This document shows, piece after piece, positions 1-64,000 of a stretch of 64,000 bases of DNA (positions within the stretch are counted from its first letter, which is position 1; the number at the start of each line of letters is the position of its first letter). The position numbers were made by a program, and so were the translations under genes. The stretch comes from an uncultured Thermoanaerobaculia bacterium. GTDB taxonomy: Bacteria; Acidobacteriota; Thermoanaerobaculia; Thermoanaerobaculales; Sulfomarinibacteraceae. Location of the stretch: positions 96,627-160,626 of the forward strand of contig CAYTTB010000001.1 of assembly GCA_964440565.1 (NCBI GenBank), written 5' to 3'. The notes below the pieces were generated by a model. The model worked only from the letters and a program-made list of their open reading frames with translations, searched no databases and was not told where the DNA came from.

Positions 1-2
1 TC

Positions 3-503
3 GCGCTGCTCGCCGCGGAGCTCGGCGGCAGGACCCACCTCGAGCCCCTGCTGGTCTGTCTCGCGGCGGGGTTCGCCGCCCGCAACCTGTTCCCGGCCGC
101 GGCCACGGGGTTCCTGGACGCCCTGGAGCGGGCGTCGCTGCCGCTGTACACGGTGTTCTTCGCGCTGGTGGGCGCGGGGCTGGACCTCGGGGTGCTGCGG
201 CGGGCGTGGGCGGCCGCCGGGGCGCTCGCCGGGGTGCGCGCGGCGCTCCTGTGGGCGGCGACCCGGCTCCCGGCCGCCTGGCTCGGGGGTCCCCCGGCGC
301 TGCGTCGGCTGGGATGGACGGGGTTCGTGGCCCAGGCGGGCCTGTCGCTGGGGCTGGCGGGCCGGGTGGCGGCGGAGTTCCCCGGCTTCGGTCGTCCTCT
401 CGCCGCGCTGGTGGTGGCGGCGGTGGTGATGAACCAGCTCCTCGGGCCGCCGCTGTGGCGGTGGGCCCTGGTCGCGAGCGGGGAGGCGCGCGCCGGCCGG
501 TGA
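3..503 (+). CDS. Cation:proton antiporter-like membrane protein, C-terminal part (5'-truncated by window edge)
   Basis: Frame open from position 3 to TGA 501-503. Hydrophobic helices with LEPLLVCLAAGF, QAGLSLGL and NQLLGPPL, typical of CPA2-like exchangers. Confidence 0.6.
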   Translation, partial: ALLAAELGGRTHLEPLLVCLAAGFAARNLFPAAATGFLDALERASLPLYTVFFALVGAGLDLGVLRRAWAAAGALAGVRAALLWAATRLPAAWLGGPPALRRLGWTGFVAQAGLSLGLAGRVAAEFPGFGRPLAALVVAAVVMNQLLGPPLWRWALVASGEARAGR

Positions 504-507
504 GGGG

Positions 508-1662
508 TCAGGGGCCGTGGCCGCCGAGCAGCGTGAGGGTGGGGAACGCCCCGTTGCACCCGGCGGCGTCGCCCGAGAAGCCGCTCCCCACCGCGTCCAC
601 GCTGCCCGCGAGGAGCCCGTCCGTGAGCGTGCCCCGCACCGTCCACTCCATGGTGCCCCCGAGGTCCGCGTAGTCGTTGCTGAACGTCACGCCCGCGGCG
701 AGCTCGTCGAGGGTGAGCGGGGGATCGAAGCTGGCGACCATGGCGAAGATCCACGTGCACTCCGAGGTGCCGGAGCCGTCCACCTTGTCCCAGTTGGTGT
801 AGGTGGCGTCGAGGGACGTCACCCCGCCGGAGAGGACGATGGCCCCGCCGGTGGCGTACCCCAGCGAGTCGTAGATCGCCAGGTAGTACGTGCCGTCGCC
901 GCCCGCCGTTCCCAGCCGCCACCACGCCTCGAGAGTCGTGGGGTCGCCGGAGCCGTCGTCGATCCTGGATCCCACCACCACCACCGCGCCCGAGGTCACC
1001 TCGACGTGGGCCGTGCCGTCCTGGAGCGTGGCGACGCCGAGGGCGGGCAGCGACCGGTACCAGGCGGCGTACGGTGGAAGGCTCACGGAGGTGGCGGCCA
1101 CCTCGGCCCCGCCGGCGGTGCGGACCGAGAGGGTGAAGGCGGCGGGGGTGGAGCCGACGTTCACCGCGAACAGGTTGGAGCGGAACCCGCCCCCCTGGGC
1201 GAGCCCCACGACGTCGGTGACGCCCCCGGGGGCGAGCGCGGCCGAGGTCGGGACGGCCTCGAACCCCTGCCCGTAGGTGCCCGAGGGGTCGGCGGTGTTC
1301 AGGATCCGGGAGGAGGCCACGAGCTCCCCGCCCGTGGCCACGATCCGGATCGCCCCGGCCCCGGAGGCGAGCCCGAACACGTTCTGGATCGCGTCGGGGA
1401 GCGCCACCGACTCGCCGGGCGGCACGGTGTAGCGGACCGGGGTGGCCCCCGAGTTGTCGGTGTCGCGAGGCAGCCAGTAGAGGTCGGCGTCCACGCTCCC
1501 GGTGCCCGGGTTGTACAGGTACAGGTCGGTGACCCAGAACGAGCCCCCCGCGCCCCCGCCGCGCGCCGCGGCGGGCACCACCAGCTCGGTGCCGGGGTTG
1601 AGGGCGAACGCGGCCGAGGCGACCGCCGCGACCAGCGACGATACCGTCAGGCGACGCATCAT
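508..1662 (-). CDS. Secreted hypothetical protein, paralog 1 (conserved two-repeat module plus two-Cys C-terminal domain)
   Basis: ATG at 1662 after AAGGAGG. Signal-peptide-like MMRRLTVSSLVAAVASAAFA, then VPAAARGGG..WVTDLYLYNPG, shared with the next two genes. Confidence 0.85.
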   Translation of the reverse strand: MMRRLTVSSLVAAVASAAFALNPGTELVVPAAARGGGAGGSFWVTDLYLYNPGTGSVDADLYWLPRDTDNSGATPVRYTVPPGESVALPDAIQNVFGLASGAGAIRIVATGGELVASSRILNTADPSGTYGQGFEAVPTSAALAPGGVTDVVGLAQGGGFRSNLFAVNVGSTPAAFTLSVRTAGGAEVAATSVSLPPYAAWYRSLPALGVATLQDGTAHVEVTSGAVVVVGSRIDDGSGDPTTLEAWWRLGTAGGDGTYYLAIYDSLGYATGGAIVLSGGVTSLDATYTNWDKVDGSGTSECTWIFAMVASFDPPLTLDELAAGVTFSNDYADLGGTMEWTVRGTLTDGLLAGSVDAVGSGFSGDAAGCNGAFPTLTLLGGHGP

Positions 1663-1717
1663 GGCACGACCTCCTTGCAGTGTCGGACGGAGGACCCGGG
1701 AGGGACGTTGACGCCGC

Positions 1718-2884
1718 TCACGGTGTCCCCGCGGTGCGCCCGAGCTCCACGGCGAGCCCGGCGTGGTCGCCGTCGAGGCACGGGTAGGGCGAGCCGGACC
1801 ACCCCTCGCCGTGAACCGAGAGCGTCCCGGTGAGGTGCTGCCGGGCCGTGGTCCAGCCGAGGCGCAGCGTCCAGGTGAGGGTCCCCAGGGAGGGGTCGGC
1901 GGCGCTCCAGTCCTCCACCCGCTCGTAGCCGGCGGCGAGGTCCTCCAGGGTGACCGGTGGCTCCACCGGTCCACCCCCTCCCGCCACCACGCAGCCGGGA
2001 TCGGTGGCCACCCACCAGACGGCCTCGGTGAGCCGGCCCTCCCCGTCGAGGCGGACCCAGATCCCGCCGGCGACGACGCCGTCGGCGTCGAAGGCGGTGC
2101 CGAAGTAGTCGCCCGCGAGGGGCGGCGGCGCCGGCCACCACGCCTCCATGGTGGTGGGATCGCCGGAGGCGGTGTCGATGGTGGAGGCCACCACGAGGGC
2201 CGCCCCCCGCTCCACCTCGGCGTGGAGCGTGGCGCGCCCGAACGACCCGGCTCCGAGGTCCGTGGCCTTGCGGTAGAACGCGGCCAGCGGCGGGAGCTCG
2301 TAGATACGGCTCGCGAGCACCGCGCCGGCGGGGTCGCGCAGCTCCAGCCGGAGCCGCGTGGTGGCGGCGGCGGTGTTCACCGCGAACAGGTTGGTGGTGA
2401 ACCCCGAGCCCTGCCGCAGCCCGGTGACGTCGGTGGCCTCGCCGGGGCCGAGGGCGGCGGCGACCGGGACCCCCTCGAACCCCTGCCCGAAGGTGCCCGA
2501 GCCCCCGCCGGTGTTGTAGATCCGGGAGGTGGCCACGAGCGGCCCGTCCGCCACGATCCGGATCGCCCCCGCGGCGGCGGGGCGGCCGAACGCCGACAGG
2601 ATCACGTCCTCGAGCGTCAGCGTCTCGCCCGCGGCGACCGTGCGCGTCACCGGATCCGCGCCGGTGTTGTCGGTCTCGCGTTCGAGCCAGAAGAGCCGGG
2701 CCGTGACCGCCGACGTGCCGGGGTTGTAGAGCACCAGGTCGGTGACCCAGGTCCGGGTGGCGCCCGGCCCGCGCGCCGCCGCCGGCACGAAGAGCTCCCG
2801 GGCCGGGCTCAGCGCCAGCGCGGTGGCGGCCGCGAGCCACGCCGCGGCCGCGAGCGCGGCGCGGGTCACGATCGTTCCGGCCAT
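1718..2884 (-). CDS. Secreted hypothetical protein, paralog 2
   Basis: MAGTIVTRAALAAAAWLAAATALA signal, then FVPAAARGPGATRTWVTDLVLYNPG. Colinear with paralogs 1 and 3. Confidence 0.85.
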   Translation of the reverse strand: MAGTIVTRAALAAAAWLAAATALALSPARELFVPAAARGPGATRTWVTDLVLYNPGTSAVTARLFWLERETDNTGADPVTRTVAAGETLTLEDVILSAFGRPAAAGAIRIVADGPLVATSRIYNTGGGSGTFGQGFEGVPVAAALGPGEATDVTGLRQGSGFTTNLFAVNTAAATTRLRLELRDPAGAVLASRIYELPPLAAFYRKATDLGAGSFGRATLHAEVERGAALVVASTIDTASGDPTTMEAWWPAPPPLAGDYFGTAFDADGVVAGGIWVRLDGEGRLTEAVWWVATDPGCVVAGGGGPVEPPVTLEDLAAGYERVEDWSAADPSLGTLTWTLRLGWTTARQHLTGTLSVHGEGWSGSPYPCLDGDHAGLAVELGRTAGTP

Positions 2885-2903
2885 GGGGCGCTCCGCGACC
2901 CGC

Positions 2904-4079
2904 TCACGACCCTGGCTGGAGCTTGCCGAGGAACGCCTGGTCGCCAGGGAACGTGATGTTGCAGACGGCGTCGGCACCGCTCCAGCCGCTTCCCACCGCC
3001 TCGACGGTGCCCTCGAGGTGGAGCCCGGGGCTCTTCACCGTGAGGGTCACGGTGAAGTCCACCGTGCCGTCGTCGTACTGGCCGTCCCCGTCGGTGTCGT
3101 AGTTGGCGGTGAGGGGGACCCCGGACGAGAAGTCGGCCAGCGGCACCGTGGGGTCGAACACCACCGAGACCGGGAAGAAGTACGAGCAGCTGGCGTCGGC
3201 GGAGGGGAAGTAGAAGTCGAGCTGCGAGACCTCGGCCGAGGCGTTCACCACCATCCGGATCCCTCCGAGGCCACCGGCCGTGTCCTGCACCACGCCGAAG
3301 TAGGTGCCCTCGTCCACCAGCCCGGCCCCGCCCAGGCTCCACCACGCGGCCATGGTGGTGGGGTCGCCGGAGGTGACGTCGATGGTGGAGCCCACCACGA
3401 TGGCGGAGCCCTGCGTCACGGTGGCATGTACCGTGCCGCGGTCGAAGGCGGGGCCGCCGAGATCGGTGATCTTCCGGTAGAAGGCGGCCAGCGGCGGCAG
3501 GGTGTAGCTGCGGCTGGCGAGGGTGGCGCCGCTCGGGTCGCGCAGCTCGAAGGTCACGGCCGCCTGGGTCGTCCCGGTGTTCACGGCGAACAGGTTGGTG
3601 GTGAAGCTCCCGTTCTGGGCGAGGCCCACGATGTCGGTGCTCCCGCCGGCGGAGATCGCCGCGCTCGCCGGGACCCCCTCGAACCCCTGCCCGAAGGTGC
3701 CCGAACCCCCGCCGGTGTTGTAGATCCGCGACGTCACCACCACCGTGGTACCGGCGATGACGCGGATCGCCCCCGCCGCCGAGGAGAGGCCGAACACGCT
3801 GGAGATCACGTCGTCCAGCGCCAGCGTCTCCCCGGGCGCCACCGTGAAGCTCACCGGTGCGGCGCCGGTGTTGTCCGTGTCGCGGGGCAGCCAGTAGAGG
3901 CTGATCGAGGCGCTGGTGGTACCCGGGTTGTACACGAACACGTCGGTCACCCAGGTGCCGGTGGCCCCCGGGCCGCGCGCCGCCGCCGGGACGAACACGT
4001 CGGTGCCGGGGTTGATGGCGAGCGCGGGGCTCGCGGCGAGGAGGAGCGCGATGCCGAGGATGCCGATCGTCTTCTTCAT
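2904..4079 (-). CDS. Secreted hypothetical protein, paralog 3
   Basis: MKKTIGILGIALLLAASPALA signal, then FVPAAARGPGATGTWVTDVFVYNPG. First gene of the array; TACACT -10-like at 4119-4124. Confidence 0.88.
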   Translation of the reverse strand: MKKTIGILGIALLLAASPALAINPGTDVFVPAAARGPGATGTWVTDVFVYNPGTTSASISLYWLPRDTDNTGAAPVSFTVAPGETLALDDVISSVFGLSSAAGAIRVIAGTTVVVTSRIYNTGGGSGTFGQGFEGVPASAAISAGGSTDIVGLAQNGSFTTNLFAVNTGTTQAAVTFELRDPSGATLASRSYTLPPLAAFYRKITDLGGPAFDRGTVHATVTQGSAIVVGSTIDVTSGDPTTMAAWWSLGGAGLVDEGTYFGVVQDTAGGLGGIRMVVNASAEVSQLDFYFPSADASCSYFFPVSVVFDPTVPLADFSSGVPLTANYDTDGDGQYDDGTVDFTVTLTVKSPGLHLEGTVEAVGSGWSGADAVCNITFPGDQAFLGKLQPGS

Positions 4080-4175
4080 GGGGTGCCGTCCTTCCGTCCC
4101 TCTCTGGGACACGATCTCAGTGTACCAGGTCCGGCGATCGAGACACCCGGGGTGGGCGGCGGGTGTGATCTGGGT

Positions 4176-4187
4176 TACGATCGGGCC
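4176..4187 (+). promoter_or_regulatory. Putative -10 element of a leaderless dnaX promoter
   Basis: TACGAT at 4176-4181, 6 nt spacer, GTG at 4188, no SD. Confidence 0.55.
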
Positions 4188-5762
4188 GTGACGTACCAGG
4201 TGCTCGCACGCTCGTGGCGGCCGCAGCGGTTCGAGGAGATCGTGGGCCAGGAGGTGGTGGTCCGCACGCTCCAGAACGCGATCGCGAGCGGCAACCTCGG
4301 CCACGCCTACCTGTTCTCGGGGCTCCGCGGCGTGGGCAAGACCACCGCGGCGCGGCTGCTCGCCAAGGCGGTGAACTGCGAGAGCGGGCCCACCCCGGAG
4401 CCGTGCGGGGCATGCGTGCCGTGCCGGGAGATCGCGGCAGGCTCGTCGCTGGACGTGGTGGAGCTGGACGGCGCCTCGAACCGGGGGATCGACGACGTGC
4501 GCGAGCTGCGCGAGCTGCTCCGCTACCGGCCCTCCCGCGACCGCTACCGGGTCATCATCGTGGACGAGGTGCACATGCTCACCCGGGAGGCGTTCAACGC
4601 CCTCCTCAAGAGCCTCGAGGAGCCGCCGCCGTACATCCTGTTCGTCTTCGCCACCACCGAGCCGCACAAGGTCCCCGCCACGATCCTCTCGCGCTGTCAG
4701 CAGCTCGAGTTCCGGCCGGTGCCGGCGGAGCTCATCGTGCGGCATCTCGTCGCCATCGCCGGGCGCGAGGGTTTCCGGCTCGATCCCGAGGCGGCGGCGA
4801 TGATCGCACGCGCCGCCGACGGCAGCGTGCGCGACGCGCTCTCCCTCACCGACCAGCTGCGCGCGTTCTCGGGCGACGACATCGGACCCGAGGCGGTGGC
4901 CGAGGTGCTGGGCGTCCCGCCGGCCGAGCGGGTGGTGACCCTCCTCGAGGCGGTGGTGGGGGGCGACGCCGCGGCGCTCGTGGCGGGGCTGCGCGAGGAG
5001 CTCTCCGCGGGCCACGACCCCGCGGTGCTGTACCGGGAGCTGGGCCGGGCGCTCAGGGCGGCGGCGCTCGCGGCGGTGGGAGCGGTGGAGCCGGAGGCGA
5101 CCGGGTTCCGGGAGGCGGCCCGGCGCCTCGCCCCGCGTCTCGACCCCGCCGGATGGACCCGTCTGCTCGGCCTGTGGCTGGACCACGAGCGGAGCGTTCG
5201 GGACGCGGTGGAGCGCGAGGTGGCGCTGGAGGTGGCGTGCCTCAGGCTCGTGCGCTGGCCGGCGGTGGCGCGGGTGGAGCGGCTGCTGGCGGAGGAAGGC
5301 GGGGGGGCGGATCCCGCCCTCTCGGGCGGCTCGCGCGGGACCGTGACGGGCGGTCCCCGCGGCGCGAGCCGGGCGGCCCCGCCCGCCGGAGAGGGTGCGG
5401 GGGGCGAGCTGCCCGCGAGCCCGCTGGGACGGGCGCTCTGGGAGGAGGGTCACCGGCGGCTCGGGGCGGCGGTGGAGGCGGCGGCGGTCTCGCATCGGGG
5501 GGAGGAGCTGGTGATCCGGCTGGAGGGCGGCAACGGCGTGCTGGGCCGCCTGGTGGAAGAGGGCCGCGGCGTCCTGGAGGCGGCGGCACGACGGCTGTGG
5601 CCGGAGGTGCGGGCCGTGCGGGTGGAGCGACCGGAGGCGCCGCCGCCGGCCGAGGCCGCGCCACCGAGCGAGGTCCTGGAGGATCCGGGGGTGGCGGTGG
5701 CGCTCGAGGTGTTCGGCGGGCGCCTGGCCGGGGTCCGCCCCGAGGGTGAGGGATGGACCTGA
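4188..5762 (+). CDS. dnaX: DNA polymerase III subunit gamma/tau
   Basis: [19 protein letters not shown], Walker [10 protein letters not shown], Zn-binding cysteines [26 protein letters not shown]. Confidence 0.97.
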
Positions 5763-6355
5763 GGCCGCCGGCGGTGCGCGAGCTGCTCGAGCGGTTGGAG
5801 CGGCTCCCCGGAGTGGGGCCGCGGTCGGCCAGGCGGCTGGTGGAGCACCTGCTCACCGCGCCCGCCGAGGAGGCGAGGGGGCTGGCCGCGGCGCTCGGGG
5901 CGGTCCGCGAGCGGGTGCGGCTGTGCTCCACCTGCTTCCTGCTCACCGAGGGGGATCCGTGCCCGGTGTGCTCCGACCCGGGCCGCGACCGGGGCACGAT
6001 CCTGGTGGTGGAGAGCCCCACCGCGGCGTGGGCGGTGGAGGCCACCGGCGAGTACCGGGGGCTCTACCACGCGCTCCTCGGGCACCTGTCCCCGCTCGAG
6101 GGGATCGGGCCCGACGACCTCACCGTCGAGGCGCTGCTGGAGCGGGTGCGTGCGGGCGGGGTGCGGGAGGTGATCCTGGCCACCGACCCCACGGTGGAGG
6201 GCGAGACCACCGCGCTCTACGTGGCTCGCCGGCTGGCCCCGCTGGGGGTGACGGTGAGCCGGCCGGCGGCGGGGATCCCGGTGGGCGGCGAGCTGGCGGC
6301 GGTGGACCAGGTGACCCTGGGGCAGGCCTTGCAGGCGAGGCGGCGGCTCGAGTAA
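5753..6355 (+). CDS. recR: Recombination mediator RecR
   Basis: [12 protein letters not shown] HhH, CSTC..CPVC zinc finger, [21 protein letters not shown]. Confidence 0.96.
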
Positions 6356-6409
6356 CCTTGCCCGTTGCCTGCCGTTATGCTACAACGGGCAGGCCGGGAG
6401 GTTCGTACG

Positions 6410-6898
6410 GTGGACGTCGGCTTGGTCATGTACGAGGAGGAGTTCGAGAGGATCCGGCAGATCCTCGACCGCCTGCGCGTGGACGCCCGCGCGAAGATCG
6501 TCTTCCTGATCGACAAGAACGGCCAGCAGATCGGCGGGGCGGGCGAGATCGACCAGGTGGACACGACCTCGCTGGCGTCGCTCACGGCGGGCAACGTGGC
6601 CGCCACCGACGGCCTGGCGAAGCTCATCGGGGAGAAGGAGTTCTCGATCCTCTTCCACGAGGGGAAGAAGGACAACATCCACATCTCCATCGTCGGCCAG
6701 CGCCTCATCCTGGTGGTGATCTTCGACGAGCGCTCCTCCCTCGGTCTCGTGCGCCTCAGGGTGCGCAAGGCCGCGGCCGAGATCGAGCGCGTGCTCGAGG
6801 ACATGACCGAGAAGGCGCGGCAGGTGGGCTCGGAGGAGGTCGTGTCCCCCTTCGCCGAGATCACCGACGAGGACATCGACGCCCTGTTCTCCGAATGA
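6410..6898 (+). CDS. mglB: Roadblock/LC7 GTPase-activating protein MglB
   Basis: [36 protein letters not shown] and [16 protein letters not shown] match myxobacterial MglB. GTG start after GGGAGG. Confidence 0.93.
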
Positions 6899-7479
6899 GC
6901 TTCATCAACTACGCCGCTCGCGAGATCAACGTCAAGATCGTCTACTACGGGCCCGGGCTCGGCGGAAAGACGACCAACCTCCAGTACATCTACGAGAAGT
7001 CCAGCCCGCAGCAGAAGGGGAAGCTGATCTCGCTCGCCACCGAGACCGACCGGACCCTGTTCTTCGACTTCCTCCCCCTCGACCTGGGCACGGTGCGCGG
7101 GTTCAAGACCCGTTTCCACCTGTACACGGTCCCCGGGCAGGTGTTCTACGACGCGAGCCGCAAGCTGATCCTCAAGGGGGTGGACGGGGTGGTGTTCGTG
7201 GCCGACTCGCAGGAGGCGCGGATGGACGCCAACGTCGAGTCGCTCCGGAACCTCGAGGTGAACCTGAAGGAGAACGGGTTCGACCTCAAGACCATCCCGT
7301 ACGTCCTCCAGTTCAACAAGCGCGACCTGCCCACGGCGGTGCCGGTGGACGAGATGTACCGCGTGCTCAACTACAAGGGCGAGCCCACCTTCGAGGCGGT
7401 GGCCATCCAGGGGATGGGGGTGTTCGAGACCCTCAAGGCGGTGGCCAAGCAGGTGCTGTACGAGCTGCGCCGGCGCTGA
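6895..7479 (+). CDS. mglA: Small Ras-like GTPase MglA
   Basis: [53 protein letters not shown] overlap with mglB. Confidence 0.96.
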
Positions 7480-7513
7480 GCATGGCGGCGCAGGGCGGCG
7501 CGGGGGGGCGGTG

Positions 7514-8470
7514 ATGGCGCGGGGGGTGGTGGTGCTCGCCGCGGGCCAGGGCACGCGGATGCGCTCCCGGATCCCCAAGGTGCTCCACGAGCTCGCGGGC
7601 CGGCCGCTGCTCCACTGGGTGCTGGACACCGCGCTCGCGGTGGCCGAGCCCGGGAAGGTGGTGGTGGTGGTGGGCCACGGCCGCGAGCGGGTGGAACCCG
7701 AGGCGAGGGCCCGCGGGTGCCGGGTCGTGGTGCAGGAGCCGCAGCGCGGCACCGGCGATGCGCTCGCGGTGGGCCTCGCGGCCCTGCCCGCCGACGCCGA
7801 CCCGGTGCTGGTGCTCTCGGGCGACGTCCCGCTGCTCGAGCCCGCCACCCTCGAGGCGCTGGCGGCGGAGCTCGAGGGCGCGGCGGCGGCGGTGCTCACC
7901 GCCCGGCTCGATGACCCCGGGCCCTACGGGCGGGTGGTGCGCGCCCCCGGCGGCGGGGTGGCGCGCATCGTGGAGGCGCGCGACGCGAGCCCGGAGGAGC
8001 TCGCGATCCGCGAGGTCAACGCGGGCGTGTACGCGTTCCGGCGGCGTGGGCTCGCCGCGCTGCTCGGCGCCCTCACCCCGGACAACGCGCAGGGGGAGTA
8101 CTACCTCACCGACGTGGTGGCGCTCGCGGTCGCCCGGGGCGAGCGGGTGGTGGCGGTGCGCCTCGCCGATCCCGACCAGATGCTGGGCGTCAACACCCGC
8201 GCCGACCTGGCGCGGGCGGCGCGCCTGGTGAACCGGAGGGTCCTCGAGCGGGCGATGGCCCGGGGCGTGACGGTGCTCGACCCGGAGACCACCTGGGTGG
8301 AGCCGGGGTGCGTGCTGGGTCCCGATGTGGTGCTGGAGCCGGGTGTCCTGGTGCGCGGCGGAGCCCGCATCGGGAACGGGGCCCGCATCGGCGCGCACAC
8401 GGTGGTGGACGGCGTCGAGGTCCCCCCCGGCGCCGAGGTCCCGCCGCTCAGCCACCTCCGCCGACGGTGA
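7514..8470 (+). CDS. glmU: GlmU-like N-acetylglucosamine-1-phosphate uridyltransferase with a truncated left-handed beta-helix
   Basis: LAAGQGTRMRS, KVLH, QEPQRGTGDA, LSGDVPLL, NAQGEYYLTD, GVN. Only a few hexapeptide repeats before the stop (~318 aa). Confidence 0.85.
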   Translation: MARGVVVLAAGQGTRMRSRIPKVLHELAGRPLLHWVLDTALAVAEPGKVVVVVGHGRERVEPEARARGCRVVVQEPQRGTGDALAVGLAALPADADPVLVLSGDVPLLEPATLEALAAELEGAAAAVLTARLDDPGPYGRVVRAPGGGVARIVEARDASPEELAIREVNAGVYAFRRRGLAALLGALTPDNAQGEYYLTDVVALAVARGERVVAVRLADPDQMLGVNTRADLARAARLVNRRVLERAMARGVTVLDPETTWVEPGCVLGPDVVLEPGVLVRGGARIGNGARIGAHTVVDGVEVPPGAEVPPLSHLRRR

Positions 8471-8488
8471 CACCCGCGACCGGGGATC

Positions 8489-9064
8489 TCACCGCTTCAC
8501 GCGCTCCACGAAGCGGGCCTCCCGGGTGTCCACCCGCACCCGGTCGCCGGGGACGATGTACGGCGGCACCTGGACCGTGAGCCCGGTCTCGAGGGTGGCG
8601 GGCTTGAGCTGGGCGGCGGCGGTGGCGCCCTTGAGCGCCGGGGCGGTCTCGGTGACCTCGAGCTCCACGGTGAGGGGCAGCTCCAGGGCCACGGGTCGGC
8701 CGTTGAACAGCAGGAGACGGAGCTCGAGCCCCTCGGTGAGGTAGCCGGCCGCGTCCGCCACGAGTTCGTCGGGAAGGGCGAGCTGCTCGTAGGTCCCGAG
8801 GTCCATGAACACGTGCTCGTCGCCCTGGCGGTAGAGGAACTGCACCGGGCGCCGCTCGCAGTCCGCCTCGGCGACGGTGTCGCCGCCGCGCAGCGTCACC
8901 GCCTGCACCTGACCGGTGAGGAGGTTGCGGACCCTGAGCTTGACGAGAAGGCTCGCGCCCCGGGCCGAGGGTGTCTGCTGCGCCACCTCGAGCACGCTCC
9001 AGGGTGCGCCACCCATCTCCAGCACCGCGCCCCGCTGCACCGCCGTCGCCTGGATCGTCGCCAT
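8489..9064 (-). CDS. efpL: Elongation factor P-like protein (EfpL/YeiP type)
   Basis: EF-P fold motifs YEQ, KPATLETGL.VQVPPYI..GD.VRVDT. Loop tip is TPSARGA rather than PGKG. Confidence 0.8.
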   Translation of the reverse strand: MATIQATAVQRGAVLEMGGAPWSVLEVAQQTPSARGASLLVKLRVRNLLTGQVQAVTLRGGDTVAEADCERRPVQFLYRQGDEHVFMDLGTYEQLALPDELVADAAGYLTEGLELRLLLFNGRPVALELPLTVELEVTETAPALKGATAAAQLKPATLETGLTVQVPPYIVPGDRVRVDTREARFVERVKR

Positions 9065-9166
9065 GCCACCTCCCGCGCGCGTTGTACCCCGTCCCGCGGT
9101 GGATCGCAAACCCCCCTCCGGCGGTGCGGCGGGGCCGCGGGAGGGGGCGGGTAGAATCGGGCCGCG

Positions 9167-9964
9167 ATGACCTGGTTCCTCTCGCTCGGCCCGGTCGCCC
9201 AGGCCCTGGTGGCCACCCTCGGCACGTGGGGCGTCACGGCGCTGGGCGCGGCGGTGGTGCTGCTGACCCGGGACGTGTCGGAGCGGTACCTGGACGCCTC
9301 GGTGGGGTTCGCGGCCGGGGTGATGACGGCGGCGAGCTTCTGGAGCCTGCTCGCCCCCGCCATCGAGATGTCGGAGGCCGCCTACGGCGCGTTCAAGTGG
9401 ATCCCCCCGCTGGTGGGGTTCCTGATGGGGGCCGCCGTGCTGCGGCTCGTGGACGTGGTGCTGCCCCATCTCCACCCGGACATGGCCACGGTGGAGGGCG
9501 TCTCCACCTCCTGGCGGCGGACCACGCTGCTGGTGCTCGCCATCACCCTCCACAACATCCCGGAGGGGCTGGCGGTGGGCGTGGCCTTCGGTGCCGCGGC
9601 GGGAGGCGGCGACGTGGGCGGCGCCATCGCGCTCGCCATCGGGATCGGGTTGCAGAACTTCCCGGAGGGGAGTGCGGTGTCGCTGCCGCTGCGGCGGGAG
9701 GGCGTGGGCCGGTGGCGGGCGCTGTGGTACGGCCAGCTCTCGGCGGTGGTGGAGCCCGTCGCCGGGGTGCTCGGCGCCTGGGCCGTCCTCGCCGTGCACG
9801 CGATCCTGCCGTACGCCCTCGCCTTCGCCGCGGGCGCCATGATCTTCGTGGTGGCCGAGGAGCTGATCCCGGAGTCGCAGCGGCGCGGCAACCCGCACCT
9901 CGCCACCACCGGCGTGATCGTGGGGTTCGCGGTGATGATGGCGCTCGACGTGGCCCTCGGCTGA
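9167..9964 (+). CDS. ZIP-family (ZupT/GufA-like) metal transporter
   Basis: GFAAGVM..ASFWSLL, ITLHNIPEGLAVG, GIGLQNFPEG, VVEPV. Confidence 0.9.
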   Translation: MTWFLSLGPVAQALVATLGTWGVTALGAAVVLLTRDVSERYLDASVGFAAGVMTAASFWSLLAPAIEMSEAAYGAFKWIPPLVGFLMGAAVLRLVDVVLPHLHPDMATVEGVSTSWRRTTLLVLAITLHNIPEGLAVGVAFGAAAGGGDVGGAIALAIGIGLQNFPEGSAVSLPLRREGVGRWRALWYGQLSAVVEPVAGVLGAWAVLAVHAILPYALAFAAGAMIFVVAEELIPESQRRGNPHLATTGVIVGFAVMMALDVALG

Positions 9965-10002
9965 GGCGCGGGCCGGGCCGCCGGCTCGGGCATAATGGCG
10001 GC

Positions 10003-11073
10003 GTGGGCGAGATCGAGCGGCTGTGGCGGGCGTGGACGGGGGCCGGCCGCCCGGAGGCCGTCCTGGCGACGGTGGTGCGCACCGCCGGCTCCACCCTCCG
10101 GCGCGCCGGGGCGCGGCTGCTGCTGCTCCCCGGGGGCGAGGCCGAGGGGTTCGTGAGCGCGGGGTGCGTGGAGGCGGACCTGGCGGGGCACGCGGGGGAG
10201 GTGATGGCGACGGGGGCGCCCCGCCTCGTGAGCTACGACCCGCACGCCCTGGACGATCCCGTGTTCGGGTTCGGGATGGGGTGCCGGGGCACGCTCCACC
10301 TCCTGCTCGAGCGGCTCCCGGGTCCCGGGGCCGAGCTGCTCGGGTGGCTGGTGGAGCTCCGGCGCCGGAGGGTTCGGGCGGCGGTGGTGACGGCGGTGAG
10401 CGGGGATGCCCTGGGCCGCCGGCTGGTCGTGACCGGCGACGGCGAGGCGCGGCCGGTTCCGGAGGGGACGCCGTGGCCGGAGGCGGCGCGACGCGCGGCG
10501 GAGGTGGCGCTCGCGGGATCGGCGGAGCCGGCGCCCGGGGGGTTCGCCGTCGAGGTGGTGGAGCCTCCGCCGCAGCTGGTGGTGGCGGGCACGGGGGCGG
10601 TGGCGGCGGCGCTGGTACGGCAGGGGCTCCTCATGGGGTGGGAGGTCGTGGCGGTGGCGACGCGGCCGGAACCGCTCGCGGCGGAGCCGTTCACCCGGAT
10701 CCGTCGGGAGACCGGGACGGGGGTGGCGCCGCTCGAGCGCCTGGTCCTCGACCACCGCACCGCGGCGGTGCTCCTCACCCACCGGCTGGCGGACGACGTC
10801 GAGCTCGGGGAGGCGCTCCTCGGGACACCGGTGGCGTACGTGGGGGTGATGGGATCGCGGGGGCGCCGGCGGGCGCTGATCGGGGCCCTCGAGGAGCGGG
10901 GCGTGCCGCGGGAGGCGCTCGCGCGCCTGGCCATGCCCGTGGGCCTCGACCTCGGTGCGGAGACCGCGGAGGAGCTGGCGCTGGCCATCGCGGCCGAGGT
11001 GCAGGCGCGGCTGACCGGACGCTCCGCGGCGTCGCTCTCGGGCCGGGCGGAGCCGGTCCATGCCCGCACCTGA
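10003..11073 (+). CDS. XdhC/CoxI-family molybdoenzyme accessory protein
   Basis: LATVVRTAGST.RRAGA, GFVSAGCVEAD, FGFGMGCRG, YVGVMGSR, PVGLDLGAETAEELALAI. Confidence 0.9.
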   Translation: MGEIERLWRAWTGAGRPEAVLATVVRTAGSTLRRAGARLLLLPGGEAEGFVSAGCVEADLAGHAGEVMATGAPRLVSYDPHALDDPVFGFGMGCRGTLHLLLERLPGPGAELLGWLVELRRRRVRAAVVTAVSGDALGRRLVVTGDGEARPVPEGTPWPEAARRAAEVALAGSAEPAPGGFAVEVVEPPPQLVVAGTGAVAAALVRQGLLMGWEVVAVATRPEPLAAEPFTRIRRETGTGVAPLERLVLDHRTAAVLLTHRLADDVELGEALLGTPVAYVGVMGSRGRRRALIGALEERGVPREALARLAMPVGLDLGAETAEELALAIAAEVQARLTGRSAASLSGRAEPVHART

Positions 11074-11677
11074 GCCGGCGGCACTGATCCCGGCGGCCGG
11101 CGCCGGGACACGGTTCGGCGGGCCCAAGCTGCTCGTGCGGGTGGGGGGCGAGCCGCTCGTGCGCCGGGCGGTGCGGGTGGCGCTCTCGGCCGGCTGCACC
11201 CCGGTGGTGGTGGTGGTGGGCGCCCACGCCGCGGCGGTGCGCGGCGCGCTCGCGGGTTCCGGGGCCGAGGTGGTGTCCGCCCCGCGGTGGCGGGAGGGAA
11301 TGGGCGTGTCGCTCGCGGCCGGGGCGGCATGGTTGCTCGAGCGTGGCCTCGGGAAGGACGGCGTGGTCGTGCTGCTGCCCGACCAGCCGCTGGTGACCGC
11401 CGTCCACGTCCGTGCGGTGATCGAGGCTGCCGCGGCGCGGGGGGCGTGCATGGCGGCGGCCGACCCCGGCGACGGGCGGCTCCGGCCGCCGGCGTGGTTC
11501 GCGGGTGGGGCGCTTCCCGGGCTGGCCCGGCTCGAGGGGGACCGCGGCGCCCGGGACCTGCTGCGCGCCGAGGGTGCCCGCGTGGCGGTGGTGCCGTGCC
11601 CCGAGGCGGCGGTGGACGTGGACCGGCCCGCCGACCTGGAGCACCTCCCTCCGGGACCGCTCACCCCACGCGGGTGA
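11060..11677 (+). CDS. MocA/MobA-like nucleotidyltransferase (molybdenum cofactor)
   Basis: AAGAGTRFGGPKLL, WREGMGVSL, LPDQP, GDRGAR, DVDRPADL. Overlaps xdhC. Confidence 0.87.
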   Translation: MPAPEPAALIPAAGAGTRFGGPKLLVRVGGEPLVRRAVRVALSAGCTPVVVVVGAHAAAVRGALAGSGAEVVSAPRWREGMGVSLAAGAAWLLERGLGKDGVVVLLPDQPLVTAVHVRAVIEAAAARGACMAAADPGDGRLRPPAWFAGGALPGLARLEGDRGARDLLRAEGARVAVVPCPEAAVDVDRPADLEHLPPGPLTPRG

Positions 11678-12923
11678 GGACCCCCGCGGCGAGCGCCGCC
11701 TCCGGGTCGCGCAGCGCCCGGGACGCCGCGTCGTGCGGAAGGTCGGGGCGGGCGAGGTCGAGCCCCACGCACCGGTTCCGCCCCTCGGCCTTGGCGATGC
11801 GCAGCGCCGCGTCGGCCAGGGCGACGGCGTCCTCCCAGCTGAGCCGCTCCTCGGCGTCGAGCGGCCAGGCGGCGTACCCCACGGAGCAGGTCGTGGGCAC
11901 CGCGCCGCCGCGGGAGGTGTGGGCGGCGGTGGCGGCCACCCTCTCCCGGATACGGTCCGCGAGCTCCCCGAGCCGGGCCCGGTCCACCTCCGGCGCGAGC
12001 ACCAGGAACTCCTCGCCGCCCCAGCGGACCACGATGTCGGCCTCGCGGACGGCGCGCCGGATCCGCTGCGCCGCCTCGCGGAGCACGGCGTCCCCGGCCT
12101 CGTGGCCGAACAGGTCGTTGATCCGCTTGAAGCGATCGAGGTCCACCATGAGCACCCCGAGGTCGCGGTTGGCGCTCCCTTCCGCGCGGCGGCGGCGCAC
12201 CCGCCCGATGGCGGTACGGACCGTCTGCAGGAGGTAGCGCCGGTTGGGCAGGCCCGTGAGCGAGTCGGTGACCGCGGCCCGTTCGAGCTCGCGGTTCAGG
12301 CGATCGAGCTCGCGGTTGCGCGCCTCGAGCTCGGCCGAGAGGGCCTCGAGCTCCAGCGCTCGGTCGCGCTCGCTGCGGCGGAGCGCGGCCACCCTCTGCC
12401 GCTTGCGCCGGAGCTCCACGATCCCCCGCTGGGCGGGGAGCAGGGCGGCGAGCAGGAGCGCGATCCGGCCGAGGGCGGCGGGGGCCGTGTCGAGGCGGCC
12501 GGCCAGCAGGGGGAGCGCGCCGGCGTACGCCGCGGCCACCGCGGCGGAGGCCATCGCCACCCCGGCGGTGCCGGCGGCGAACGCCGCGGGCAGCAGCACC
12601 GCCGCGTACAGGACCCACAGGGGGCTCGTCGCCCCTCCCGAGATGGCCACCAGCGCGGTGACCACGGCGAGGTCCAGCGGGACCCACACCGCGGCGGCGG
12701 CGGGGCCCACGAGGCGAAGCCTCCCGGCACGGAGGAGGGCCCCGAGGGCGAGGGCGCTGCTCGCGCCGAGCACCAGGAGGAGCAGGGCCGGTCGCCACGG
12801 GAACCACACCGCGCCCACGACGCGGGCCGCCACCAGGGCGGCCGCCACCATGAGGTACGCCCCGCCCCGTCGGCGCTGCGCGAGCGCCTCGAGCTGCAGG
12901 CCGAGCCGGCTCGCGGGCCTCAC
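11661..12923 (-). CDS. Membrane-anchored diguanylate cyclase
   Basis: N-terminal TM helices, coiled coil, DSLTGLPNRR, DLDRFKRIND.FGH..GD, RWGGEEF with RxxD I-site (READ). Confidence 0.9.
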   Translation of the reverse strand: MRPASRLGLQLEALAQRRRGGAYLMVAAALVAARVVGAVWFPWRPALLLLVLGASSALALGALLRAGRLRLVGPAAAAVWVPLDLAVVTALVAISGGATSPLWVLYAAVLLPAAFAAGTAGVAMASAAVAAAYAGALPLLAGRLDTAPAALGRIALLLAALLPAQRGIVELRRKRQRVAALRRSERDRALELEALSAELEARNRELDRLNRELERAAVTDSLTGLPNRRYLLQTVRTAIGRVRRRRAEGSANRDLGVLMVDLDRFKRINDLFGHEAGDAVLREAAQRIRRAVREADIVVRWGGEEFLVLAPEVDRARLGELADRIRERVAATAAHTSRGGAVPTTCSVGYAAWPLDAEERLSWEDAVALADAALRIAKAEGRNRCVGLDLARPDLPHDAASRALRDPEAALAAGVLTRVG

Positions 12924-12950
12924 CCCGCGCCTCCGGCGGCCGTGGGGTCG

Positions 12951-14018
12951 TCACGGCGCGGCGATCCCATCCGGGCTCACCCCCAGCCTCACCTCGGGCC
13001 GCGGCGGCTTCAGGTAGCGGGCGAGGAAGGCGTAGATCTTCTTCCGGTACCGCCACGCCTCGGGTGTGTCGAGGCGGTCGAAGCTGTGGCCCCCGGGGAC
13101 GTCCGAGACCTCGTACTCGAACGTCTTGCCCGCCGCCTTCAGCGCCTGGATCAGATGCTGTACCTCGATGTAGTTGACGTCCTCGTCGTGGACGTTGGTG
13201 TGGATCCTGAGCGGGATCCTGAGCTCCTCCGCGTGCCACGCCGGCGAGCGGCGCATGTACTCCTGGAGGTTCTCGTTGGCCGACTGGCCCAGGAAGTACT
13301 CCGCCTCGTAGAGGTCGCGATAGTCCTGGGTCATGTACCCCATCCGCATCACCAGGTCGGAGACCGGGACGCCGGCGAAGGCGCAGCGGTACGCCTCCGG
13401 GTGGCGGAACGCGCTCATGAGTGCGATGAGGCCGCCGTGACTCCAGCCCAGGATCCCGACCCGATCCCGGTCCACCCGGGGGTGGTTCTTCACCGCCCAG
13501 TCCCTGGCCGCGAGGCAGTCCTCCACCTCCCGCCCGCCGTAGTCGATGAGCTCGTAGAACCACCGCCCGTACCCCGTGGAGCCGCGGTAGTCCGGCGCCA
13601 CCACCACGTACCCCTGGGCGACGAGCTCGCGCACGATGTGGGCGTAGTAGGTGGTGAAGTCGGCGTGCACCCCCCCGTGCGGCAGCACCAGCAGCGGCAA
13701 CCTCGCGCCGCCGAACCGCTCCCTGGGCGTGAACACGTAGGTGTAGAACTTGACGCGGTTGCCGGCACCGATGGCGGTGGGGCTCTCCTCCTTCCAGCGG
13801 GGGGGACCGTAGATCCGGACCTTGTCCACCACCGCCACGTCGCCCACCCGCTGGAACCAGAGGAGGTCATCGATCTTCTTGGCGAGCTCGTCGAACCGGT
13901 GACGCTGGTTCTCGACCCGGCGCTCCAGGCGCTCGAGGCGGTCCTGCCCCTGCCCTGCGCCGGCCGGCGCCACCGCCGCGAGCAGGAGCACGAGCCCGAC
14001 GAGGACGTTCCGACGCAT
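12951..14018 (-). CDS. Secreted S9-family (prolyl oligopeptidase-like) peptidase
   Basis: Signal peptide, LPHGG, DYRGSTGYG, nucleophile motif GWSHGG, D and H (GHSF) of the triad. ATG after GGGAGG. Confidence 0.88.
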   Translation of the reverse strand: MRRNVLVGLVLLLAAVAPAGAGQGQDRLERLERRVENQRHRFDELAKKIDDLLWFQRVGDVAVVDKVRIYGPPRWKEESPTAIGAGNRVKFYTYVFTPRERFGGARLPLLVLPHGGVHADFTTYYAHIVRELVAQGYVVVAPDYRGSTGYGRWFYELIDYGGREVEDCLAARDWAVKNHPRVDRDRVGILGWSHGGLIALMSAFRHPEAYRCAFAGVPVSDLVMRMGYMTQDYRDLYEAEYFLGQSANENLQEYMRRSPAWHAEELRIPLRIHTNVHDEDVNYIEVQHLIQALKAAGKTFEYEVSDVPGGHSFDRLDTPEAWRYRKKIYAFLARYLKPPRPEVRLGVSPDGIAAP

Positions 14019-14062
14019 CGTGACCTCCCTTCCCCGTCCCGAGAGACGGTCACGGGGCCACG

Positions 14063-14899
14063 TTACCGGCTCGCGCCGCCGGGGACAACCCGCGACAGGC
14101 GCGACCGGGCGGCCACGAGGCGCCGGGCGCGCTCGGGGTTCACCCGGCCGCCGGCACGCCCCCCCTCCTCGAGCCAGGAGCCCACGATGGCGCCGTGGGC
14201 GTCCGTGTACCGGGCGAGGGTGTCCGCTGTCACCCCGGAGCCCACCAGCACCGGCACGCGCACCGCCCGCCGGACGCAGCGCACGACCTCGGGGTCCGCG
14301 GGGGCACCGGTGGCGGGTCCGGTGACGACCACCGCGTCGGCGAGGCCGCGCTCCGCCGCCTCGCGCGCGGCCTGGGCGGGATCGGTCGGCACGGGAGGGA
14401 CGCCGTGCTTCACCAGCACGTCGGCCACCAGTGCCACGTCCGGAGCGAGACGCGCGCGCTCGCGCAGCGTCTCCCAGGCGCGGCCCTGGAGGAGCCCCTG
14501 GTCGGTCCACATCGCCCCCGCGTGCACGTTGATCCGGACGAGGTCGGCGCCGGCGGCGGCGGCGACGGCGAGGCCGGCCCGGGCGTCGTTGCGGAGCACG
14601 TTGACACCCACGAGCGGCTCCGGCCCCACCTCGGCGCGCACCGCGGCCACGGCCACCGCCATCGCCGCCACCGTCTCGGGCGGCACCGCTCCGGGGTGGT
14701 ACGGGACGTCGCCGTGGTTCTCCACCACCACGCCGTCGAGCCCCGCCTCGGCGAGCGCCGCCGCGTCACGCCGCGCGGCCTCGAGCACCGCGGCCATGGA
14801 GCCGGCCCAGCCGGGGCTCCCCGGCAGCGGCGGCAGGTGCACCATCCCGAGCAGGAGAAAGCGCCCTCCCGCCAGCGCGGCCTCGAGCCGGCGGCTCAC
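14063..14899 (-). CDS. BtpA/SgcQ-family TIM-barrel protein
   Basis: GMVHLPPLPGSP, VENHGDVPY, GVNVLRND, DQGLLQG, ADVLVKH, VVTGPATG, VGSGV. Confidence 0.88.
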   Translation of the reverse strand: MSRRLEAALAGGRFLLLGMVHLPPLPGSPGWAGSMAAVLEAARRDAAALAEAGLDGVVVENHGDVPYHPGAVPPETVAAMAVAVAAVRAEVGPEPLVGVNVLRNDARAGLAVAAAAGADLVRINVHAGAMWTDQGLLQGRAWETLRERARLAPDVALVADVLVKHGVPPVPTDPAQAAREAAERGLADAVVVTGPATGAPADPEVVRCVRRAVRVPVLVGSGVTADTLARYTDAHGAIVGSWLEEGGRAGGRVNPERARRLVAARSRLSRVVPGGASR

Positions 14900-15801
14900 G
14901 CCGCCTCCTCGACGAGCCAGCGGAGCAGGCAGCCGAGCGCCTGCCGCTCGGGGGAGAGGTTGAGGACGGCCGCGGTGCGCTCGGCGGCGAGCAGCTCGCC
15001 CGCGAGGCGCGCGAGACCGGGGCCGTGCTCGGGGAGCTCCGCGGCCAGGCGCACCGCCGCCGCGGCAGCGGCGACCAGCCCGCCGGTGGTGGTTCCGGCC
15101 CGGCGGGCGGCGCGCAGCAGCGGCAGCGGGTCGGGTCGCTCGAGGGCGGCGCGCAGGGACGCCGCCACCTCGTTCACGATCCCGGCGGCCTCGGGGGCCA
15201 CGTCGGCGAGGCCGGCGAGCTCGGGAGGCTCCACCGGCAGGCCGAGGCGGCGCGCCACCGCCATGGGGGTGGGCAGGCGCAGCGTCTGGCAGCGGGAGCG
15301 GATGGTGGGGAGGACCGCCTCGGGGTTGGCGGCGAGCAGCAGGAAGCGGACGTGCGCGGGCGGCTCCTCCAGCGTCTTGAGGAGGGCGTTGGCGGCCTCC
15401 GGCCCGAGGCGGGCGGCCTCGACGCCGTCCAGGATCCATACCCGGGCCGGCGCCTCGAACGGGCGGCCGGGCGCCGCCGCGACCACCTCGCGCACCTGCT
15501 CGATGCGGATACGTCCCGAGCGGCCCTCCGGCACCACCACCGCCACGTCCGGGTGGACCCCGCGGCGGACGCGGGCGCAGCTCGGGCAGGGACAGGCGGG
15601 AGGGCCGGCGTCCGGGCAGGTGAGCAGCGCCGCCGCCTCCACCGCCGCGAGCTCGCGCCCGAGCCGCTCGGGTCCGGCCAGGAGCAGCGCGTGCGGGAGG
15701 AGCCCCCGGTCACGCGCCGCCGCGATCCGCTCCACCGTGGGCGTGGCGACGGGGGCGAGGCGATCGCGCCGGGCCACGGCGGCCTCGAACCAGGCGCTCA
15801 T
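14896..15801 (-). CDS. holB: DNA polymerase III delta' subunit
   Basis: HALLLAG, C..C.SC..V..GVHPDV, IRIEQVR, AANALLKTLEEPP, LPTIRSRC. Follows tmk. Confidence 0.9.
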   Translation of the reverse strand: MSAWFEAAVARRDRLAPVATPTVERIAAARDRGLLPHALLLAGPERLGRELAAVEAAALLTCPDAGPPACPCPSCARVRRGVHPDVAVVVPEGRSGRIRIEQVREVVAAAPGRPFEAPARVWILDGVEAARLGPEAANALLKTLEEPPAHVRFLLLAANPEAVLPTIRSRCQTLRLPTPMAVARRLGLPVEPPELAGLADVAPEAAGIVNEVAASLRAALERPDPLPLLRAARRAGTTTGGLVAAAAAAVRLAAELPEHGPGLARLAGELLAAERTAAVLNLSPERQALGCLLRWLVEEAA

Positions 15802-16418
15802 CCCAGCACCTCCTCCACCGCCTCGAGCACGCGCCGGAACACCGTCCCGGGGTCACCGTCGGCGGCCACCAGCCGGATCCGCTCCGGATGACGACGGGCC
15901 AGCTCGCGGAACCCCTGCACCACCCGCCGGTGGAACGCCTCGGGGGCGCCATCGAGGCGCGAGGGCGGCGCCGGGCGCGCCGTGGCCCGGGCGAGCGCGG
16001 CGTCCGCCGGGAGATCGAGGAGCACGGTGAGGTCGGGCTCGAGCCCGCCGGTGGCCACGGCGTTGAGTCGCTCCACCAGCTCGAGGGGCAGGCCGCCCGC
16101 GAGCCCCTGGTAGACGAGGGACGAGTCGGTGAACCGGTCGCACAGCACCACCGCCCCGCGGGCGAGGGCGGGGCGGACGAGCCGCTCCACGTGATCGTGG
16201 CGCGCGGCCTCGAGCAGGAACAGCTCGGTGAGGGCGTCCGGTGACTGGGCGGGGTCCAGGAGGATCTCGCGCACCCGCTCGGCCAGCGGCGTGCCGCCCG
16301 GCTCCCGGGTCGTCACCACCTCGCGCCCGCGCGCCGCGAGGTGCGCCCCGAGGCGCTGGATCTGGGTGGTCTTGCCGGTGCCCTCGCCGCCCTCGAAGGT
16401 GATCAGGAGCCCACGCAC
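15798..16418 (-). CDS. tmk: Thymidylate kinase
   Basis: ITFEGGEGTGKTTQ, TREPGGT, CDRFTDSS.VYQG. Confidence 0.96.
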   Translation of the reverse strand: MRGLLITFEGGEGTGKTTQIQRLGAHLAARGREVVTTREPGGTPLAERVREILLDPAQSPDALTELFLLEAARHDHVERLVRPALARGAVVLCDRFTDSSLVYQGLAGGLPLELVERLNAVATGGLEPDLTVLLDLPADAALARATARPAPPSRLDGAPEAFHRRVVQGFRELARRHPERIRLVAADGDPGTVFRRVLEAVEEVLG

Positions 16419-16465
16419 GGCGCCAGTATACGGCCGGCGGCCGGCGGGTACGGTACGGTGGGGGG
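16419..16465. promoter_or_regulatory. Compact divergent promoter region with two -10/N6/GTG units
   Basis: TATACT on minus strand (16425-16430) 6 nt before tmk GTG. TACGGT on plus strand (16454-16459) 6 nt before GTG 16466. Confidence 0.55.
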
Positions 16466-16948
16466 GTGAGCCTGCTGGGAGTGCTCTCCGACTCGCACGA
16501 CGACCTCGGCCGGCTCGCGGCGGCGGCGGAGTCCCTCGCCGCCCTCGGGGTGCGGCTGGCCGTGCACTGCGGCGACATCACGGGGCCGGAGGCGGTGGCC
16601 GCGCTCCGGGGTCTCGAGGTCCACTGGGTGCTCGGCAACTGCGACCTGGACCGCCCGGGGCTCGAGGCCGCGATGCGGGACGCGGGTCACCGCCTCCACG
16701 GCCGGACCGGCGGGCTCGAGGTGGAGGGCGTGCGCGTCGCGTTCACCCATGGCCACCGGAGCGGCGAGGTGGCGCGGCTGGCCTCGGCGGGGGCCGCGCT
16801 GGTGTGCCACGGGCACACCCACCGGCGTGCGCTCCGACGGGAGGGGCCGACGCTGGTCCTGTGCCCCGGCGCGGTCACCCTGGCACCCGAGCCGGGGCTG
16901 GCGGTGGTCCACCTCCCGGACCTGGAGGTCGCCTGGCTCGACCTGTGA
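16466..16948 (+). CDS. YfcE-like metallophosphoesterase
   Basis: SDSHD, HCGD, GNCD, THGH, GHTH metal-binding motifs. Confidence 0.9.
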   Translation: MSLLGVLSDSHDDLGRLAAAAESLAALGVRLAVHCGDITGPEAVAALRGLEVHWVLGNCDLDRPGLEAAMRDAGHRLHGRTGGLEVEGVRVAFTHGHRSGEVARLASAGAALVCHGHTHRRALRREGPTLVLCPGAVTLAPEPGLAVVHLPDLEVAWLDL

Positions 16949-16957
16949 GGGCCTCGC

Positions 16958-17836
16958 TCAGGAGACCACGCGCAGGTACGCCTCCTCCGCCCGGTACGAG
17001 GACCGGACGAAGGGGCCCGCGATCACCTCGAGGCCGAGCTCCCGCCCGGCCGCCTCCAGCTCCGCGAGCTCCTCCGGCCGCCAGTAGCGGGCCACCGGCA
17101 CCTGGCGCAGGGTGGGCCGCAGGTACTGGCCGATGGTGACCACCTGGCACCCGGCCGCGGCGAGATCGGCGAGCACCCGGAGCACCTCCTCGCGGGTCTC
17201 GCCCAGCCCCACCATCAGGCCCGACTTGCGCACGATCCGGGGGGCCCGCTCTGCGACCCGCGAGAGCACGTCCAGCGCCCATGCGTAGCGGCCGGAGCGC
17301 CGCACCTGCCGGTAGAGGCGGGGCACCGTCTCCACGTTGTGGTTGTACACGTGGGGGCCGGCGTCCACCACCCGGTCCACCTGGGCGAGGTCTCCCCTGA
17401 AGTCCGGGGTGAGCACCTCCACGGTGGGCGGGTCCGGGAGCGCCCCGAGCGCGCGGATGCAGGCGACGAAGGCGCCCGCGCCGCCGTCGGGGAGGTCGTC
17501 GCGGTCCACCGAGGTGATCACCACGTGGCGGAGCCCCAGCGCCCGCACGGCCTCCACGAGCTGGCGCGGCTCGTCGGGGTCCGGTGGTCGCGGGCGCCCG
17601 TGCGCGATGGCGCAGTACGCACAGCTGCGCGTGCACACGCGGCCGTTGATGAGGAAGGTGGCGGTCCCGCGGGAGAAGCACTCGGACCGGTTGGGGCAGC
17701 GCGCCTCCTCGCACACCGTGTGCAGGCCGCCGCGCCGCATCGCCGCCTTCACCTCGTGCAGCTCGCCGAGCCGCAGCCTGCGGCTGCGGATCCAGTCGGG
17801 GAGCGCCGGGGCCGGGGTCCGTCCGCCGAAGCTCAT
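16958..17836 (-). CDS. lipA: Lipoyl synthase
   Basis: CEEARCPNRSEC, CTRSCAYC, NHNVETV, KSGLMVGLGET, GQYL, VRSSY. Confidence 0.96.
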   Translation of the reverse strand: MSFGGRTPAPALPDWIRSRRLRLGELHEVKAAMRRGGLHTVCEEARCPNRSECFSRGTATFLINGRVCTRSCAYCAIAHGRPRPPDPDEPRQLVEAVRALGLRHVVITSVDRDDLPDGGAGAFVACIRALGALPDPPTVEVLTPDFRGDLAQVDRVVDAGPHVYNHNVETVPRLYRQVRRSGRYAWALDVLSRVAERAPRIVRKSGLMVGLGETREEVLRVLADLAAAGCQVVTIGQYLRPTLRQVPVARYWRPEELAELEAAGRELGLEVIAGPFVRSSYRAEEAYLRVVS

Positions 17837-18447
17837 GGCCGCACCACCCACGCGTCGTCGTAGCCCGCCGCCCGCATCCGCCGCTTCACCCGCTCGGCCG
17901 AGGCGGCGTCGGGGAACGGTCCAACCCTGAGCTTGAGCAGCAGATTCCCGTCCGCGGTGCGGACCCGCACCACCCGCTGGTGACTCGGCGGGAAGCCGAG
18001 GCGTTCCAGGCGGCGCTGCTGCTTCCGGACCGCTCGCGGCTCGCGCGAGGCCAGGACCTGCACCCAGAAGGCCGGAGACGGCGCCGGCACGGCCCGCCTC
18101 GCCCGCACCGGGCGCGGGGTCGCGGTGGGTGCCGGTGTGGCCGTGGGCCTGGGCGTGGCGGTGGGGACCGGCGGGCGCGAGGTGGGTGCGGGGGACGGCG
18201 ACGGCGCGGGGGTGGTGGTGGGCGCGGTCGGCGTCGCGGTGGGGGTGGGCGCCGGGGCCGGGGCGGGCGAGGCGAGCGGCGGAGCGGGCGGGACGGGGAC
18301 CTCCTCGCTCCGCTCCACGGTCCACGCGGCGGCGTAGCCGAGGACGAAGGCGGCCACGATGAGCGCCGCCACCGCGGCCAGCGCCGCCGTGAGCTGCCCG
18401 GCCGACAGGGTGAGCTCGTAGTACGTCCGGTCGCGCCGCTCACCCAC
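17833..18447 (-). CDS. SPOR-domain membrane protein (FtsN/DedD-like)
   Basis: N-terminal YYELTLS plus TM helix, Pro/Thr/Ala linker, FWVQVLAS..LRVGPF..A..V..RM..GY.DAWVV. Confidence 0.82.
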   Translation of the reverse strand: MGERRDRTYYELTLSAGQLTAALAAVAALIVAAFVLGYAAAWTVERSEEVPVPPAPPLASPAPAPAPTPTATPTAPTTTPAPSPSPAPTSRPPVPTATPRPTATPAPTATPRPVRARRAVPAPSPAFWVQVLASREPRAVRKQQRRLERLGFPPSHQRVVRVRTADGNLLLKLRVGPFPDAASAERVKRRMRAAGYDDAWVVRP

Positions 18448-18459
18448 GCCGCCTCCCGG

Positions 18460-19212
18460 TCACCGGCCGAGCAGTCTCTCGAGCATGGCGAGCGGGACGG
18501 GGAACACCACCGTGGAGGCGTTCTCCGACGCGATCTCGGTGAGCGTCTGCAGGTAGCGGAGCTGGACCGAGATCGGCTGGTGGGCCATGACCTCCGCGGC
18601 CTCGGCGAGCTTCTTCGAGGCGATGAGCTCGCCCTCGGCGTGGATGATCTTGGCCCGCTTCTCCCGCTCCGCCTCGGCCTGCCGGGCCATGGCGCGCTGC
18701 ATCTCCTGGGGCAGGTCCACGTGCTTGACCTCGACCATGGAGACCTTGACCCCCCACGGGTCCGAATGCTGGTCGATGATGGACTGCAGACGCACGTTGA
18801 GCTTCTCGCGCTGGGAGAGCAGCTCGTCCAGCTCCACCTCGCCCAGGACCGAGCGCAGCGTCGTCTGGGCCAGCTGCGAGGTGGCGTAGATGTAGTTCTC
18901 CACGTCCACCACCGCCTTGACCGGGTTCATGACCCGGAAGTAGACCACCGCGTTCACCTTGACCGACACGTTGTCGCGGGTGATCACGTCCTGCGGGGGG
19001 ATGTCGTGGACCACGGTGCGCAGGCTGATCCGCACCATCCGGTCGATGGGCCACAGGACGAACACCAGCCCGGGCCCCTTCGCCTCCGGCAGCACCCGGC
19101 CGAGGCGGAAGATGACGGCACGCTCGTACTCCTTCAGGATGTTGATCCACTTGGCCAGCAGGAACACCGCGATGACGACGATGACGCCGAGTGTCGAACC
19201 GAGCGGGTTCAT
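18460..19212 (-). CDS. Stomatin-like SPFH/band 7 protein (slipin)
   Basis: [55 protein letters not shown]. Confidence 0.95.
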
Positions 19213-20501
19213 CGCTCCCTCCTTTCGGAACCGACGGCGGCGACCCGCAGCGTGCGGCCCTCCACCGCCACCACCCGCACCTGGGAGCCGGCGGGAACCG
19301 GGTCGCCGGCGACCTCGGCGTCCCACCACTCCCCGTGAACCAGCACCTTCCCCGACGGGTCGAGGTCGGTGCGCGCCTCCCCCACCTCGCCCACCAGCCC
19401 CTCCGCCCCGGTGAGCGGCCTGCGGCGGTGGGCCCGGACCACGCGGGTGAGGAGGAAGATCGTCACCGCGGCCACGGTGAGCGCGGTGGGCACGATCACC
19501 GCCAGGCTCACCCGCAGGTCCGGGATGGGAGCGTCGAACAGCATCATGGACCCCAGCACGAACGCGACGAGGCCGGCGAGCGTGAGCAGCCCGTAGCTCG
19601 TCACCTTCACCTCCAGCAGGAACAGCACCACCGCCACGGCGATGAGCCCCACCCCGGCCAGGTTCACCGGCAGCACCGACATCGAGTAGAGGCCCAAGAG
19701 CAGCGCGATGACGCCCACCACACCGGGCAGCACCAGCCCGGGGTGCGAGATCTCGGTGTAGATCCCGAGCATGGCCAGCGCCATGAGGAGGTAGGCGACG
19801 TTGGGGTTGGCCAGGACGGAGAGCAGGCGCTCGGTGGTGGTCGGCGGGATCTCGCGCTCCGCCACCGGCTCGAGCTCGAGCCTCACCTCGCTGCCGTCGA
19901 ACCGGCGCACCGTCCGCCCCTCGAGCTGCCGGTACAGTTCCTCCCGGCTCGACGCCACCAGGTCGATGAGCCCCTTCGCGAGCGCCTCCTGGGCGGTGAA
20001 GGAGAGGCTCTCCGTGACCGCCTTGGCGGCGATCTCGGGATCCCGGCCCCGGCGCTCCGCCAGCGCCCGCACCATCGCCGCGGCGTCCTGGGTGGCCTTC
20101 TCCCGCACGTCCTCGGGGAGGTTCTCCCCCTTGCCCCCCACCGGGTGGGCGGCGCCCGTGTTGGTGCCCGGCGCCATCGCCGCCACGTCCGCCGCCTGGA
20201 CCAGGAAGAACCCCGCCGACGCCGCCTGCGCCCCGGCGGGCGTCACGAACACCGCGACCGGCACTGGCGAGCCGGTGATGGCCGTGGTCATGGCGCGGGT
20301 GGAGGTGAGCAGGCCGCCCGGGGTGTCGAGCTCCACCACGACCAGGGCGGCCCCCATCGCCGCCGCCTCCCGGAGCCCGCGCTCCAGGTACCGCTGCGAC
20401 GCCGGCTGGATGGTGTCGCGAAGGTGCAGCACCGCGATCTCTGCCGCCCCCGCCGGAAGGGCGAGAGACATCGCGAGCACGGCAACGTGGAGCCTCCGCA
20501 T
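19209..20501 (-). CDS. NfeD-family membrane-bound serine protease (long form)
   Basis: [26 protein letters not shown], hydrophobic region with E...PG, C-terminal OB fold with [10 protein letters not shown]. Overlaps stomatin gene. Confidence 0.92.
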
Positions 20502-20518
20502 CGATCGTCTCGCGACCA

Positions 20519-22468
20519 TCATAGCAGCCGTGGGGGTGTCGCGGCGCCCCGGAGGATCTCCCGGGCCAGGGCCGCGGCGCGCCGCCGCTCGGCCGGGGTC
20601 AGCGGCCGCGGGCCGTACAGCTCGAGCTCCGCCAGCGCCGTGGCCTCCGCGAGCGGGGGGGCGAGGGCCGGCCAGGCGGCGGCGGCGCGGCGGGCGATGC
20701 GGCGGAGCGTGGCCCCGGGGGGTACCGGCGTCCCGGCCGCGGCGAGCCTGCGCCCGAGCCGCAGCAGCGCCGCCGGCAGCGGCGGCGGGCGCCTTCGAGG
20801 ACGGGGCCGGAGGCGCGCGAGAAGGGCCGCCGCGGCGACGAGGGCGAGCGGGAGCAGGAACCGCCCCGGCCGGGCGCGGACCGCGGCCCCGGCGCGTGCC
20901 GCCGCCTCGGCGATGGCCACCTGCTCGCCCAGCCCGAACCCCAGCAGGTGCCGGTCCCAGAGCAGCTCCATCCGGTCCAGCAGCCACCGCCAGCGGCCCA
21001 CGGTCCGGACCCCTCCGAACCCCGCCACACGGGTGGGCGGGGAGGGGTCCACGCGCAGCCAGCGGCGGGAGGTCCTGTCCCACACTTCCACCCAGGCGTG
21101 GGCGTTCTCCGCCCGCACCAGGAGGGTCGTGCGGTCGGGGTCGAGGGTGCCGCCGGCGTAGCCGGCGACCACCCGCGCCGGGTGGCCCAGCTCCCGGAGC
21201 ATCGCGGCCAGCGCGGTGGCGAAGAGCTCGCAGTGGCCGCGGCGGGTCTCGAACAGGAACACCGGAAGCGGGTCGCGAGAGAGGGGGACCCGCACATCGA
21301 GGGTGTAGCTGCACCGACGGCGGAGCCACGCGGTGAGGCGCGCCGCGGCGCGCCCGGCATCCGGGGCGTCCCCGGCCACCTCGGTCGCGAGGCGTGCGAT
21401 CCTCGGCTCGTGCCGGGCGACCGCGCGATCGGCCGGGGTGGGCGGTGGGCGGGGCACCGGCTCCGGGCCCACCCACGCGGTGACCACGAGCGGCCCCCGC
21501 CACGGCGAGCCGAGCAGGACGCTCCCGAACCGGTCGCCCAGGAGCGGAAGCGGGGCCTTCACCGCCACCGTGGCGTCGGGCAGCGGCAGGAACCGCCGCG
21601 GCGACAGCACCTCCATCCGGACCCGGCGGGCGCCCTCGAGCGGTCGCACCCCCGCCGGCCAGTACATCCCGCGCTCGTACGGCAGCGGCCGCCGCCCCCG
21701 CGAGGGCGCCCGCCACGCCCCGGTGCGCAGCCACAGCGTGGCCGCGCCGCGCAGGTACATCCACCCCGTCCCCTCGGGGAGCCGCGGCGACCCGGTGACC
21801 ACCACCGCCAGGCGGCGCGAACGTTCCACCGTCCCCACCCCGGCCACGTCCACGGTGGCGCCGAACCCGGACACCAGGCCGGCGGAGCCGAGCCCGGCGG
21901 CCACCGGCGAGCGCAGGCGCGGCATGACCACGAACACCGGCGCCGCGAGGAGGAGCGAGGCGGCACCCGCCGCCGCGGCCTGCCGCCACCGCACCGCGGC
22001 CCGGTGGGGCGGGACCCCGAGCCCCTCGAGCAGCAGGCGCATCCCCAGCCCCCATCCGAGGACCGCCGACGCCGCCAGGTAGCCGAGCAGGGCCCAGTGG
22101 TGGGAGGAGGCCACCGCCACCGTCCACACCACCCCCACCACCTGGAGCGCGCGGAGAAAGGTGGCACGGTCGGCCACCAGCGCCACCCGCACCGCGGCCA
22201 GCAGCAGCAGCAGGTGGCCCAGGGGGCGGAGCGGGCCCACCCGCCAGCCGCCGGCCGCGGCCACCGCGGCCACGATGGCCACCCCGAGGAGGTTGAGCGC
22301 CCACCGCGGGGCCCGCGGCGGCGGGCGGCGGGCGTACAGGAACGTCAGGATCGCCGCCGCCGCCGCCGGCGCCCAGAACGGCGGGAGCACGATCCCCACG
22401 AGCGGCAGCGGCAGCATCGCCCAGGCGAGCAGGAGGCCCGCGCGACGGCGGTGAAGGACCGCGTTCAC
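20519..22468 (-). CDS. DUF3488-type membrane transglutaminase-like protein (TgpA-like)
   Basis: N-terminal TM helices, FVVMPR, then [21 protein letters not shown] catalytic triad. Confidence 0.88.
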
Positions 22469-23412
22469 CGGGTCGCCTCCCCGCCGGCGGATGCGTCCGC
22501 GGGCAGCGGCCTGAGCTCCGCGAGCGGGCGCAGCAACGCCGCGCGCTGGCGGAGGGCGGACACCGGCCCCACCACCCGGCGTCCCAGCCGGAGGCCCACC
22601 GGCCGCCCCTCGGCGAGGCGCCGGAGCGCCTCGGTGGCGGCGGCGCTCACCGCGCGCTCGAACCGGGCCTCGGCGTCGGGGCCACGGGGCAGCCTCGGGT
22701 CGAGGTGGAGCAGGACCGGCTCCGGGCGGGGCGCCTGCCGCTCGGTGACGATCAGCCGACGCTGGCGGGCGGTCTGCTTCCAGTGGATCTGGCGGCGCTC
22801 GTCGCCCTCGCGCCACGGTCTGAGCTGCAGCACCTGCCCCTCGCGGCCGCCCCGCCGCCAGCCCCCCTCCCGGGGGCGCCCGCGCTCCCGCTCCCGCGGG
22901 GACGTCGGCCCGGCGAGAATGCGGGGGTAGACGAGGAGGCGGGTGGCGGGAACGGCCTCCACCGACTTGACGAAGAACCCCAGCGGCAGGAGCACCTCGA
23001 GGCGCCACGGGCCCACCGTGTGCCACCCCCGCCGCTGGAACGTGAGCTCCACCGCGTGGCGGGCGCGCCCGCGGGCGGGGAGGTACGGCTCCACCAGCAC
23101 CGCACGACCGCCGGCGTCGCGCAGCACGAGCCCGTACGCCGGGAACAGGCGGGAACGGTTCTCGAGCGTCACCTCCACCTCCGCCGGTCGCCCCGCGAAC
23201 GCCTCCCGTGGCCAGCGCACCGCGACCCGGCACCGGCCCAGGACCTGGCGTGACCAGGTCCCGGCCACGACGTAGGCGCCGAGGAGCAGGGCGAACAGCA
23301 TCATGAGCGGGTTGTTGCCGGTGTTGACGGCGGCGCCGCCGACCATCACCGCGGCGGCCAGGTAGACCGCGCCCCAGCGCGTGAGGCGGAGCGAGAAGCG
23401 CAGGAACCGCAT
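22465..23412 (-). CDS. DUF58-domain protein
   Basis: AAVNTGNN, RRGWH, PLGFF, LVYP, LRPWREGDERRQIHWKQTAR. Confidence 0.88.
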   Translation of the reverse strand: MRFLRFSLRLTRWGAVYLAAAVMVGGAAVNTGNNPLMMLFALLLGAYVVAGTWSRQVLGRCRVAVRWPREAFAGRPAEVEVTLENRSRLFPAYGLVLRDAGGRAVLVEPYLPARGRARHAVELTFQRRGWHTVGPWRLEVLLPLGFFVKSVEAVPATRLLVYPRILAGPTSPRERERGRPREGGWRRGGREGQVLQLRPWREGDERRQIHWKQTARQRRLIVTERQAPRPEPVLLHLDPRLPRGPDAEARFERAVSAAATEALRRLAEGRPVGLRLGRRVVGPVSALRQRAALLRPLAELRPLPADASAGGEATR

Positions 23413-23438
23413 CGCCGCCTCCGCCGCCGCGGGCCGCG

Positions 23439-24401
23439 TCAGGCCCGCGGCACCGGCACCGCGTCCAGGATGGCGCGGATCACGGCCCGCTCCCTCCGGC
23501 TCCTCTCCCACCCGTCGTCCTCGAACGGGTCGGCGAGCAGGATCCGGTGGGCGAGGACGGCCTCGGCGGTCTCCTGCAGGTCGTCCGGGGTGACGTACGG
23601 CCGGCGGCGGACCAGCGCCAGGGCACGGGCGGCGCGGTACCACGAGATGGCGCCGCGGGTGGAGACGCCGAGCGCCAGCCCCTCGTGCCGCCGGGTGGCC
23701 TCCACCACGTCCATCAGGTAGTCGAGGAGCGTCGGGGCCACGTGCACGTCCTCCACCCTGCGCTGGAGGTCGCGCACCTCGTCGGCGGAGAGCACCGGCT
23801 CGAGGGACGCGAGCTCGGGCGCGGCACCGCCCGAGGCCACCAGCGCCCGCTCCTCGTCGCGCTCCGGGTAGCCCATGGAGAGGCGCATCAGGAACCGGTC
23901 GAGCTGGGACTCGGGCAGCGGGTAGGTGCCGGTGGACTCCACCGGGTTCTGGGTGGCGATGACCAGGAACGGGTCCGGCAGCCGGTGGCGGGTGGTCTCC
24001 ACAGTCACCGCCCCCTCGTTCATCGCCTCGAGCAGCGCCGACTGGGTGCGTGGCGCCGCACGGTTGATCTCGTCGGCGAGGACCACGTTGGCGAACAACG
24101 GTCCGGGCACGAACTCGAACCGGCCCGGCCGCTCGCGGTACACCGAGATCCCGATGATGTCGGAGGGCAGCGTGTCGGAGGTGAACTGGATCCGCTGGAA
24201 CTCGAGGTCCAGCGAACGCGCCAGTGCCTGGGCGAGGGTGGTCTTGCCCACGCCGGGGACGTCCTCGAGCAGCACGTGACCGCGCGCCAGCAGGGCGGCG
24301 ATGAGCGCGTCCACGATCTCGGGCTTGCCGCGCACCACCGTACCCACCGCCGAGCGCAGGCGCTCGAGCCGGTCCAGGGCCTGGGCGGTGACCGGGGTCA
24401 C
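23439..24401 (-). CDS. MoxR-family AAA+ ATPase
   Basis: HVLLEDVPGVGKTT, RIQFTSD.LPSDI.G, LADEINRA.PRTQSALLEAM, ATQNP.E..GTYPLPESQLDRF. Confidence 0.95.
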   Translation of the reverse strand: MTPVTAQALDRLERLRSAVGTVVRGKPEIVDALIAALLARGHVLLEDVPGVGKTTLAQALARSLDLEFQRIQFTSDTLPSDIIGISVYRERPGRFEFVPGPLFANVVLADEINRAAPRTQSALLEAMNEGAVTVETTRHRLPDPFLVIATQNPVESTGTYPLPESQLDRFLMRLSMGYPERDEERALVASGGAAPELASLEPVLSADEVRDLQRRVEDVHVAPTLLDYLMDVVEATRRHEGLALGVSTRGAISWYRAARALALVRRRPYVTPDDLQETAEAVLAHRILLADPFEDDGWERSRRERAVIRAILDAVPVPRA

Positions 24402-24778
24402 GGGGCGGCCTCCGGGTCCAGGAGGTGCACCAGTCGGAGGTGGTCCTCGACGGCGACGCCGAGGAGCTCGGGGAGGCGGGAGAGGTCCTCCTCGGTCACC
24501 ACCAGGTTCACGTCGCGGGCCAGCGCGGCCAGCGGGTCACCGGTGGTCCCGGAGGTCACCACCGCCACCACCAGGAACCGCCGGCGGCGGGCCGGCGGGA
24601 GGCGGCGCCACGCGTCGAGCCCCGCCTCGGGCACCACCGCCGCGGTCACCCGGCCGGCACCGGAGGCTGGTGGGGCCGGCGTCGGCCCCCCCGTCACCTC
24701 CGGACGGAACCCCGCCTCCTCGAGGGCGGGGACCAGCGCCTCGTACCGCGCACCCGCGGGGAGCAGCACCCGGGTCAC
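24398..24778 (-). CDS. Small hypothetical alpha/beta protein
   Basis: GTGA overlaps with pilT-like upstream and moxR downstream. 126 aa with alternating strand/helix pattern. Confidence 0.65.
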   Translation of the reverse strand: MTRVLLPAGARYEALVPALEEAGFRPEVTGGPTPAPPASGAGRVTAAVVPEAGLDAWRRLPPARRRRFLVVAVVTSGTTGDPLAALARDVNLVVTEEDLSRLPELLGVAVEDHLRLVHLLDPEAAP

Positions 24779-25878
24779 CGGCGGCCTCCCATGTCCAGCA
24801 GCCGCAGCTCCAGCTGGTGCGGGACCGCCGCCTCGGCGAGGGCCGTGTCGCGGTCGATGGTCCCCGCGCGCACCAGCCGCTCGAGCTCCGCGTCGAGGGG
24901 ACGGGCGCCCAGCGGCATGGCGTCGCGGAGGGCGTCGGCGAACGCCTCGGCGGTGAGGTCGCCCCGCTCGAGAAGCGTCCGCGTGGCGGGGAGGTTGCGC
25001 CACACCTCCACCACCGGGCGGGTCGCGCCGTCGCGGGAGCGGACCAGGCGCTGCACGAACACCGCCTGGAGCGCGCTCGCCACCTGCCTCAGGGCACGCT
25101 CGCGCGGGCGGTCGGCGAGCAGCCCCACCAGCCGCTCCACCACGGCGGCGCTGTCGAGGCCACGCATCACCCCGATCACCAGGTGCCCCGCCTCCGCCGC
25201 GTCGAGCGCCAGCGCGGCGGTGGTACCGTCGGGCACCTCGGACAGGGCGATCACGTCGGCCCCGAGGCGAACCGCATCGGCGACGCCGGAGGCGTGGTCG
25301 GGCACGTCGATCCCCACCTCGCGCTGGTGCACCACCGCCCGCCGGTGAGGGAGCAGGTGCTCGATGGGATCCTCCACCGTGACCACGTGACACGGACGTT
25401 CGGCGGCGATCCGGCCCACGAGCGCGGCGAGGGTCGTCGAGGTCCCGGACCCGGCCGGGCCACCCACCAGCACGAGGCCGGCGCGGAGGGACGCCGCCTC
25501 CGCCACCTCCGCGGGAAGCCCCAGCGAGTCGAGCTCCGGCAGCCGGCGGGGAAGCAGGCGCACCGAGGCCACCAGGGTGCCGCGCTGGCGCATCAGCGTC
25601 ACGCGGTAGCGGGTCCGGCCGGGCCGGGCCACCACGAAGCTCGCCGTTCCCCGCTCGCGCAGCCTGGAGGCGGCGTGAGGCGCGTGCGCCAGGAGGTGGA
25701 GCGCGAGCGTCTCGGTCGCGAACGGGGTGAGGCGCCCGATCCCCGGCAGCGGCGCGGGGTGGAGGTCGCCGTCGCGGCGGACCAGCGGCGGTACCCCCAC
25801 CGAGAGGACCAGGTCACGGGCCGCCGGGTCGTTCCCCGCCAGCCGCTCGATCAGCTCCACCACGTCGAGGCCCAGCAC
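24775..25878 (-). CDS. PilT/PilU-like ATPase with degenerate catalytic motifs
   Basis: RVTLMRQRG, VTVEDPIE, HQREVG, AEAGHLV give the PilT fold. Walker A reads GPAGSGTSTT. Confidence 0.85.
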   Translation of the reverse strand: MLGLDVVELIERLAGNDPAARDLVLSVGVPPLVRRDGDLHPAPLPGIGRLTPFATETLALHLLAHAPHAASRLRERGTASFVVARPGRTRYRVTLMRQRGTLVASVRLLPRRLPELDSLGLPAEVAEAASLRAGLVLVGGPAGSGTSTTLAALVGRIAAERPCHVVTVEDPIEHLLPHRRAVVHQREVGIDVPDHASGVADAVRLGADVIALSEVPDGTTAALALDAAEAGHLVIGVMRGLDSAAVVERLVGLLADRPRERALRQVASALQAVFVQRLVRSRDGATRPVVEVWRNLPATRTLLERGDLTAEAFADALRDAMPLGARPLDAELERLVRAGTIDRDTALAEAAVPHQLELRLLDMGGRR

Positions 25879-25925
25879 CAGCCCAGTATACGGCGGGGCC
25901 GCGCGCTGCGCCCACCGGGTGCGGC

Positions 25926-26489
25926 TCACGGGAGGCGGGCGAGCAGCAGCAGGCGGGAGGCTCCCCCGGCGAGCTCGCGCACCACCCGGAGCTCGTCCGG
26001 CAGCGCCTCGGGTGACGCCGCGAGGGGGCACTCGAGGGCGGCCACCGCCCCGGGGACGAGGACCCCCAGCTCGAAGGCCAGGCGAAGCACCGCGAGGCCC
26101 TCCCGCCACCGGTCGAAGGGAGGGTCGGCCCAGGCCAAGTCGAACCGCTCGCCGGCCGCGGCCAGCCGGCGGACGGCCCGGCGGGCGGGGGCGACGAGGA
26201 GCTTCCACCCCTCGCGGTCGGCGCCGAGGGCGGCGGCATTGGCGCGGGCGAGACGCGCCGCGGCGGGGTGACGCTCCACCGCCACCACCCGCGCGGCGCC
26301 GCGGGAGAGCGCCTCGAGCCCCACGGCGCCCGTGCCCGCGTAGAGGTCCAGGAGGGCGCGGCCCGTGAGGCGGTCGGCGAGCACCGCGAAGGCGCGCTCG
26401 CGGAGGGCGTCGGGGGTGGGACGGAGCGGCATCCGCCGCGGGGGGCCCGCGAGGCGGCGGGAGCGCCACCGGCCGCCGGTGATCCTCAC
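25926..26489 (-). CDS. rsmD: 16S rRNA m2G966 methyltransferase
   Basis: RITGGRWRSRRL, LRPT...RERAF, LDLYAGTGAVGLEALSRGA, ADPPF. Confidence 0.92.
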   Translation of the reverse strand: MRITGGRWRSRRLAGPPRRMPLRPTPDALRERAFAVLADRLTGRALLDLYAGTGAVGLEALSRGAARVVAVERHPAAARLARANAAALGADREGWKLLVAPARRAVRRLAAAGERFDLAWADPPFDRWREGLAVLRLAFELGVLVPGAVAALECPLAASPEALPDELRVVRELAGGASRLLLLARLP

Positions 26490-26491
26490 GG

Positions 26492-27106
26492 TTACCGCCC
26501 CAGCACCCGGCGAACCCGTGCCGGGAGGTCCCGCACCCTGAGCGCCTCGATCGCCGGGGATCCCTCGTGCTCGAGAACCACCACGCCGCCCTCGCGCACC
26601 TCGGTCACCACCGCGGTGCCCCCGCCCCACAGCTCGACCCGGTCCCCGGGGCGAGGGGCCCATCCACGGACGGCCTCGGCGACCTGCGGGGCCTCGCGGA
26701 GCTGCGCCTCCAGGTCGTCCAGGGCGGCGAGCACCCGCCCGAGCGGCAGCGGCGGAACCCGGCTCGGGTCGTACCGGAGCACCAGCAGGCCGCTCCCCGG
26801 CCGCCGCAGGCGGAGGACAGCGGGGCCCGCGCTGTCCGCGGCGAGGCGCTCGAGCCCGGGCAGCGCCTCGCGCACGGTACCGAGGAGCGCCACCAGCTCG
26901 TCCCGCTCGAGCGTGCGGCGACGGAGGAGGCGGCCGGAGCCGGTGGGCGCGGAGAGCACCGCGGAGCCGTCGGCGAACACCGTGAGCCGCCGGACGCCGC
27001 TCGCCTCGGGGATCAGCCGCTCGACGAGCTCCCGCGGCGCGTGCGGCGGGGGCGTCGCCGCCTGCGGGGCGAGGGCCAGCGCCAGCGCGAGGAGGGTCGC
27101 GTTCAT
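26492..27106 (-). CDS. Exported hypothetical protein
   Basis: MNATLLALALALAPQA signal-like start. ATGA-type overlap with the upstream gene. C-terminal PGDRV..G..VV.EV KOW/SH3-like segment. Confidence 0.65.
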   Translation of the reverse strand: MNATLLALALALAPQAATPPPHAPRELVERLIPEASGVRRLTVFADGSAVLSAPTGSGRLLRRRTLERDELVALLGTVREALPGLERLAADSAGPAVLRLRRPGSGLLVLRYDPSRVPPLPLGRVLAALDDLEAQLREAPQVAEAVRGWAPRPGDRVELWGGGTAVVTEVREGGVVVLEHEGSPAIEALRVRDLPARVRRVLGR

Positions 27107-29748
27107 GGCTGCGGCTCCCGGACGGCGAGGGCGCGCCGCGCGGCCTCGAGCGCCACCTCGAGCGCCTCCTCGGGCGCGATGACCCCGTCCACGAGGGCGG
27201 CGCGCGCGGCCCGCACGCCGGCGCCGATGTGGGGTCCCGGGGGCAGCCCCGACGCGATCAGCTCGGCCCCGCGCACCGGCACCCCGACTCGGGCGGACGC
27301 CGCCACGGCACGGGCCAGCCGCGGGCGCGCGTCCGCATCGAGGCGGGCCAGCGCCAGCAGCGCGGCCTCGATCCCGGCCCGCTCGACGTCCTCCACCAGC
27401 GCGCTCGCCGGTACCCCCTCGTGGGCCCGCGCGGCGAGCGCCTCCACCCGTGCGGGGAGCCTCCGGGCGGCCTCGGCGCGGCGACCCGCGAGCCCGAGCC
27501 GCTCCACCAGGCGTGGCGCGGCCTCGGCGCCGGCGGCCGCCACCAGCGCCAGGAGGAAGAGCCGCTCCTGGGGCGGCGGGGACCCGAGCTCCTCGAGCCG
27601 GTACCACTCGGCCATGCGCTCGACGTCCAGCAGGAAGGCCTCGAGCCCCTCCACGCGCTCGAGGGCCGGGTCGAGCTCCCCGAGGAGGCCGAGCTCCCCG
27701 AGCGCCGCCACGGCACCGGCCGGGTTGGGCTCCTCGAGGAGCAGCTCCAGCTCCCGCCGGAGGCGCTGGCCGGAGAGCCTCCGGAACACACCCTCCTCGA
27801 GGGCGGTGGCGATCAGGCGGCGGGTGTCGGCGGCGATCCGGAACCCGAGGCGGCGCGCGTAGCGCACCGCACGGATCGCGCGGGTGGGGTCGTCGATGAA
27901 GGAGAGCGAGTGCAGCACCCGGATCTCGCCACGCTCGAGGTCACGCCGGCCACCGAAGAAGTCGAGCAGCTGTCCGTAGCGCGGGCCGGAGAGCGCCACC
28001 GCGAGGGCGTTGATGGTGAAGTCGCGCCGGTAGAGGTCCTGACGGATCAGGGAGGTCTCCACCTCGGGCAGGGCGGCCGGGGTACGGTAGAACTCGGTGC
28101 GGGCCGAGGCCACGTCCACGCGGTGGCCGTCGCGAAGCGTCACCACCGCGGTGAGGAACGGGGGGTGGGGGTGGACCCGTCCCCCGAGGCGCGCGGCGAG
28201 CGCCCCGGCGAAGGCGATGCCGTCGCCCTCCACCACCAGGTCCACGTCCTCGTTGGGACGGCCCAGGAGGAGGTCCCGCACCACCCCGCCCACCAGGTAG
28301 ACGGGGACGCCGAGGCGGTCGGCGGTCTCGCGAACCGCGGGGAGCAGCTCGCGCACCCACGGCGGCGGCACCTCGCGCAGGCGGCGGGTGACCGGCTGGG
28401 TCACCGGACGGGCACCGGCCATCCGGTTGTCGAGCGTGCTGCCCGCCTCCCGCTGGCGCCCGAACAGCTCCCGGAACAGCTCCATGCGGGTGATGAGGCC
28501 CACGGGGCGTTCCTCCTCGGTCACCACCACGAAGCGGTGCGAGCCCTCGAGGAACCGGTCGCGCACCACCTCCACGGGGGCGTCGGCGGGGACGGTGGGC
28601 ACGCCGGGCTGCATCGCGGTGCGGACCGGGCGGTCCCCCAGGCCGTGACCCAGCGCGCGGTCGAGGATCTGGCGGGTGACGGTGCCCACGAGCCGCCCGG
28701 TGGCGGGGTCGCGCACGGGGAGGGCGTTGACCCGGAGCCTGTCGATCCGCTCCTTCGCCTCCGCCACCGTGGCGTCCACGTCCACGGTGAAGATCCGTGG
28801 TCCGGCGAGATCGCGCGCCCGCACCGCCGGGGGCATCGCCTCCGCGAGCAGGTCGAGTACCCGCTGCCGCACCTCCACCGGCACCGCGTCGGACATGCGG
28901 GCCGAGGCCGCGGTGGCGTGGCCGCCGCCTCCCAGCCGCCGCGCGACCCTCCCCACGTCGAGGCCAGGCAGGCGCGAACGCAGGATGACGTTGACGTGGG
29001 GGGGGCGCACGAAGAGCGCCACCCCCACCGGGATCTCGAAGGTCTCCACCCAGCGATGGACGACGTAGGCCGCCTCCTCGTGGTAGCGCTCGGTCTCCAC
29101 CACCGCCACCGCCACCCGTGTCCCGCCGACCGTCACCTCGTCGCTGCCCTCCACGAGCCGGGAGAGGAGCTCGAACTGGTGCGGCTCGAGCACCTTCGAC
29201 ACGAACCGTCGGACCCAGTCGAGCGAGCCCCCGTGCTCCAGCAGCCAGGCGGCGGCGGCGAGGTCGTCCGGGGTGGTGCCGGTGGAGGTGAGGCCGCCGG
29301 TGTCCTCGTAGATCCCGAGCAGGAGGAGCGAGGCCTCCTCGGGCGTGGGCACCCGCCCCGTCTCCCGCAGGAGCTCCACCACCACCGTGCAGGTGGCCCC
29401 CACCGGCCGCACCACGGACCGCCCGGCGGCGATGCCGTCGCCCTCGTCCGGATGGTGGTCGAGGAGCAGCCGCACGGGGCACCGGTCGCGGCGGATCAGC
29501 TCCCACACCTCGCCCAGCCGCTCGGGGCTCGAGGTGTCCACCACGATCGCCTCCTCGAGGCGGGCGCGGCGCGCGTCCCGGAGGCGCACCTCGGGCACCT
29601 CGAGCTCCACCGCCCCCACGAACCGGCGCACCCCGGCCTCGAGCGAGCCGGGGAAGAGGACGTGGAAGCCGGGCTCCAGGCGCGCCATCACCACCGCCGC
29701 CGCGAAGGCGTCGAAGTCGGCGGTGAGATGGGTGGTGACGACCCGCAC
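27103..29748 (-). CDS. tRNA nucleotidyltransferase with DHH/DHHA1 and CBS domains
   Basis: HLTADFDA, VDT, DHHP, GGGHATAASA, CBS pair, YLVGGVVRDLLL..D.DL, RRDFTINA, SFIDDPTRAIRA. Confidence 0.92.
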   Translation of the reverse strand: MRVVTTHLTADFDAFAAAVVMARLEPGFHVLFPGSLEAGVRRFVGAVELEVPEVRLRDARRARLEEAIVVDTSSPERLGEVWELIRRDRCPVRLLLDHHPDEGDGIAAGRSVVRPVGATCTVVVELLRETGRVPTPEEASLLLLGIYEDTGGLTSTGTTPDDLAAAAWLLEHGGSLDWVRRFVSKVLEPHQFELLSRLVEGSDEVTVGGTRVAVAVVETERYHEEAAYVVHRWVETFEIPVGVALFVRPPHVNVILRSRLPGLDVGRVARRLGGGGHATAASARMSDAVPVEVRQRVLDLLAEAMPPAVRARDLAGPRIFTVDVDATVAEAKERIDRLRVNALPVRDPATGRLVGTVTRQILDRALGHGLGDRPVRTAMQPGVPTVPADAPVEVVRDRFLEGSHRFVVVTEEERPVGLITRMELFRELFGRQREAGSTLDNRMAGARPVTQPVTRRLREVPPPWVRELLPAVRETADRLGVPVYLVGGVVRDLLLGRPNEDVDLVVEGDGIAFAGALAARLGGRVHPHPPFLTAVVTLRDGHRVDVASARTEFYRTPAALPEVETSLIRQDLYRRDFTINALAVALSGPRYGQLLDFFGGRRDLERGEIRVLHSLSFIDDPTRAIRAVRYARRLGFRIAADTRRLIATALEEGVFRRLSGQRLRRELELLLEEPNPAGAVAALGELGLLGELDPALERVEGLEAFLLDVERMAEWYRLEELGSPPPQERLFLLALVAAAGAEAAPRLVERLGLAGRRAEAARRLPARVEALAARAHEGVPASALVEDVERAGIEAALLALARLDADARPRLARAVAASARVGVPVRGAELIASGLPPGPHIGAGVRAARAALVDGVIAPEEALEVALEAARRALAVREPQP

Positions 29749-29840
29749 CCGGCCATTGTAGGCGCGGCGGCGCGTCCCCCGGCCGCCGTCCGTGACGCCG
29801 TGGACCGCCGGGCCGTCCCACGACCGGCGACGGGAGCGGA

Positions 29841-29872
29841 GAAACGGGGCCCCGCCGTGCGGCGGGGCCCCG
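29841..29872 (-). terminator. Intrinsic terminator after the M4 protease
   Basis: CGGGGCCCCGCCG-TG-CGGCGGGGCCCCG inverted repeat (29845-29872) followed by TTTC on the minus strand. Confidence 0.75.
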
Positions 29873-29894
29873 GTGGCTCACGTCTCGAGCCGGC

Positions 29895-32474
29895 TCACCA
29901 GCTCACGTCGAGGGTGTACGGCGTGGTGGAGGAGTAGCCGGAGTACGGGTAGCACTTGATGTAGACGTACATGGCGTAGGAGCCGGTGTTGGTGTAGGTG
30001 ACGTGCTCGGGCTGGCCGGTGCCGTTGTAGCCGTAGGCGAGGCGGTTGCCGGCGCTGTCGTACAGCTTGATGTCGTAGTCCTTGCCCGAGGGCACCGTCA
30101 TGTCCACGGTGATGGTGGCGCCGGCGGGCAGGGTGACGCGGAAGTAGTCCACGTCGGAGCTGGAGCCGATGTACGCGGTCACGTGCATCGGCGAGCTGGA
30201 GATCACGTCCGCGTACGAGGTGGAGTCGTTGTACTCGCTCTCGGTCATGGTGCCGCCGCCCCCGCCGGCGGTGTAGGTGGCCTTGAGGCTCACGCCCGAG
30301 TAGGACGAGTAGCCGTGGAGCATGATGTACCAGTCGCCGGCGGCGGGGTTGGAGACGGTGACGGTCTCGTTGTTGCCGGTGAGGTACGGCCGGTAGTCGT
30401 AGGAGCTGGTGGTGGGCTGACTGCCGTACTTGACGTACAGGTCGGCGTCACCGGAGCCGCCCCAGATCTTGATCTCGAGGCTCGACTGCCCCGAGGGCAC
30501 GCTGATCTTGTAGAACGTCTCGGAGCCCTGCGCGCCGGAGAGGTTGGACACCGTCTGCCCGTTGGAGAGCACGGTCACGCCGCCCCCGCCGCCGCCTCCG
30601 CCGCCGGTGTAGGTGGCGCTGAGGCTCACGCCGGAGTAGCTGGAGTAACCGTTGATGCCGATGTACCAGTCGCCGGCGGTGGGGTTGGTGACGTTGACGG
30701 TCTCGTTGTTGCCGGTGAGGTACGGCCGGTAGTCGTAGGAGCTGGTGGTGGGCTGACTGCCGTACTTGACGTACAGGTCGGCGTCACCGGAGCCGCCCCA
30801 GATCTTGATCTCGAGGCCGGTCTGGCCGGCCGGGACCGTGATCTTGTAGTACTGCCAGCTGCCGCTGGCGCCGGAGAGGTTGGACACCGTCTGCCCGTTG
30901 GAGAGCGGCGTCACGCTGACCGGCCCGCCGGGCACGCCCACCGCGCTCCAGGCGTCGTGCACCGAGCTCACCTCGGCCGAGGTGTACAGGTCCTGCGCCG
31001 CCTGCGCGGTGGCGTTGCGCGCCCCCTCGAAGTTGGTCGAGGAGGTCATGTACACGCTGAGGGCCCGGTAGAAGATCCGCTCCGCCTTGGCGAGGCCGAT
31101 CCCCGTCACGTTGACGCTGGTCTTGCCGCGCGGATGGGTGCCGCCGTTGACCAGCAGGTAATAGGCGAGGTTGGCGATCCCCGAGTTCAGGTGGACGCCG
31201 CCGTTGTCGGCGGTGCCGGTGTACCGCTCCGGGTAGTAGTCGTACGACTGGCCGTCGGCGGTGGGGTTGTCCATGTAGCGCAGCGCGTCGCCCGGCGTGC
31301 CGGGGGTGTAGCAGTCCTCGCCGATCTTCCACGTGTCGGCGGAGATGCCGTACACGTACGCCTCGGTGGAGGCGCCGAAGATGTCGGACATCGCCTCGTT
31401 GAGCGCACCGGACTCGTTGGAGTAGGTGAGGTTGGCGGTGTACTCGGTCACCGCGTGGGTCAGCTCGTGTGCCACCACGTCGAGGGCACCGGCGAAGTTG
31501 CTGAAGGTGGTCCCGTCGCCGTCGCCGAACACCATCTGGCTGCCGTTCCAGAAGGCGTTGTTGTAGTTCTGCGAGTAGTGGACGGTGGCGACGAGGGTGG
31601 CGCCTCCGTTGTCGTAGCTGTCACGGTTGAACGTGTTCTTGTAGAAGTCGTACGTGTACCCCAGGTTGTTGTAGGCCGCCATGGCCGTGCTGTCCGAGGA
31701 GGAGCCGCCCTCGGTGAAGAGCAGCGTCCCCGGCAGCGAGGTGCCGTAGTTGGCGGTGTAGATCTTGCGGTACTTGGCGGCCCAGATCAGGCCCTGCCGG
31801 TCGAGCACCGTGCCGTCGGTGGCGTCCACGTACACGCGCTCGAGGTAGGTGCCCTCGGCGTCGGACCACTGCACCTCGGCGCGCCAGGCCAGCGACACGC
31901 CCTCTCCCGCCCGGGTGTAGTAGACGAGGTCGGGCCCCTCGGTGACCTCGAGCGAGGTGGCCTCCATCGCCCGCCGGAACGCCGCCAGCGCCTCGGGGCC
32001 GGTGATCTCGGGCACGGGCGGCTGCTCGATGCGGCCGCCCAGGTGGCCGTTGATGACCCGCACCGCACCGTCGGCCCCGACGTGGAGGATCACCTCGGCG
32101 CCGTCCACCGGCAGCCCTGCGTGGGTCTGCCGCAGGCGGATGTGGGTGAGGCCGAGCTCGTCTCGCACCACCCGCACCGGCTCGAACCCGTCCTCCTGGC
32201 CGAGACGGAACGCGGGGGCGACGCGGCTCATGTAGACCCGCGCGGCCGTCACGCGCTCGCCACGGGGCAGCACGCCGAGGTCGCCCTCGATCCAGCTCGG
32301 CTGGTTCGTGGCGGCCTCGATGGACGCCCGCTCCACCCGCGGGAACACCCCGAGGTCCGGTCCCGCCGGGCCCTTCTGGCCGGGAAGCCGCCGGCCGTCC
32401 ACCGGGCGCATGGCGAGCGCGGGCATCGCGAGCGCCAGACACACCAACCCCGTCAACACCTTCCTGACTGCCAT
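29895..32474 (-). CDS. Secreted M4 (thermolysin-like) metalloprotease with propeptide and three C-terminal PPC domains
   Basis: Signal peptide, FTP/PepSY-like propeptide, NNAFWNG, HELTH, GALNEAMSD, GGVHLNSGI, repeated GDADLYV PPC units. Confidence 0.95.
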   Translation of the reverse strand: MAVRKVLTGLVCLALAMPALAMRPVDGRRLPGQKGPAGPDLGVFPRVERASIEAATNQPSWIEGDLGVLPRGERVTAARVYMSRVAPAFRLGQEDGFEPVRVVRDELGLTHIRLRQTHAGLPVDGAEVILHVGADGAVRVINGHLGGRIEQPPVPEITGPEALAAFRRAMEATSLEVTEGPDLVYYTRAGEGVSLAWRAEVQWSDAEGTYLERVYVDATDGTVLDRQGLIWAAKYRKIYTANYGTSLPGTLLFTEGGSSSDSTAMAAYNNLGYTYDFYKNTFNRDSYDNGGATLVATVHYSQNYNNAFWNGSQMVFGDGDGTTFSNFAGALDVVAHELTHAVTEYTANLTYSNESGALNEAMSDIFGASTEAYVYGISADTWKIGEDCYTPGTPGDALRYMDNPTADGQSYDYYPERYTGTADNGGVHLNSGIANLAYYLLVNGGTHPRGKTSVNVTGIGLAKAERIFYRALSVYMTSSTNFEGARNATAQAAQDLYTSAEVSSVHDAWSAVGVPGGPVSVTPLSNGQTVSNLSGASGSWQYYKITVPAGQTGLEIKIWGGSGDADLYVKYGSQPTTSSYDYRPYLTGNNETVNVTNPTAGDWYIGINGYSSYSGVSLSATYTGGGGGGGGGVTVLSNGQTVSNLSGAQGSETFYKISVPSGQSSLEIKIWGGSGDADLYVKYGSQPTTSSYDYRPYLTGNNETVTVSNPAAGDWYIMLHGYSSYSGVSLKATYTAGGGGGTMTESEYNDSTSYADVISSSPMHVTAYIGSSSDVDYFRVTLPAGATITVDMTVPSGKDYDIKLYDSAGNRLAYGYNGTGQPEHVTYTNTGSYAMYVYIKCYPYSGYSSTTPYTLDVSW
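30360..30817. repeat. Direct repeat encoding duplicated PPC domains
   Basis: 30360-30481 and 30696-30817 are identical by visual alignment (offset 336). Confidence 0.85.
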
Positions 32475-32529
32475 CGGAAAACCTCCCTCCAAGAATCTCA
32501 CGTCGGGTCCCGCCCGAAAATTTGAACCG

Positions 32530-32558
32530 ACGCTAGGAATCCAACCCGGCCGTGTCAA
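32530..32558 (-). promoter_or_regulatory. Sigma70-type promoter of the M4 protease
   Basis: TTGACA (32558-32553), 17 nt, TAGCGT (32535-32530). Confidence 0.7.
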
Positions 32559-32583
32559 GGGGTGCCGGAAAAGTTTTACGAGA

Positions 32584-32612
32584 ACGTGACAGTCTGCGGG
32601 AGACTGTCACGT
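32584..32612. other. Perfect 12-5-12 inverted repeat (terminator or operator)
   Basis: ACGTGACAGTCT-GCGGG-AGACTGTCACGT between the gcvPB stop and the protease promoter. Confidence 0.6.
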
Positions 32613-32635
32613 GGGGCTCACCGCGGCGGCCGCGA

Positions 32636-34120
32636 TCAGGTCTCGTCCGCGGCCGCGCGCCAGCTGGGCACCGGCCGCCGCGCGGCCCGCACCTCGTCCA
32701 CCCGCCGCACCGGGGTGTGGTGCGGCGCCCGGCGGAGGAGCTCCGGATCCTCCTCGGCCTCGCGCGCGATGGCCAGCATCGCGTCGCAGAACGCCTCCAC
32801 CTCCTCGGGCGAGGCGCTCTCTCCGGGCTCGATCATCAGGGCGCCGTGGACGATGAGCGGGAACGACATGGTGGGGGGATGGAAGCCGTAGTCGAGGAGC
32901 CGCTTGGCGATGTCGGTGTTGGTCACCCCGTGCCGCCGCTGGCGGGAGTCGTCGAACACCACCTCGTGGAGGCACGGCCGGTCGTACGGGAGATGGTACG
33001 CCTCGCGCAGGCGGTGCCGCACGAGATTGGCGTTGAGTACCGCGCCCTCGCACATCTCGCGCAACCCGTCGGCGCCCATGGCGCGGATGAAGGCGAGCGC
33101 CCGCACCAGCACCAGGAAGTTGCCGTGGAACGCCCGCATCGGCCCGATGGAGGCCGGGTCCTCCCGGACGATCCGGAACCGGTCACCGTCCCGTTCGACG
33201 CGCGGCACCGGCAGGTGGGGAGCCAGCGCCTCGGACACCGCCACCGGGCCCGCGCCGGGCCCGCCCCCGCCGTGCGGGGTCCCGAACGTCTTGTGGAGGT
33301 TGATGTGGAGCGCGTCGGCGCCCATCCTGCCCGGCAGCGCACGGCCCACGAACGCGTTGAGGTTGGCGCCGTCGAGGTACAGGAAGCCGCCCCGGGCGTG
33401 GACGAGCTCCGCGATCTCGGTGATCCGGTGCTCGAACACCCCCAGCGTGTTGGGCACCGTGAGCATGAGACCGGCGACGGTGTCCTCCATGAGCCGGTCG
33501 AGCTCGCCGAGGTCCACCGTCCCGTCCTCCGCGGAGCGGATCTCCACCGCCCTGAAGCCGGCGAACGCCGCGGAGGCCGGGTTGGTCCCGTGCGCGGAGT
33601 CGGGGATCAGCACGCTTTCCCGCCGCTCCCCGCGCGCCTCCAGCGCCTTCCGGATCATGAGCATCCCCGCGAGCTCGCCGTGCGCGCCCGCCGCCGGCTG
33701 CAGCGTGACCGCCGCCATGCCGGTGATCGCCTTGAGCGCCTCCTCGAGCTCCCACAGGAGCCGCAGCGCTCCCTGGACCTGCTCCTCCGGCTGGAGCGGA
33801 TGGAGGTCGGCCAGGCCCTCGAGCCGCGCCACCCGCTCGGCGATGCGGGGGTTGTACTTCATGGTGCACGAGCCGAGCGGGTAGAGCCCCTCGTCCACCG
33901 CGAAGTTCATCTGGCTCAGGCGGTGGAAGTGCTGGATCACGTCCAGCTCCCCGAGGTCGGGCAGCAGCTCGAGACGGCCCCGCACCTGCTCGGGCGGGAG
34001 CGTCGCGGCCGGGTCCACCTCGGGGACGGGAAGCGGCGGCAGCCGGTACGTGCCCCGCGGCGCCCGCTGAGGGTTGCGCTCGAAGATCGTGGGCTCCTCG
34101 CGCAGCGGCCGGCGCCTCAT
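32636..34120 (-). CDS. gcvPB: Glycine dehydrogenase subunit 2
   Basis: YPLGSCTMKYNP, QPAAGAHGE, SAHGTNPAS, YLDGANLNA, HINLHKTFGTPHGGGGPG. Confidence 0.96.
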   Translation of the reverse strand: MRRRPLREEPTIFERNPQRAPRGTYRLPPLPVPEVDPAATLPPEQVRGRLELLPDLGELDVIQHFHRLSQMNFAVDEGLYPLGSCTMKYNPRIAERVARLEGLADLHPLQPEEQVQGALRLLWELEEALKAITGMAAVTLQPAAGAHGELAGMLMIRKALEARGERRESVLIPDSAHGTNPASAAFAGFRAVEIRSAEDGTVDLGELDRLMEDTVAGLMLTVPNTLGVFEHRITEIAELVHARGGFLYLDGANLNAFVGRALPGRMGADALHINLHKTFGTPHGGGGPGAGPVAVSEALAPHLPVPRVERDGDRFRIVREDPASIGPMRAFHGNFLVLVRALAFIRAMGADGLREMCEGAVLNANLVRHRLREAYHLPYDRPCLHEVVFDDSRQRRHGVTNTDIAKRLLDYGFHPPTMSFPLIVHGALMIEPGESASPEEVEAFCDAMLAIAREAEEDPELLRRAPHHTPVRRVDEVRAARRPVPSWRAAADET

Positions 34121-35478
34121 CGCCCCACCTCCCGGAGCGCCGCCTCCCACGCGTCGAGGTCGGCGGCGCGGTTGAGCTCCGTGGCGGCCACCAGCAGCCC
34201 GTCGGGCCAGGGGCCGCCCCACAGGCGCGAGGGCACGCCGGCGAGGACCCCGCGCTCGGCGAGCTGGCGCGCCAGCTCCTCGCCCGGCGCCGGGCCCAGG
34301 AGCAGGAACTCGTTGAACGTGGGCGATCCCGGGTAGGCCAGCCGCCACGGCGGCCCGAGCCCGGCCACCCGGCGCTTGAGCTCCTCCGCCACCGACAGGC
34401 TCGCCACCGCCATCCGGCGCAGCCCCGTGGCCCCGAGCAGCTCCAGGAAGACGGTGGCCGCGAGGGCCATGAGGCCGTGGTTGGTGCAGATGTTGGACGT
34501 GGCCCGGGCGCGGCGGATGTGCTGCTCCCGGGTGGAGAGGGTGAGGCAGTAGGCGCGGCGCCCCTCCGCGTCCACCGTCTGGCCCACCAGCCGCCCCGGC
34601 ATCTGGCGGACGTGCTCCTCCCGGCAGGCGAGGAAGCCGAGGTGGGGCCCCCCGAAGGCGGGAGGCAGCCCCCACGACTGCCCCTCGCCGCAGACGATGT
34701 CGAACCCGAAGCGGCCCCCACCCTCGAGCACCCCGAGCGAGGCCGCCTCGGCCACGACCTGGATCGCGAGTGCCCCCGCGCCGTGGGCGGCCTCCGCCAC
34801 CGCGGGGAGGTCCTCCACGACGCCGAGGAAGTTGGGCGACTGCACGGCCAGAGCCGCCACATCGTCGTTCAGCGCCTCGCCCAGGGCGCCGGCGTCCATC
34901 CGCCCGTCGGGCCCGGGCGGCACGGTCCGCACCTCGATCCCGAGCGCCCCGGCGTAGGTGGCGAGGACCCGCCGGTAGAGCGGGTGGACCGTCTCGGCCA
35001 CCACCACCGCGTGCCGCCTCCCGCGCAGCACGCGGTGGGCCATCAGCACCGCCTCGACGAGCGCGGTGGCCCCGTCGTACAGCGAGGCGTTGGCGACCTC
35101 GAGGCCGGCGAGCTCGGCCACCAGGGTCTGGAACTCGAAGATCGCCTGGAGCGTGCCCTGGGAGATCTCGGGCTGGTACGGGGTGTAGCTGGTGAAGAAC
35201 TCGGCGCGCGAGAGCACCGCGTCCACCGCCGCGGGCTGCACGTGCCGGTACACCCCGGCGCCCAGGAAGCACGGCTGCGAGCCGGCGGCCCGGTTCAGAG
35301 CCGCGAGCGCCCGGAACCGCTCCGTCACCGTCCGCTCGTCCTCCCCGTCGGGCAGGTCGAGGCGTTCGGTACGCACCGCCTCGGGGACGGTCGCGAACAG
35401 CTCCTCGATCGAGGCGAGGCCGAGCTCCGCGAGGATCCGGCGCCGGTCCTCGTCGCCGGCGCCGAGCCACGGGTGCAT
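34117..35478 (-). CDS. gcvPA: Glycine dehydrogenase subunit 1
   Basis: FLGAGVY.H, EFFTSYTPYQPEISQG.LQAIFEFQT, NASLYDGATA, REQHIRRARATSNICTN. Confidence 0.96.
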   Translation of the reverse strand: MHPWLGAGDEDRRRILAELGLASIEELFATVPEAVRTERLDLPDGEDERTVTERFRALAALNRAAGSQPCFLGAGVYRHVQPAAVDAVLSRAEFFTSYTPYQPEISQGTLQAIFEFQTLVAELAGLEVANASLYDGATALVEAVLMAHRVLRGRRHAVVVAETVHPLYRRVLATYAGALGIEVRTVPPGPDGRMDAGALGEALNDDVAALAVQSPNFLGVVEDLPAVAEAAHGAGALAIQVVAEAASLGVLEGGGRFGFDIVCGEGQSWGLPPAFGGPHLGFLACREEHVRQMPGRLVGQTVDAEGRRAYCLTLSTREQHIRRARATSNICTNHGLMALAATVFLELLGATGLRRMAVASLSVAEELKRRVAGLGPPWRLAYPGSPTFNEFLLLGPAPGEELARQLAERGVLAGVPSRLWGGPWPDGLLVAATELNRAADLDAWEAALREVGR

Positions 35479-35864
35479 CAGGAGCTCTCCTCGGCGAGGA
35501 ACGCGGCGTACGCCTCGGCGTCCATGAGGTCCCCGCCGTCCCCGGAGGGGCGCAGCCGCACCAGCCAGCCGTCGCCGTACGGGTCCTCGTTGACCAGGCC
35601 GGGCTCCTCGGCGAGCGCCTCGTTCACCGCCGCCACCTCGCCGGCCACCGGGGCGAAGAACTCGGCCACCGCCTTCACCGACTCCAGGGTGCCGAGCTCC
35701 TCGCCCGCGTCCACGGTGCGGCCGACCTCGGGCAGCTCGACGTAGACCACCTCGCCGAGCTGCTCCTGGGCGTGGTGGGTGATCCCCACCGTCACCGTCC
35801 CGTCGTCCTCCTGCCGGGCCCACTCGTGGGTCCGGGTGTACCTGAGCTCCGCTGGAACCGACAT
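35478..35864 (-). CDS. gcvH: Glycine cleavage system H protein
   Basis: YTRTHEW, VGITHHAQEQLGEVVYVELP, ESVKAV (lipoyl Lys), NEDPYGDGWL. Confidence 0.96.
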   Translation of the reverse strand: MSVPAELRYTRTHEWARQEDDGTVTVGITHHAQEQLGEVVYVELPEVGRTVDAGEELGTLESVKAVAEFFAPVAGEVAAVNEALAEEPGLVNEDPYGDGWLVRLRPSGDGGDLMDAEAYAAFLAEESS

Positions 35865-35916
35865 CCGATCCTCCTTGCCTCCCTCGGCGGTCCCGGCGGC
35901 CGCCGTCCTGCCCATT

Positions 35917-37035
35917 CTACGTTCGCCGCCGCGAGTAGAACGGCAGCTTCACCACCCGGGCCCGCGCCCGGCGGCCACGGATCTCCACCCACAGCTCGGT
36001 GCCCGGCGACGCGGCCTCCACCGGGACGTACGCCATCCCGATGGCCCGGCCCAGGGTGGGCGAGTGGGTGCCGGAGGTGACCTCTCCCACCGGCTCCCCC
36101 TCGGCGGTGAGGGCCACCGGGTACCCGTGGCGCGCGATCCCCCGGTCCACCATCTCGAACCCCACCAGGCGCCGGGAGACCCCCTCCTCCGCCTGCCGCT
36201 CCAGCACGTCGCGGCCGATGAAGTCGCCCTTGTCGAGCTTGACGATCCACTCGAGGCCCGCCTCGAGCGGCGTGGTGGTGGCGTCGATGTCGTTGCCGTA
36301 AAGCGGCATCCCCGCCTCGAGGCGGAGCGTGTCGCGGGCCCCGAGCCCGGCGGGCTCGAGCCCGTGGGGACGGCCCGCCTCGAGCAGCGCGCGCCACACC
36401 TCGGGCGCGGCCTCGGGCGCCACGTAGATCTCGAACCCGTCCTCGCCCGTGTAGCCGGTGCGGGCGACGATGGCGGGATGCCCCGCCACCCGCCCGCGCG
36501 CGAACCGGTAGTAGCGGAGCCCCTCGAGCTCGAGGTCGGTGAGCGGGTCGAGGATCCCGGCGGCCAGCGGCCCCTGCAGCGCCACCTGCGCCCACCGCCC
36601 GGACTCGTCCACCACCTCGACCCCGTCGTGGTCCGCCGCGAGCTCGGCGAGGTAGGCCAGGTCCTTCGCGGTGTTGGCGGCGTTGACCACCAGCAGGTAC
36701 TCCTGCTCGCCCGTCCTGTGGACCAGCATGTCGTCCACGAAGGTCCCCTCGGGGTACATCAGGCCCGTGTACCGGGCGCGGCCCACCGTCATCCGCGAGT
36801 GGTCGTTGCACGAGACGAGCTGGAGGAACTCGAGCGCCCGGGGGCCGCGAAGGACGATCTCCCCCATGTGGGAGACGTCGAACAGCCCGGCCCGCTCCCG
36901 CACCGCCCGGTGCTCCTGGATCACCGACCGGTACTGCACCGGCATCTCGAACCCGGCGAAGGGGACCATGCGGGCACCGAGTCGGAGATGCTCGCCGTGA
37001 AGCGGTGTCCGCCGGAGCGCGGTCGTCTCACCCAT
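35917..37035 (-). CDS. gcvT: Aminomethyltransferase (glycine cleavage T protein)
   Basis: LRRTPLH, FAGFEMPVQY, GLFDVSHMGE, RTGYTGEDGFE, GLGARDTLRLEAG. Confidence 0.97.
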   Translation of the reverse strand: MGETTALRRTPLHGEHLRLGARMVPFAGFEMPVQYRSVIQEHRAVRERAGLFDVSHMGEIVLRGPRALEFLQLVSCNDHSRMTVGRARYTGLMYPEGTFVDDMLVHRTGEQEYLLVVNAANTAKDLAYLAELAADHDGVEVVDESGRWAQVALQGPLAAGILDPLTDLELEGLRYYRFARGRVAGHPAIVARTGYTGEDGFEIYVAPEAAPEVWRALLEAGRPHGLEPAGLGARDTLRLEAGMPLYGNDIDATTTPLEAGLEWIVKLDKGDFIGRDVLERQAEEGVSRRLVGFEMVDRGIARHGYPVALTAEGEPVGEVTSGTHSPTLGRAIGMAYVPVEAASPGTELWVEIRGRRARARVVKLPFYSRRRT

Positions 37036-37118
37036 GGTTCCTCCCGGGCGCCGGCCGGCGCCGGGGCAAGCCTAGCACCCGCGGCCCGCCGCGGCCAGCC
37101 CGCCGGCGACGGCCTCGG

Positions 37119-37520
37119 TCACCGGTCGAGCTCGAGGTGGACCACCACCGGCTCGCGGCGGTTCGCGGCGTCCGGCTCGAACGGCCGCGAGCGGCCGAAC
37201 CGCCCGCACCGCCGCGAGACCCGGGAGGAGCCTCCCGGAGCGGGAGGGGCGGCGCCCACCGCCTCCACCCGGTACACGCCCGGCGCGAGCCCGCTCCACG
37301 CCACCCGCCCGTCCGGGCCGGGCGTCCTCCGGTGGAACGCCAGGAGCAGCTCCTGGGCATCGAGGGCGCCGCCGCCGGCCGGCGGGGCGCGGTCGCGGAC
37401 CCACCCCGGACGCTTCGTGAACGAGCTGCTGCGCGGCGCGATCTGGGCGCCGGGGCGTGGCTCGTCGCTCCTCCCGGCCCGCGGCGTGGCGTCGGGAACG
37501 CTCGGGCCGCCCGTCGCTCG
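37119..37520 (-). pseudogene. Start-less open frame resembling a carboxypeptidase-regulatory/prealbumin-like beta domain
   Basis: Frame reads DEPRPGAQI...PGPDGRVAWSGLAPGVYRVEA...VVVHLELDR*. I found no ATG/GTG/TTG in frame upstream of 37304. Left boundary approximate. Confidence 0.4.
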
Positions 37521-37558
37521 AGCTCGGGGTCTCGCCGCTCGCGACGGTCGTGGTGAAT

Positions 37559-38323
37559 CTACGTCGCCTCGGCGAGCAGCTGCTCGAGCACCGCCACCGC
37601 GTTGCCGAGCTCCTCCGAGGGGTCCGGGACCTGGGACATGAGGTAGGCGGAGGCCTCCCGCAGGCGCTCGAGGTCCCCCTCGCGGACCAGGTCCAGCAGC
37701 TCACGCAGGGCGGCGCGGGCAGGCTCCTCGAGGTCGTCGCGGCCGAGCTCGCGCTCCACCACCACCCGGACCAGCGCCAGCACCTCCTCGCGACGCTGGC
37801 GGGTCACGGCGGGGGGTTCGTCCTCGCCGTCGGGAGCGACGAACGGCTCCTCGCCCTCCCCCTCGCCGCCCTCGAGCGGGGGCGCCGGCTCGCCGGGCTG
37901 GACCAGCTGGGGAAGGCGGCGCAGCTCCCGGGAGAACCGGCCCAGCATCAGGTAGAGCTCCTTCTCCGAGGCGAAGTTGCCCACCAGCCGGGCGGAGCGG
38001 TCGAGCTCGAGGGTCTCCGACTCCTGCAGCATGATGTACGCCTGGGCACCCTTCTCGAGGATGATCTTCCTCGCCCGCACCCGCCAGGCGGTGAGGGTCC
38101 CGGCCACGAAGCAGGAGTCCGCCGCCTGCAGGCTCACCGCCTCCACCTTCACCTCCGGGTCGATCCGGATGGAGCCCGAGGTGGACTCGATGATGGAGTA
38201 GCGGCCGGAGTTCTGGATCACCAGGTTGCCCGGCGTGCGGATCGAGAGCTGGCCGTGTTCGTTGACCGCGATCTCGGTCCCGTTGGGGATGATCATGGTG
38301 GGAAAGGTCCGCTCGTCGTCCAT
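37559..38323 (-). CDS. Bactofilin-like beta-helix protein with C-terminal helical extension
   Basis: TMIIPNGTEI, FVAGTLTA..V.A.KIILEKGA, TLELDRSARLVGNF echo the bactofilin repeat. Directly follows the M23 gene. Confidence 0.55.
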   Translation of the reverse strand: MDDERTFPTMIIPNGTEIAVNEHGQLSIRTPGNLVIQNSGRYSIIESTSGSIRIDPEVKVEAVSLQAADSCFVAGTLTAWRVRARKIILEKGAQAYIMLQESETLELDRSARLVGNFASEKELYLMLGRFSRELRRLPQLVQPGEPAPPLEGGEGEGEEPFVAPDGEDEPPAVTRQRREEVLALVRVVVERELGRDDLEEPARAALRELLDLVREGDLERLREASAYLMSQVPDPSEELGNAVAVLEQLLAEAT

Positions 38324-38338
38324 CGCCTCACCTCGTCG

Positions 38339-39349
38339 TCACTGCATCGACCGCGGCAGCGGGTCGAAGCGTGGCGGCGGCGCCCACCGGCTCGCCACCA
38401 GCAGCTTCTCGTGCCCGTGCCACTGGTAGTCGAGGATGAAGATCCGCGGGTCCACCGGGATCGGCTCGTCGCCGTCCTCGCGCACCCGCACCTCGTAGTG
38501 CAGGTGCGGCGAGGTGCTCCAGCCGGTGTTGCCCACGGTGCCGATCACCTGGCCGCGGCGCACCCGCTGTCCTCGCCGCACGCCCACGTCCTTGAGATGG
38601 GCGTAGATCGTGAGGTAGCGCCGTCCGTGGCCGATCACCACCAGGTTGCCGTACCGCCACCAGCGGACGTTGCGGCGCAGCGGGTAGCGCCCCGCGAACA
38701 CCACCCGTCCGTCGCCGGTGGCCATCACCGGGGTGCCCTCGCGGGCGGCGAGGTCGAGCCCGGAGTGGAAGTCGCGTCCGTTGGTGAACGGGGAGATGCG
38801 CTCGCCGAACGGCGAGGTGAGCACGAACGAGCCGGGCTGGAGCGGGCAGATCGAGGGCACCTCGCGGGTGAGCTCCTGGTGCTCCCTGGCGAACCCCTCG
38901 AGCTCGCTCGCGAGCGCCAGCAGCGCCTCGCTCTCGGTGACCAGGCGCTCCGCGAGCCGCACCCCGGTCGCGGCGTCGGGCACCGCGTACCGCCGTCCGG
39001 AGGGCCTGGGGAAGCCGCCGCTCGAACCGCCCTCGAGACGGGCGCCCAGGATCAGGGCGATCTGCCGCTCGAGTGTGCGTGCCCGCTCCACGCGGCGCGC
39101 GAGCCGCTCGAGTGTGGCGCGCCGCTGCGCGAGGATCTCGCGCTCGATCCGGTTCCGGTGCCGCTCGATCCTCAGTCGGGACGCGAGCACCAGCGACTGC
39201 ACCCCCAGCGGCGCCGCGAGCAGCCCCAGTCCCACCACCGCCCCCAGCACCACCGCCACCCCGACCAGCCGGCGGAACGCCCTCCGGCTCAGGAAGAAGT
39301 ACCTGACCGGCTTGCGGATGTCGGCGGGATGGAACTGGATCTCGTACAT
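38339..39349 (-). CDS. Membrane-anchored M23 peptidase
   Basis: N-terminal TM and coiled coil, FGERISPF, HSGLD (HxxxD), YGNLVVIGH, YAHL, GNTGWSTSPHLHYEV. Confidence 0.93.
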   Translation of the reverse strand: MYEIQFHPADIRKPVRYFFLSRRAFRRLVGVAVVLGAVVGLGLLAAPLGVQSLVLASRLRIERHRNRIEREILAQRRATLERLARRVERARTLERQIALILGARLEGGSSGGFPRPSGRRYAVPDAATGVRLAERLVTESEALLALASELEGFAREHQELTREVPSICPLQPGSFVLTSPFGERISPFTNGRDFHSGLDLAAREGTPVMATGDGRVVFAGRYPLRRNVRWWRYGNLVVIGHGRRYLTIYAHLKDVGVRRGQRVRRGQVIGTVGNTGWSTSPHLHYEVRVREDGDEPIPVDPRIFILDYQWHGHEKLLVASRWAPPPRFDPLPRSMQ

Positions 39350-39414
39350 GGGCGCTGTGGCTCACTGTAGCACGTGGCGCGTCTCCGCCGGCGTGAGCGG
39401 CGACACCATCGGGG

Positions 39415-41010
39415 TCACTCCCTTCCGGCCTCCGCCTGCTCCCGCAGCCGGTAGAGACGGTGGTCGATCTCGCCGACGAGGCGGCGGGAGACCCGCTCGT
39501 CCACGAGACCCCTGGCCCAGGCCTCGCGCACCGCCTCCTTCTCCACCACCGCGAGCTGCTCCCGGAGCACCCGTGCCTCCTCCCGTCTCACCTCGCGCAC
39601 CGCCTCGCGGAGGTCGGCGGCGCGCGCCTCCAGCGCCTCCTGGCGGGCGGCGAGCTCGGCCTGGAGCTCGGCGAACACCTCGGGCGACACGGTGCCCTGC
39701 TCGTGCTGGCGCAGGAGGTAGGTCTGGGCGGCCTGGAGCGCCCTGAGGCGCGCCCCCAGCTCCTCCACCGCCTCACGGTCCTCCACGCTCCGGAGCAGGC
39801 CGAACCGCCGGAGCAGGGGCCGCGTCAGCGGCGCCTGCACCAGGATGGTGAGGAGCGACACCCCGAACACCAGGTCCACCACCTCGGCCCGGGCGGGGAA
39901 CGAGCGCGGCACGGAGAGGGCCAGCACCATCGCGACCCCGCCCCGGAGCCCGCCCCAGGTGAGCACCCAGCCGAACCCCTCCGGGGGACGCCGGGCGGGG
40001 TCGCGCACCAGCGGCAGTACCAGCCCGACGAACGCTGCGCGGGCGGCGAGCAGCACGAGCCACACCGCCACCACCGGGATCCAGCGGGCGGCCAGGCGGG
40101 GGACCGAGATCTCCAGCCCGATGAGGAGGAAGACGATGGAGTTGGCGGCGAAGGCGGCGTACTCCCAGAACGAGGTCACCGCCACCCGGGTGGTGGGCGA
40201 CATCCCGTACTCGGCGCCGAAGTTGCCCGAGAGGACGCCGGCCACCAGGCAGGCGATCACGCCCGAGGCGTGGACGAGGTCCGCGATCACGAACGACCCG
40301 AAGGCGGCGATGGTGGTGAGGGTGATCTCGATGAGATGGTCGTCCACCTGGGCCGTGAGCCACGACAGCCCGAGGCCGAGCGCCCCACCCACGAGGAGCG
40401 CGCCCCCGAGCTCCCACCCGAGGAACCGCAGCGCCCACCCGGCCGAAAGGTGGTGGCCGGGCTCGGCGCCCACCGCCACCAGGACCACCCCGAACGCGAC
40501 GATGGCCACCGCGTCGTTGAGCAGGCTCTCGCCCTCCATGACGATGGCGAGCCGCCGCGGCGCACCGGCCTCGCGCAGCAGCGCCAGCACCCCCACCGGG
40601 TCGGTGGCGGCGAGGATGGTGGCCACGAGCAGCAGCGTCCGCCAGTCCGGCGCGGCCCCGAGCGCGGCCAGGGCGGTCCAGCCGAGTCCCACGGTGAGGA
40701 GGATCCCGGAGAGCACGCCGGGGACCGCCAGGGCGAGGATGGCCCGCCAGTTGGCGCGGAACTGCTCGAGCTCCATGTGGAACGCCGCCTCGAACACCAG
40801 CACCGGCAGCAGCACCAGGAACAGCAGCTCGGGGCTCAGGTGGAGACCGGGGTCCCACTCCGGGGCGAGCCACCCCTTGAGGACCGCCAGGCCCAGCCCC
40901 GCGAGCACCAGGGACACCGTGTACGGCAGGCGCAGGCGCTGCGCCGCCATCCCCACCACGCTGGCGACGAGCAGCGCGACCACCACGGCGAGCTCCACCT
41001 GGACCTGCAT
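39415..41010 (-). CDS. NhaP/CPA1-family Na+/H+ antiporter
   Basis: LPYTVSLVL.G, LLPVLVFEAAF, ATDPVGV, EGESLLNDAVA, WGGLRGGVAMVLAL. Confidence 0.92.
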   Translation of the reverse strand: MQVQVELAVVVALLVASVVGMAAQRLRLPYTVSLVLAGLGLAVLKGWLAPEWDPGLHLSPELLFLVLLPVLVFEAAFHMELEQFRANWRAILALAVPGVLSGILLTVGLGWTALAALGAAPDWRTLLLVATILAATDPVGVLALLREAGAPRRLAIVMEGESLLNDAVAIVAFGVVLVAVGAEPGHHLSAGWALRFLGWELGGALLVGGALGLGLSWLTAQVDDHLIEITLTTIAAFGSFVIADLVHASGVIACLVAGVLSGNFGAEYGMSPTTRVAVTSFWEYAAFAANSIVFLLIGLEISVPRLAARWIPVVAVWLVLLAARAAFVGLVLPLVRDPARRPPEGFGWVLTWGGLRGGVAMVLALSVPRSFPARAEVVDLVFGVSLLTILVQAPLTRPLLRRFGLLRSVEDREAVEELGARLRALQAAQTYLLRQHEQGTVSPEVFAELQAELAARQEALEARAADLREAVREVRREEARVLREQLAVVEKEAVREAWARGLVDERVSRRLVGEIDHRLYRLREQAEAGRE

Positions 41011-41017
41011 CGCCCCC

Positions 41018-42208
41018 TCACACCGCCCGGAGCGCCCTCACCGGCTCCAGCGTGGCGGCCCGTCGCGCGGGCCAGTACGCGGCCAGGGCCACCAGCAGCA
41101 GCCCCATCGCCGCCACGGCGGCGGCGTGCGATGGCGTCACCCGGAACGGGATGAACTCGACCATGTACACGCGCGCGAGCTCCGGCGGGAAGCGCACGAC
41201 GCGGAGCGCGGTCGCGGCCGCCGCCATGGTGGCGCCGGCCGCGAGGCCCACGGCGACGCCGGCCCCGCCGAGGAGGGTGCCGGCGAGGAACAGGGTCCGC
41301 CGGACGATGCCCGGGTGCGCCCCCATGGCGAGCAGCATTCCGGTGCTCCGCCGCCTGCCCGCGGCCAGCACCACCAGGGCCGAGCTGACCTGGAACGCCG
41401 CCACCGCCACCACGAGCGAGAGGACCACGAACAGCGACACCGTCTGCCACCGGAGCGCCGCGAACAGCGCCCCGTTCATCTCCCGCCAGTCGGTGACCAG
41501 CGCGCCCGGGAGGGCCGCCTCCACCGCCGGGCGGATCCGCTCCGGGTGGAGGGGGTCGTCGAGGGCGAGCTCCAGCCCTCCGATCTCGAGCTCGGGCCTC
41601 CGCCGGAGCAGCGGCCCGAGCGGCACCGCGACCCAGCTCTCGTCGAACTCCGCGAAGGCGAGGTGGAACGTGCCCGCCACCTGGAGGGCCAGCCGGGGCA
41701 CGGTCCACGACCCCGGCCGCGGTGGCAGCGACACCACGAGCGTGTCGCCGCGGGAGAGCCCGAGCCGCTCCGCGAGCCGCGCGCCCGGGACCGCGGCGGG
41801 CGCGGCACCTTCCGGCCAGCGGCCGAGCCCGGTGAAGGCCGGCGGATCCAGGGTGGCCTTGAGCACCACCGGCACCGGGTGCGCGGGGTCGGCCGGATCC
41901 TCGGCGAGCGCCGTGACGTAGGCCACGGGCTCGGCGCGCCGCACGCCCGGGACGGCCGCCGCCCGTCGGGCCAGCGCGCGGGCCTCCTCGAGCGTCGTGC
42001 GCCGGGTCAGGAACGCCACCATGTGACCGCCGCCCCTTCCGAGCGCGGCCGCGATCTCCCGCCGGTATCCGGTCATCAGCGCGAGCGTCAGCACCAGCGC
42101 CGCGGTGGCCGTCACGATCCCGGCGAAGGCCGCGGCGGCGGTGCTCCGCAGCAGGGCGCCGCGCCGGCGGCGGAGGATGGAGAGCGCGAGGTCCAGCTCG
42201 AGCCGCAC
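41018..42208 (-). CDS. FtsX/MacB-family permease (LolC/E-like)
   Basis: ALMTGY, periplasmic domain, DWREMNGALFAAL, LLAMGA, YWPARRAATLEPVRALR. GTG 6 nt after TACACT. Confidence 0.85.
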   Translation of the reverse strand: MRLELDLALSILRRRRGALLRSTAAAAFAGIVTATAALVLTLALMTGYRREIAAALGRGGGHMVAFLTRRTTLEEARALARRAAAVPGVRRAEPVAYVTALAEDPADPAHPVPVVLKATLDPPAFTGLGRWPEGAAPAAVPGARLAERLGLSRGDTLVVSLPPRPGSWTVPRLALQVAGTFHLAFAEFDESWVAVPLGPLLRRRPELEIGGLELALDDPLHPERIRPAVEAALPGALVTDWREMNGALFAALRWQTVSLFVVLSLVVAVAAFQVSSALVVLAAGRRRSTGMLLAMGAHPGIVRRTLFLAGTLLGGAGVAVGLAAGATMAAAATALRVVRFPPELARVYMVEFIPFRVTPSHAAAVAAMGLLLVALAAYWPARRAATLEPVRALRAV

Positions 42209-42347
42209 GGGGCGAGTGTACGCCATACGGCGAGCGCGCCGGGGCGCCCCGGCGGAGCCGGGGCCGGGTGCGGTCCACGCCGGGGCCCTCTCGGTCGGGC
42301 GAGGGCGGCAGCGGAGACATGGTCGCGGGTGTCGGTCCTGCGCGCTA

Positions 42348-42377
42348 TTGACTGGCCGGCGGGGCCGGGGATAGCAT
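42348..42377 (+). promoter_or_regulatory. Sigma70-type promoter of the fadL-GDSL operon
   Basis: TTGACT (42348-42353), 18 nt, TAGCAT (42372-42377). Confidence 0.6.
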
Positions 42378-42436
42378 GTGGCGGGACCATGAACTCTCGA
42401 GCACCGTCTCGTCGTCTTCGAGGAAGGAGGTTCGAT

Positions 42437-43735
42437 GTGGGCACCATGAAGCTTTCCCGATGGATCGCGGCGGCGGCCGTCCTGGCCGTGGCGCCGGCCC
42501 TGGTCTGGGGCGCCGGGTTCGCCTTGTTCGAGCACGGCAACCGCGGCATGGCCATGGGCGGGGCGCTGACCGCGGTGGCCGACGATCCCTCGGCCATGTT
42601 CTGGAACCCGGCGGGCCTGGCGCTCCAGGCGGACAAGGGCGTGCAGGTCCAGTTCGGGGTCACGCTGATCACCGCCAGCCAGGACTTCTACGGCGAGGGC
42701 CCGTACCCGGGCCCCGACTACGTGGCCAGCCAGAAGGACCAGACGTTCTTCCCACCGCACTTCTACATCACCTACCCGCTGAACGACCGGATCGTGCTGG
42801 GGGCCGGGATCGAGACGCCCTTCGGCCTCGGGACCTGGTGGGACGATGACTTCGCCGGCCGGTACATCTCGAAGCGGGTCTCCATCCAGCGGGTGGACTT
42901 CAACCCGTCGGTGGGGGTCAGGCTCAACGACATGGTCTCGGTGGGGTTCGGGGTGATCTACGCCACCAGCTCCATCGACCTCACCCCCGCGCTGGGGTAC
43001 GTCAACCCGTTCACGCAGAGGCTCACCGACATCGGCCAGGTGCACCTGTACGCCGAGCAGACGAAGAACGACGGCTGGGGCTGGGACGCCGGGATCCACC
43101 TCGACTTCGGGGGCGGCTTCACCGGCGGCGTGATGTACCGCTCCAAGGTCAAGATCGACTACACGGGGTACGGCTCCTTCACCCAGTACCCCACCGGCTA
43201 CCCGGAGTTCGACGCCCTGCTGGCGAGCGCGCTGCCGTTCGGCGAGAACGTCCCGGTCCGCACCAGCATCGAGTTCCCGGACTTCCTGTCGGTGGGCGTG
43301 GCGTGGGCCAACGAGAAGTGGACGATCTCGGGCCAGTACGGATGGATGGGGTGGTCCACGTTCGACGAGCTGCCCATCACCTTCGTGGGGCATCCCGAGC
43401 TCTCCGGCGTGGTGCCCGAGCTGTACGAGAACGTCTCCCAGGCGCGGCTCGGCGTGGAGTACCGGATGGACGACACCTGGGCGTTCCGGGGCGGCTGGCT
43501 GTACGACGACACGCCGCAGCCCGCCGAGTCCATGTCGCCGCTGCTGGGCGACGGCGACCGGATCGGCCTCTCGCTCGGCTTCGGCTGGGCCAAGGGCAGG
43601 ATCCGCGTGGACGTCGCGGACCTCTACCTGTGGTTCGACGACCGGTCCACCCACGGCCGGTCCATCGATGGGTACGAGGGCCGCTACGACACCCGCGCCA
43701 ACCTGTTCGGCGTGACGTTCACCTACACCTTCTGA
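42437..43735 (+). CDS. FadL/OmpP1-family outer-membrane transporter
   Basis: Signal then AGFALFEHG.RGMAMGGA..A.ADDPSA.FWNPAGL, PFGLGTWW, C-terminal aromatic strand ending YTF. Start is GTG 42437 (SD AGGAGG) or ATG 42446. Confidence 0.9.
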   Translation: MGTMKLSRWIAAAAVLAVAPALVWGAGFALFEHGNRGMAMGGALTAVADDPSAMFWNPAGLALQADKGVQVQFGVTLITASQDFYGEGPYPGPDYVASQKDQTFFPPHFYITYPLNDRIVLGAGIETPFGLGTWWDDDFAGRYISKRVSIQRVDFNPSVGVRLNDMVSVGFGVIYATSSIDLTPALGYVNPFTQRLTDIGQVHLYAEQTKNDGWGWDAGIHLDFGGGFTGGVMYRSKVKIDYTGYGSFTQYPTGYPEFDALLASALPFGENVPVRTSIEFPDFLSVGVAWANEKWTISGQYGWMGWSTFDELPITFVGHPELSGVVPELYENVSQARLGVEYRMDDTWAFRGGWLYDDTPQPAESMSPLLGDGDRIGLSLGFGWAKGRIRVDVADLYLWFDDRSTHGRSIDGYEGRYDTRANLFGVTFTYTF

Positions 43736-43748
43736 AGGGAGGGCGACG

Positions 43749-45182
43749 ATGAAGCGAGCCACAGTCTCTCTCGCCGCGGCCCTGGTCCTGCTGGCGGCGC
43801 CGTTCGTGGCGGCGCAGGTGGACACGGGCCTGGCCGACCTCAGCGTGTACGTCGCCCTTGGCGACAGCATCACCGCCGGCTACGCCTCGGGCGGGCTGGC
43901 GGAGTTCTACCAGCGCGGGTCGTACCCCGCGGTGTTCGCGGAGCGGGCGGGGATCGCCGACTTCGAGCAGCCCCTGGTCTCCGACCCCGGCATCCCGCCG
44001 GTGCTGAAGCTCTACTCCCTCCAGGGGCCGGTGATCGCCCCCTCCAGCGACACCCCGGGTCAGCCCATCAACGCGACGCTGCCGCGGCCGTACAACAACC
44101 TGGGCGTGCCGGGCGCGGACCTCTACGACCTCCTCAACACCACCGGCGACATCACCAACCTGCTCGCCGGCAACACCGACAACGTGATGCACGACCTGAT
44201 CCTGCGTGACGGGCAGCACACCGCGCTGGAGCAGGCGATCGGGCTCCACCCGACCTTCGTCACGATGTGGATCGGCAACAACGACGTGCTGGGGGCCGCG
44301 GTGTACGCCACGCCCATCGACGGCGTGACCATGACCCCGGTGGACGCCTTCGCCGCCATGTACCAGCAGGCGCTGGGGGCGCTGGCGCAGTACACCGGCG
44401 CGGACATCGTGGTGTTCACCATCCCCGACGTCACGGCGATCCCGTTCGTGACCACGGTGAAGCCGTACCTCGAGCTGCCCGACGGCACCCACGTGCCCAT
44501 CATCGGCTCGAACGGGCCGCTGCCCGAGGACGCCCTGGTCACCCTTCCCGCGGCCTCGCTGCTGGCGCAGGGGATCGGCGTCCCGGTGGAGCTCGGCGGC
44601 ACCGGGATCCCGCTGCCCGAGGACCTCTCCGTCACCGCGGAGGGGGTGCAGCCCGGGTTCGTGCTCCGGCCCGAGGAGGTGGCGGCGATCAACCAGCGGA
44701 TCGCGGACTTCAACCAGGTCATCGCCGACACCGCCGCCGCGGTGGGGGCGAAGGTGCTCGACATCAACGACATGTTCCGCCGTGTCCAGCAGGGGTTCTT
44801 CGTCTACGGCGGGTTCGAGCTCACCACCGACTTCCTCACCGGCGGGATCTTCTCCTACGACGGCGTGCATCCCCAGCACGTGGGGTACGCCCTCATCGCG
44901 TCGGAGCTGATCCGGCTGGTGAACCAGGAGTTCCGGGCCGACATCCCGCAGGTGAACCTGTTCGACATCCTGGTCCAGGGGCCGGGTGCGGGTGCGGCCG
45001 CCGCCGGCCTCACGCCCCGGGAGGCGGCCCGCGCCTTCGGGATGGAGGCGCTCGCCCAGCTCGAGCGGGCGTTCCCGCTGCTGGGGCCGGTCCCCGAGGC
45101 GCACCCGCCGGTGCGCCGCCCCGTGGCGCGGCCGGGCCAGACGGTGGTGGTGCCGCGTCTTGACGGGGGCGACCTGCGCTGA
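43749..45182 (+). CDS. Secreted SGNH/GDSL hydrolase
   Basis: ALGDSITAG (block I), NLGVPGA, WIGNNDVL (block III), DGVHP (block V). Confidence 0.9.
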   Translation: MKRATVSLAAALVLLAAPFVAAQVDTGLADLSVYVALGDSITAGYASGGLAEFYQRGSYPAVFAERAGIADFEQPLVSDPGIPPVLKLYSLQGPVIAPSSDTPGQPINATLPRPYNNLGVPGADLYDLLNTTGDITNLLAGNTDNVMHDLILRDGQHTALEQAIGLHPTFVTMWIGNNDVLGAAVYATPIDGVTMTPVDAFAAMYQQALGALAQYTGADIVVFTIPDVTAIPFVTTVKPYLELPDGTHVPIIGSNGPLPEDALVTLPAASLLAQGIGVPVELGGTGIPLPEDLSVTAEGVQPGFVLRPEEVAAINQRIADFNQVIADTAAAVGAKVLDINDMFRRVQQGFFVYGGFELTTDFLTGGIFSYDGVHPQHVGYALIASELIRLVNQEFRADIPQVNLFDILVQGPGAGAAAAGLTPREAARAFGMEALAQLERAFPLLGPVPEAHPPVRRPVARPGQTVVVPRLDGGDLR

Positions 45183-45206
45183 GCGCCACCGCGTGACCGT
45201 GCTCAC

Positions 45207-45240
45207 CGCGGCCCGGGTTCGCCCGGGCCGCGTTCCTTTC
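45207..45240 (+). terminator. Intrinsic terminator after the GDSL gene
   Basis: CGCGGCCCGGG-TTCG-CCCGGGCCGCG followed by TTCCTTTC. Confidence 0.8.
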
Positions 45241-45276
45241 CCGCGTGCTACGATGCCGGCGTCGGAGGAGGTCTCC

Positions 45277-46959
45277 ATGCAGCGTACCCCTGGCATCGCC
45301 CTCGTCCTCGTCCTCGCGATCCCCGCCCTCGCCGCTGCCCAGGTGTGCACCCCGGCGCTCGAGGGCACCCTCGCCGTCTCGGGCGACCTCGGCGCTCCCG
45401 AGCTGCTCGGGACCAACGCCTACGTGCCGGCGGGGAGCGCCGGGCTGGCGTGGATCGACGCCCGCGACCCGGCCGCTCCGGTGCTGAAGGCGCTGGTGGC
45501 GACCCCGGGCTCCGCCGAGGACGTGGTGCTCGAGTACTTCCAGAAATACCTGGTCGTGGCGGACGGCGCCTCCGGGCTGGTGGTGCTCACGCTGGCGGGG
45601 GACGGCACCCCGACCGTGGTGCAGACGGGGAGCGTGGGCGGCACCGCGACGGCGGTCAGCGGCGCGGGGGGGCAGTGGGTCGTGGGCACGGCCGAGGGCC
45701 AGGTGCTGACGGTGGACGCGAGCCCGGGCGGCGCCCCGGCGGTGCGGGGGTCGGTCGCGGTGGGGGGAGAGGTGCACGCGATCGCCCTGGGCCCGTCGCG
45801 GGCGTACGTGGCCGCCGGCGCCGGCGGGCTGGTGGTGGTGAGCACCGCCGACCGCTCCGCGCCGGAGGTGGTGGGGAGCGCGTCGCTGGGCGGCGACGTG
45901 CTCGCGGTGATCAAGGACGGGTCGCGCCTCTACGCCGGGGTGGCCGGGGTCGGGATCGTGGCGCTGGAGCTCGAGGGCGACACGCCGGTGGTGCGCGCCA
46001 CCCTCGCGACGCCCGCGGACCCCACCGACCTGGTGGCATGGGCCGGACGGCTGTACGCGGCGATGCCGGGGCACGGCATCGTGGCCGTGGACAGCTCGCT
46101 GGGCGACGTCCTGCTCGAGCTGGGCACGCTGGCGCTGCCCGGAGCTCGCGGGATGGCGCTCGCCGGCGACGTGCTCGACGTGGGGCGCGGGGGCGAGGGG
46201 TTCGCGGCGGTGGACATCGGTCAGTGCGCCACGGCGGGCGCCAACCCGGTGACCCGGTACGTCCCGGCGGCGGCGCGGGCCACCGGGGCGGCGAACACCT
46301 ACTGGGTCACCGACCTGGCCATCGCCAACCTCACCGCGTCCCCCGCCACGTGCAACATCGCCTACCTCGTCAAGAACCGGGCGAACCCGGCGCCGGAGAA
46401 CCGCTCCTTCGTGCTCGGCCCGGGCGAGCAGCTGCTGCTCGCGGACGTGTTCGGGACCGCGTTCGGGCTGGAGGCCGCCAACGGCGCGCTCAGGATCGTG
46501 GTCTCGAACCAGGACGTGAAGGTCACCAGCCGGACCTACAACGCGGCGGGAGCCGAGGGCACGTACGGCCAGTTCATCCCGGCCCTGGAGATGGCCGACG
46601 CGGTGCAGCCGGGCCTCGCGGGGGCGCTGCCGCAGCTCGAGCAGGACGCCTCGTTCCGCACCAACATCGGCCTCCTGAACGTGACCTCGCTGGACGTCAC
46701 CGTCGACGTGGACCTGTACCGGGGCTCGGGCGAGCTTCTCGGGACCCACACGGTGGACCTCGGGCCGTACGAGATGGTCCAGGTGGACAGGATCTTCACC
46801 ACGGTGACGGGCGACCCGGTGGAGGGCGGCTACGCGGTGGTGCGGGTGAGGACGGCCGACGGCAAGGTGCTGGCCTACGCCTCGGTGGTGGACAACGGCT
46901 CCGGCGATCCCATCTACGTGCCGGCCCAGCTTCTCGCGCCGGGCACGCCGTTCTCATGA
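45277..46959 (+). CDS. Secreted LVIVD-like beta-propeller protein with the same two-repeat module at its C-terminus
   Basis: Signal peptide; blades GLAWIDARDP, GLVVLTL, GLVVVSTADR, GIVALEL, GIVAVDS, GFAAVDI; then YVPAAARATGAANTYWVTDLAIAN..GTYGQ..FRTNIGLLN..VVDNGSGDP. Confidence 0.85.
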   Translation: MQRTPGIALVLVLAIPALAAAQVCTPALEGTLAVSGDLGAPELLGTNAYVPAGSAGLAWIDARDPAAPVLKALVATPGSAEDVVLEYFQKYLVVADGASGLVVLTLAGDGTPTVVQTGSVGGTATAVSGAGGQWVVGTAEGQVLTVDASPGGAPAVRGSVAVGGEVHAIALGPSRAYVAAGAGGLVVVSTADRSAPEVVGSASLGGDVLAVIKDGSRLYAGVAGVGIVALELEGDTPVVRATLATPADPTDLVAWAGRLYAAMPGHGIVAVDSSLGDVLLELGTLALPGARGMALAGDVLDVGRGGEGFAAVDIGQCATAGANPVTRYVPAAARATGAANTYWVTDLAIANLTASPATCNIAYLVKNRANPAPENRSFVLGPGEQLLLADVFGTAFGLEAANGALRIVVSNQDVKVTSRTYNAAGAEGTYGQFIPALEMADAVQPGLAGALPQLEQDASFRTNIGLLNVTSLDVTVDVDLYRGSGELLGTHTVDLGPYEMVQVDRIFTTVTGDPVEGGYAVVRVRTADGKVLAYASVVDNGSGDPIYVPAQLLAPGTPFS

Positions 46960-47837
46960 GGGAGCGGATCGCGGAGTACCTCGCCCACCTCACCGTCGAG
47001 CGGCACCTCTCGCCGCGGACGGTGAGCGCGTACCGGCGCGACCTCGAGGCCTTCGCGGCCTGGCTCGAGCGGCGTCGCCTCGCCCCGGAGCGCGTGGACC
47101 GGGCCGCGGTGCGGCGCTACCTGGGCGAGCGGCGCGACGCCGGCCTCTCCGCGCGCTCCGCGGCCCGGGCGCTGTCGGCGCTGCGGGGGTTCTACCGGTT
47201 CCTGGTCGCCACCGGTGCCGCCGCGTCCGACCCGACGGAGAACGTGCCGAGCCCGGCGCTGTGGCGGACCGTGCCGCACACGCTCACCGCGGAGGAGGTG
47301 GAGGCGCTGCTCGAGGCTCCGGACACGGGCACGCCGCGTGGGATCCGCGACCGGGCGATGCTGGAGACGCTGTACGCCACCGGGCTCCGGGTCTCGGAGC
47401 TGCTCGCGCTCACGCTCGATCGTACCCGCCTCGACCCCGGGTTCGTGCGGGTGGTGGGCAAGGGGCGCAAGGAGCGGATCGTGCCGCTCGGGTCGTCCGC
47501 GATCGAGTGGATCGGACGGTACCTCGACGGGGTACGGCCCCGGCTCGATCGCGAGCGCCGGCCGGAGCTCTTTCTCAACATGCGCGGTCGCCCCATGACG
47601 CGGCAGGGGTTCTGGAAGAACCTGCGCGAGTACGGGGCCCGGGCCGGGATCCGGAGCCACCTGAGCCCGCACGTGCTGCGCCACTCCTTCGCCACCCACC
47701 TCGTGGAGCACGGGGCGGACCTCCGCGCGGTGCAGATGATGCTGGGCCACGCCGCCCTCACCACCACCGAGATCTACACCCACGTGGCTCGCGAGCGGCT
47801 CCGGCGCCTGTACGATGCGACGCACCCCCGCGCGTAG
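46956..47837 (+). CDS. xerD: Tyrosine recombinase XerD
   Basis: SPRTVSAYRRDL, RDRAMLETLYATGLRVSEL, GKG.KER, HVLRHSFATHL, LGHA..TT.IYTHV. Confidence 0.93.
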   Translation: MRERIAEYLAHLTVERHLSPRTVSAYRRDLEAFAAWLERRRLAPERVDRAAVRRYLGERRDAGLSARSAARALSALRGFYRFLVATGAAASDPTENVPSPALWRTVPHTLTAEEVEALLEAPDTGTPRGIRDRAMLETLYATGLRVSELLALTLDRTRLDPGFVRVVGKGRKERIVPLGSSAIEWIGRYLDGVRPRLDRERRPELFLNMRGRPMTRQGFWKNLREYGARAGIRSHLSPHVLRHSFATHLVEHGADLRAVQMMLGHAALTTTEIYTHVARERLRRLYDATHPRA

Positions 47838-48495
47838 GCTGCTCGCGCTCCTGCTGGCCGCCGCCGTCCCGGCTGCCGCGGGCCAGCTGGTGGTGTTCGT
47901 GGACGGGCGGGTCCTGCCGGTGGTGGAGGCGCGCCTCGAGGGGGGGCGGGTGGTGCTGGAGCTGCCCGGCGGGGGCACGATGGAGGTGCCCGCCCTGCGG
48001 GTGGACCGGGTGATCGCCGACGCCACCCCCGAGCCGGAGCCGCGCCCGCTCCCCGAGCCCGCGTGCGAGCCGTGGTGGGCGCCGGAGCCGCTCCCCGGGA
48101 GACTCCCTTTCCGGCGGGAGATCGAGCGGGCGGCGCGGCACGCCGGGATCCACCCCTGGCTGCTGGCGGCGGTGGTGGAGGCGGAGTCGGGGTTCGACCC
48201 CGGGGCGCGCTCCCCGGCGGGGGCCGCCGGCCTCGCCCAGCTGATGCCGTCCGCGGCGGCGGAGCACGGGGTCAGGGACGTGCGCGACCCGGCGGAGAAC
48301 CTCCGCGGCGGGGCCGAGCACCTGCGGGAGCTGCTCGACCGGTTCGGAGCGCTCCCGCTCGCGCTCGCGGCGTACAATGCGGGGGCCGCCACGGTGGAGC
48401 GCGCGGGCGGGGTGCCACCGTACCGCGAGACGCGGAGCTTCGTCCGCCGTGTGCTCGCGCGCTTCTGCCCGGGCGGCACGGGAGGGAGCCCATGA
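47815..48495 (+). CDS. SLT-family lytic transglycosylase
   Basis: Signal-like N-terminus, AVVEAESGFDP, GAAGLAQLMP, ALAAYNAG, PPYRETR.FV. Confidence 0.92.
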   Translation: MRRTPARRLLALLLAAAVPAAAGQLVVFVDGRVLPVVEARLEGGRVVLELPGGGTMEVPALRVDRVIADATPEPEPRPLPEPACEPWWAPEPLPGRLPFRREIERAARHAGIHPWLLAAVVEAESGFDPGARSPAGAAGLAQLMPSAAAEHGVRDVRDPAENLRGGAEHLRELLDRFGALPLALAAYNAGAATVERAGGVPPYRETRSFVRRVLARFCPGGTGGSP

Positions 48496-48941
48496 GGCGG
48501 TGGATCGGGACGGCGGCGATCGGGGTACTGGTGCTGGGGGTGGCCCTGGGGTGCGGCCGGCGGGAGACCCCCGAGCAGCGGCTCGCGAGGCTGCGGGCGG
48601 CGCACGAGATCGTGCCGGTGGGGTTCACCACCGTCACGGACGCCGGGGGGAGGCCGACGCTGGTGGTGGACCTCAGGGTGGTGAACCACGCGGCGGAGCC
48701 GCTGCCGCACCTGACGGTGAAGGTACGGGTGATCGGCAGCGACGGCTCGGTGCGCCTGGAGCGGCGCGCCACGCTCGACCTGTCGCGGGCGAGGCCGGGG
48801 GTGGGGGTGCAGCTGGCGGCGAAGCTGCCCGGGGTGTCGGTGGCCGAGGGTGAGCAGGTGCAGGTGGAGCTCGAGACCGACCTGCCGCCGGAGGTGCTGC
48901 GGACGCTGCCCGAGTGGGCCGACGTCGCCGGCGGCCGGTGA
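48492..48941 (+). CDS. Putative lipoprotein
   Basis: MRRWIGTAAIGVLVLGVALGC lipobox-like sequence. ATGA overlap with SLT gene. Confidence 0.72.
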   Translation: MRRWIGTAAIGVLVLGVALGCGRRETPEQRLARLRAAHEIVPVGFTTVTDAGGRPTLVVDLRVVNHAAEPLPHLTVKVRVIGSDGSVRLERRATLDLSRARPGVGVQLAAKLPGVSVAEGEQVQVELETDLPPEVLRTLPEWADVAGGR

Positions 48942-49190
48942 TCAGCTCGCCGGGGCGGCCGGCGCGATGCCGAACCTGCCCAGCAGGCGCCGGCGCAGCC
49001 GGGGCACGGTGCGCTCGCGGAAGGAGGGCGCGGCCTCGGGCGCGAGACGCGCCACCGCCTCCGCGGAGGCCTCGATGAGCCGCAGCCCCTCGCAGAGCCG
49101 GAGCTCGCGGTCTCCGGCGAGGATCGCGTCGGTGACCTCGGCGATGAGGCGGCAGCGGGCCTCGGGATCGGCGGGCGGGCGGTGGTGCAC
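48942..49190 (-). CDS. Small helical hypothetical protein (82 aa)
   Basis: GTG at 49190 gives an amphipathic helical product (RLIAEVTDAIL..LRLIEASAEAV..PRLRRRLLGRFG) filling the gap between the lipoprotein and suhB. Confidence 0.5.
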   Translation of the reverse strand: MHHRPPADPEARCRLIAEVTDAILAGDRELRLCEGLRLIEASAEAVARLAPEAAPSFRERTVPRLRRRLLGRFGIAPAAPAS

Positions 49191-49226
49191 GACGATGGTT
49201 CCCCGCCCGGGGAACGGGAGGTGAGG

Positions 49227-50066
49227 ATGACCCCATTCCCGGACCGGGAGGCGTTGCTGGAAACGGCGCTCGAGGCGGCGCGGGCAGGGGGAGCGGAGCT
49301 CCTCGCCCGCTTCCGGCGCCTGCGCCCGGGCGACGTGACCGAGAAGGCCGCCAACGACCTCGTCTCCGTCGCCGACCGGGCGGCGGAGGCAGCGATCCTC
49401 GGTGTCATCGCGGCGCGGCACCCCGACCACCGGGTGCTGGCCGAGGAGTCGGGCGGATCGGGCCTCGAGGAGCCCGGCACCGTCTGGATCGTGGACCCGC
49501 TCGACGGCACGACCAACTTCGTCCACGGCGTGCCCCACTGGGCGGTGTCGGTGGCGGTGCGGGTGGACGGGCGGCTGGAGGCGGCGGTGGTGGCGGACCC
49601 GCTCAAGGGGGACGAGTTCACCGCCGTGCGCGGTGGCGGGGCCCGGTGGAACGGCGAGCCGTGCCAGGTGTCGCGGCGGAGGGGGCTCGCAGGGGCGCTT
49701 CTCTCCACCGGGTTCCCGTTCAAGGCGCACGAGCTCCTCGACCGTTACCTCGCGATCTTCCGGGAGGTGTTCCTGAGGGCGAAGGCGGTGCGGCGGCCGG
49801 GTGCGGCCGCGCTGGACCTCGCCTACGTGGCGTGCGGGATCTTCGACGGCTTCTTCGAGTTCCGCCTCGCGCCGTGGGACGTGGCCGCGGGGACGCTGCT
49901 GGTGGAGGAGGCGGGCGGCGCGGTCACCGACATGGACGGGGGAGGACGCCACCTGGAGTGCGGCGACGTGGTGGCGGGGCCGCCGGGGGTGCACCGCGAG
50001 CTGCTCGCGGCGATCCGGGGGAGCGGCGCCTCGTGGCTGGGCGGCGGTGGTAGACTGCGGCCATGA
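49227..50066 (+). CDS. suhB: Inositol monophosphatase family protein
   Basis: DLVS.AD, AEES, WIVDPLDGTTNFVHG, GAAALDLAYVA, WDVAAG. Confidence 0.92.
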   Translation: MTPFPDREALLETALEAARAGGAELLARFRRLRPGDVTEKAANDLVSVADRAAEAAILGVIAARHPDHRVLAEESGGSGLEEPGTVWIVDPLDGTTNFVHGVPHWAVSVAVRVDGRLEAAVVADPLKGDEFTAVRGGGARWNGEPCQVSRRRGLAGALLSTGFPFKAHELLDRYLAIFREVFLRAKAVRRPGAAALDLAYVACGIFDGFFEFRLAPWDVAAGTLLVEEAGGAVTDMDGGGRHLECGDVVAGPPGVHRELLAAIRGSGASWLGGGGRLRP

Positions 50067-50551
50067 CCGACACCGAGGACATCGCCACGCTCTCGGTGGA
50101 GGAGGCGATCCACCGGGCGATGGATCTGACCCGGGAGGAGCGGTACGAGGAGGCGCTGGAGCTGTTCGAGCGGCACCTGGCCGCGGTGGACTCGGGCTCG
50201 ATCCAGCAGAAGCGGCTGGCGGCCCGCGCCTTCTCCTTCTACGGCGTGTGCGTGGCCAAGATCCACCGCCGCTATCTGCACGCCGTGCAGTGCTGCCAGA
50301 TCTCGCTCAAGCACAACTTCCTCGACCCGGAGCACCACCACAACCTGGCGCTCGTGTACCTGGAGCGGGGCGACCGCCGGAGGGCGGTGGAGACCCTCAA
50401 CGCGGGCCTCAGGCTCGACCCGCGCAACCGGCGGATCCACGCCCTCTGGGACCGGATCGGGCGCCGTGGGCGGCCGCCGATCCCGTTCCTGTCGCGGGAC
50501 AACCCCCTCAACGTGTGGCTCGGGAAGAAGCTCCGCTCCCGGGAGCGTTGA
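50063..50551 (+). CDS. TPR-repeat protein
   Basis: Helical repeats such as HHNLALVYLERGDRRRAVETLNAGLRLDP and C-terminal FLSRDNPLNVWLGK. Confidence 0.7.
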   Translation: MTDTEDIATLSVEEAIHRAMDLTREERYEEALELFERHLAAVDSGSIQQKRLAARAFSFYGVCVAKIHRRYLHAVQCCQISLKHNFLDPEHHHNLALVYLERGDRRRAVETLNAGLRLDPRNRRIHALWDRIGRRGRPPIPFLSRDNPLNVWLGKKLRSRER

Positions 50552-50575
50552 CCTTCGCGGCTGCCACGGTGCGGC

Positions 50576-50604
50576 TTGCGCCGGGCGCCGGGGAGGCGTA
50601 TCCT
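50576..50604 (+). promoter_or_regulatory. Sigma70-type promoter of the PFOR operon
   Basis: TTGCGC (50576-50581), 17 nt, TATCCT (50599-50604). Confidence 0.6.
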
Positions 50605-50616
50605 GGTGTCCGGGTC

Positions 50617-50634
50617 TTGTGAAGCGGTTCACGA
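50617..50634. promoter_or_regulatory. Rex-like (or CRP/FNR-family) operator
   Basis: TTGTGAA-GCGG-TTCACGA, one mismatch to the Rex consensus TTGTGAA-N4-TTCACAA, just downstream of the -10. Confidence 0.65.
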
Positions 50635-50692
50635 GGGCTCGTGAGCCGTTCTCCCGGTCCGTCCGGACCGGGTGTCCTGGCTGGAGGTTCCC

Positions 50693-53600
50693 ATGACGCG
50701 ACGTCGGCTCATCACCATCGACGGGAACGAGGCCGCCGCCTCGGTGGCCCATCGCACCAACGAGGTGTGCGCCATCTACCCCATCACCCCGTCCTCGCCC
50801 ATGGGCGAGCTGGCCGACGAGTGGTCGGCGAGGGGACGGACCAACATCTGGGGGACGGTGCCCGAGGTGGTGGAGATGCAGTCGGAGGGGGGCGCCTCGG
50901 GCGCGGTGCACGGCTCGCTGCAGGCCGGGGCGCTCACCACCACCTTCACCGCCTCGCAGGGTCTGCTGCTCATGATCCCCAACATGTACAAGATCGCCGG
51001 GGAGCTCACCTCCACCGTGTTCCACGTCTCGGCGCGCACGGTGGCCAGTCACGCGCTCTCCATCTTCGGCGATCACTCCGACGTGTACGCGACCCGCCAG
51101 ACCGGGTTCGCGATGCTGGCGGCGGGCTCGGTGCAGGAGGTGCACGACTTCGCCTGCATCGCGCAGGCGGCGACGCTGGAGTCGCGGGTGCCGTTCCTGC
51201 ACTTCTTCGACGGCTTTCGCACCTCGCACGAGGTGGCCAAGATCGAGGAGCTCACCGACGACGACCTGCGCGCGATGATCCCGGAGGAGCTGGTCCGGGC
51301 GCACAGGGAGCGGGCGCTGAGCCCCGACCGGCCGGTCGTCCGTGGGACCGCGCAGAACCCGGACACGTTCTTCCAGGCGCGCGAGGCGGTGAACCGGTAC
51401 TACCTGGCCTGTCCCGGGATCGTGGAGCGGACCATGGACCGGTTCGCCGAGCTCACCGGCCGGCGGTACCACCTGTTCGACTACGTGGGCCACCCGGAGG
51501 CGGAGCGGGTGGTGGTCCTCATGGGCTCCGGCGCCGAGGCGGTGCACGAGTACGTGGAGTGGGCGACGGCGCGGGGAGAGAAGGTCGGCGTGGTGAAGGT
51601 GCGGCTCTACCGGCCGTTCTCCAAGGAGCACCTGGTGCGGGCGCTGCCGCCCACGGTGCGCGCCATCGCGGTGCTGGACCGCACCAAGGAGCCGGGGTCG
51701 CTGGGCGAGCCGCTCTACCTCGACGTGGTCGCGGCGCTGGCCGAGGCCCGCGCCGAGGGGCTCGCCGAGCTCGACCCGGTGGTCGTGGGCGGGCGCTACG
51801 GCCTCTCCTCCAAGGAGTTCAACTCCGGGATGATCAGGGCGGTCTACGACGAGCTCGCCACGGAGCGGCCCAGGAACCACTTCACGGTGGGGATCGTGGA
51901 CGACGTCACCCACACCTCGTTGCCGTTCGACCCCGAGTTCGACATCGAGCCGGACGACGTGTTCCGGGGCGTGTTCTTCGGCCTCGGCTCGGACGGGACG
52001 GTGGGGGCGAACAAGAACTCCATCAAGATCATCGGCGAGGAGACCGAGAACTACGCCCAGGGGTACTTCGTCTACGACTCCAAGAAGGCGGGCGCGGTGA
52101 CCATCTCCCACCTGCGGTTCGGGCCGCGCCCCATCCGCTCCAGCTACCTGATCCGGAAGGCCAACTTCGTGGCCTGCCACCAGTGGGTGTTCCTCGACAG
52201 GTACGACATCCTCGACCACGCCGCCCCCGGCGCGACCTTCCTCGTCAACTCGCCCTTCTCGCCCGAGGAGACCTGGGAACGGTTCCCGCGCGAGGTGCAG
52301 GAGCAGATCCTGGAGAAGCGGCTCAAGGTCTTTTGCGTGGACGCCTACGCGGTGGCGCGCGAGGCGGGGATGGGCGGGCGCATCAACACCATCATGCAGA
52401 CCTGCTTCTTCGCCATCTCGGGGGTGCTGCCGCGCGAGGAGGCCATCGCCAGGATCAAGGAGACCATCCGCAAGACCTACGGCAAGAAGGGCGAGGAGAT
52501 CGTCGCCCTCAACTTCCGGGCGGTGGACGCGGCGCTCGGCCATCTGCACGAGGTGCCGGTGCCGGGCCGGGTGACCGCCACCCGCACGCGCCCGCCCATC
52601 GTGCCGGAGGACGCGCCCGACTTCGTGAAGCGGGTGACGGCCGTGATGATCGCGGGCAAGGGGGATCTCCTGCCGGTGTCCGCGTTCCCCGTGGACGGGA
52701 CGTGGCCCCCGGCCACCACCAGGTGGGAGAAGCGCAACATCGCCCTCGAGATCCCGGTCTGGGATCCCGACCTCTGCATCCAGTGCAACAAGTGCGCGCT
52801 GGTGTGTCCGCACGCCGCCATCCGGGCCAAGGTGTACGCCCCCGAGCACCTCGAGGGGGCCCCGGAGACGTTCAAGTCGGCCGACTACCGGGCCGCCGAT
52901 TTCAAGGGGCTCAAGTACACCATCCAGGTCGCTCCCGAGGACTGCACCGGCTGTCAGCTGTGCGCCCGCGTGTGTCCGGCCAAGGACAAGTCGAACCCCA
53001 GCCACAAGGCGCTCGACATGCACCCGCAGCTGCCGCTGCGGGAGCCCGAACGCGCCAACTACGCCTTCTTCCTCGAGCTGCCCGAGCCCGACCGGACCGC
53101 GGTCAAGCTCGACGTCAAGGGCTCCCAGTTCCTCGAGCCGCTGTTCGAGTACTCGGGCGCCTGCGCGGGGTGCGGCGAGACCCCCTACATCAAGCTGCTC
53201 ACGCAGCTGTTCGGTGACCGGGCGCTCATCGCCAACGCCACCGGCTGCTCCTCGATCTACGGCGGCAACCTGCCCACCACCCCGTACGCGGTGAACCGCG
53301 ACGGACGGGGACCGGCGTGGTCCAACTCGCTGTTCGAGGACAACGCGGAGTTCGGGCTCGGGTTCCGGCTCGCCATCGACACCCACCGCCGCCAGGCGGT
53401 GGCGCTGCTCGAGCGGCTCGCGCCTCGCCTGGGCGAGAACCTCGTGGAGGAGCTGCTGGCCGGGCTGGACGCGCGGGACGAGGCCGGTATCCGGGCGCAG
53501 CGCGAACGGGTGACGGCGCTCAGGGCCCGGCTCGAGGCGCTCCCCGGTGACGACGCCCGCCACCTGGAGGCGCTGGCCGACTACCTGGTCCACAAGTCGG

Positions 53601-54289
53601 TGTGGATCGTGGGCGGCGACGGCTGGGCGTACGACATCGGCTACGGCGGCCTCGACCACGTGCTGGCGCTCAACCGCGACGTCAACCTGCTGGTGCTCGA
53701 CACCGGCGTCTACTCCAACACCGGCGGCCAGGCCTCGAAGGCGACGCCGCTCGCCGCGGCGGCCAAGTTCGCCATGAGCGGCAAGCCCACCGCGCGCAAG
53801 GACCTCGGTCTCATGGCCATGGCGTACGGCTACGTGTACGTGGCTCAGGTGGCGTTCGGGGCCAAGGACGCGCAGACGGTCCGGGCGTTCCTCGAGGCGG
53901 AGTCGTACGACGGCCCCTCCCTGATCATCGCCTACAGCCACTGCATCGCCCACGGCTACGACATGGCCGACGGGCTCGACCACCAGAAGCTGGCCGTGGA
54001 CTGCGGCTTCTGGCCGCTGTACCGGTTCGACCCCAGGCGGGTCGCGGAGGGGGAGGCCCCGCTCAAGCTGGACTCCCGCCAGCCGAGGATCCCGTACGAG
54101 GAGTACGCCCGGACCGAGACCCGGTTCCGGATGCTGATGAAGGCCGATCCCGAGCGGGCGAAGATGCTGCTCGAGCGGGCCCAGCGCAGCGTCCAGGCGC
54201 GCTGGGAGGTGTACCGGCACCTGGCCAAGCTCGGGTTCGGCGCCAACGGCGCCGAGGCGGCCAGGGCCGTGGAGGGGAGGAACGCGTGA
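50693..54289 (+). CDS. nifJ: Pyruvate:ferredoxin (flavodoxin) oxidoreductase, homodimeric type
   Basis: IYPITPSS, EMQSEGGA, FTASQGLLLM, CIQCNKC..CP, CTGCQLC..CP, GACAGCGE, GGDGWAYDIG, YSNTGGQ. Confidence 0.97.
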   Translation: MTRRRLITIDGNEAAASVAHRTNEVCAIYPITPSSPMGELADEWSARGRTNIWGTVPEVVEMQSEGGASGAVHGSLQAGALTTTFTASQGLLLMIPNMYKIAGELTSTVFHVSARTVASHALSIFGDHSDVYATRQTGFAMLAAGSVQEVHDFACIAQAATLESRVPFLHFFDGFRTSHEVAKIEELTDDDLRAMIPEELVRAHRERALSPDRPVVRGTAQNPDTFFQAREAVNRYYLACPGIVERTMDRFAELTGRRYHLFDYVGHPEAERVVVLMGSGAEAVHEYVEWATARGEKVGVVKVRLYRPFSKEHLVRALPPTVRAIAVLDRTKEPGSLGEPLYLDVVAALAEARAEGLAELDPVVVGGRYGLSSKEFNSGMIRAVYDELATERPRNHFTVGIVDDVTHTSLPFDPEFDIEPDDVFRGVFFGLGSDGTVGANKNSIKIIGEETENYAQGYFVYDSKKAGAVTISHLRFGPRPIRSSYLIRKANFVACHQWVFLDRYDILDHAAPGATFLVNSPFSPEETWERFPREVQEQILEKRLKVFCVDAYAVAREAGMGGRINTIMQTCFFAISGVLPREEAIARIKETIRKTYGKKGEEIVALNFRAVDAALGHLHEVPVPGRVTATRTRPPIVPEDAPDFVKRVTAVMIAGKGDLLPVSAFPVDGTWPPATTRWEKRNIALEIPVWDPDLCIQCNKCALVCPHAAIRAKVYAPEHLEGAPETFKSADYRAADFKGLKYTIQVAPEDCTGCQLCARVCPAKDKSNPSHKALDMHPQLPLREPERANYAFFLELPEPDRTAVKLDVKGSQFLEPLFEYSGACAGCGETPYIKLLTQLFGDRALIANATGCSSIYGGNLPTTPYAVNRDGRGPAWSNSLFEDNAEFGLGFRLAIDTHRRQAVALLERLAPRLGENLVEELLAGLDARDEAGIRAQRERVTALRARLEALPGDDARHLEALADYLVHKSVWIVGGDGWAYDIGYGGLDHVLALNRDVNLLVLDTGVYSNTGGQASKATPLAAAAKFAMSGKPTARKDLGLMAMAYGYVYVAQVAFGAKDAQTVRAFLEAESYDGPSLIIAYSHCIAHGYDMADGLDHQKLAVDCGFWPLYRFDPRRVAEGEAPLKLDSRQPRIPYEEYARTETRFRMLMKADPERAKMLLERAQRSVQARWEVYRHLAKLGFGANGAEAARAVEGRNA

Positions 54290-55272
54290 ACCTCACGACC
54301 ACCTACCTGGGCATCGAGCTCGCACACCCCATCGTGCCCGGCGCGTCCCCGCTGGTCGGGAGCGCCGACGACGCCCGCCGCCTCGAGGACGCGGGTGCGG
54401 CGGCCCTCGTCCTCCATTCGCTCTTCGAGGAGGAGATCCTGCGCGACGTGGCGGCGTCCCTCGCGGCCGAGTCGCACGGCCACGCCTCGGCCGAGGCGAT
54501 GGCGTACTGGCCCGAGCTCGACCACCACCTCGGGCCGGAGGAGTACCTCGAGCTGGTCCGCTCGGTGAAGGAGGCGGTGGGGATCCCCGTGATCGCCTCC
54601 CTCAACGGCACCACGCCCGGAGGGTGGACCGGCTACGCCTCGCGGATCGAGGCGGCCGGGGCCGACGCGCTGGAGCTCAACCTGTACCTGCTGGCCACCG
54701 ATCCGTCGGTTCCGGGCGCGGAGATCGAGGACCGGATGGTGGAGATCGTGCGCTCGGTGGCGGACGCGGTGCGGATCCCGGTGGCGGTGAAGCTGTCCCC
54801 GTTCCTGAGCTCGCTGCCCCACCTCGCGACGCGGCTGGTGGCGGCCGGCGCACGCGGGCTGGTGCTGTTCAACCGCTTCTACCAGCCGGACATCGACGTG
54901 GAGGAGCTGGAGGTCGTCCCCAACCTCACGCTCTCCACCTCCGACGAGCTCCGGCTCAGGCTCCGGTGGCTCGCGGTGCTCTGCGGCCGCGTGGACGCCT
55001 CCCTCGCCGCGACCGGCGGCGTCCACACCGCGGTGGACGTGATCAAGGCGGTGATGGCGGGCGCCGACGTCACCCAGATGGTGTCGGCGCTGCTCCTCGG
55101 CGGGCCGGACGTGATCCGGACGACGCTCGCCGGTGTGCGCTCCTTCCTGGAGGAGCACGAGTACGAGTCGCTCGCCCAGATGAAGGGGTCCATGAGCCTG
55201 CGCACCGTGCCCGACCCGGCGGCCGTGGTACGGGCCAACTACACCCGGGTGCTGGAGAGCTGGCGCCCCTGA
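54286..55272 (+). CDS. Dihydroorotate dehydrogenase-like flavoprotein
   Basis: YLG..L..P, PVIASLNG, IPVAVKLSP, LFNRFYQPD, ATGGVH, AGADV.Q.VSALL. GTGA overlap with nifJ. Confidence 0.85.
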   Translation: MNLTTTYLGIELAHPIVPGASPLVGSADDARRLEDAGAAALVLHSLFEEEILRDVAASLAAESHGHASAEAMAYWPELDHHLGPEEYLELVRSVKEAVGIPVIASLNGTTPGGWTGYASRIEAAGADALELNLYLLATDPSVPGAEIEDRMVEIVRSVADAVRIPVAVKLSPFLSSLPHLATRLVAAGARGLVLFNRFYQPDIDVEELEVVPNLTLSTSDELRLRLRWLAVLCGRVDASLAATGGVHTAVDVIKAVMAGADVTQMVSALLLGGPDVIRTTLAGVRSFLEEHEYESLAQMKGSMSLRTVPDPAAVVRANYTRVLESWRP

Positions 55273-55408
55273 GCCACGCCGGCACACGTGCCGGAGGGGC
55301 GGCCTGCGGGCCGCCCTTCGCATCTCGAGTCCCGCTCCGGTATCATCGTCGCATCGGGAACTCCCGAAATTGCCCGCCTCGCGGCGGGCATCGCGACAGG
55401 GGGGATGG

Positions 55409-57106
55409 ATGGACGAGAGGCTCCGACGGCTCGAGGAGGCGGTGGAACGGCTCGCCGCCCGGGTGGAGCGGCTGGAGCGACGGCTGGAGGCCGGGGTCCC
55501 GGAGGAGGTGCCCCGTCCGGCGGCCACGGAGGCGCCGGCCCAGGTGCCCCGCCGCAGCGGTCCCACGGTCGGGGAGGTCTCCACCCTCCTGGGCCGGAGC
55601 TGCCTCATCCTCGGCGGTGCGTTCCTGCTGCGGGCGCTCACCGAGGCGGGGACGTTCGGCCCCTCGACGGGGATGGTCGTGGGGCTGGCCTACGGGTTCG
55701 TGTGGCTGGTGCTGGCCGCGCGGGCCGGCGCCACGGGCCGGAGGCTCTCCGCGGCGTTCCTCGGCGTGACCGCGGAGATCATCGCGTTCCCGCTCATCTG
55801 GGAGACCGCGGTGCGCTTCCACTCGCTGCCCCCGGGGGCGGCGGCGGTGGTCACGGCGGCGGTGGTGAGCGGCGCGCTCCTGGTCGGCGGACGGTTCGGC
55901 CTCCGGGTGACGGCGGCCGGAGCGACGCTGGGTGGTCTCGCCACCGCGTTCGGCCTGATGGTGCTCACCCACGCAGCGGCGGCGTTCACCGCGGTGCTGC
56001 TGCTCATCGGCCTCGAGACGTGCGTGCTCGCCTACGCCACCCGGTGGCACGTGCAGCGGTGGCCGGCGGCGCTGGTGGCGGACCTCGCGGTGTTCCAGCT
56101 CACGGTGCTGGCGGCGACGCCCGGCGGCCCCCCGGAGCCGTACGCGGACCTCAGGCCGGCGGTGGCGGTGGCACTCGCCCTGGCCCTGTTCATCGGCTAC
56201 GTCGCGCTCTCCGCCGGACGGGCCGCGTACCGCTCGCGGGATCTCTCCTGGTTCGAGACCGTGCAGTCGGCCCTCGCCTTCGCCATCGGGCTGTTCGGCG
56301 CGGTCCGGGTGTGCCGGGCGGTGGGGGGAAGCTGTTCCTGGCTCGCCTGGCTCGCGCTGTGCCTGGCCATGGCGGCCTACCTGGTGGCGTTCGCTCACGT
56401 GGACCGGCGGGAGGGGCGGTCGCGGGCGTTCTACTTCTTCCTGGTGGAGGGGCTGGTGCTGTTCGTCACCGCCACCTGGCTGCTCGCCCCGATCCACCTC
56501 CGGCTCCTGCTGTGGACCGCGGCCGCGGTGGTGGCGGCCATGGCCGCGGCGCGCTGGGGACGGGTGGCGCTCGCGGGGGAGTCGGCGGTGCTGGTCGTCC
56601 TGGTCGCGGGGCACGGCGGCGGCCTCGCCTTCGCGTGGGCGGCGGTCGTCGGCACCGTGACCTCCCCGCCGTGGACCGCCACCTTCTCCGCCCTCGCCCC
56701 GGCGGTGTTCTACCTCCTCCTCGACCGGTTCCGGCCCGATCGGCCGGGTGCGCTCGCGCGATGGCCGCACGCGCTCGCCGCGTCGCTCGGCGCGCTCGGT
56801 CTGCTGGCCGCTGTCGTCGCCGGAGTGGCCGCGGTGACGGGGCTACGGTCGCCGGGGGCGGTGGCGGCGCTGGCCACGACGGCGGCGAGCGCAGCGGCGG
56901 TGGGTCTCACCCTGGCCGGCGCCAGTGGCCGTCGCCCGGAGCTCGGCCTGCTCGGCAGCGTGGCCCTGGTGGGCGCGGGCGCCAAGCTCCTGCTGGTGGA
57001 CCTGCGGGTGGGAACCCCCGCGACGCTGGTGGTGTCGCTGCTGGCGTTCGGGTTCGCCCTGCTGGCGACGGCGCGCGTCCGTCACCGTCCGCAGCGGGAG
57101 GGATGA
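55409..57106 (+). CDS. Polytopic membrane protein with N-terminal coiled coil (DUF2339-like)
   Basis: MDERLRRLEEAVERLAARVERLE, then many TM helices, ending KLLLVDL..LVVSLLAFG. Confidence 0.75.
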   Translation: MDERLRRLEEAVERLAARVERLERRLEAGVPEEVPRPAATEAPAQVPRRSGPTVGEVSTLLGRSCLILGGAFLLRALTEAGTFGPSTGMVVGLAYGFVWLVLAARAGATGRRLSAAFLGVTAEIIAFPLIWETAVRFHSLPPGAAAVVTAAVVSGALLVGGRFGLRVTAAGATLGGLATAFGLMVLTHAAAAFTAVLLLIGLETCVLAYATRWHVQRWPAALVADLAVFQLTVLAATPGGPPEPYADLRPAVAVALALALFIGYVALSAGRAAYRSRDLSWFETVQSALAFAIGLFGAVRVCRAVGGSCSWLAWLALCLAMAAYLVAFAHVDRREGRSRAFYFFLVEGLVLFVTATWLLAPIHLRLLLWTAAAVVAAMAAARWGRVALAGESAVLVVLVAGHGGGLAFAWAAVVGTVTSPPWTATFSALAPAVFYLLLDRFRPDRPGALARWPHALAASLGALGLLAAVVAGVAAVTGLRSPGAVAALATTAASAAAVGLTLAGASGRRPELGLLGSVALVGAGAKLLLVDLRVGTPATLVVSLLAFGFALLATARVRHRPQREG

Positions 57107-57116
57107 GGCAAGGGTA

Positions 57117-57149
57117 CGCGGCGGGCGGCGGGGGACGCCGCCCGCCGCG
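57117..57149. terminator. GC-rich hairpin between convergent genes
   Basis: CGCGGCGGGCGGCG-GGGGA-CGCCGCCCGCCGCG, a 14-bp stem with no clear U-tract. Confidence 0.55.
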
Positions 57150-57154
57150 CCGGC

Positions 57155-58402
57155 TCAGCTCTCGAGCGAGCGGATCTTGAGGATCAGCGCGACGGTGGCG
57201 AGCAGGATCAGCCCCAGCGCCACGAGCAGCCCGCGCCGGCGGTAGCGGATCTCCCGGAACGCGTCCTTCGCCGCCTCGAGGGCGGTCGCCGCCTTCTCGC
57301 TGGCGGCGCCCGCGAGCTCGGCCACCGCCGACACCGAGGCGAGGTGGACCTTCGCCCGGGCCTGGACCAGGCTCTGGTGCGCCTCCTCGAGCGCGACCTC
57401 CGCCGGCTCCATCAGCATGCCCGCGGCGGCCGCCCGCGCCACCGCCTCCTTGGCGCTCTCGATCTGGAGCGTCGCCTTGTCCAGCACCGCACGGATCCCC
57501 ACCGCGGCCTCGCCACCCGGGTCGTCCGGCTCGTGGCAGCGGCCGCACACCGTGCCCTCTTCCACGCCGAGCAGCGCGTCGGAGGGCCGGACGATCTCGT
57601 GGTTGCCGTGGCACGCCTCGCAGGCGGCCAGGTCCATGGCGGGGAACGCCTCGCCGTGCGGCGACTTCTGGAACATCTCCATGTTCTGGAGATGGCAGGT
57701 GCCGCAGACGTTGGAGACGGAGTCCACGCCCGGTGGCGTGGCCCCGTGGGAGCCGTGGCAGTCGTTGCAGGTGGGGGCCGAGAGGTCGCTCTTCTCGGTG
57801 AGCGCCGCGTAGTGGACCGACCGCCGGTACTTGGCCGGCTGGTCGGCGGGGATCCCGTACTTCGCCATGAGCTCGGCGTCGCCGTGGCAGGAGGCGCAGG
57901 TGTCGACGACGTGGGTCGGGTAGACCGGCGAACGAGGGTCGTCCGCCGGCAGGATCCCGTGGACCCCGTGGCAGCTGGTGCACACCGCGGCGTTCGTGTC
58001 GCCCGACGCGACCCGGCGGCCGTGGACGGACGTCCGGTACTGCGGCCACTGGTCGGTGGGGAGGTTGGGGTCGAACCGCTTGATGAACGACGCGTCGGCG
58101 TGGCAGGAACCGCAGAAGCGCGGGATCTCGCGCCGCGTGGGCGCGCCCCGGAACCCCCTCGCGGGATCCATCGCCACCTCCGGATCCTCGGCGGTGGGGT
58201 CGCCGCCGTGGCAGGCGGCGCAACCCAGACCCTCGCGGTTGTGGACGTCGGCGGCGAAACCCCTCGCCGGTGCCGCGAGCCGCTCGTCATCCAGCGCCTT
58301 GTGACACTCGATGCACTGGTCCGCGGCGTCCGCGGCCACGGGGACCAGGCCCAGCAGCGGGATCAGCGTGAGCGCGATGCGAACGGTCGTGCGTCCCCTC
58401 AT
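57155..58402 (-). CDS. Periplasmic nine-heme cytochrome c with C-terminal membrane anchor
   Basis: Signal peptide; CxxCH counted nine times (CIECH, CAACH, CGSCH, CTSCH, CASCH, CNDCH, CGTCH, CEACH, CGRCH); helical stalk and TM helix. Confidence 0.92.
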   Translation of the reverse strand: MRGRTTVRIALTLIPLLGLVPVAADAADQCIECHKALDDERLAAPARGFAADVHNREGLGCAACHGGDPTAEDPEVAMDPARGFRGAPTRREIPRFCGSCHADASFIKRFDPNLPTDQWPQYRTSVHGRRVASGDTNAAVCTSCHGVHGILPADDPRSPVYPTHVVDTCASCHGDAELMAKYGIPADQPAKYRRSVHYAALTEKSDLSAPTCNDCHGSHGATPPGVDSVSNVCGTCHLQNMEMFQKSPHGEAFPAMDLAACEACHGNHEIVRPSDALLGVEEGTVCGRCHEPDDPGGEAAVGIRAVLDKATLQIESAKEAVARAAAAGMLMEPAEVALEEAHQSLVQARAKVHLASVSAVAELAGAASEKAATALEAAKDAFREIRYRRRGLLVALGLILLATVALILKIRSLES

Positions 58403-59481
58403 GAGAACACCCCCAGGATCGACAGCACGGTCATGCCGGCGATGTAGGCGAGCACCGCCCACACGATGGCGGTGAAGGCCGGGCTGCGCTCCCCCCGCTG
58501 GCTCCGCCGGTCCAGTACCGGCAGGAGGAACCAGAGGATACCGGCGAGGGTGAACCCGGCGAGCCCCACCAGCTCCCCCTCCATCCCCAGCACCTCGCCG
58601 GGGATCATCTTGAGGGTCTCGAACATGAACAGGAAGTACCACTCGGGCTTGATCCCGGCCGGCGCCGAGCCGAACGGGTCGGCCTTGGTGCCGAGCTCCC
58701 ACGGGTAGAGCGCCGCGAGCAGGATCAGGACCGCGAGCCCGAGGAGCCACACCACCAGGTCGCGGAGCATGAAGTTGGGGAAGAACTTCATGGCACCGCG
58801 GCGTCGGGCCTCCTCCTCCTGGCTGGGCGGGACGTGCATCCCCTGCTTCTGGATGAGCATCAGGTGGACCACGAGGAGCGCGGAGAGGAGCATGGGCAGC
58901 ACCGCCACGTGGAAGCCGAAGAACCGGGTCAGGGTCGCACCGGTCACGTCGGGGCCGCCGCGCAGGAAGGTGAGCAGCCACTCGCCGACCAGGGGGACCT
59001 TGCTCACCATGTCGGTGCCGATCCGGGTGGCGAAGAAGCTGAGCGTGTTCCACGGCAGGAGGTAGCCGGAGAACCCGAACCCCAGCGCGAGGCCGAGCAA
59101 CGCGCACCCCGTCCACCAGGTGAGCTCCCGCGGCTTGGTGTACGACTTCATCAACGCCACCGAGAACATGTGCAGGAAGGCGGCCAGGATCATCAGGTTG
59201 GCCGACCACGAGTGGATCGAGCGCACGAGCCACCCGAACGGCACGCGGGTCATGATGAACTGGACGCTCTCGAAGGCGGCCTCGGCGGTGGGCCGGTAGT
59301 AGAGCAGGAGCAGGATGCCCGAGCACACCTGGACCACCAGGAAGAACAGCGTGAGCCCCCCGAAGTAGTACGCCCAGCTGTACCGGTGCCGCGGCACCTC
59401 CTTGTGGCGGAGGAACTCCACCACCGCGGAGATGTCGAGGCGCTCGTCGAGCCAGCGGTATGCGGTATCCAGCCAGCGCAT
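58399..59481 (-). CDS. Cytochrome b of a Rieske/cytochrome b complex (unsplit)
   Basis: YYFGG, SIHSWSANLMI..FLHM, SGYLLPW, RFFGFHV..LVVHL, IKPEWY. Confidence 0.93.
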   Translation of the reverse strand: MRWLDTAYRWLDERLDISAVVEFLRHKEVPRHRYSWAYYFGGLTLFFLVVQVCSGILLLLYYRPTAEAAFESVQFIMTRVPFGWLVRSIHSWSANLMILAAFLHMFSVALMKSYTKPRELTWWTGCALLGLALGFGFSGYLLPWNTLSFFATRIGTDMVSKVPLVGEWLLTFLRGGPDVTGATLTRFFGFHVAVLPMLLSALLVVHLMLIQKQGMHVPPSQEEEARRRGAMKFFPNFMLRDLVVWLLGLAVLILLAALYPWELGTKADPFGSAPAGIKPEWYFLFMFETLKMIPGEVLGMEGELVGLAGFTLAGILWFLLPVLDRRSQRGERSPAFTAIVWAVLAYIAGMTVLSILGVFS

Positions 59482-59484
59482 CGC

Positions 59485-59931
59485 TCAGGCCTCCCGGGAC
59501 ACCCAGATCTCGTCGCCCTGGATGTCCACCCTGTACGGCGTCAGCGGCCGGGGCGGCGGCCCCGAGATGTTGACGCCGTTGAGATCGTAGTGGCCGTTGT
59601 GGCAGGCGCACCAGATGTGCTGGAAATCCTTGCGGTACTGCACCGTGCATCCCAGGTGGGTGCAGATCGCGGTGAACGCCCGCACCTCCCCGGTGGGCGT
59701 CCGGATCACGATCCCGGGCTTGGATCCGAACCGGAAGATCTTCCCGGAGTTGGGCGGCAGCTCGCTGACCTTCGCCGCCAGCACCCGGTTGGTGGGCGCC
59801 TCCGGGACCTCCGGCGGGATCACGAAGCGGAACACCGGGTAGAGCGCCGAGGCCAGCACCCCCCCCAGCGACGTGCCGAGGAACCAGTTGACCAGGCGCC
59901 TCCGCGTCGTCCGTACTCGATCCCCCTCCAT
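59485..59931 (-). CDS. Rieske iron-sulfur protein
   Basis: Tat-like TRRRLVNW plus TM helix, CTHLGC, CACHNGHYD, GPPPRPL. Confidence 0.95.
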   Translation of the reverse strand: MEGDRVRTTRRRLVNWFLGTSLGGVLASALYPVFRFVIPPEVPEAPTNRVLAAKVSELPPNSGKIFRFGSKPGIVIRTPTGEVRAFTAICTHLGCTVQYRKDFQHIWCACHNGHYDLNGVNISGPPPRPLTPYRVDIQGDEIWVSREA

Positions 59932-60017
59932 GGGTCCCCTCCCTTCAGTGACGTCGCGTCATCCTACCATTCGCGAGACCGCAAAATGACAGCGGGTCTC
60001 GAGACGGCGCGCGCCCG

Positions 60018-60041
60018 GCCCCCGGCGGCGCCGCCGGGGGC
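60018..60041. terminator. Perfect 24-bp GC palindrome downstream of fbaB
   Basis: GCCCCCGGCGGC/GCCGCCGGGGGC immediately after the stop. No U-tract. Confidence 0.45.
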
Positions 60042-60048
60042 GGGGCCC

Positions 60049-61104
60049 CTACGCCACCGTCACCTCGTCGCAGAGGTAGACGTCCTGGATCGCGTGGAGG
60101 AGCGCGACGCCCTCCTCCATCGGCTTCTGGAACGCCTTGCGGCCCGAGATCAGCCCCATTCCGCCCGCGCGCTTGTTGATCACCGCGGTGGTGACCGCCT
60201 GCGCGAGGTCGTTCGTGCCGGAGGGGCCGCCCGAGTTGATCAGGCCCGCCCGCCCCATGTAGCAGTTGGCCACCTGCCACCGGGTCCACTCGATGGGGTG
60301 GTCGGGCGCCAGCTTCCCGTACACCAGCTTGTGCGTGCGTCCGAACTCCAGCGCGGTGTAGCCGCCGTTGCACTCCGGCTGCTTCTGCTTGACGATGTCG
60401 GCCTCGATGGTCACCCCGAGATGGTTGGCCTGGCCGGTGAGGTCGGCGGCGACGTGGTAGTCGGTGCCGTCCTTCTTGAACGCCGGGTTGCGCAGGTAGC
60501 ACCAGAGGACGGTGAACATCCCCAGCTCGTGCGCCCGCTGGAACGCCTCCGAGACCTCCTGGATCTGGCGGCGCGACTCCGGCGCGCCGAAGTAGATGGT
60601 GGCGCCCACGCCCACCGCCCCCAGCTCGAACGCCTGCTCCACCGAGGCGAACATGGTCTGGTCGTACATCGAGGGGTAGGTCAGCAGCTCGTTGTGGTTC
60701 AGCTTGACGATGAACGGGATCCGGTGGGCGTACCGCCGCGACACCGCGCCGAGGACGCCGAGCGTCGAGGCCACCGCGTTGCACCCGCCCTCGATCGCCA
60801 GACGGACGATGTTCTCGGGGTCGAAGTAGATCGGGTTGGGCGCGAACGACGCCGCCCCCGAGTGCTCGATCCCCTGGTCCACGGGGAGGATCGAGAGGTA
60901 CCCCGTCCCCCCCAGCCTCCCGGTGGAGAACATCCACTGCAGGTTGCGGAGCACGGCGGGCGGCCGGTCGGACCCGGCCACCACCCGGTCCACGAAGTCC
61001 GGCCCCGGCAGGTGCAGCATCTCCTTCGGGATCCCCCGGCAGGTGTACTCCAGCAGGGAGACCCTCTCTCCCAGCAGCTCGCGAATCCTCTCGATGGTGC
61101 TCAT
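60049..61104 (-). CDS. fbaB: Class I fructose-bisphosphate aldolase (DhnA/FbaB)
   Basis: [44 protein letters not shown]-like [21 protein letters not shown]. Confidence 0.95.
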
Positions 61105-62468
61105 CGCTCCTCCTCCTGGGTGCGATTGTACCGCCCGGGGCCGAGGATCGGCCACAGGCCCGCGAGCGCCACGCCCTTCGCCACCGTGGTGACGGCGATG
61201 GCGGCCCACACCCCCTCGACCCCCCAGCCCGCCGCCACCAGCGCCGCCGCCAGCGGCACCCGGGCCGCGGTCAGCGCCACCACCAGCGTCGCGGGGATCG
61301 CGGTGCGGTGGGCGCCGGCGAACGCGCCCACGAGCACCACCTCCGCCGCCATGAACGGCTGCGAGAGGCCCACGACAAGGACGTAGGTGACGCCCGCGGC
61401 GACCACCCCGGGGGCCGCCGAGAACACGGCCACCGCGGCGCCGGGCACCGCCACCAGGAGGGCGGTGACCGCCCCCACCGGCAGGATCGTGAGGAACAGG
61501 GTGCGCCACGCGGCCCGCCGTGCCCGCCCGGGAAGGCCCGCTCCCAGCGCCTGGCCCACCACGGTGGTGGCGGCGGTGCCCATCCCGGCGCAGACGAAGT
61601 AGTTCAGCACCTCGAGCTTGTGCCCGATCCCGAGCGCCGCCACCGCCGCCGTGCCGAACCCCGTGGTGACCCGGGTGAGGAGGATGTACACCAGCGAGAA
61701 CAGCGCTCCCTGGGCCGCGAGCGGCGCGCCCACCGCCACCGCCCGCGCCGCCTCCGGCGCCCATCGCACGTCCGCCACCCGCGGGCGCAACCCCGGCCGC
61801 TCGAGCCGCCACCACCCCGCCGCGGCTCCGGCCGTCCACGCCGCCACCGTCGCCGCCGCCGCCCCGGCCACCCCGAGCTCCGGCGCGGGACCGAGCCCGA
61901 AGATCAGCACCGGATCGAGCGCCAGGTTCACCGCCCCCGCCACGCCGAGCAGGGCGAGGGGGGTGCGGGCGTCGCCCGCGCCGCGCAACGCCGCCGTCAC
62001 CCAGGCGAAGGCGAAGTACGCGGGCGTGCCCCACAGGATGATCCGCAGGTACGCCTCGCCGGCGGCGGTGACGGCGGGCGCGGTCCCCATGAAGGCGAAC
62101 ACCGGCCCCACCAGTGGCAGGCCTCCGGCCACGACGGCGCCGGCCCCGGCGAGGGCGAGGGCCAGCCCGGTCCCGGCGGCGCGGCGCGCTCCGGTCCGGT
62201 CCGCGGCTCCCACCGCCCGGGCCACCACCGCGCCGGAGCCCATGGCGAGGCCGTCGCCCAGCGTCTGCATCAGCCACATCGCGAAGCCGGCGGTGGAGGC
62301 GGCGGCGATGGCCGCCGGCCCCACCCGGCCGAGCCAGAACGTGTCCACCACCAGGAACGCCGAGGCGAGCAGCGCCGCGCCCCCCGCCGGCAGCCCGAGG
62401 TGGACGATGGCCCGGTCCAGGGGGGCCTCCACGATCACCGCCCGGTGCTCGAGTGTGGCCCCGCTCAC
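61101..62468 (-). CDS. MATE-family efflux transporter
   Basis: [52 protein letters not shown]. Confidence 0.9.
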
Positions 62469-64000
62469 CGCAGGGTCCTGAGCTCCACCGGCCCGGCGGA
62501 GGCCAGGTGGACGGTGTGCTCGAGGAGCAGCTCCCGGTACCGCCGCCGGGCCGCCTCCGTCCGGAACCCGAGGAGCCGGTACGGCGGACCACCGAGGCGC
62601 TCCAGCTCCCCCCAGTTGATGGCGAGGTGGGAGAACCCCAGAGCCCGCAGCCGCGCCGCGGCCTCGTCGGCGTCGCGCGCGGCACTCACCACGGCCTCGA
62701 TCAGCTGGCGGTCGTAGGCGGAGCTCGCGTGGTGCGGGCGCGCCAGCCCCCACGGCCGGGCGTCGCCCACCACCAGCACCCGCGCCCCGGCCGGCAGCAG
62801 CCGCCCCGCCAGCCGGTACGCGGGGAGCGGATCGTTCACGGTGAGCCGGTGCCGCCACGCCTCCGCCGCCTCCGGGCCGCGCCACCAGCGCCACCATCCG
62901 AGGCCGCCGAGGGCGAAGGCGGCGTACTGGACGGCCCCGACCCCGACGGCGAGGGCGAGGCCGGCGGCCGCGATCCGCCGCGCGGGCGGTCCGAGCCCGG
63001 CGAGCCCCAGCGCCGCCAGCGCCCCCACGAGCGGGGCCAGGACCAGCGCGTAGCGGGTGGTGTGCGAGGTGGCGAGCCACCCCGCGACCGTGAGCACCGT
63101 GGCCAGCGCCAGGAAGCGCACGCCCCGGTCGTGGCGCACGCCCGCCACCGCCCCGGTGGCCAGGACCGCGGCCACCGCGAGCCACCACCCCAGCCCCCTC
63201 GCGGGATCGAGGAGCTGCACGATCCCCGCCGGGACCGACCGCCATCCGCCGACGCCCTCGCGCACTATGGCGAGATACCGCGCGTCCTGGACGGGGTCCC
63301 AGCCCCGCCCGCCCAGCGCCGACCACGCCAGCGGGAAGAACGGGTTGCCGGTGGTGACGAGGTTGCGGGCGTACCAGAACGAGGCCGCCGCCCCGGCGGT
63401 GGTCCCGGCGAGCGCGGCGGCTCGCCACGCCCGCGGACGCGCCACCAGGAGCGCGAGCAGCAGCGCCGCCACCGGCACCGCCGCGGTGTACTTCACCGCC
63501 AGGCCGAGCCCCAGCGCCGCCCCGGCCAGCCAGGGCGGCCGCGCCCCGCCCCGCGCGAGCGGCAGGAGCTCCGCCGCGGCCACCGCCACCGCCAGGACCA
63601 CGAACTGGTCCGCCGCCGCCACCCCGGCGATCCACAGCGCGTGCCAGCTTCCCGCGGTGCACGCCGCCGCCGCCCAGGCCGTGCGTTCCGCGCCGAGCCG
63701 CCGCGCCAGGCCGTGGGCGGCGGCGGCCGCGAGCCCGAGGACGGCCCAGTGCAGCCCCGCCGCGGCCTCCGGCAGCCCGAGGCGCACCGGCCCCAGGAAC
63801 ACCACCGAGGCAGCGAGCGGGAAGTGCGTGAACAGGTGGTGGGGGACCGGGGCCATGGAGCCGTTGACCAGCCAGCTCCAGGGCGCCCCGAGGTGGTAGG
63901 CGAGGGCGTCGTAGAACACCGGCGGCGCCGCCCAGATGGGCGTGCCGGCGAGCACGAGGCCGCCGAGCGCCGCCGCCGCCCGCCACGCCCGCGGGCGCGG
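62465..64000 (-). CDS. GT-C-like polytopic membrane protein (5' end beyond window)
   Basis: [38 protein letters not shown]; multiple TM helices. Confidence 0.7.

What the first reader, a model, noticed from the sequence alone, without database searches (positions are those of the whole stretch)
508..4079. Tandem array of three secreted paralogs built on an unannotated ~230-aa module
Seen: three co-oriented genes, each with a signal peptide, a conserved block from (F/V)VPAAARG-G..WVTD..YNPG to D..SGDPTT.(E/A)AWW, then a more divergent ~140-aa C-terminal domain. The block appears to be an internal duplication: WVTD.F.YNPG matches FTTNLFAVNTG, TVAPGETL.L.D matches TLPPLAAFY.K..D, and V.SRIYN..G.GT matches V.GS.ID..SGDPT. 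I cannot assign it to a named family. Inference: a constant scaffold (two beta-sandwiches for anchoring, export or polymerisation) carrying variable tip domains, i.e. a diversified surface adhesin/receptor system. This is the best candidate for an undescribed system in the window.
Basis: partly seen in the sequence, partly recalled or inferred. Interest (0 to 1): 0.75.

Follow-up and report, generated by a model that had tools for sequence, protein, structure and literature searches.

The report
Secreted paralogs with ASRAH-like double sandwich
Three neighbouring genes encode exported proteins that begin with the same pair of small beta-sandwich domains; this pair is a divergent, database-unmatched branch of the published but untested ASRT/ASRAH "sugar-binding" superfamily, and this bacterial lineage attaches it to dozens of its secreted enzymes, so the find is real but not a new kind of system.

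Summary
Genes at 508-1662, 1718-2884 and 2904-4079 (minus strand) encode 384-391-aa proteins. Each has a Sec signal peptide, a conserved ~230-aa module and a more divergent ~135-aa C-terminal domain. The module recurs at the C-terminus of an LVIVD propeller protein (45277-46959).

The module is an internal duplication (half against half: hhalign probability 96.8%, E 2.5e-10). It is not a private scaffold of this array:
- about 36 copies lie in 29 reading frames of this genome;
- all 30 relatives searched carry 13-93 copies;
- 14,815 representative proteins match worldwide.

It usually sits at the extreme C-terminus, often doubled, of subtilases, a multihaem cytochrome, propellers and PKD or BACON proteins.

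A confident model (pLDDT 93, pTM 0.90) has TM1070 (PDB 1NC7) as its best structural match. TM1070 is the prototype of the ASRAH superfamily, which is predicted to bind sugars and occurs as dyads or tetrads. Weak profile matches to ASRT and to Pfam DUF5719 agree with this.

The three paralogs belong to old, separate clades and sit in a locus that two relatives share. Their "variable tips" are one homologous domain found only in this GTDB family.

Most likely the module is an envelope or glycan-binding module. This is a new member of a known, never-tested kind, of modest interest.

The parts
2904..4079 (-). Gene C, 391 aa: signal peptide, ASRAH-like dyad module, C-terminal domain
   Evidence: ORF and translation. 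AF2 model has pLDDT 88.8 with three beta domains. SD-like GGAAGGA lies upstream.
1718..2884 (-). Gene B, 388 aa: paralog with the same architecture
   Evidence: GGAG lies 8 nt before the ATG.
508..1662 (-). Gene A, 384 aa: paralog with the same architecture
   Evidence: AAGGAGG lies 8 nt before the ATG.
4017..4079 (-). Signal peptide of gene C (MKKTIGILGIALLLAASPALA|I)
   Evidence: Read from the translation. AF2 gives an N-terminal helix with low pLDDT. No SignalP was run.
2810..2884 (-). Signal peptide of gene B (…AAATALA|L)
   Evidence: Read from the translation.
1600..1662 (-). Signal peptide of gene A (…ASAAFA|L)
   Evidence: Read from the translation.
3315..4016 (-). Module of gene C (residues 22-255): two ASRAH-like beta-sandwiches packed as one unit
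   Evidence: Module-only AF2 model has pLDDT 93.4 and pTM 0.90. Foldseek top hit is 1NC7 TM1070, TM 0.78 on the target.
3663..4016 (-). First half of the gene C module (motifs VPAAARG..G..WVTD..YNPG … SRIYN…GTFGQ)
   Evidence: hhalign of half 1 against half 2 gives probability 96.8%, E 2.5e-10. ASRT against half 1 gives E 1.6e-5.
3327..3662 (-). Second half of the gene C module (motifs FTTNLFAVNTG … GSTID..SGDPTT)
   Evidence: The order of secondary-structure elements matches half 1.
2111..2809 (-). Module of gene B
   Evidence: Alignments A1 and A3. HMM score 335 bits.
895..1599 (-). Module of gene A
   Evidence: Alignments A1 and A3. HMM score 324 bits.
2907..3317 (-). C-terminal ~135-aa beta domain of gene C, with a conserved Cys pair (C298, C373)
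   Evidence: Found only in the same GTDB family.
1721..2119 (-). C-terminal domain of gene B
511..903 (-). C-terminal domain of gene A
45277..46959 (+). Gene D, 560 aa: signal peptide, LVIVD beta-propeller, then the module at the C-terminus
   Evidence: Pfam LVIVD E 4.5e-6. Alignment A1.
46240..46947 (+). Module of gene D, the canonical form (VPAAAR..G..WVTDL…FRTN…SVVDNGSGDP). The protein ends 4 residues later.

Best explanation
The ~230-aa block is a fused pair (dyad) of beta-sandwich domains. It belongs, as a divergent and uncatalogued branch, to the ASRAH superfamily (ASRT/TM1070, and probably Pfam DUF5719).

In this acidobacterial-type lineage the dyad is a general accessory module of exported proteins. 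It sits at one end of the protein, singly or doubled into four domains. It most likely binds a carbohydrate of the cell envelope or of a substrate, and so holds or targets the attached protein.

Genes A, B and C are old paralogs of one small, family-specific secreted protein. In these proteins the dyad follows the signal peptide and is joined to a probably disulfide-bonded ~135-aa beta domain of unknown role. Their dyads carry their own residues on the strand that lines the ligand cleft in TM1070 (WVTD and AAAR, against the canonical WRTD and AAH). This suggests a ligand of their own.

Shown: anatomy, duplication, distribution, fold match, paralog history.
Inferred: homology to ASRAH (moderate evidence), glycan binding and tethering (by analogy only).
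For: Internal duplication: hhalign of half against half gives probability 96.8%, E 2.5e-10.

Structure:
- The module-only model has pLDDT 93.4 and pTM 0.90.
- Its best PDB match is 1NC7 TM1070: probability 1.00, TM 0.78 on the target, 118 columns, covering one half (also the top hit for the full-length model).
- TM1070 is the reference structure of the ASRAH superfamily. That superfamily is predicted to bind sugars, and its secreted families occur 'always as dyads or tetrads' (PMC2739507).

Sequence links:
- ASRT profile against the module: E 6.5e-5. Against half 1: E 1.6e-5, probability 79%. Against half 2: E 2.8e-4. The control against the C-terminal domain gives E 0.45.
- The register places the ASRT signature SHEshChhN on the module's WxTDLxLxN.
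- The terminal Asn is kept in 24 of 28 copies in half 1 and 18 of 28 in half 2.
- Pfam DUF5719 is passed by close homologs (P0012 37 bits, P0020 31.6, P0029 30.4; cut-off 26.2) in two registers about 115 positions apart. One copy in this genome also passes.

Distribution:
- 36 copies in 29 frames of this genome. Fifteen of the 29 frames end with the module at their C-terminus, and six carry two copies.
- Partner domains: two S8 subtilases, an MtrC-like multihaem cytochrome, BNR/sortilin+PKD, BACON, beta-helix+PKD, penicillin amidase and LVIVD.
- 13-93 copies in each of the 30 relatives searched.
- 14,815 representative proteins match worldwide. Among the top 150, 92 end with the module and 119 have a tandem pair.
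- Wider partner tally: PKD, LVIVD, FGE-sulfatase, Kelch, CBM96 and others.

Paralog history: separate old clades, and the same locus between dnaX-recR and a Na/H exchanger in two relatives.
Against: - The link to ASRAH rests on a predicted structure plus sub-threshold profile scores (HH probabilities 41-79%).
- Pfam ASRT does not hit the module, and the window copies fail the DUF5719 cut-off.
- The ASRAH hallmark Trp at the start of strand 1 is not conserved at the aligned position.
- The most conserved residues could be structural, forming the interface between the two halves, rather than ligand-binding. I had no model coordinates to check this.
- No ligand, localisation or expression data exist.
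- A signal peptide alone shows only export to the periplasm, not surface display.
- Sugar binding by any ASRAH domain is itself a prediction, never tested as far as the library shows.
Confidence: 0.55

Rival explanations
1. The array is a diversified surface adhesin or receptor system, in which a constant two-sandwich scaffold presents variable tip domains.
For: The C-terminal domain diverges much faster (28-38% identity) than the module (50-67%). Copy number varies between genomes, from 1 to 4.
Against: The tips are one homologous domain with an invariant Cys pair. The paralogs are old, and at least A and C have clear counterparts elsewhere. The locus position is the same in two relatives. 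No diversification machinery, repeats or mobile elements were noted nearby. The module is mostly found on enzymes.
Confidence: 0.08
2. The module is a sorting or export domain, analogous to the T9SS C-terminal domain. A dedicated machinery would recognise it and move or attach cargo proteins to the outer surface.
For: It lies at the extreme C-terminus in 15 of 29 frames of this genome and in 92 of the 150 top hits. Cargo is highly diverse. No T9SS-type tails were found in the genome, so that niche is open.
Against: It is N-terminal in A, B, C, a penicillin amidase and others, and is often doubled or internal. At about 230 aa it is far larger than known sorting tags. No recurrent dedicated neighbour gene was found, only generic kinases, PD40 proteins and ABC ATPases. 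Proteins made only of two modules plus a signal peptide exist, for example P0071 and P0093.
Confidence: 0.12
3. The module is a ligand-free structural unit, either a rigid spacer or stabilising domain or a self-associating unit. On this reading the stand-alone proteins A, B and C form an envelope lattice or oligomer.
For: ASRT/TM1070 are tetramers, and the paper proposes homo- or hetero-tetramers for dyads. The two halves pack rigidly (pTM 0.90). Three co-oriented paralogs could co-assemble.
Against: Most genomes of the family seem to have a single copy of the dyad-plus-C-terminal-domain protein. Conservation concentrates on polar residues (R, D, N, Q, S) on the strand equivalent to the ASRAH cleft strand, which is unusual for a mere spacer. 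No expression data show the abundance expected of a lattice protein.
Confidence: 0.15
4. The resemblance to TM1070/ASRT is convergent. The module would then be an independent, truly unclassified beta-sandwich family.
For: Sequence identity to 1NC7 is 16%. HH probabilities stay below 80%. The hallmark Trp is missing at the aligned position. Many other beta-sandwich proteins appear as weak hits.
Against: 1NC7 is the only hit with a good TM-score and rmsd (3.4 Å) in both searches. The HH register matches the signature strand and its terminal Asn, while the control domain scores E 0.45. The independent DUF5719 hits come in two registers. The dyad and tetrad habit matches the published superfamily.
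Confidence: 0.1

Closest known systems
ASRAH superfamily (De Souza, Iyer and Aravind 2009, PMC2739507); prototype TM1070 (PDB 1NC7) and Anabaena sensory rhodopsin transducer ASRT (Pfam PF07100)
   Same: An eight-stranded beta-sandwich of about 110-118 aa (Foldseek TM 0.78). The Asn that ends the second strand is conserved. There is weak but register-consistent profile similarity. Secreted versions occur as dyads or tetrads.
   Different: ASRT/TM1070 are single-domain cytoplasmic tetramers with the SHEshChhN signature. Here the domains are fused in pairs and exported, carry WRTDLxLxNPG and FRTNxGxVN instead, and lack the strand-1 Trp. Pfam ASRT does not detect them.
Pfam DUF5719 (PF18986). It is probably the actinobacterial cell-surface lipoprotein dyad, ASRAH family 3 of the 2009 paper. 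That equation is my inference and was not tested here.
   Same: A repeated ~115-aa unit. Close homologs of genes A, B and C and one paralog in this genome pass the Pfam cut-off. The proteins are exported, and the function is unknown.
   Different: The window copies score below the cut-off or not at all. They have no lipobox cysteine and no WhiB or glycosyltransferase neighbourhood; the neighbours are dnaX-recR and a Na/H exchanger. The phylum differs, and so do the flanking extensions.
ASRAH family 2: secreted N-acetylmuramoyl-L-alanine amidases of Chloroflexi carrying four ASRAH domains (PMC2739507)
   Same: The module is appended to secreted enzymes in even-numbered sets. It is presumed to bind an envelope glycan.
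   Different: Here the partners are many and varied (S8, multihaem cytochrome, LVIVD, PKD, BNR, FGE-sulfatase and others). No amidase fusion was seen among the proteins examined.
Non-covalent envelope-binding or substrate-binding modules: SLH domains, CBMs and PPC domains of secreted proteases (functional analogy only)
   Same: A terminal position on diverse exoproteins, multiplicity, and a beta-rich fold (for CBM and PPC).
   Different: There is no sequence or specific fold relationship, and no binding has been demonstrated.

Membership tests
ASRAH superfamily | Eight-stranded beta-sandwich with the TM1070/ASRT fold | tested here: met
   In Foldseek against the PDB, 1NC7 is the top hit for both models: probability 1.00, TM 0.77-0.78 on the target, rmsd 3.4 Å, 117-118 columns. 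This rests on a predicted model (pLDDT 93). Strand topology was not inspected.
ASRAH superfamily | Significant sequence-profile relationship to ASRT/TM1070 | tested here: inconclusive
   hhalign of ASRT (4 sequences) against the module gives E 6.5e-5, probability 64%. Against half 1 it gives E 1.6e-5, probability 79%; against half 2, E 2.8e-4, probability 41%; the control gives E 0.45. Pfam ASRT gives no hit at E<=1.
ASRAH superfamily | Nearly invariant Asn at the end of strand 2, before a tight turn | tested here: met
   N30 (NPG) is kept in 24 of 28 copies and N146 (N-T/V-G) in 18 of 28. hhalign aligns ASRT N33 with the module's NPG Asn.
ASRAH superfamily | Conserved Trp after a polar residue at the start of strand 1 | tested here: not met
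   At the aligned N-terminal position the module has no conserved Trp. Its invariant Trp (27 of 28, after T/S) opens strand 2 instead.
ASRAH superfamily | Non-ASRT members occur as dyads or tetrads | tested here: met
   The module is a dyad. Six proteins of this genome and 119 of the top 150 worldwide carry two adjacent modules, i.e. four domains.
ASRAH superfamily | Binds a sugar or small molecule in a cleft lined by strand 2 | not testable with these tools
   This is only a prediction in the source paper. Here the equivalent strand is the most conserved motif.
Pfam DUF5719 (PF18986) | Score at or above the gathering cut-off (26.2 bits) | tested here: not met
   Genes A, B and D give no hit, and gene C scores 20.2 bits. 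Close homologs P0012, P0020 and P0029 and one paralog in this genome (C37, 28.8 bits) do pass.
ASRAH family 3 (actinobacterial surface lipoprotein) | Lipobox cysteine after the signal peptide; neighbourhood of WhiB, a glycosyltransferase and an inactive zincin | tested here: not met
   The cleavage sites are AxA and the mature N-termini have no Cys. The neighbours are dnaX-recR and a Na/H exchanger here and in two relatives.
T9SS C-terminal sorting domain (PF18962) | Match to the Por_Secre_tail profile | tested here: not met
   No match anywhere in the genome. The control rang only weakly in Bacteroides.
LVIVD repeat propeller (gene D only) | Match to PF08309 above the cut-off | tested here: met
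   E 4.5e-6, 26.3 bits against a cut-off of 20.2. LVIVD is also a frequent partner of the module elsewhere.

The most novel reading that the evidence does not exclude
The ASRAH-like dyad, doubled into a tetrad on many proteins, could be the general non-covalent envelope-attachment tag of this acidobacterial class (apparently Thermoanaerobaculia). It would play the role that SLH, CWB2 or T9SS tails play elsewhere, holding proteases, propellers and even an MtrC-like extracellular cytochrome on a specific cell-surface glycan. The stand-alone dyad-plus-C-terminal-domain proteins A, B and C, with their altered cleft strand, would then be dedicated binders or organisers of that glycan layer rather than enzyme carriers.
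Probability: 0.25. Interest if true: 0.55.

Novelty: new member of a known kind. Interest (0 to 1): 0.3.

Why it matters
The module is one of the most heavily used extracellular domains of this lineage: about 36 copies in a 3.5-Mb genome and up to 93 in relatives. It matches about 15,000 representative protein clusters, yet current Pfam and NCBIfam models miss it.

Recognising it as an ASRAH-type dyad gives thousands of "hypothetical" exoproteins a testable annotation, namely envelope or glycan binding. It also points to how uncultured Acidobacteriota may keep secreted proteases and electron-transfer cytochromes at the cell.

The superfamily itself was published in 2009 and has apparently never been tested experimentally. 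One binding assay or crystal structure with a ligand would inform the whole group.

For the three-gene array itself the consequence is modest. These are conserved paralogs of a family-specific secreted protein, not a new multi-component system.

Tried and rejected
- Curated libraries. Pfam and NCBIfam scans of the four window proteins gave nothing significant: LTD at E 0.013 and choice-of-anchor T at E 0.26 were rejected as noise.
- PDB sequence searches. The protein and the module profile gave nothing, or CbpD at E 0.21.
- C-terminal domain against PDB sequences. Only weak hits to antibody CH1 regions (E about 0.01-0.1). This may hint at a disulfide-bonded Ig-like sandwich, but it is not evidence.
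- Two-domain Foldseek hits (POL lectin, XepA, arrestins, GH2 sandwich domains, vicilins) have rmsd of 14-28 Å and were rejected as generic.
- Search for a dedicated partner gene near the 29 module loci. The only recurrent neighbours are histidine kinases, PD40/TolB-like proteins and ABC ATPases. These are abundant families, so the result is consistent with chance.
- T9SS tail search: negative.
- PEP-CTERM search: uninformative, because no control rang.
- Promoter and terminator scan of 300-4400: no sites, which is expected at 74.5% GC.
- Literature. There is nothing on DUF5719 and nothing on ASRAH beyond the 2009 paper.
- Expression check.


Full report
**What is in the sequence**

The window has 74.5% G+C. 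Three co-oriented minus-strand genes lie at 508-1662 (A, 384 aa), 1718-2884 (B, 388 aa) and 2904-4079 (C, 391 aa). The gaps between them are 55 and 19 nt. Each start codon has a Shine-Dalgarno-like motif 8-10 nt upstream.

Each product starts with a Sec-type signal peptide that ends in an AxA site and has no lipobox cysteine. I read this from the sequence; no SignalP was available.

The proteins are 47-51% identical overall. Identity by part is 62-67% in the first half of the conserved block, 50-62% in the second half and 28-38% in the last ~135 residues.

The block recurs at 46240-46947. There it forms the C-terminus of a 560-aa secreted LVIVD-propeller protein, 45277-46959.

**Internal duplication**

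I used an alignment of 28 diverse copies from this genome (A3). The two halves of the block match each other with hhalign probability 96.8%, E 2.5e-10, over 94 columns. Either half against the C-terminal domain gives E 0.3-0.5. A shallower alignment had given E 1.2e-5.

AlphaFold models show the same order of strands and one short helix in each half. The two halves pack into one rigid unit: the full-length model has pLDDT 88.8, and the module-only model has pLDDT 93.4 and pTM 0.90.

**The module is not private to this array**

- An HMM search of all six frames of the 3.46-Mb genome finds 36 copies in 29 reading frames (32 by the genome search).
- Fifteen of these frames end with the module within about 12 residues of the stop. 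Six carry two copies.
- The carriers include two S8 subtilases (one with a P-domain), an MtrC/MtrF-like multihaem cytochrome with PKD and Big_9 domains, a BNR/sortilin propeller with PKD, a BACON protein, a beta-helix/PKD protein and a penicillin amidase, where the module is N-terminal.
- All 30 relatives of the same GTDB family and order carry 13-93 copies.
- In a phylum-wide sample, matches are strong within the class and weak or absent elsewhere.
- A profile search of 1.84 billion representative proteins returns 14,815 hits at E<=1e-3 and 5,290 at E<=1e-30.
- Of the top 150 hits, 92 end with the module, 42 begin with it and 119 have an adjacent tandem pair.
- In 46 of them the partner domains are PKD, LVIVD, FGE-sulfatase, other propellers, Kelch, fn3, CARDB, S8 and CBM96.

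Names on close homologs (Acidobacteria bacterium, Thermoanaerobaculia) suggest the lineage is Thermoanaerobaculia-like Acidobacteriota.

**What the module is**

Curated libraries do not match the window copies. There are three converging leads.

1. Several close homologs pass the Pfam cut-off for DUF5719 (up to 37 bits, E 2.8e-9). They align to two registers of that profile about 115 positions apart, so DUF5719 is itself a repeat of the same unit. One paralog in this genome also passes. Gene C reaches 20.2 bits, below the 26.2 cut-off.
2. The best structural match of both models is PDB 1NC7, Thermotoga maritima TM1070: Foldseek probability 1.00, TM 0.77-0.78 on the target, rmsd 3.4 Å. It covers one half of the module (TM on the query 0.41). 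All two-domain hits are poor, with rmsd of 14-28 Å.
3. TM1070 is the reference structure of the ASRAH superfamily of De Souza, Iyer and Aravind (PMC2739507). This is an eight-stranded sandwich predicted to bind sugars. It has an intracellular family (ASRT) and two secreted families that occur 'always either as dyads or as tetrads'.

To test the third lead I built a small ASRT alignment from four genomes of this phylum. hhalign then gives:
- E 6.5e-5 (probability 64%) against the module;
- E 1.6e-5 (79%) against half 1 and E 2.8e-4 (41%) against half 2;
- E 0.45 for the control domain.

The register places the ASRT cleft-lining signature SHEshChhN on the module's W-R/V-T-D-L-x-L-x-N. The hallmark terminal Asn is present in 24 of 28 copies in half 1 and 18 of 28 in half 2. 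The second hallmark, a Trp opening strand 1, is not conserved at the aligned position.

I therefore read the module as a divergent ASRAH-type dyad. My confidence in this classification is about 0.8. It is not a formal member of any current Pfam family.

**The three paralogs**

The C-terminal ~135-aa domain is a single homologous domain with a nearly invariant Cys pair. This fits an oxidising, extracytoplasmic location.

It occurs only together with the module, in frames of roughly 390-490 aa (one hit lies in a longer stop-to-stop frame). It is present in all 19 genomes of the same GTDB family, at 1-4 copies each, and in none of 12 genomes of the sister family. It has no significant PDB or Pfam match.

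A maximum-likelihood tree places A, B and C in separate clades. Gene A groups with P0003-P0008 and gene C with P0001, both with strong support. Gene B sits, with weak support, near P0013, P0023, P0026 and P0029.

In two relatives the array has two copies. It occupies the same position as here: divergent from dnaX-recR and, in one of the two (as in this window), convergent with a Na/H exchanger gene. These are old, vertically inherited paralogs, not a diversifying cassette.

Their dyads differ from the canonical copies on the putative cleft strand and its neighbour. They have WVTD against WRTD, AAAR against AAH, and FxxNLF against FRTNxG. This fits the paper's remark that each ASRAH family has its own residues there.

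**How it most likely works**

- Shown: export signals; a rigid double sandwich; promiscuous terminal fusion to unrelated exoenzymes; frequent doubling to four domains; and conservation concentrated on polar residues of the strand that lines the ligand cleft in TM1070.
- Inferred: the dyad forms an intramolecular equivalent of the TM1070 dimer and binds a carbohydrate. The ligand would be an envelope polymer (peptidoglycan, LPS or exopolysaccharide) or a substrate glycan. Binding would retain or target the attached protein. I put this at about 0.45-0.5.
- Proteins A, B and C would be stand-alone binders whose C-terminal domain supplies an unknown second activity or contact.

**Rivals**

- A sorting domain. 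Against this: N-terminal and internal copies, the large size, and no dedicated neighbour.
- A ligand-free structural or oligomerising unit.
- Convergence of fold.

**Comparison with earlier notes of this scan**

I reached the ASRAH reading through. Only then did I find several earlier agent notes that describe ASRAH/DUF5719-like dyads or tetrads on secreted proteins in other genomes, including an acidobacterial case. A first-reader note on the fourth copy in this window also exists. They agree with my reading, but they are unchecked AI notes and I do not count them as evidence.

**Verdict**

The feature is real and correctly described. Its interpretation as an undescribed system is not supported. 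It is a new, very large and uncatalogued branch of a published, experimentally untested domain superfamily. The three genes are a family-specific protein built on it.

Limits of this work:
- I had no access to model coordinates.
- I ran no SignalP.
- The equation of DUF5719 with the paper's actinobacterial family is my inference.

Noticed in passing
L028 (own genome, contig C9:17372-20602): A ~1000-aa protein combines MtrC/MtrF-like multihaem cytochrome domains, Big_9 and two PKD domains, and ends in the same dyad module. An extracellular electron-transfer cytochrome carrying a putative envelope-binding tag may be worth its own look.
   Followed up: partly
L035 (own genome, contig C24:27697-31161): A penicillin-amidase family protein carries the module at its N-terminus (residues 157-372) rather than at the C-terminus.
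   Followed up: partly
window 4190-7480: dnaX is followed directly by recR with no ybaB/ebfC visible, then by a roadblock/MglB-like gene and an MglA-type GTPase, read from the translations. The same dnaX-recR-Robl_LC7 order is seen in a relative. An earlier first-reader note on another genome mentions the same arrangement.
   Followed up: no
window 43749-45182 (+): A secreted 477-aa protein with an N-terminal signal peptide and a GDSITAG motif typical of SGNH/GDSL hydrolases lies directly upstream of gene D. This was read by eye and not scanned.
   Followed up: no
window 46980-48495: Gene D is followed by a XerD-like recombinase and a protein with a lytic-transglycosylase-like motif, read from the translations. 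A first-reader note links these genes. I saw no evidence of a functional link.
   Followed up: no
own genome, contigs C4:45914-47305, C5:35428-37080, C76:5374-6927: Histidine kinase genes sit directly beside three small or medium module-bearing genes. Kinases are abundant, so this may be chance, but the adjacency is tight.
   Followed up: partly
C-terminal domains: 2907-3317, 1721-2119, 511-903: The profile of the family-specific C-terminal domain gives many weak hits (E 0.01-0.1) to the CH1 region of antibody heavy chains. This may hint at a disulfide-bonded Ig-like sandwich. It is not significant.
   Followed up: partly
P0001 (homolog of gene C, 86% identity): The closest public homolog is labelled 'Nitrospirae bacterium', while all other named relatives are Acidobacteria or Thermoanaerobaculia. 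The label is probably a binning or taxonomy error.
   Followed up: no

Follow-up and report, generated by a model that had tools for sequence, protein, structure and literature searches.

A PilT-fold protein with remodelled motifs and a putative pseudo-receiver ahead of a MoxR–DUF58–transglutaminase operon in Acidobacteriota

The described systems closest to the locus analyzed here are the retraction ATPases PilT and PilU of type IVa pili (TIGR01420; 5FL3, 2EWV, 3JVV, 6OJX, 9N32) and the MoxR–DUF58–TgpA operon of the P. aeruginosa PA2875–PA2874–PA2873 type (6G49). The locus lies in a stretch of 64,000 nt (the window, at its full length) from an uncultured Thermoanaerobaculia bacterium. Its first gene, pilT-like, codes for a protein with the same full-length N2D + CTD fold as PilT/PilU, at TM-scores of 0.78–0.87 and 28%–35% identity, and with the Asp box, the QREVG segment, the Walker B Glu, the first His of the His box, and the RFR/QRG arginines in common. 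It differs from PilT/PilU in scoring below the cut-off of the family HMM, in the Walker A Lys (Thr here and Arg in the orthologs), in the second His (Arg), and in the loss of the DPD...G of Walker B. The gene itself is not beside pilus genes; it is paired with a gene for a putative pseudo-receiver and heads a moxR operon. The three genes that follow have the same order, domain content, and catalytic triad as the P. aeruginosa operon, a common arrangement: of 80 MoxR loci sampled, about 40 have both DUF58 and TgpA matches downstream. Unlike in the P. aeruginosa-type trio, a degenerate PilT and a putative pseudo-receiver precede the trio here, an addition present in no other sampled lineage.

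Organization of the operon and its promoter box

The original prediction placed the feature at 20519–25890. The genes are as described (Table 1), and the junctions it reported agree with the coordinates: the GTG start of the 126-aa ORF overlaps the pilT-like stop (GTGA, 4 nt), the GTG start of moxR overlaps the stop of the 126-aa ORF (GTGA), DUF58 and tgpA are joined by a further GTGA overlap, and 26 nt separate moxR from DUF58. The start of pilT-like, however, is the GTG at 25878, which matches all orthologs (M-L-x-F/L-D) and gives the 367-aa protein. Position 25890, rejected as a start, is where a TATACT box begins.

Table 1. Features of the locus (window coordinates)
Feature	Position	Strand	Remarks
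TATACT, −10-like box	25885..25890	minus	6 nt 5′ of the pilT-like start codon, leaderless-mRNA geometry
pilT-like gene, 367 aa	24775..25878	minus	predicted catalytically degenerate PilT-family protein; PF00437 match
Walker A GPAGSGTSTT	25432..25461	minus	Thr codon ACC at 25441-25443
126-aa ORF, putative pseudo-receiver	24398..24778	minus	REC-like fold, without phospho-acceptor Asp or Zn ribbon
moxR, 320 aa	23439..24401	minus	AAA_3 + AAA_lid_2
DUF58 protein, 315 aa	22465..23412	minus	Pfam match
TgpA-like membrane transglutaminase, 649 aa	20519..22468	minus	TgpA_N, Transglut_core, DUF4129; intact Cys-His-Asp triad
nfeD	19209-20522	minus	directly 3′ of tgpA
SPFH/band-7 gene	18460-19212	minus	within the 16958..20522 run
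SPOR protein gene	17833-18447	minus	within the 16958..20522 run
lipA	16958-17836	minus	end of the 16958..20522 run

The MoxR-class AAA+ protein (AAA_3 + lid), the DUF58 protein, and the TgpA_N/Transglut_core membrane protein are co-directional and show all the defining features of the triad. In Pfam, MoxR matches AAA_3 with 208.6 bits (its translation contains PGVGKTT and DEINR) and DUF58 scores 26.9 bits against a cut-off of 23.4. The Cys, His, and Asp of the transglutaminase, said from the start to be intact, align with those of P. aeruginosa TgpA 6G49. Gaps of only 0–12 nt among nfeD, the SPFH/band-7 gene, the SPOR gene, and lipA, and between these and tgpA, suggest that they may be on the operon transcript in the genome of the window. 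The order of these four genes is the same in relatives and, in the sister family, a PAP2 gene on the opposite strand usually sits between tgpA and nfeD. Another neighboring gene of the operon is rsmD.

The hexamer TATACT (TATAAT in one case) occurs 5–8 nt 5′ of the start codon in all 24 other clade loci, so that, with the window, 25 of 25 have the box. The window contains only two copies of TATA[AC]T on both strands, and the second lies 6 nt 5′ of the start of tmk. A generic sigma-70 scan found no promoter. In three genomes without the pair (pilT-like plus the 126-aa ORF), the box is kept before moxR, together with a mini-ORF of 20–27 codons. On these grounds TATACT is a putative promoter with leaderless geometry that heads the pair and moxR–DUF58–tgpA in the clade members.

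Remodelled motifs of the PilT-like protein

The first gene codes for a full-length PilT-fold protein in which residues contacting the phosphates are remodelled. The protein matches PF00437 (T2SSE) with 88.9 bits (cut-off 24.9) and Thermus PilT2 5FL3 with an E-value of 4e-54, but falls short of TIGR01420 membership (NCBIfam whole-protein score 237.8 bits, cut-off 319.1). Its AF2 model (pLDDT 81.5) has the two-lobed N2D + CTD fold and is matched in Foldseek to 5FL3, 6OK2, 9N32, and 3JVV with E-values of 5e-34 to 1e-28 and TM-scores of 0.73–0.87.

Alignment bears out the three substitutions noticed at first, namely Thr (ACC) for the Walker A Lys, an altered Walker B, and VMRG at the second His box. 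The Walker A reads GGPAGSGTSTT, with ACC at the codon expected for Lys, and DVIALSEVPDGT stands where Thermus and Aquifex PilT have DVIMVGEMRDRET. In Walker B (GADVIALSEVPD), the Glu is retained and DPD, Gly, and RD are lost. The His box (GHLVIGVMRG) retains the first His, the second being Arg clade-wide; LVIGVMRGLD aligns with LVLSTLHTLD of Thermus and Aquifex PilT. The protein shares EDPIE, QREVG, and the first His (GHLV) with the same two PilTs, the Asp box and the QRE(V/L) segment being present as VEDPIEH and HQREVG. The RFR/QRG arginines are also retained, while the AIRNLIRE-like segment has become ATRTLLER.

These changes are not peculiar to one genome. In 21 database relatives, 17 species genomes, and five metagenome contigs, the sequences all have Arg at Walker A, S[LV]RG at the second His, and GAxV..SE, the Walker B having gone from DPDVILVGEMRD to GAxV...SE...; the nearest canonical relatives keep K, TLHT, and GEMRD. 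The Walker A Arg is encoded by the synonymous codons CGC, CGG, CGT, and CGA. The clade is monophyletic (support 100/100), its stem being 1.3 substitutions per site long, and it nests among orphan PilTs of Acidobacteriota, apart from the PilB-linked PilT of the same genome. All its ORFs are intact, and it has conserved motifs of its own (EVWR, QLELRLLD, FTQQL). In seven close pairs, dN/dS is 0.05–0.17 for pilT-like, 0.05–0.35 for the small ORF, and 0.02–0.15 for moxR. Since Lys to Arg, His to Arg, and the remodelled Walker B are found in all orthologs, the degeneration is ancestral to the clade rather than strain decay. The remodelling goes back to the ancestor shared by one order of Acidobacteriota and has stayed under purifying selection. 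Other degenerate lineages in the same orphan-PilT subfamily adjoin Cu-ATPase and thioredoxin-like genes, which are unrelated contexts.

The proposal of a catalytically degenerate PilT paralog is in this way supported at the level of sequence, since the Walker A Lys, the second His, and Walker B are remodelled throughout the clade. Orthologs retaining Lys, which would have pointed to decay or a sequencing error, were looked for, and all the orthologs have Arg. The idea of a Lys-to-Thr change conserved under purifying selection holds for the degeneration itself; the conserved change is to Arg, and only the window has Thr. Contigs of JGI, NCBI, and Logan all carry this protein, and two base changes separate ACC from the CGN codons of every relative, so the Thr is not an artefact of one assembly. 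It is a later change, specific to the lineage of the window.

Might the clade proteins still be ATPases? The two Arg at Walker A and the His box would then form an altered but working phosphate site, in an unusual motor or a slow timer, and only the Thr variant of the window would be dead. The paired change to two strictly conserved Arg resembles remodelling rather than decay, and the Asp box, QREVG, Walker B Glu, first His, and RFR/QRG arginines are all present. With Arg at Walker A, some hydrolysis might still occur. However, in P-loop NTPases a Lys-to-Arg change usually retains binding and abolishes most hydrolysis, some members have Asp, Ser, or Gln (the last in P0122) in place of the Walker B Glu, and the window has Thr. 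We regard a working ATPase as improbable.

That the window copy is a decaying relic after Arg to Thr, heading for loss as in most of its family, would fit the uniqueness of the Thr, the terminal branch of pilT-like (1.13, the longest in the tree), and the absence of the pair from 18 of the 20 genomes surveyed in the family. Compared with its two nearest sisters, the copy has also diverged about five identity points more from the sister family, an excess that moxR and DUF58 do not share, so that constraint on it may be somewhat relaxed; and an open frame in DNA of 76% GC is a weak sign of function. Against this, the frame is full-length with the clade motifs EVWR, QLELRLLD, and LRD, the promoter box and overlaps are intact, the AF2 model folds confidently, and identity to the nearest relatives (50%–57%) equals that of DUF58 (52%–57%) and exceeds that of TgpA (44%–45%). 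A relic is, to our mind, likewise improbable.

The pseudo-receiver, the parent cassette, and the distribution of the pair

The nature of the 126-aa ORF and the origin of the pair had both been missed in the original prediction. Neither the 126-aa protein of the window nor two orthologs have a Pfam match at E ≤ 1, PF00072 included. The AF2 model (pLDDT 86.4) has five strands alternating with helices, and its top Foldseek matches are receiver and pseudo-receiver domains, the best being those of AmiR, CsgD, CpaE/TadZ, and PhoB (probability 0.97–1.0, with E-values of only 4e-3 to 6e-2 and TM-scores of 0.5–0.6). A profile of the orthologs (A1) matches the C-terminal REC domain of Zn_ribbon_4+Response_reg proteins (E 1e-14 to 1e-8), which adjoin canonical PilT; one of them scores 50.1 bits against PF00072 (cut-off 30.2). 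In an alignment to CheY, the phospho-acceptor Asp after β3, the acidic pair after β1, and the Lys after β5 are absent in all seven clade members (Gly/Pro/Glu, non-acidic, and non-Lys), and two Zn-ribbon relatives keep the phosphorylation positions. The 126-aa ORF is thus a putative pseudo-receiver, the receiver half of the cassette partner without zinc ribbon and without phospho-acceptor Asp.

The uncharacterized cassette of orphan PilT and Zn_ribbon_4–Response_reg (loci L046–L053 and L103–L108), which contains the nearest canonical relatives in the tree, is the direct evolutionary source. It has the same gene order as the pair and a homologous second gene with the shared signature LPPxxRRR...T.D..AF..G.NL.V..ADL.RL. 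It differs in that its PilT has K, GEMRD, and TLHT, in that a zinc ribbon stands at the N-terminus of the partner, which in some members also has the phospho-acceptor Asp, and in having neither a TATACT box nor moxR nearby. Nor does moxR lie near the canonical cassettes of other orders and classes. By these comparisons, the pair descends from a cassette of two genes, canonical PilT and Zn-ribbon-receiver, found widely in Acidobacteriota.

Wherever the contig extends far enough, the clade loci examined all have the same gene order. The two members of the pair always overlap each other, and within the order the pair overlaps moxR or sits at most 75 nt away. The expected synteny between pilT-like and moxR, with pilT-like at the head of moxR–DUF58–tgpA, is therefore conserved in every clade member examined; it does not extend beyond one order of uncultured Acidobacteriota (probably the Thermoanaerobaculales), and among 80 MoxR loci of other lineages, in many phyla, there is none with a PilT-family gene within 10 kb. 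With all the synteny evidence coming from one order, shared ancestry accounts for part of it. Lost from 18 of the 20 genomes surveyed in the family of the window, the pair is also lost in one genus of the sister family. A tgpA ortholog is retained in nine of the 10 pair-less genomes checked, and moxR–DUF58–tgpA is intact in all eight loci fetched from such genomes, so that the MoxR module does not need the pair. The pair is a real but lineage-restricted and dispensable addition to the MoxR–DUF58–transglutaminase operon.

A different partner would be the type IV pilus, with the pair acting non-catalytically at the pilus base, whether as adaptor, as brake, or in heteromers with active PilT/PilU paralogs, and with co-transcription with moxR accidental or mere co-regulation. 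In the ancestor, a PilT-family protein was already paired with a receiver protein. The genome carries PilB–PilT and two further canonical PilT/PilU-like genes, all 61 genomes of the order have PilB, and the pair is lost while the MoxR module stays. There is also a precedent: in Vibrio and Acinetobacter a Walker-A-dead PilT can still support PilU-driven retraction, so that an inactive PilT can be an adaptor. But no pilus gene adjoins the pair or the ancestral cassette. The pilT-like gene is the sole T2SSE match on its 165-kb contig, PilB–PilT being on another contig, and pilus genes are absent from five related loci of 12–21 kb. The move to moxR and the catalytic degeneration fall on the same branch, the pair is translationally coupled with moxR in the family of the window, and the change to ATRTLLER also argues against a pilus partner. 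Such a role is possible, although rather unlikely.

A possible role for the pair and related systems

In the reading that we favor, to which we would give about an even chance, the pair is a non-motor scaffold or switch and an accessory head of the MoxR module. The PilT-like protein would no longer act as a retraction motor. The retained RFR/QRG, Asp-box, Walker B Glu, and first-His elements make it probable that a PilT-like ring still forms, and the ring may still bind nucleotide. Together with the pseudo-receiver the protein would constitute a scaffold or switch, either non-catalytic or very slow, which, made stoichiometrically with MoxR, could modulate or localize the membrane-bound MoxR–DUF58–TgpA machine. 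The pair would be accessory rather than core, since relatives run the MoxR module without it. Against this reading count the losses of the pair, the 80 MoxR loci without a PilT neighbor, the other contexts of degenerate orphan PilTs, the restriction of the synteny to one order, the hydrolysis that Arg at Walker A might still allow, and the possibly relaxed constraint on the window copy. A scaffold or adaptor acting on pili or surface proteins, as first proposed, may also be envisaged.

TadZ serves as a docking or localization hub. In TadZ/CpaE of Tad pili (4DN6, 4DAD, 4LDA, 4N0P), a non-phosphorylatable receiver fold is likewise combined with a non-canonical NTPase, and TadZ/CpaE receiver domains are among the Foldseek matches of the 126-aa protein. 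However, TadZ has an ATPase of the MinD/ParA type and not a PilT, its two domains are fused, and homology to the pair is limited to the receiver fold. In thaumarchaea, vWA + MoxR/GvpN pairs, predicted to be regulatory, are linked to loci of type IV pilus-type secretion ATPases (Makarova et al. 2016, PMC4858521). Unlike the present locus, those pairs are archaeal, lack a transglutaminase, and stand beside complete pilus loci with active ATPases.

The PFNA cluster of Bifidobacterium (PMC8430577, as summarized in PMC12067865) and the Esr pathway of Schaalia (PMC13622651) each combine a core of MoxR, vWA/DUF58, and transglutaminase with a signaling head that is lineage-specific and encoded in the same cluster. 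The head proteins there, Ser/Thr kinase, FHA, and FN3 or β-propeller surface proteins, differ from those here: in Pfam, the five operon proteins have no Ser/Thr kinase, FHA, or FN3/Ig/β-propeller domains, and no surface sensor is encoded among them. PFNA and Esr are a precedent for MoxR/vWA/transglutaminase cores with head modules that vary.

A PilT-like protein with an altered phosphate site

Five genes, all in one direction, lie between 25878 and 20519 on the minus strand of the window (see table). The pilT-like gene at their head had been predicted to start at 25890, but a TATACT box begins at that position; the start shared with every ortholog is the GTG at 25878, which gives 367 aa. Alignment to the PilT proteins of Thermus and Aquifex bears out the reading of the active site: the Walker A motif is GPAGSGTSTT (with an ACC codon, Thr, replacing the expected Lys), the Walker B region is altered (DVIALSEVPD), and the second His box reads VMRG (GHLVIGVMRG). 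Still in place are EDPIE and QREVG, together with the Glu of Walker B and the first His. The NCBIfam PilT/PilU model gives 237.8 bits, below its cut-off of 319.1, and AF2 predicts the whole PilT fold (TM 0.78–0.87 vs. solved PilT and PilU structures). The GTGA overlaps and the 26-nt gap between moxR and DUF58 are as originally described, and the Cys-His-Asp triad of the transglutaminase is intact (alignment to Pseudomonas aeruginosa TgpA, 6G49).

Features of the pilT-like operon and its surroundings in the window
Feature	Position	Strand	Remarks
TATACT box	25885-25890	minus	6 nt upstream of pilT-like GTG start
PilT-like gene	start GTG 25878	minus	367 aa; PF00437, 88.9 bits
Small ORF	between pilT-like and moxR	minus	126 aa; without Pfam match
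moxR	third gene	minus	AAA_3, 208.6 bits
DUF58 gene	26 nt after moxR	minus	
TgpA-like transglutaminase gene	last of five, ends 20519	minus	TgpA_N, Transglut_core, DUF4129
tgpA, nfeD, SPFH/band-7, SPOR protein, lipA	16958-20522	minus	gaps 0-12 nt
TATA[AC]T box	16425-16430	minus	6 nt upstream of tmk GTG start

The window's protein and its orthologs form a clade in one order of uncultured Acidobacteriota (probably Thermoanaerobaculales), with members in the window's own family and in a sister family. The proposed check of whether Lys-to-Thr is kept in orthologs bears out the loss of Lys, which is clade-wide, but not the replacement: orthologs have Arg, and Thr occurs only in the window. In 21 of the 21 nearest database relatives (44–57% identity; from Thermoanaerobaculales and Acidobacteria metagenome bins), Walker A is GPAGSGR[ST]T, the His box has S[LV]RG instead of TLHT, and Walker B has GAxV...SE... 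instead of DPDVILVGEMRD; Lys, GEMRD, and TLHT reappear from the 23rd database match on. The same degenerate pattern is present in 17 species genomes and 5 metagenome contigs, with intact ORFs in all. Strain-specific decay and sequencing error are rejected because the orthologs have Arg and not Lys, because ACC is two changes away from their Arg codons (CGC, CGG, CGT, or CGA), and because the window's protein is identical in the JGI, NCBI, and Logan assemblies. Pseudogenes among the relatives are likewise ruled out, since three "TGA inside" flags fall upstream of the true starts and every ORF is intact.

In a maximum-likelihood tree, the degenerate PilTs form a single clade (100/100 support; stem of 1.3 substitutions per site) nested in an Acidobacteriota PilT subfamily, away from the PilB-linked PilT of the window's genome and its two PilT/PilU-like paralogs. 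Over seven close pairs, dN/dS is 0.05–0.17 for the pilT-like gene, 0.05–0.35 for the small ORF, and 0.02–0.15 for moxR, and the clade has gained the invariant motifs EVWR, QLELRLLD, and FTQQL. As judged from these sequences, the PilT-like protein is a maintained variant, not decay: a protein of PilT fold that is conserved and under selection, has a rebuilt phosphate site, and is accompanied by a pseudo-receiver. That the Thr copy of the window is itself decaying seems very unlikely. Compared with its two nearest sisters, this copy shares ~5 points less identity with the sister family, an extra divergence absent from the window's moxR and DUF58; with those two sisters it shares 50–57% identity, the same as DUF58.

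Two more catalytically canonical PilT/PilU-like genes with extensions are found on contigs C38 and C39 of the window's genome (loci L011 and L013), one (480 aa) ending in a coiled-coil tail, the other (508 aa) extended by ~150 aa at its N-terminus.

Origin from an orphan PilT-receiver cassette

The nearest relatives of the clade in the tree are canonical PilTs of the APKVILVGEMRD type. Directly downstream of these sit ~250-aa proteins with a Zn_ribbon_4 at the N-terminus. The profile of the small-ORF orthologs matches the C-terminal half of such proteins across Acidobacteriota (E 1e-14 to 1e-8), and in at least one of them Pfam identifies this half as Response_reg at a significant score. For the small ORF itself, AF2 (pLDDT 86) models the strand-helix alternation of a receiver-like fold; the best PDB matches of the model, with weak statistics, are receiver or pseudo-receiver domains (AmiR, CsgD, CpaE/TadZ, and PhoB). 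In an alignment to CheY, the small ORFs of the clade have neither the acidic pair nor the phospho-acceptor Asp nor the conserved Lys, and two Zn-ribbon relatives retain these residues. Given the missing PilT and receiver residues, both members of the ancestral cassette (PilT plus Zn-ribbon receiver) are predicted to have become chemically inactive in this lineage; the zinc ribbon of the partner is gone as well. No second copy of the cassette was found in the window's genome.

The canonical cassette is an orphan with varied neighbours, and neither pilus genes nor moxR were found among them; both statements extend to other orders of the same class. It is widespread in Acidobacteriota (L046, L047-L051, L053, and L103-L108), where HD-GYP-like, EF-G, YceG, and OmpA genes occur next to it, and it appears uncharacterised.

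Elsewhere in the same orphan-PilT subfamily, other proteins have degenerated in different ways, one group having changed Lys to Arg and His to Arg independently. They adjoin Cu-ATPase and thioredoxin-like genes, not moxR, and no moxR was found on the contigs of the degenerate lineages followed up (the P0140 group and P0055). On the metagenome contigs L112, L113, and L114, proteins P0140, P0272, and P0287 carry R, N, P, or D in the His box and SE or ST for the GE of Walker B (with Lys to Arg in addition in P0140); they share a conserved neighbourhood of a YHS/HMBD copper P-type ATPase and a thioredoxin/AhpC-like gene. Tandem double-PilT proteins of ~650–1020 aa (P0124-P0132 and P0136) outscore single canonical PilTs on the clade profile. 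P0132 joins a degenerate N-terminal copy (GNRGSGRSCT, without the His box) to a canonical C-terminal one.

Operon, promoter, and distribution

In all clade loci examined with a long enough contig, the order is pilT-like, small ORF, moxR, DUF58, and tgpA. The pilT-like gene and the small ORF overlap in every case; between the small ORF and moxR there is an overlap in the window's family and a distance of 24–75 nt in the sister family. The gene upstream of pilT-like varies (rsmD, SpoU, or the M48 region), and each of the 25 loci has a TATACT box (TATAAT in one case) 5–8 nt ahead of the start codon. Coupling to the upstream rsmD is ruled out by this variation and by the separate box. Over both strands of the 64-kb window, TATA[AC]T occurs only before pilT-like and tmk. 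The geometry suggests a leaderless transcript starting with the PilT-like gene, and the identical spacing of both copies ahead of GTG starts suggests that the lineage uses TATACT-N6-start leaderless promoters. The pair of pilT-like gene and small ORF has a shared predicted promoter and is tightly coupled to moxR-DUF58-tgpA. RNA and signal scans of the 17–28 kb region found no Rfam families, terminators, or sigma-70 consensus promoters. With such short gaps from tgpA to lipA, the transcript in the window may be longer and continue past tgpA; the stretch from the TATACT box to lipA is a nine-gene co-directional block. Sister-family loci usually have a PAP2 gene, on the opposite strand, between tgpA and nfeD.

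The pair is present in 16 of 17 genomes of the sister family and in 2 of 20 of the window's own. A tgpA ortholog is retained in nine of the ten pair-less genomes checked, and moxR-DUF58-tgpA is intact, usually with nfeD next, at all eight loci taken from such genomes. Upstream of moxR, rsmD abuts in one pair-less genome, and a conserved membrane-anchored protein of ~250 aa is encoded in four others. In three genomes without the pair, the TATACT box still lies 70–90 nt upstream of moxR and opens a mini-ORF of 20–27 codons that runs up to or into the moxR start, which looks like a deletion sparing the promoter. The ~250-aa protein (L094 5009-5788, L095 6087-6977, L097 7642-8403, and L101 1859-2596, all in same-family, pair-less genomes) is single-pass, without Pfam match, and 46–50% identical between genera; in L094, L095, and L097, the box and mini-ORF stand between its gene and moxR.

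The adjacency of pilT-like and moxR is constant within the clade but confined to one order. Among 80 MoxR loci of many phyla (1.32 Mb scanned), none has a PilT-family gene within 10 kb, and a general PilT-MoxR association is rejected on this sample; DUF58 and TgpA are both downstream in ~40 of the 80. A Lentisphaerae PilT-MoxR lead was not reproduced in this sample, which held one Victivallales locus. Defence-system libraries gave marginal PADLOC matches only.

Function of the pair

The original observation holds, and its interpretation, an inactive PilT repurposed as scaffold or adaptor, is partly right. Judging by P-loop NTPases and PilT active sites in general, the PilT-like protein would bind nucleotide poorly or without turnover and would still form a ring; with the pseudo-receiver it would act as a scaffold or switch, not a motor. 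Residual ATPase activity of the Arg form is, in our estimate, improbable.

We favour, at about an even chance, an accessory role of the pair on the MoxR machine, because both the relocation before moxR and the loss of catalysis are placed on one branch, and because MoxR/vWA/transglutaminase cores bear lineage-specific heads, as in PFNA of Bifidobacterium (PMC8430577, as summarised in PMC12067865) and Esr of Schaalia (PMC13622651). Since pili are universal in the order (PilB in 61 of 61 genomes) and the MoxR module can dispense with the pair, a pilus-directed adaptor or brake keeps a modest probability; with PilB in every genome, the phyletic test against type IV pili is uninformative. For the accessory MoxR role, a "dead motor plus dead receiver" signalling module can be imagined, a rather doubtful proposal, in which the degenerate PilT ring and pseudo-receiver would bind either to the MoxR hexamer or to DUF58/TgpA on the cytoplasmic side. 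In such a two-ring machine, a former pilus motor would gate an AAA+ chaperone and, through its control, a periplasmic transglutaminase. If true, a secretion-ATPase fold would be newly used as a regulatory pseudo-enzyme, and envelope cross-linking might be tied to the state of the type IV pilus.

We found no description in the full-text literature of PilT with MoxR, of a PilT pseudo-ATPase, or of a degenerate Walker A paralog and, as far as these searches show, no pseudo-enzymes of the PilT/GspE secretion-ATPase superfamily have been described. The scope is limited, the pair being dispensable and found in one order of uncultured bacteria. The clade offers a clean natural case: two phosphate-contacting residues became Arg together, the change is long fixed under purifying selection, the phosphorylation site of the partner receiver was lost along the same lineage, and a defined canonical ancestor is available for comparison. 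The pair would be one more kind of "head" on the MoxR-DUF58-transglutaminase core, the function of which is only now emerging (Esr pathway), and could reveal which inputs that core accepts. The closest published parallel is that of the vWA and MoxR/GvpN pairs linked to thaumarchaeal pilus loci, predicted to be regulatory (PMC4858521).
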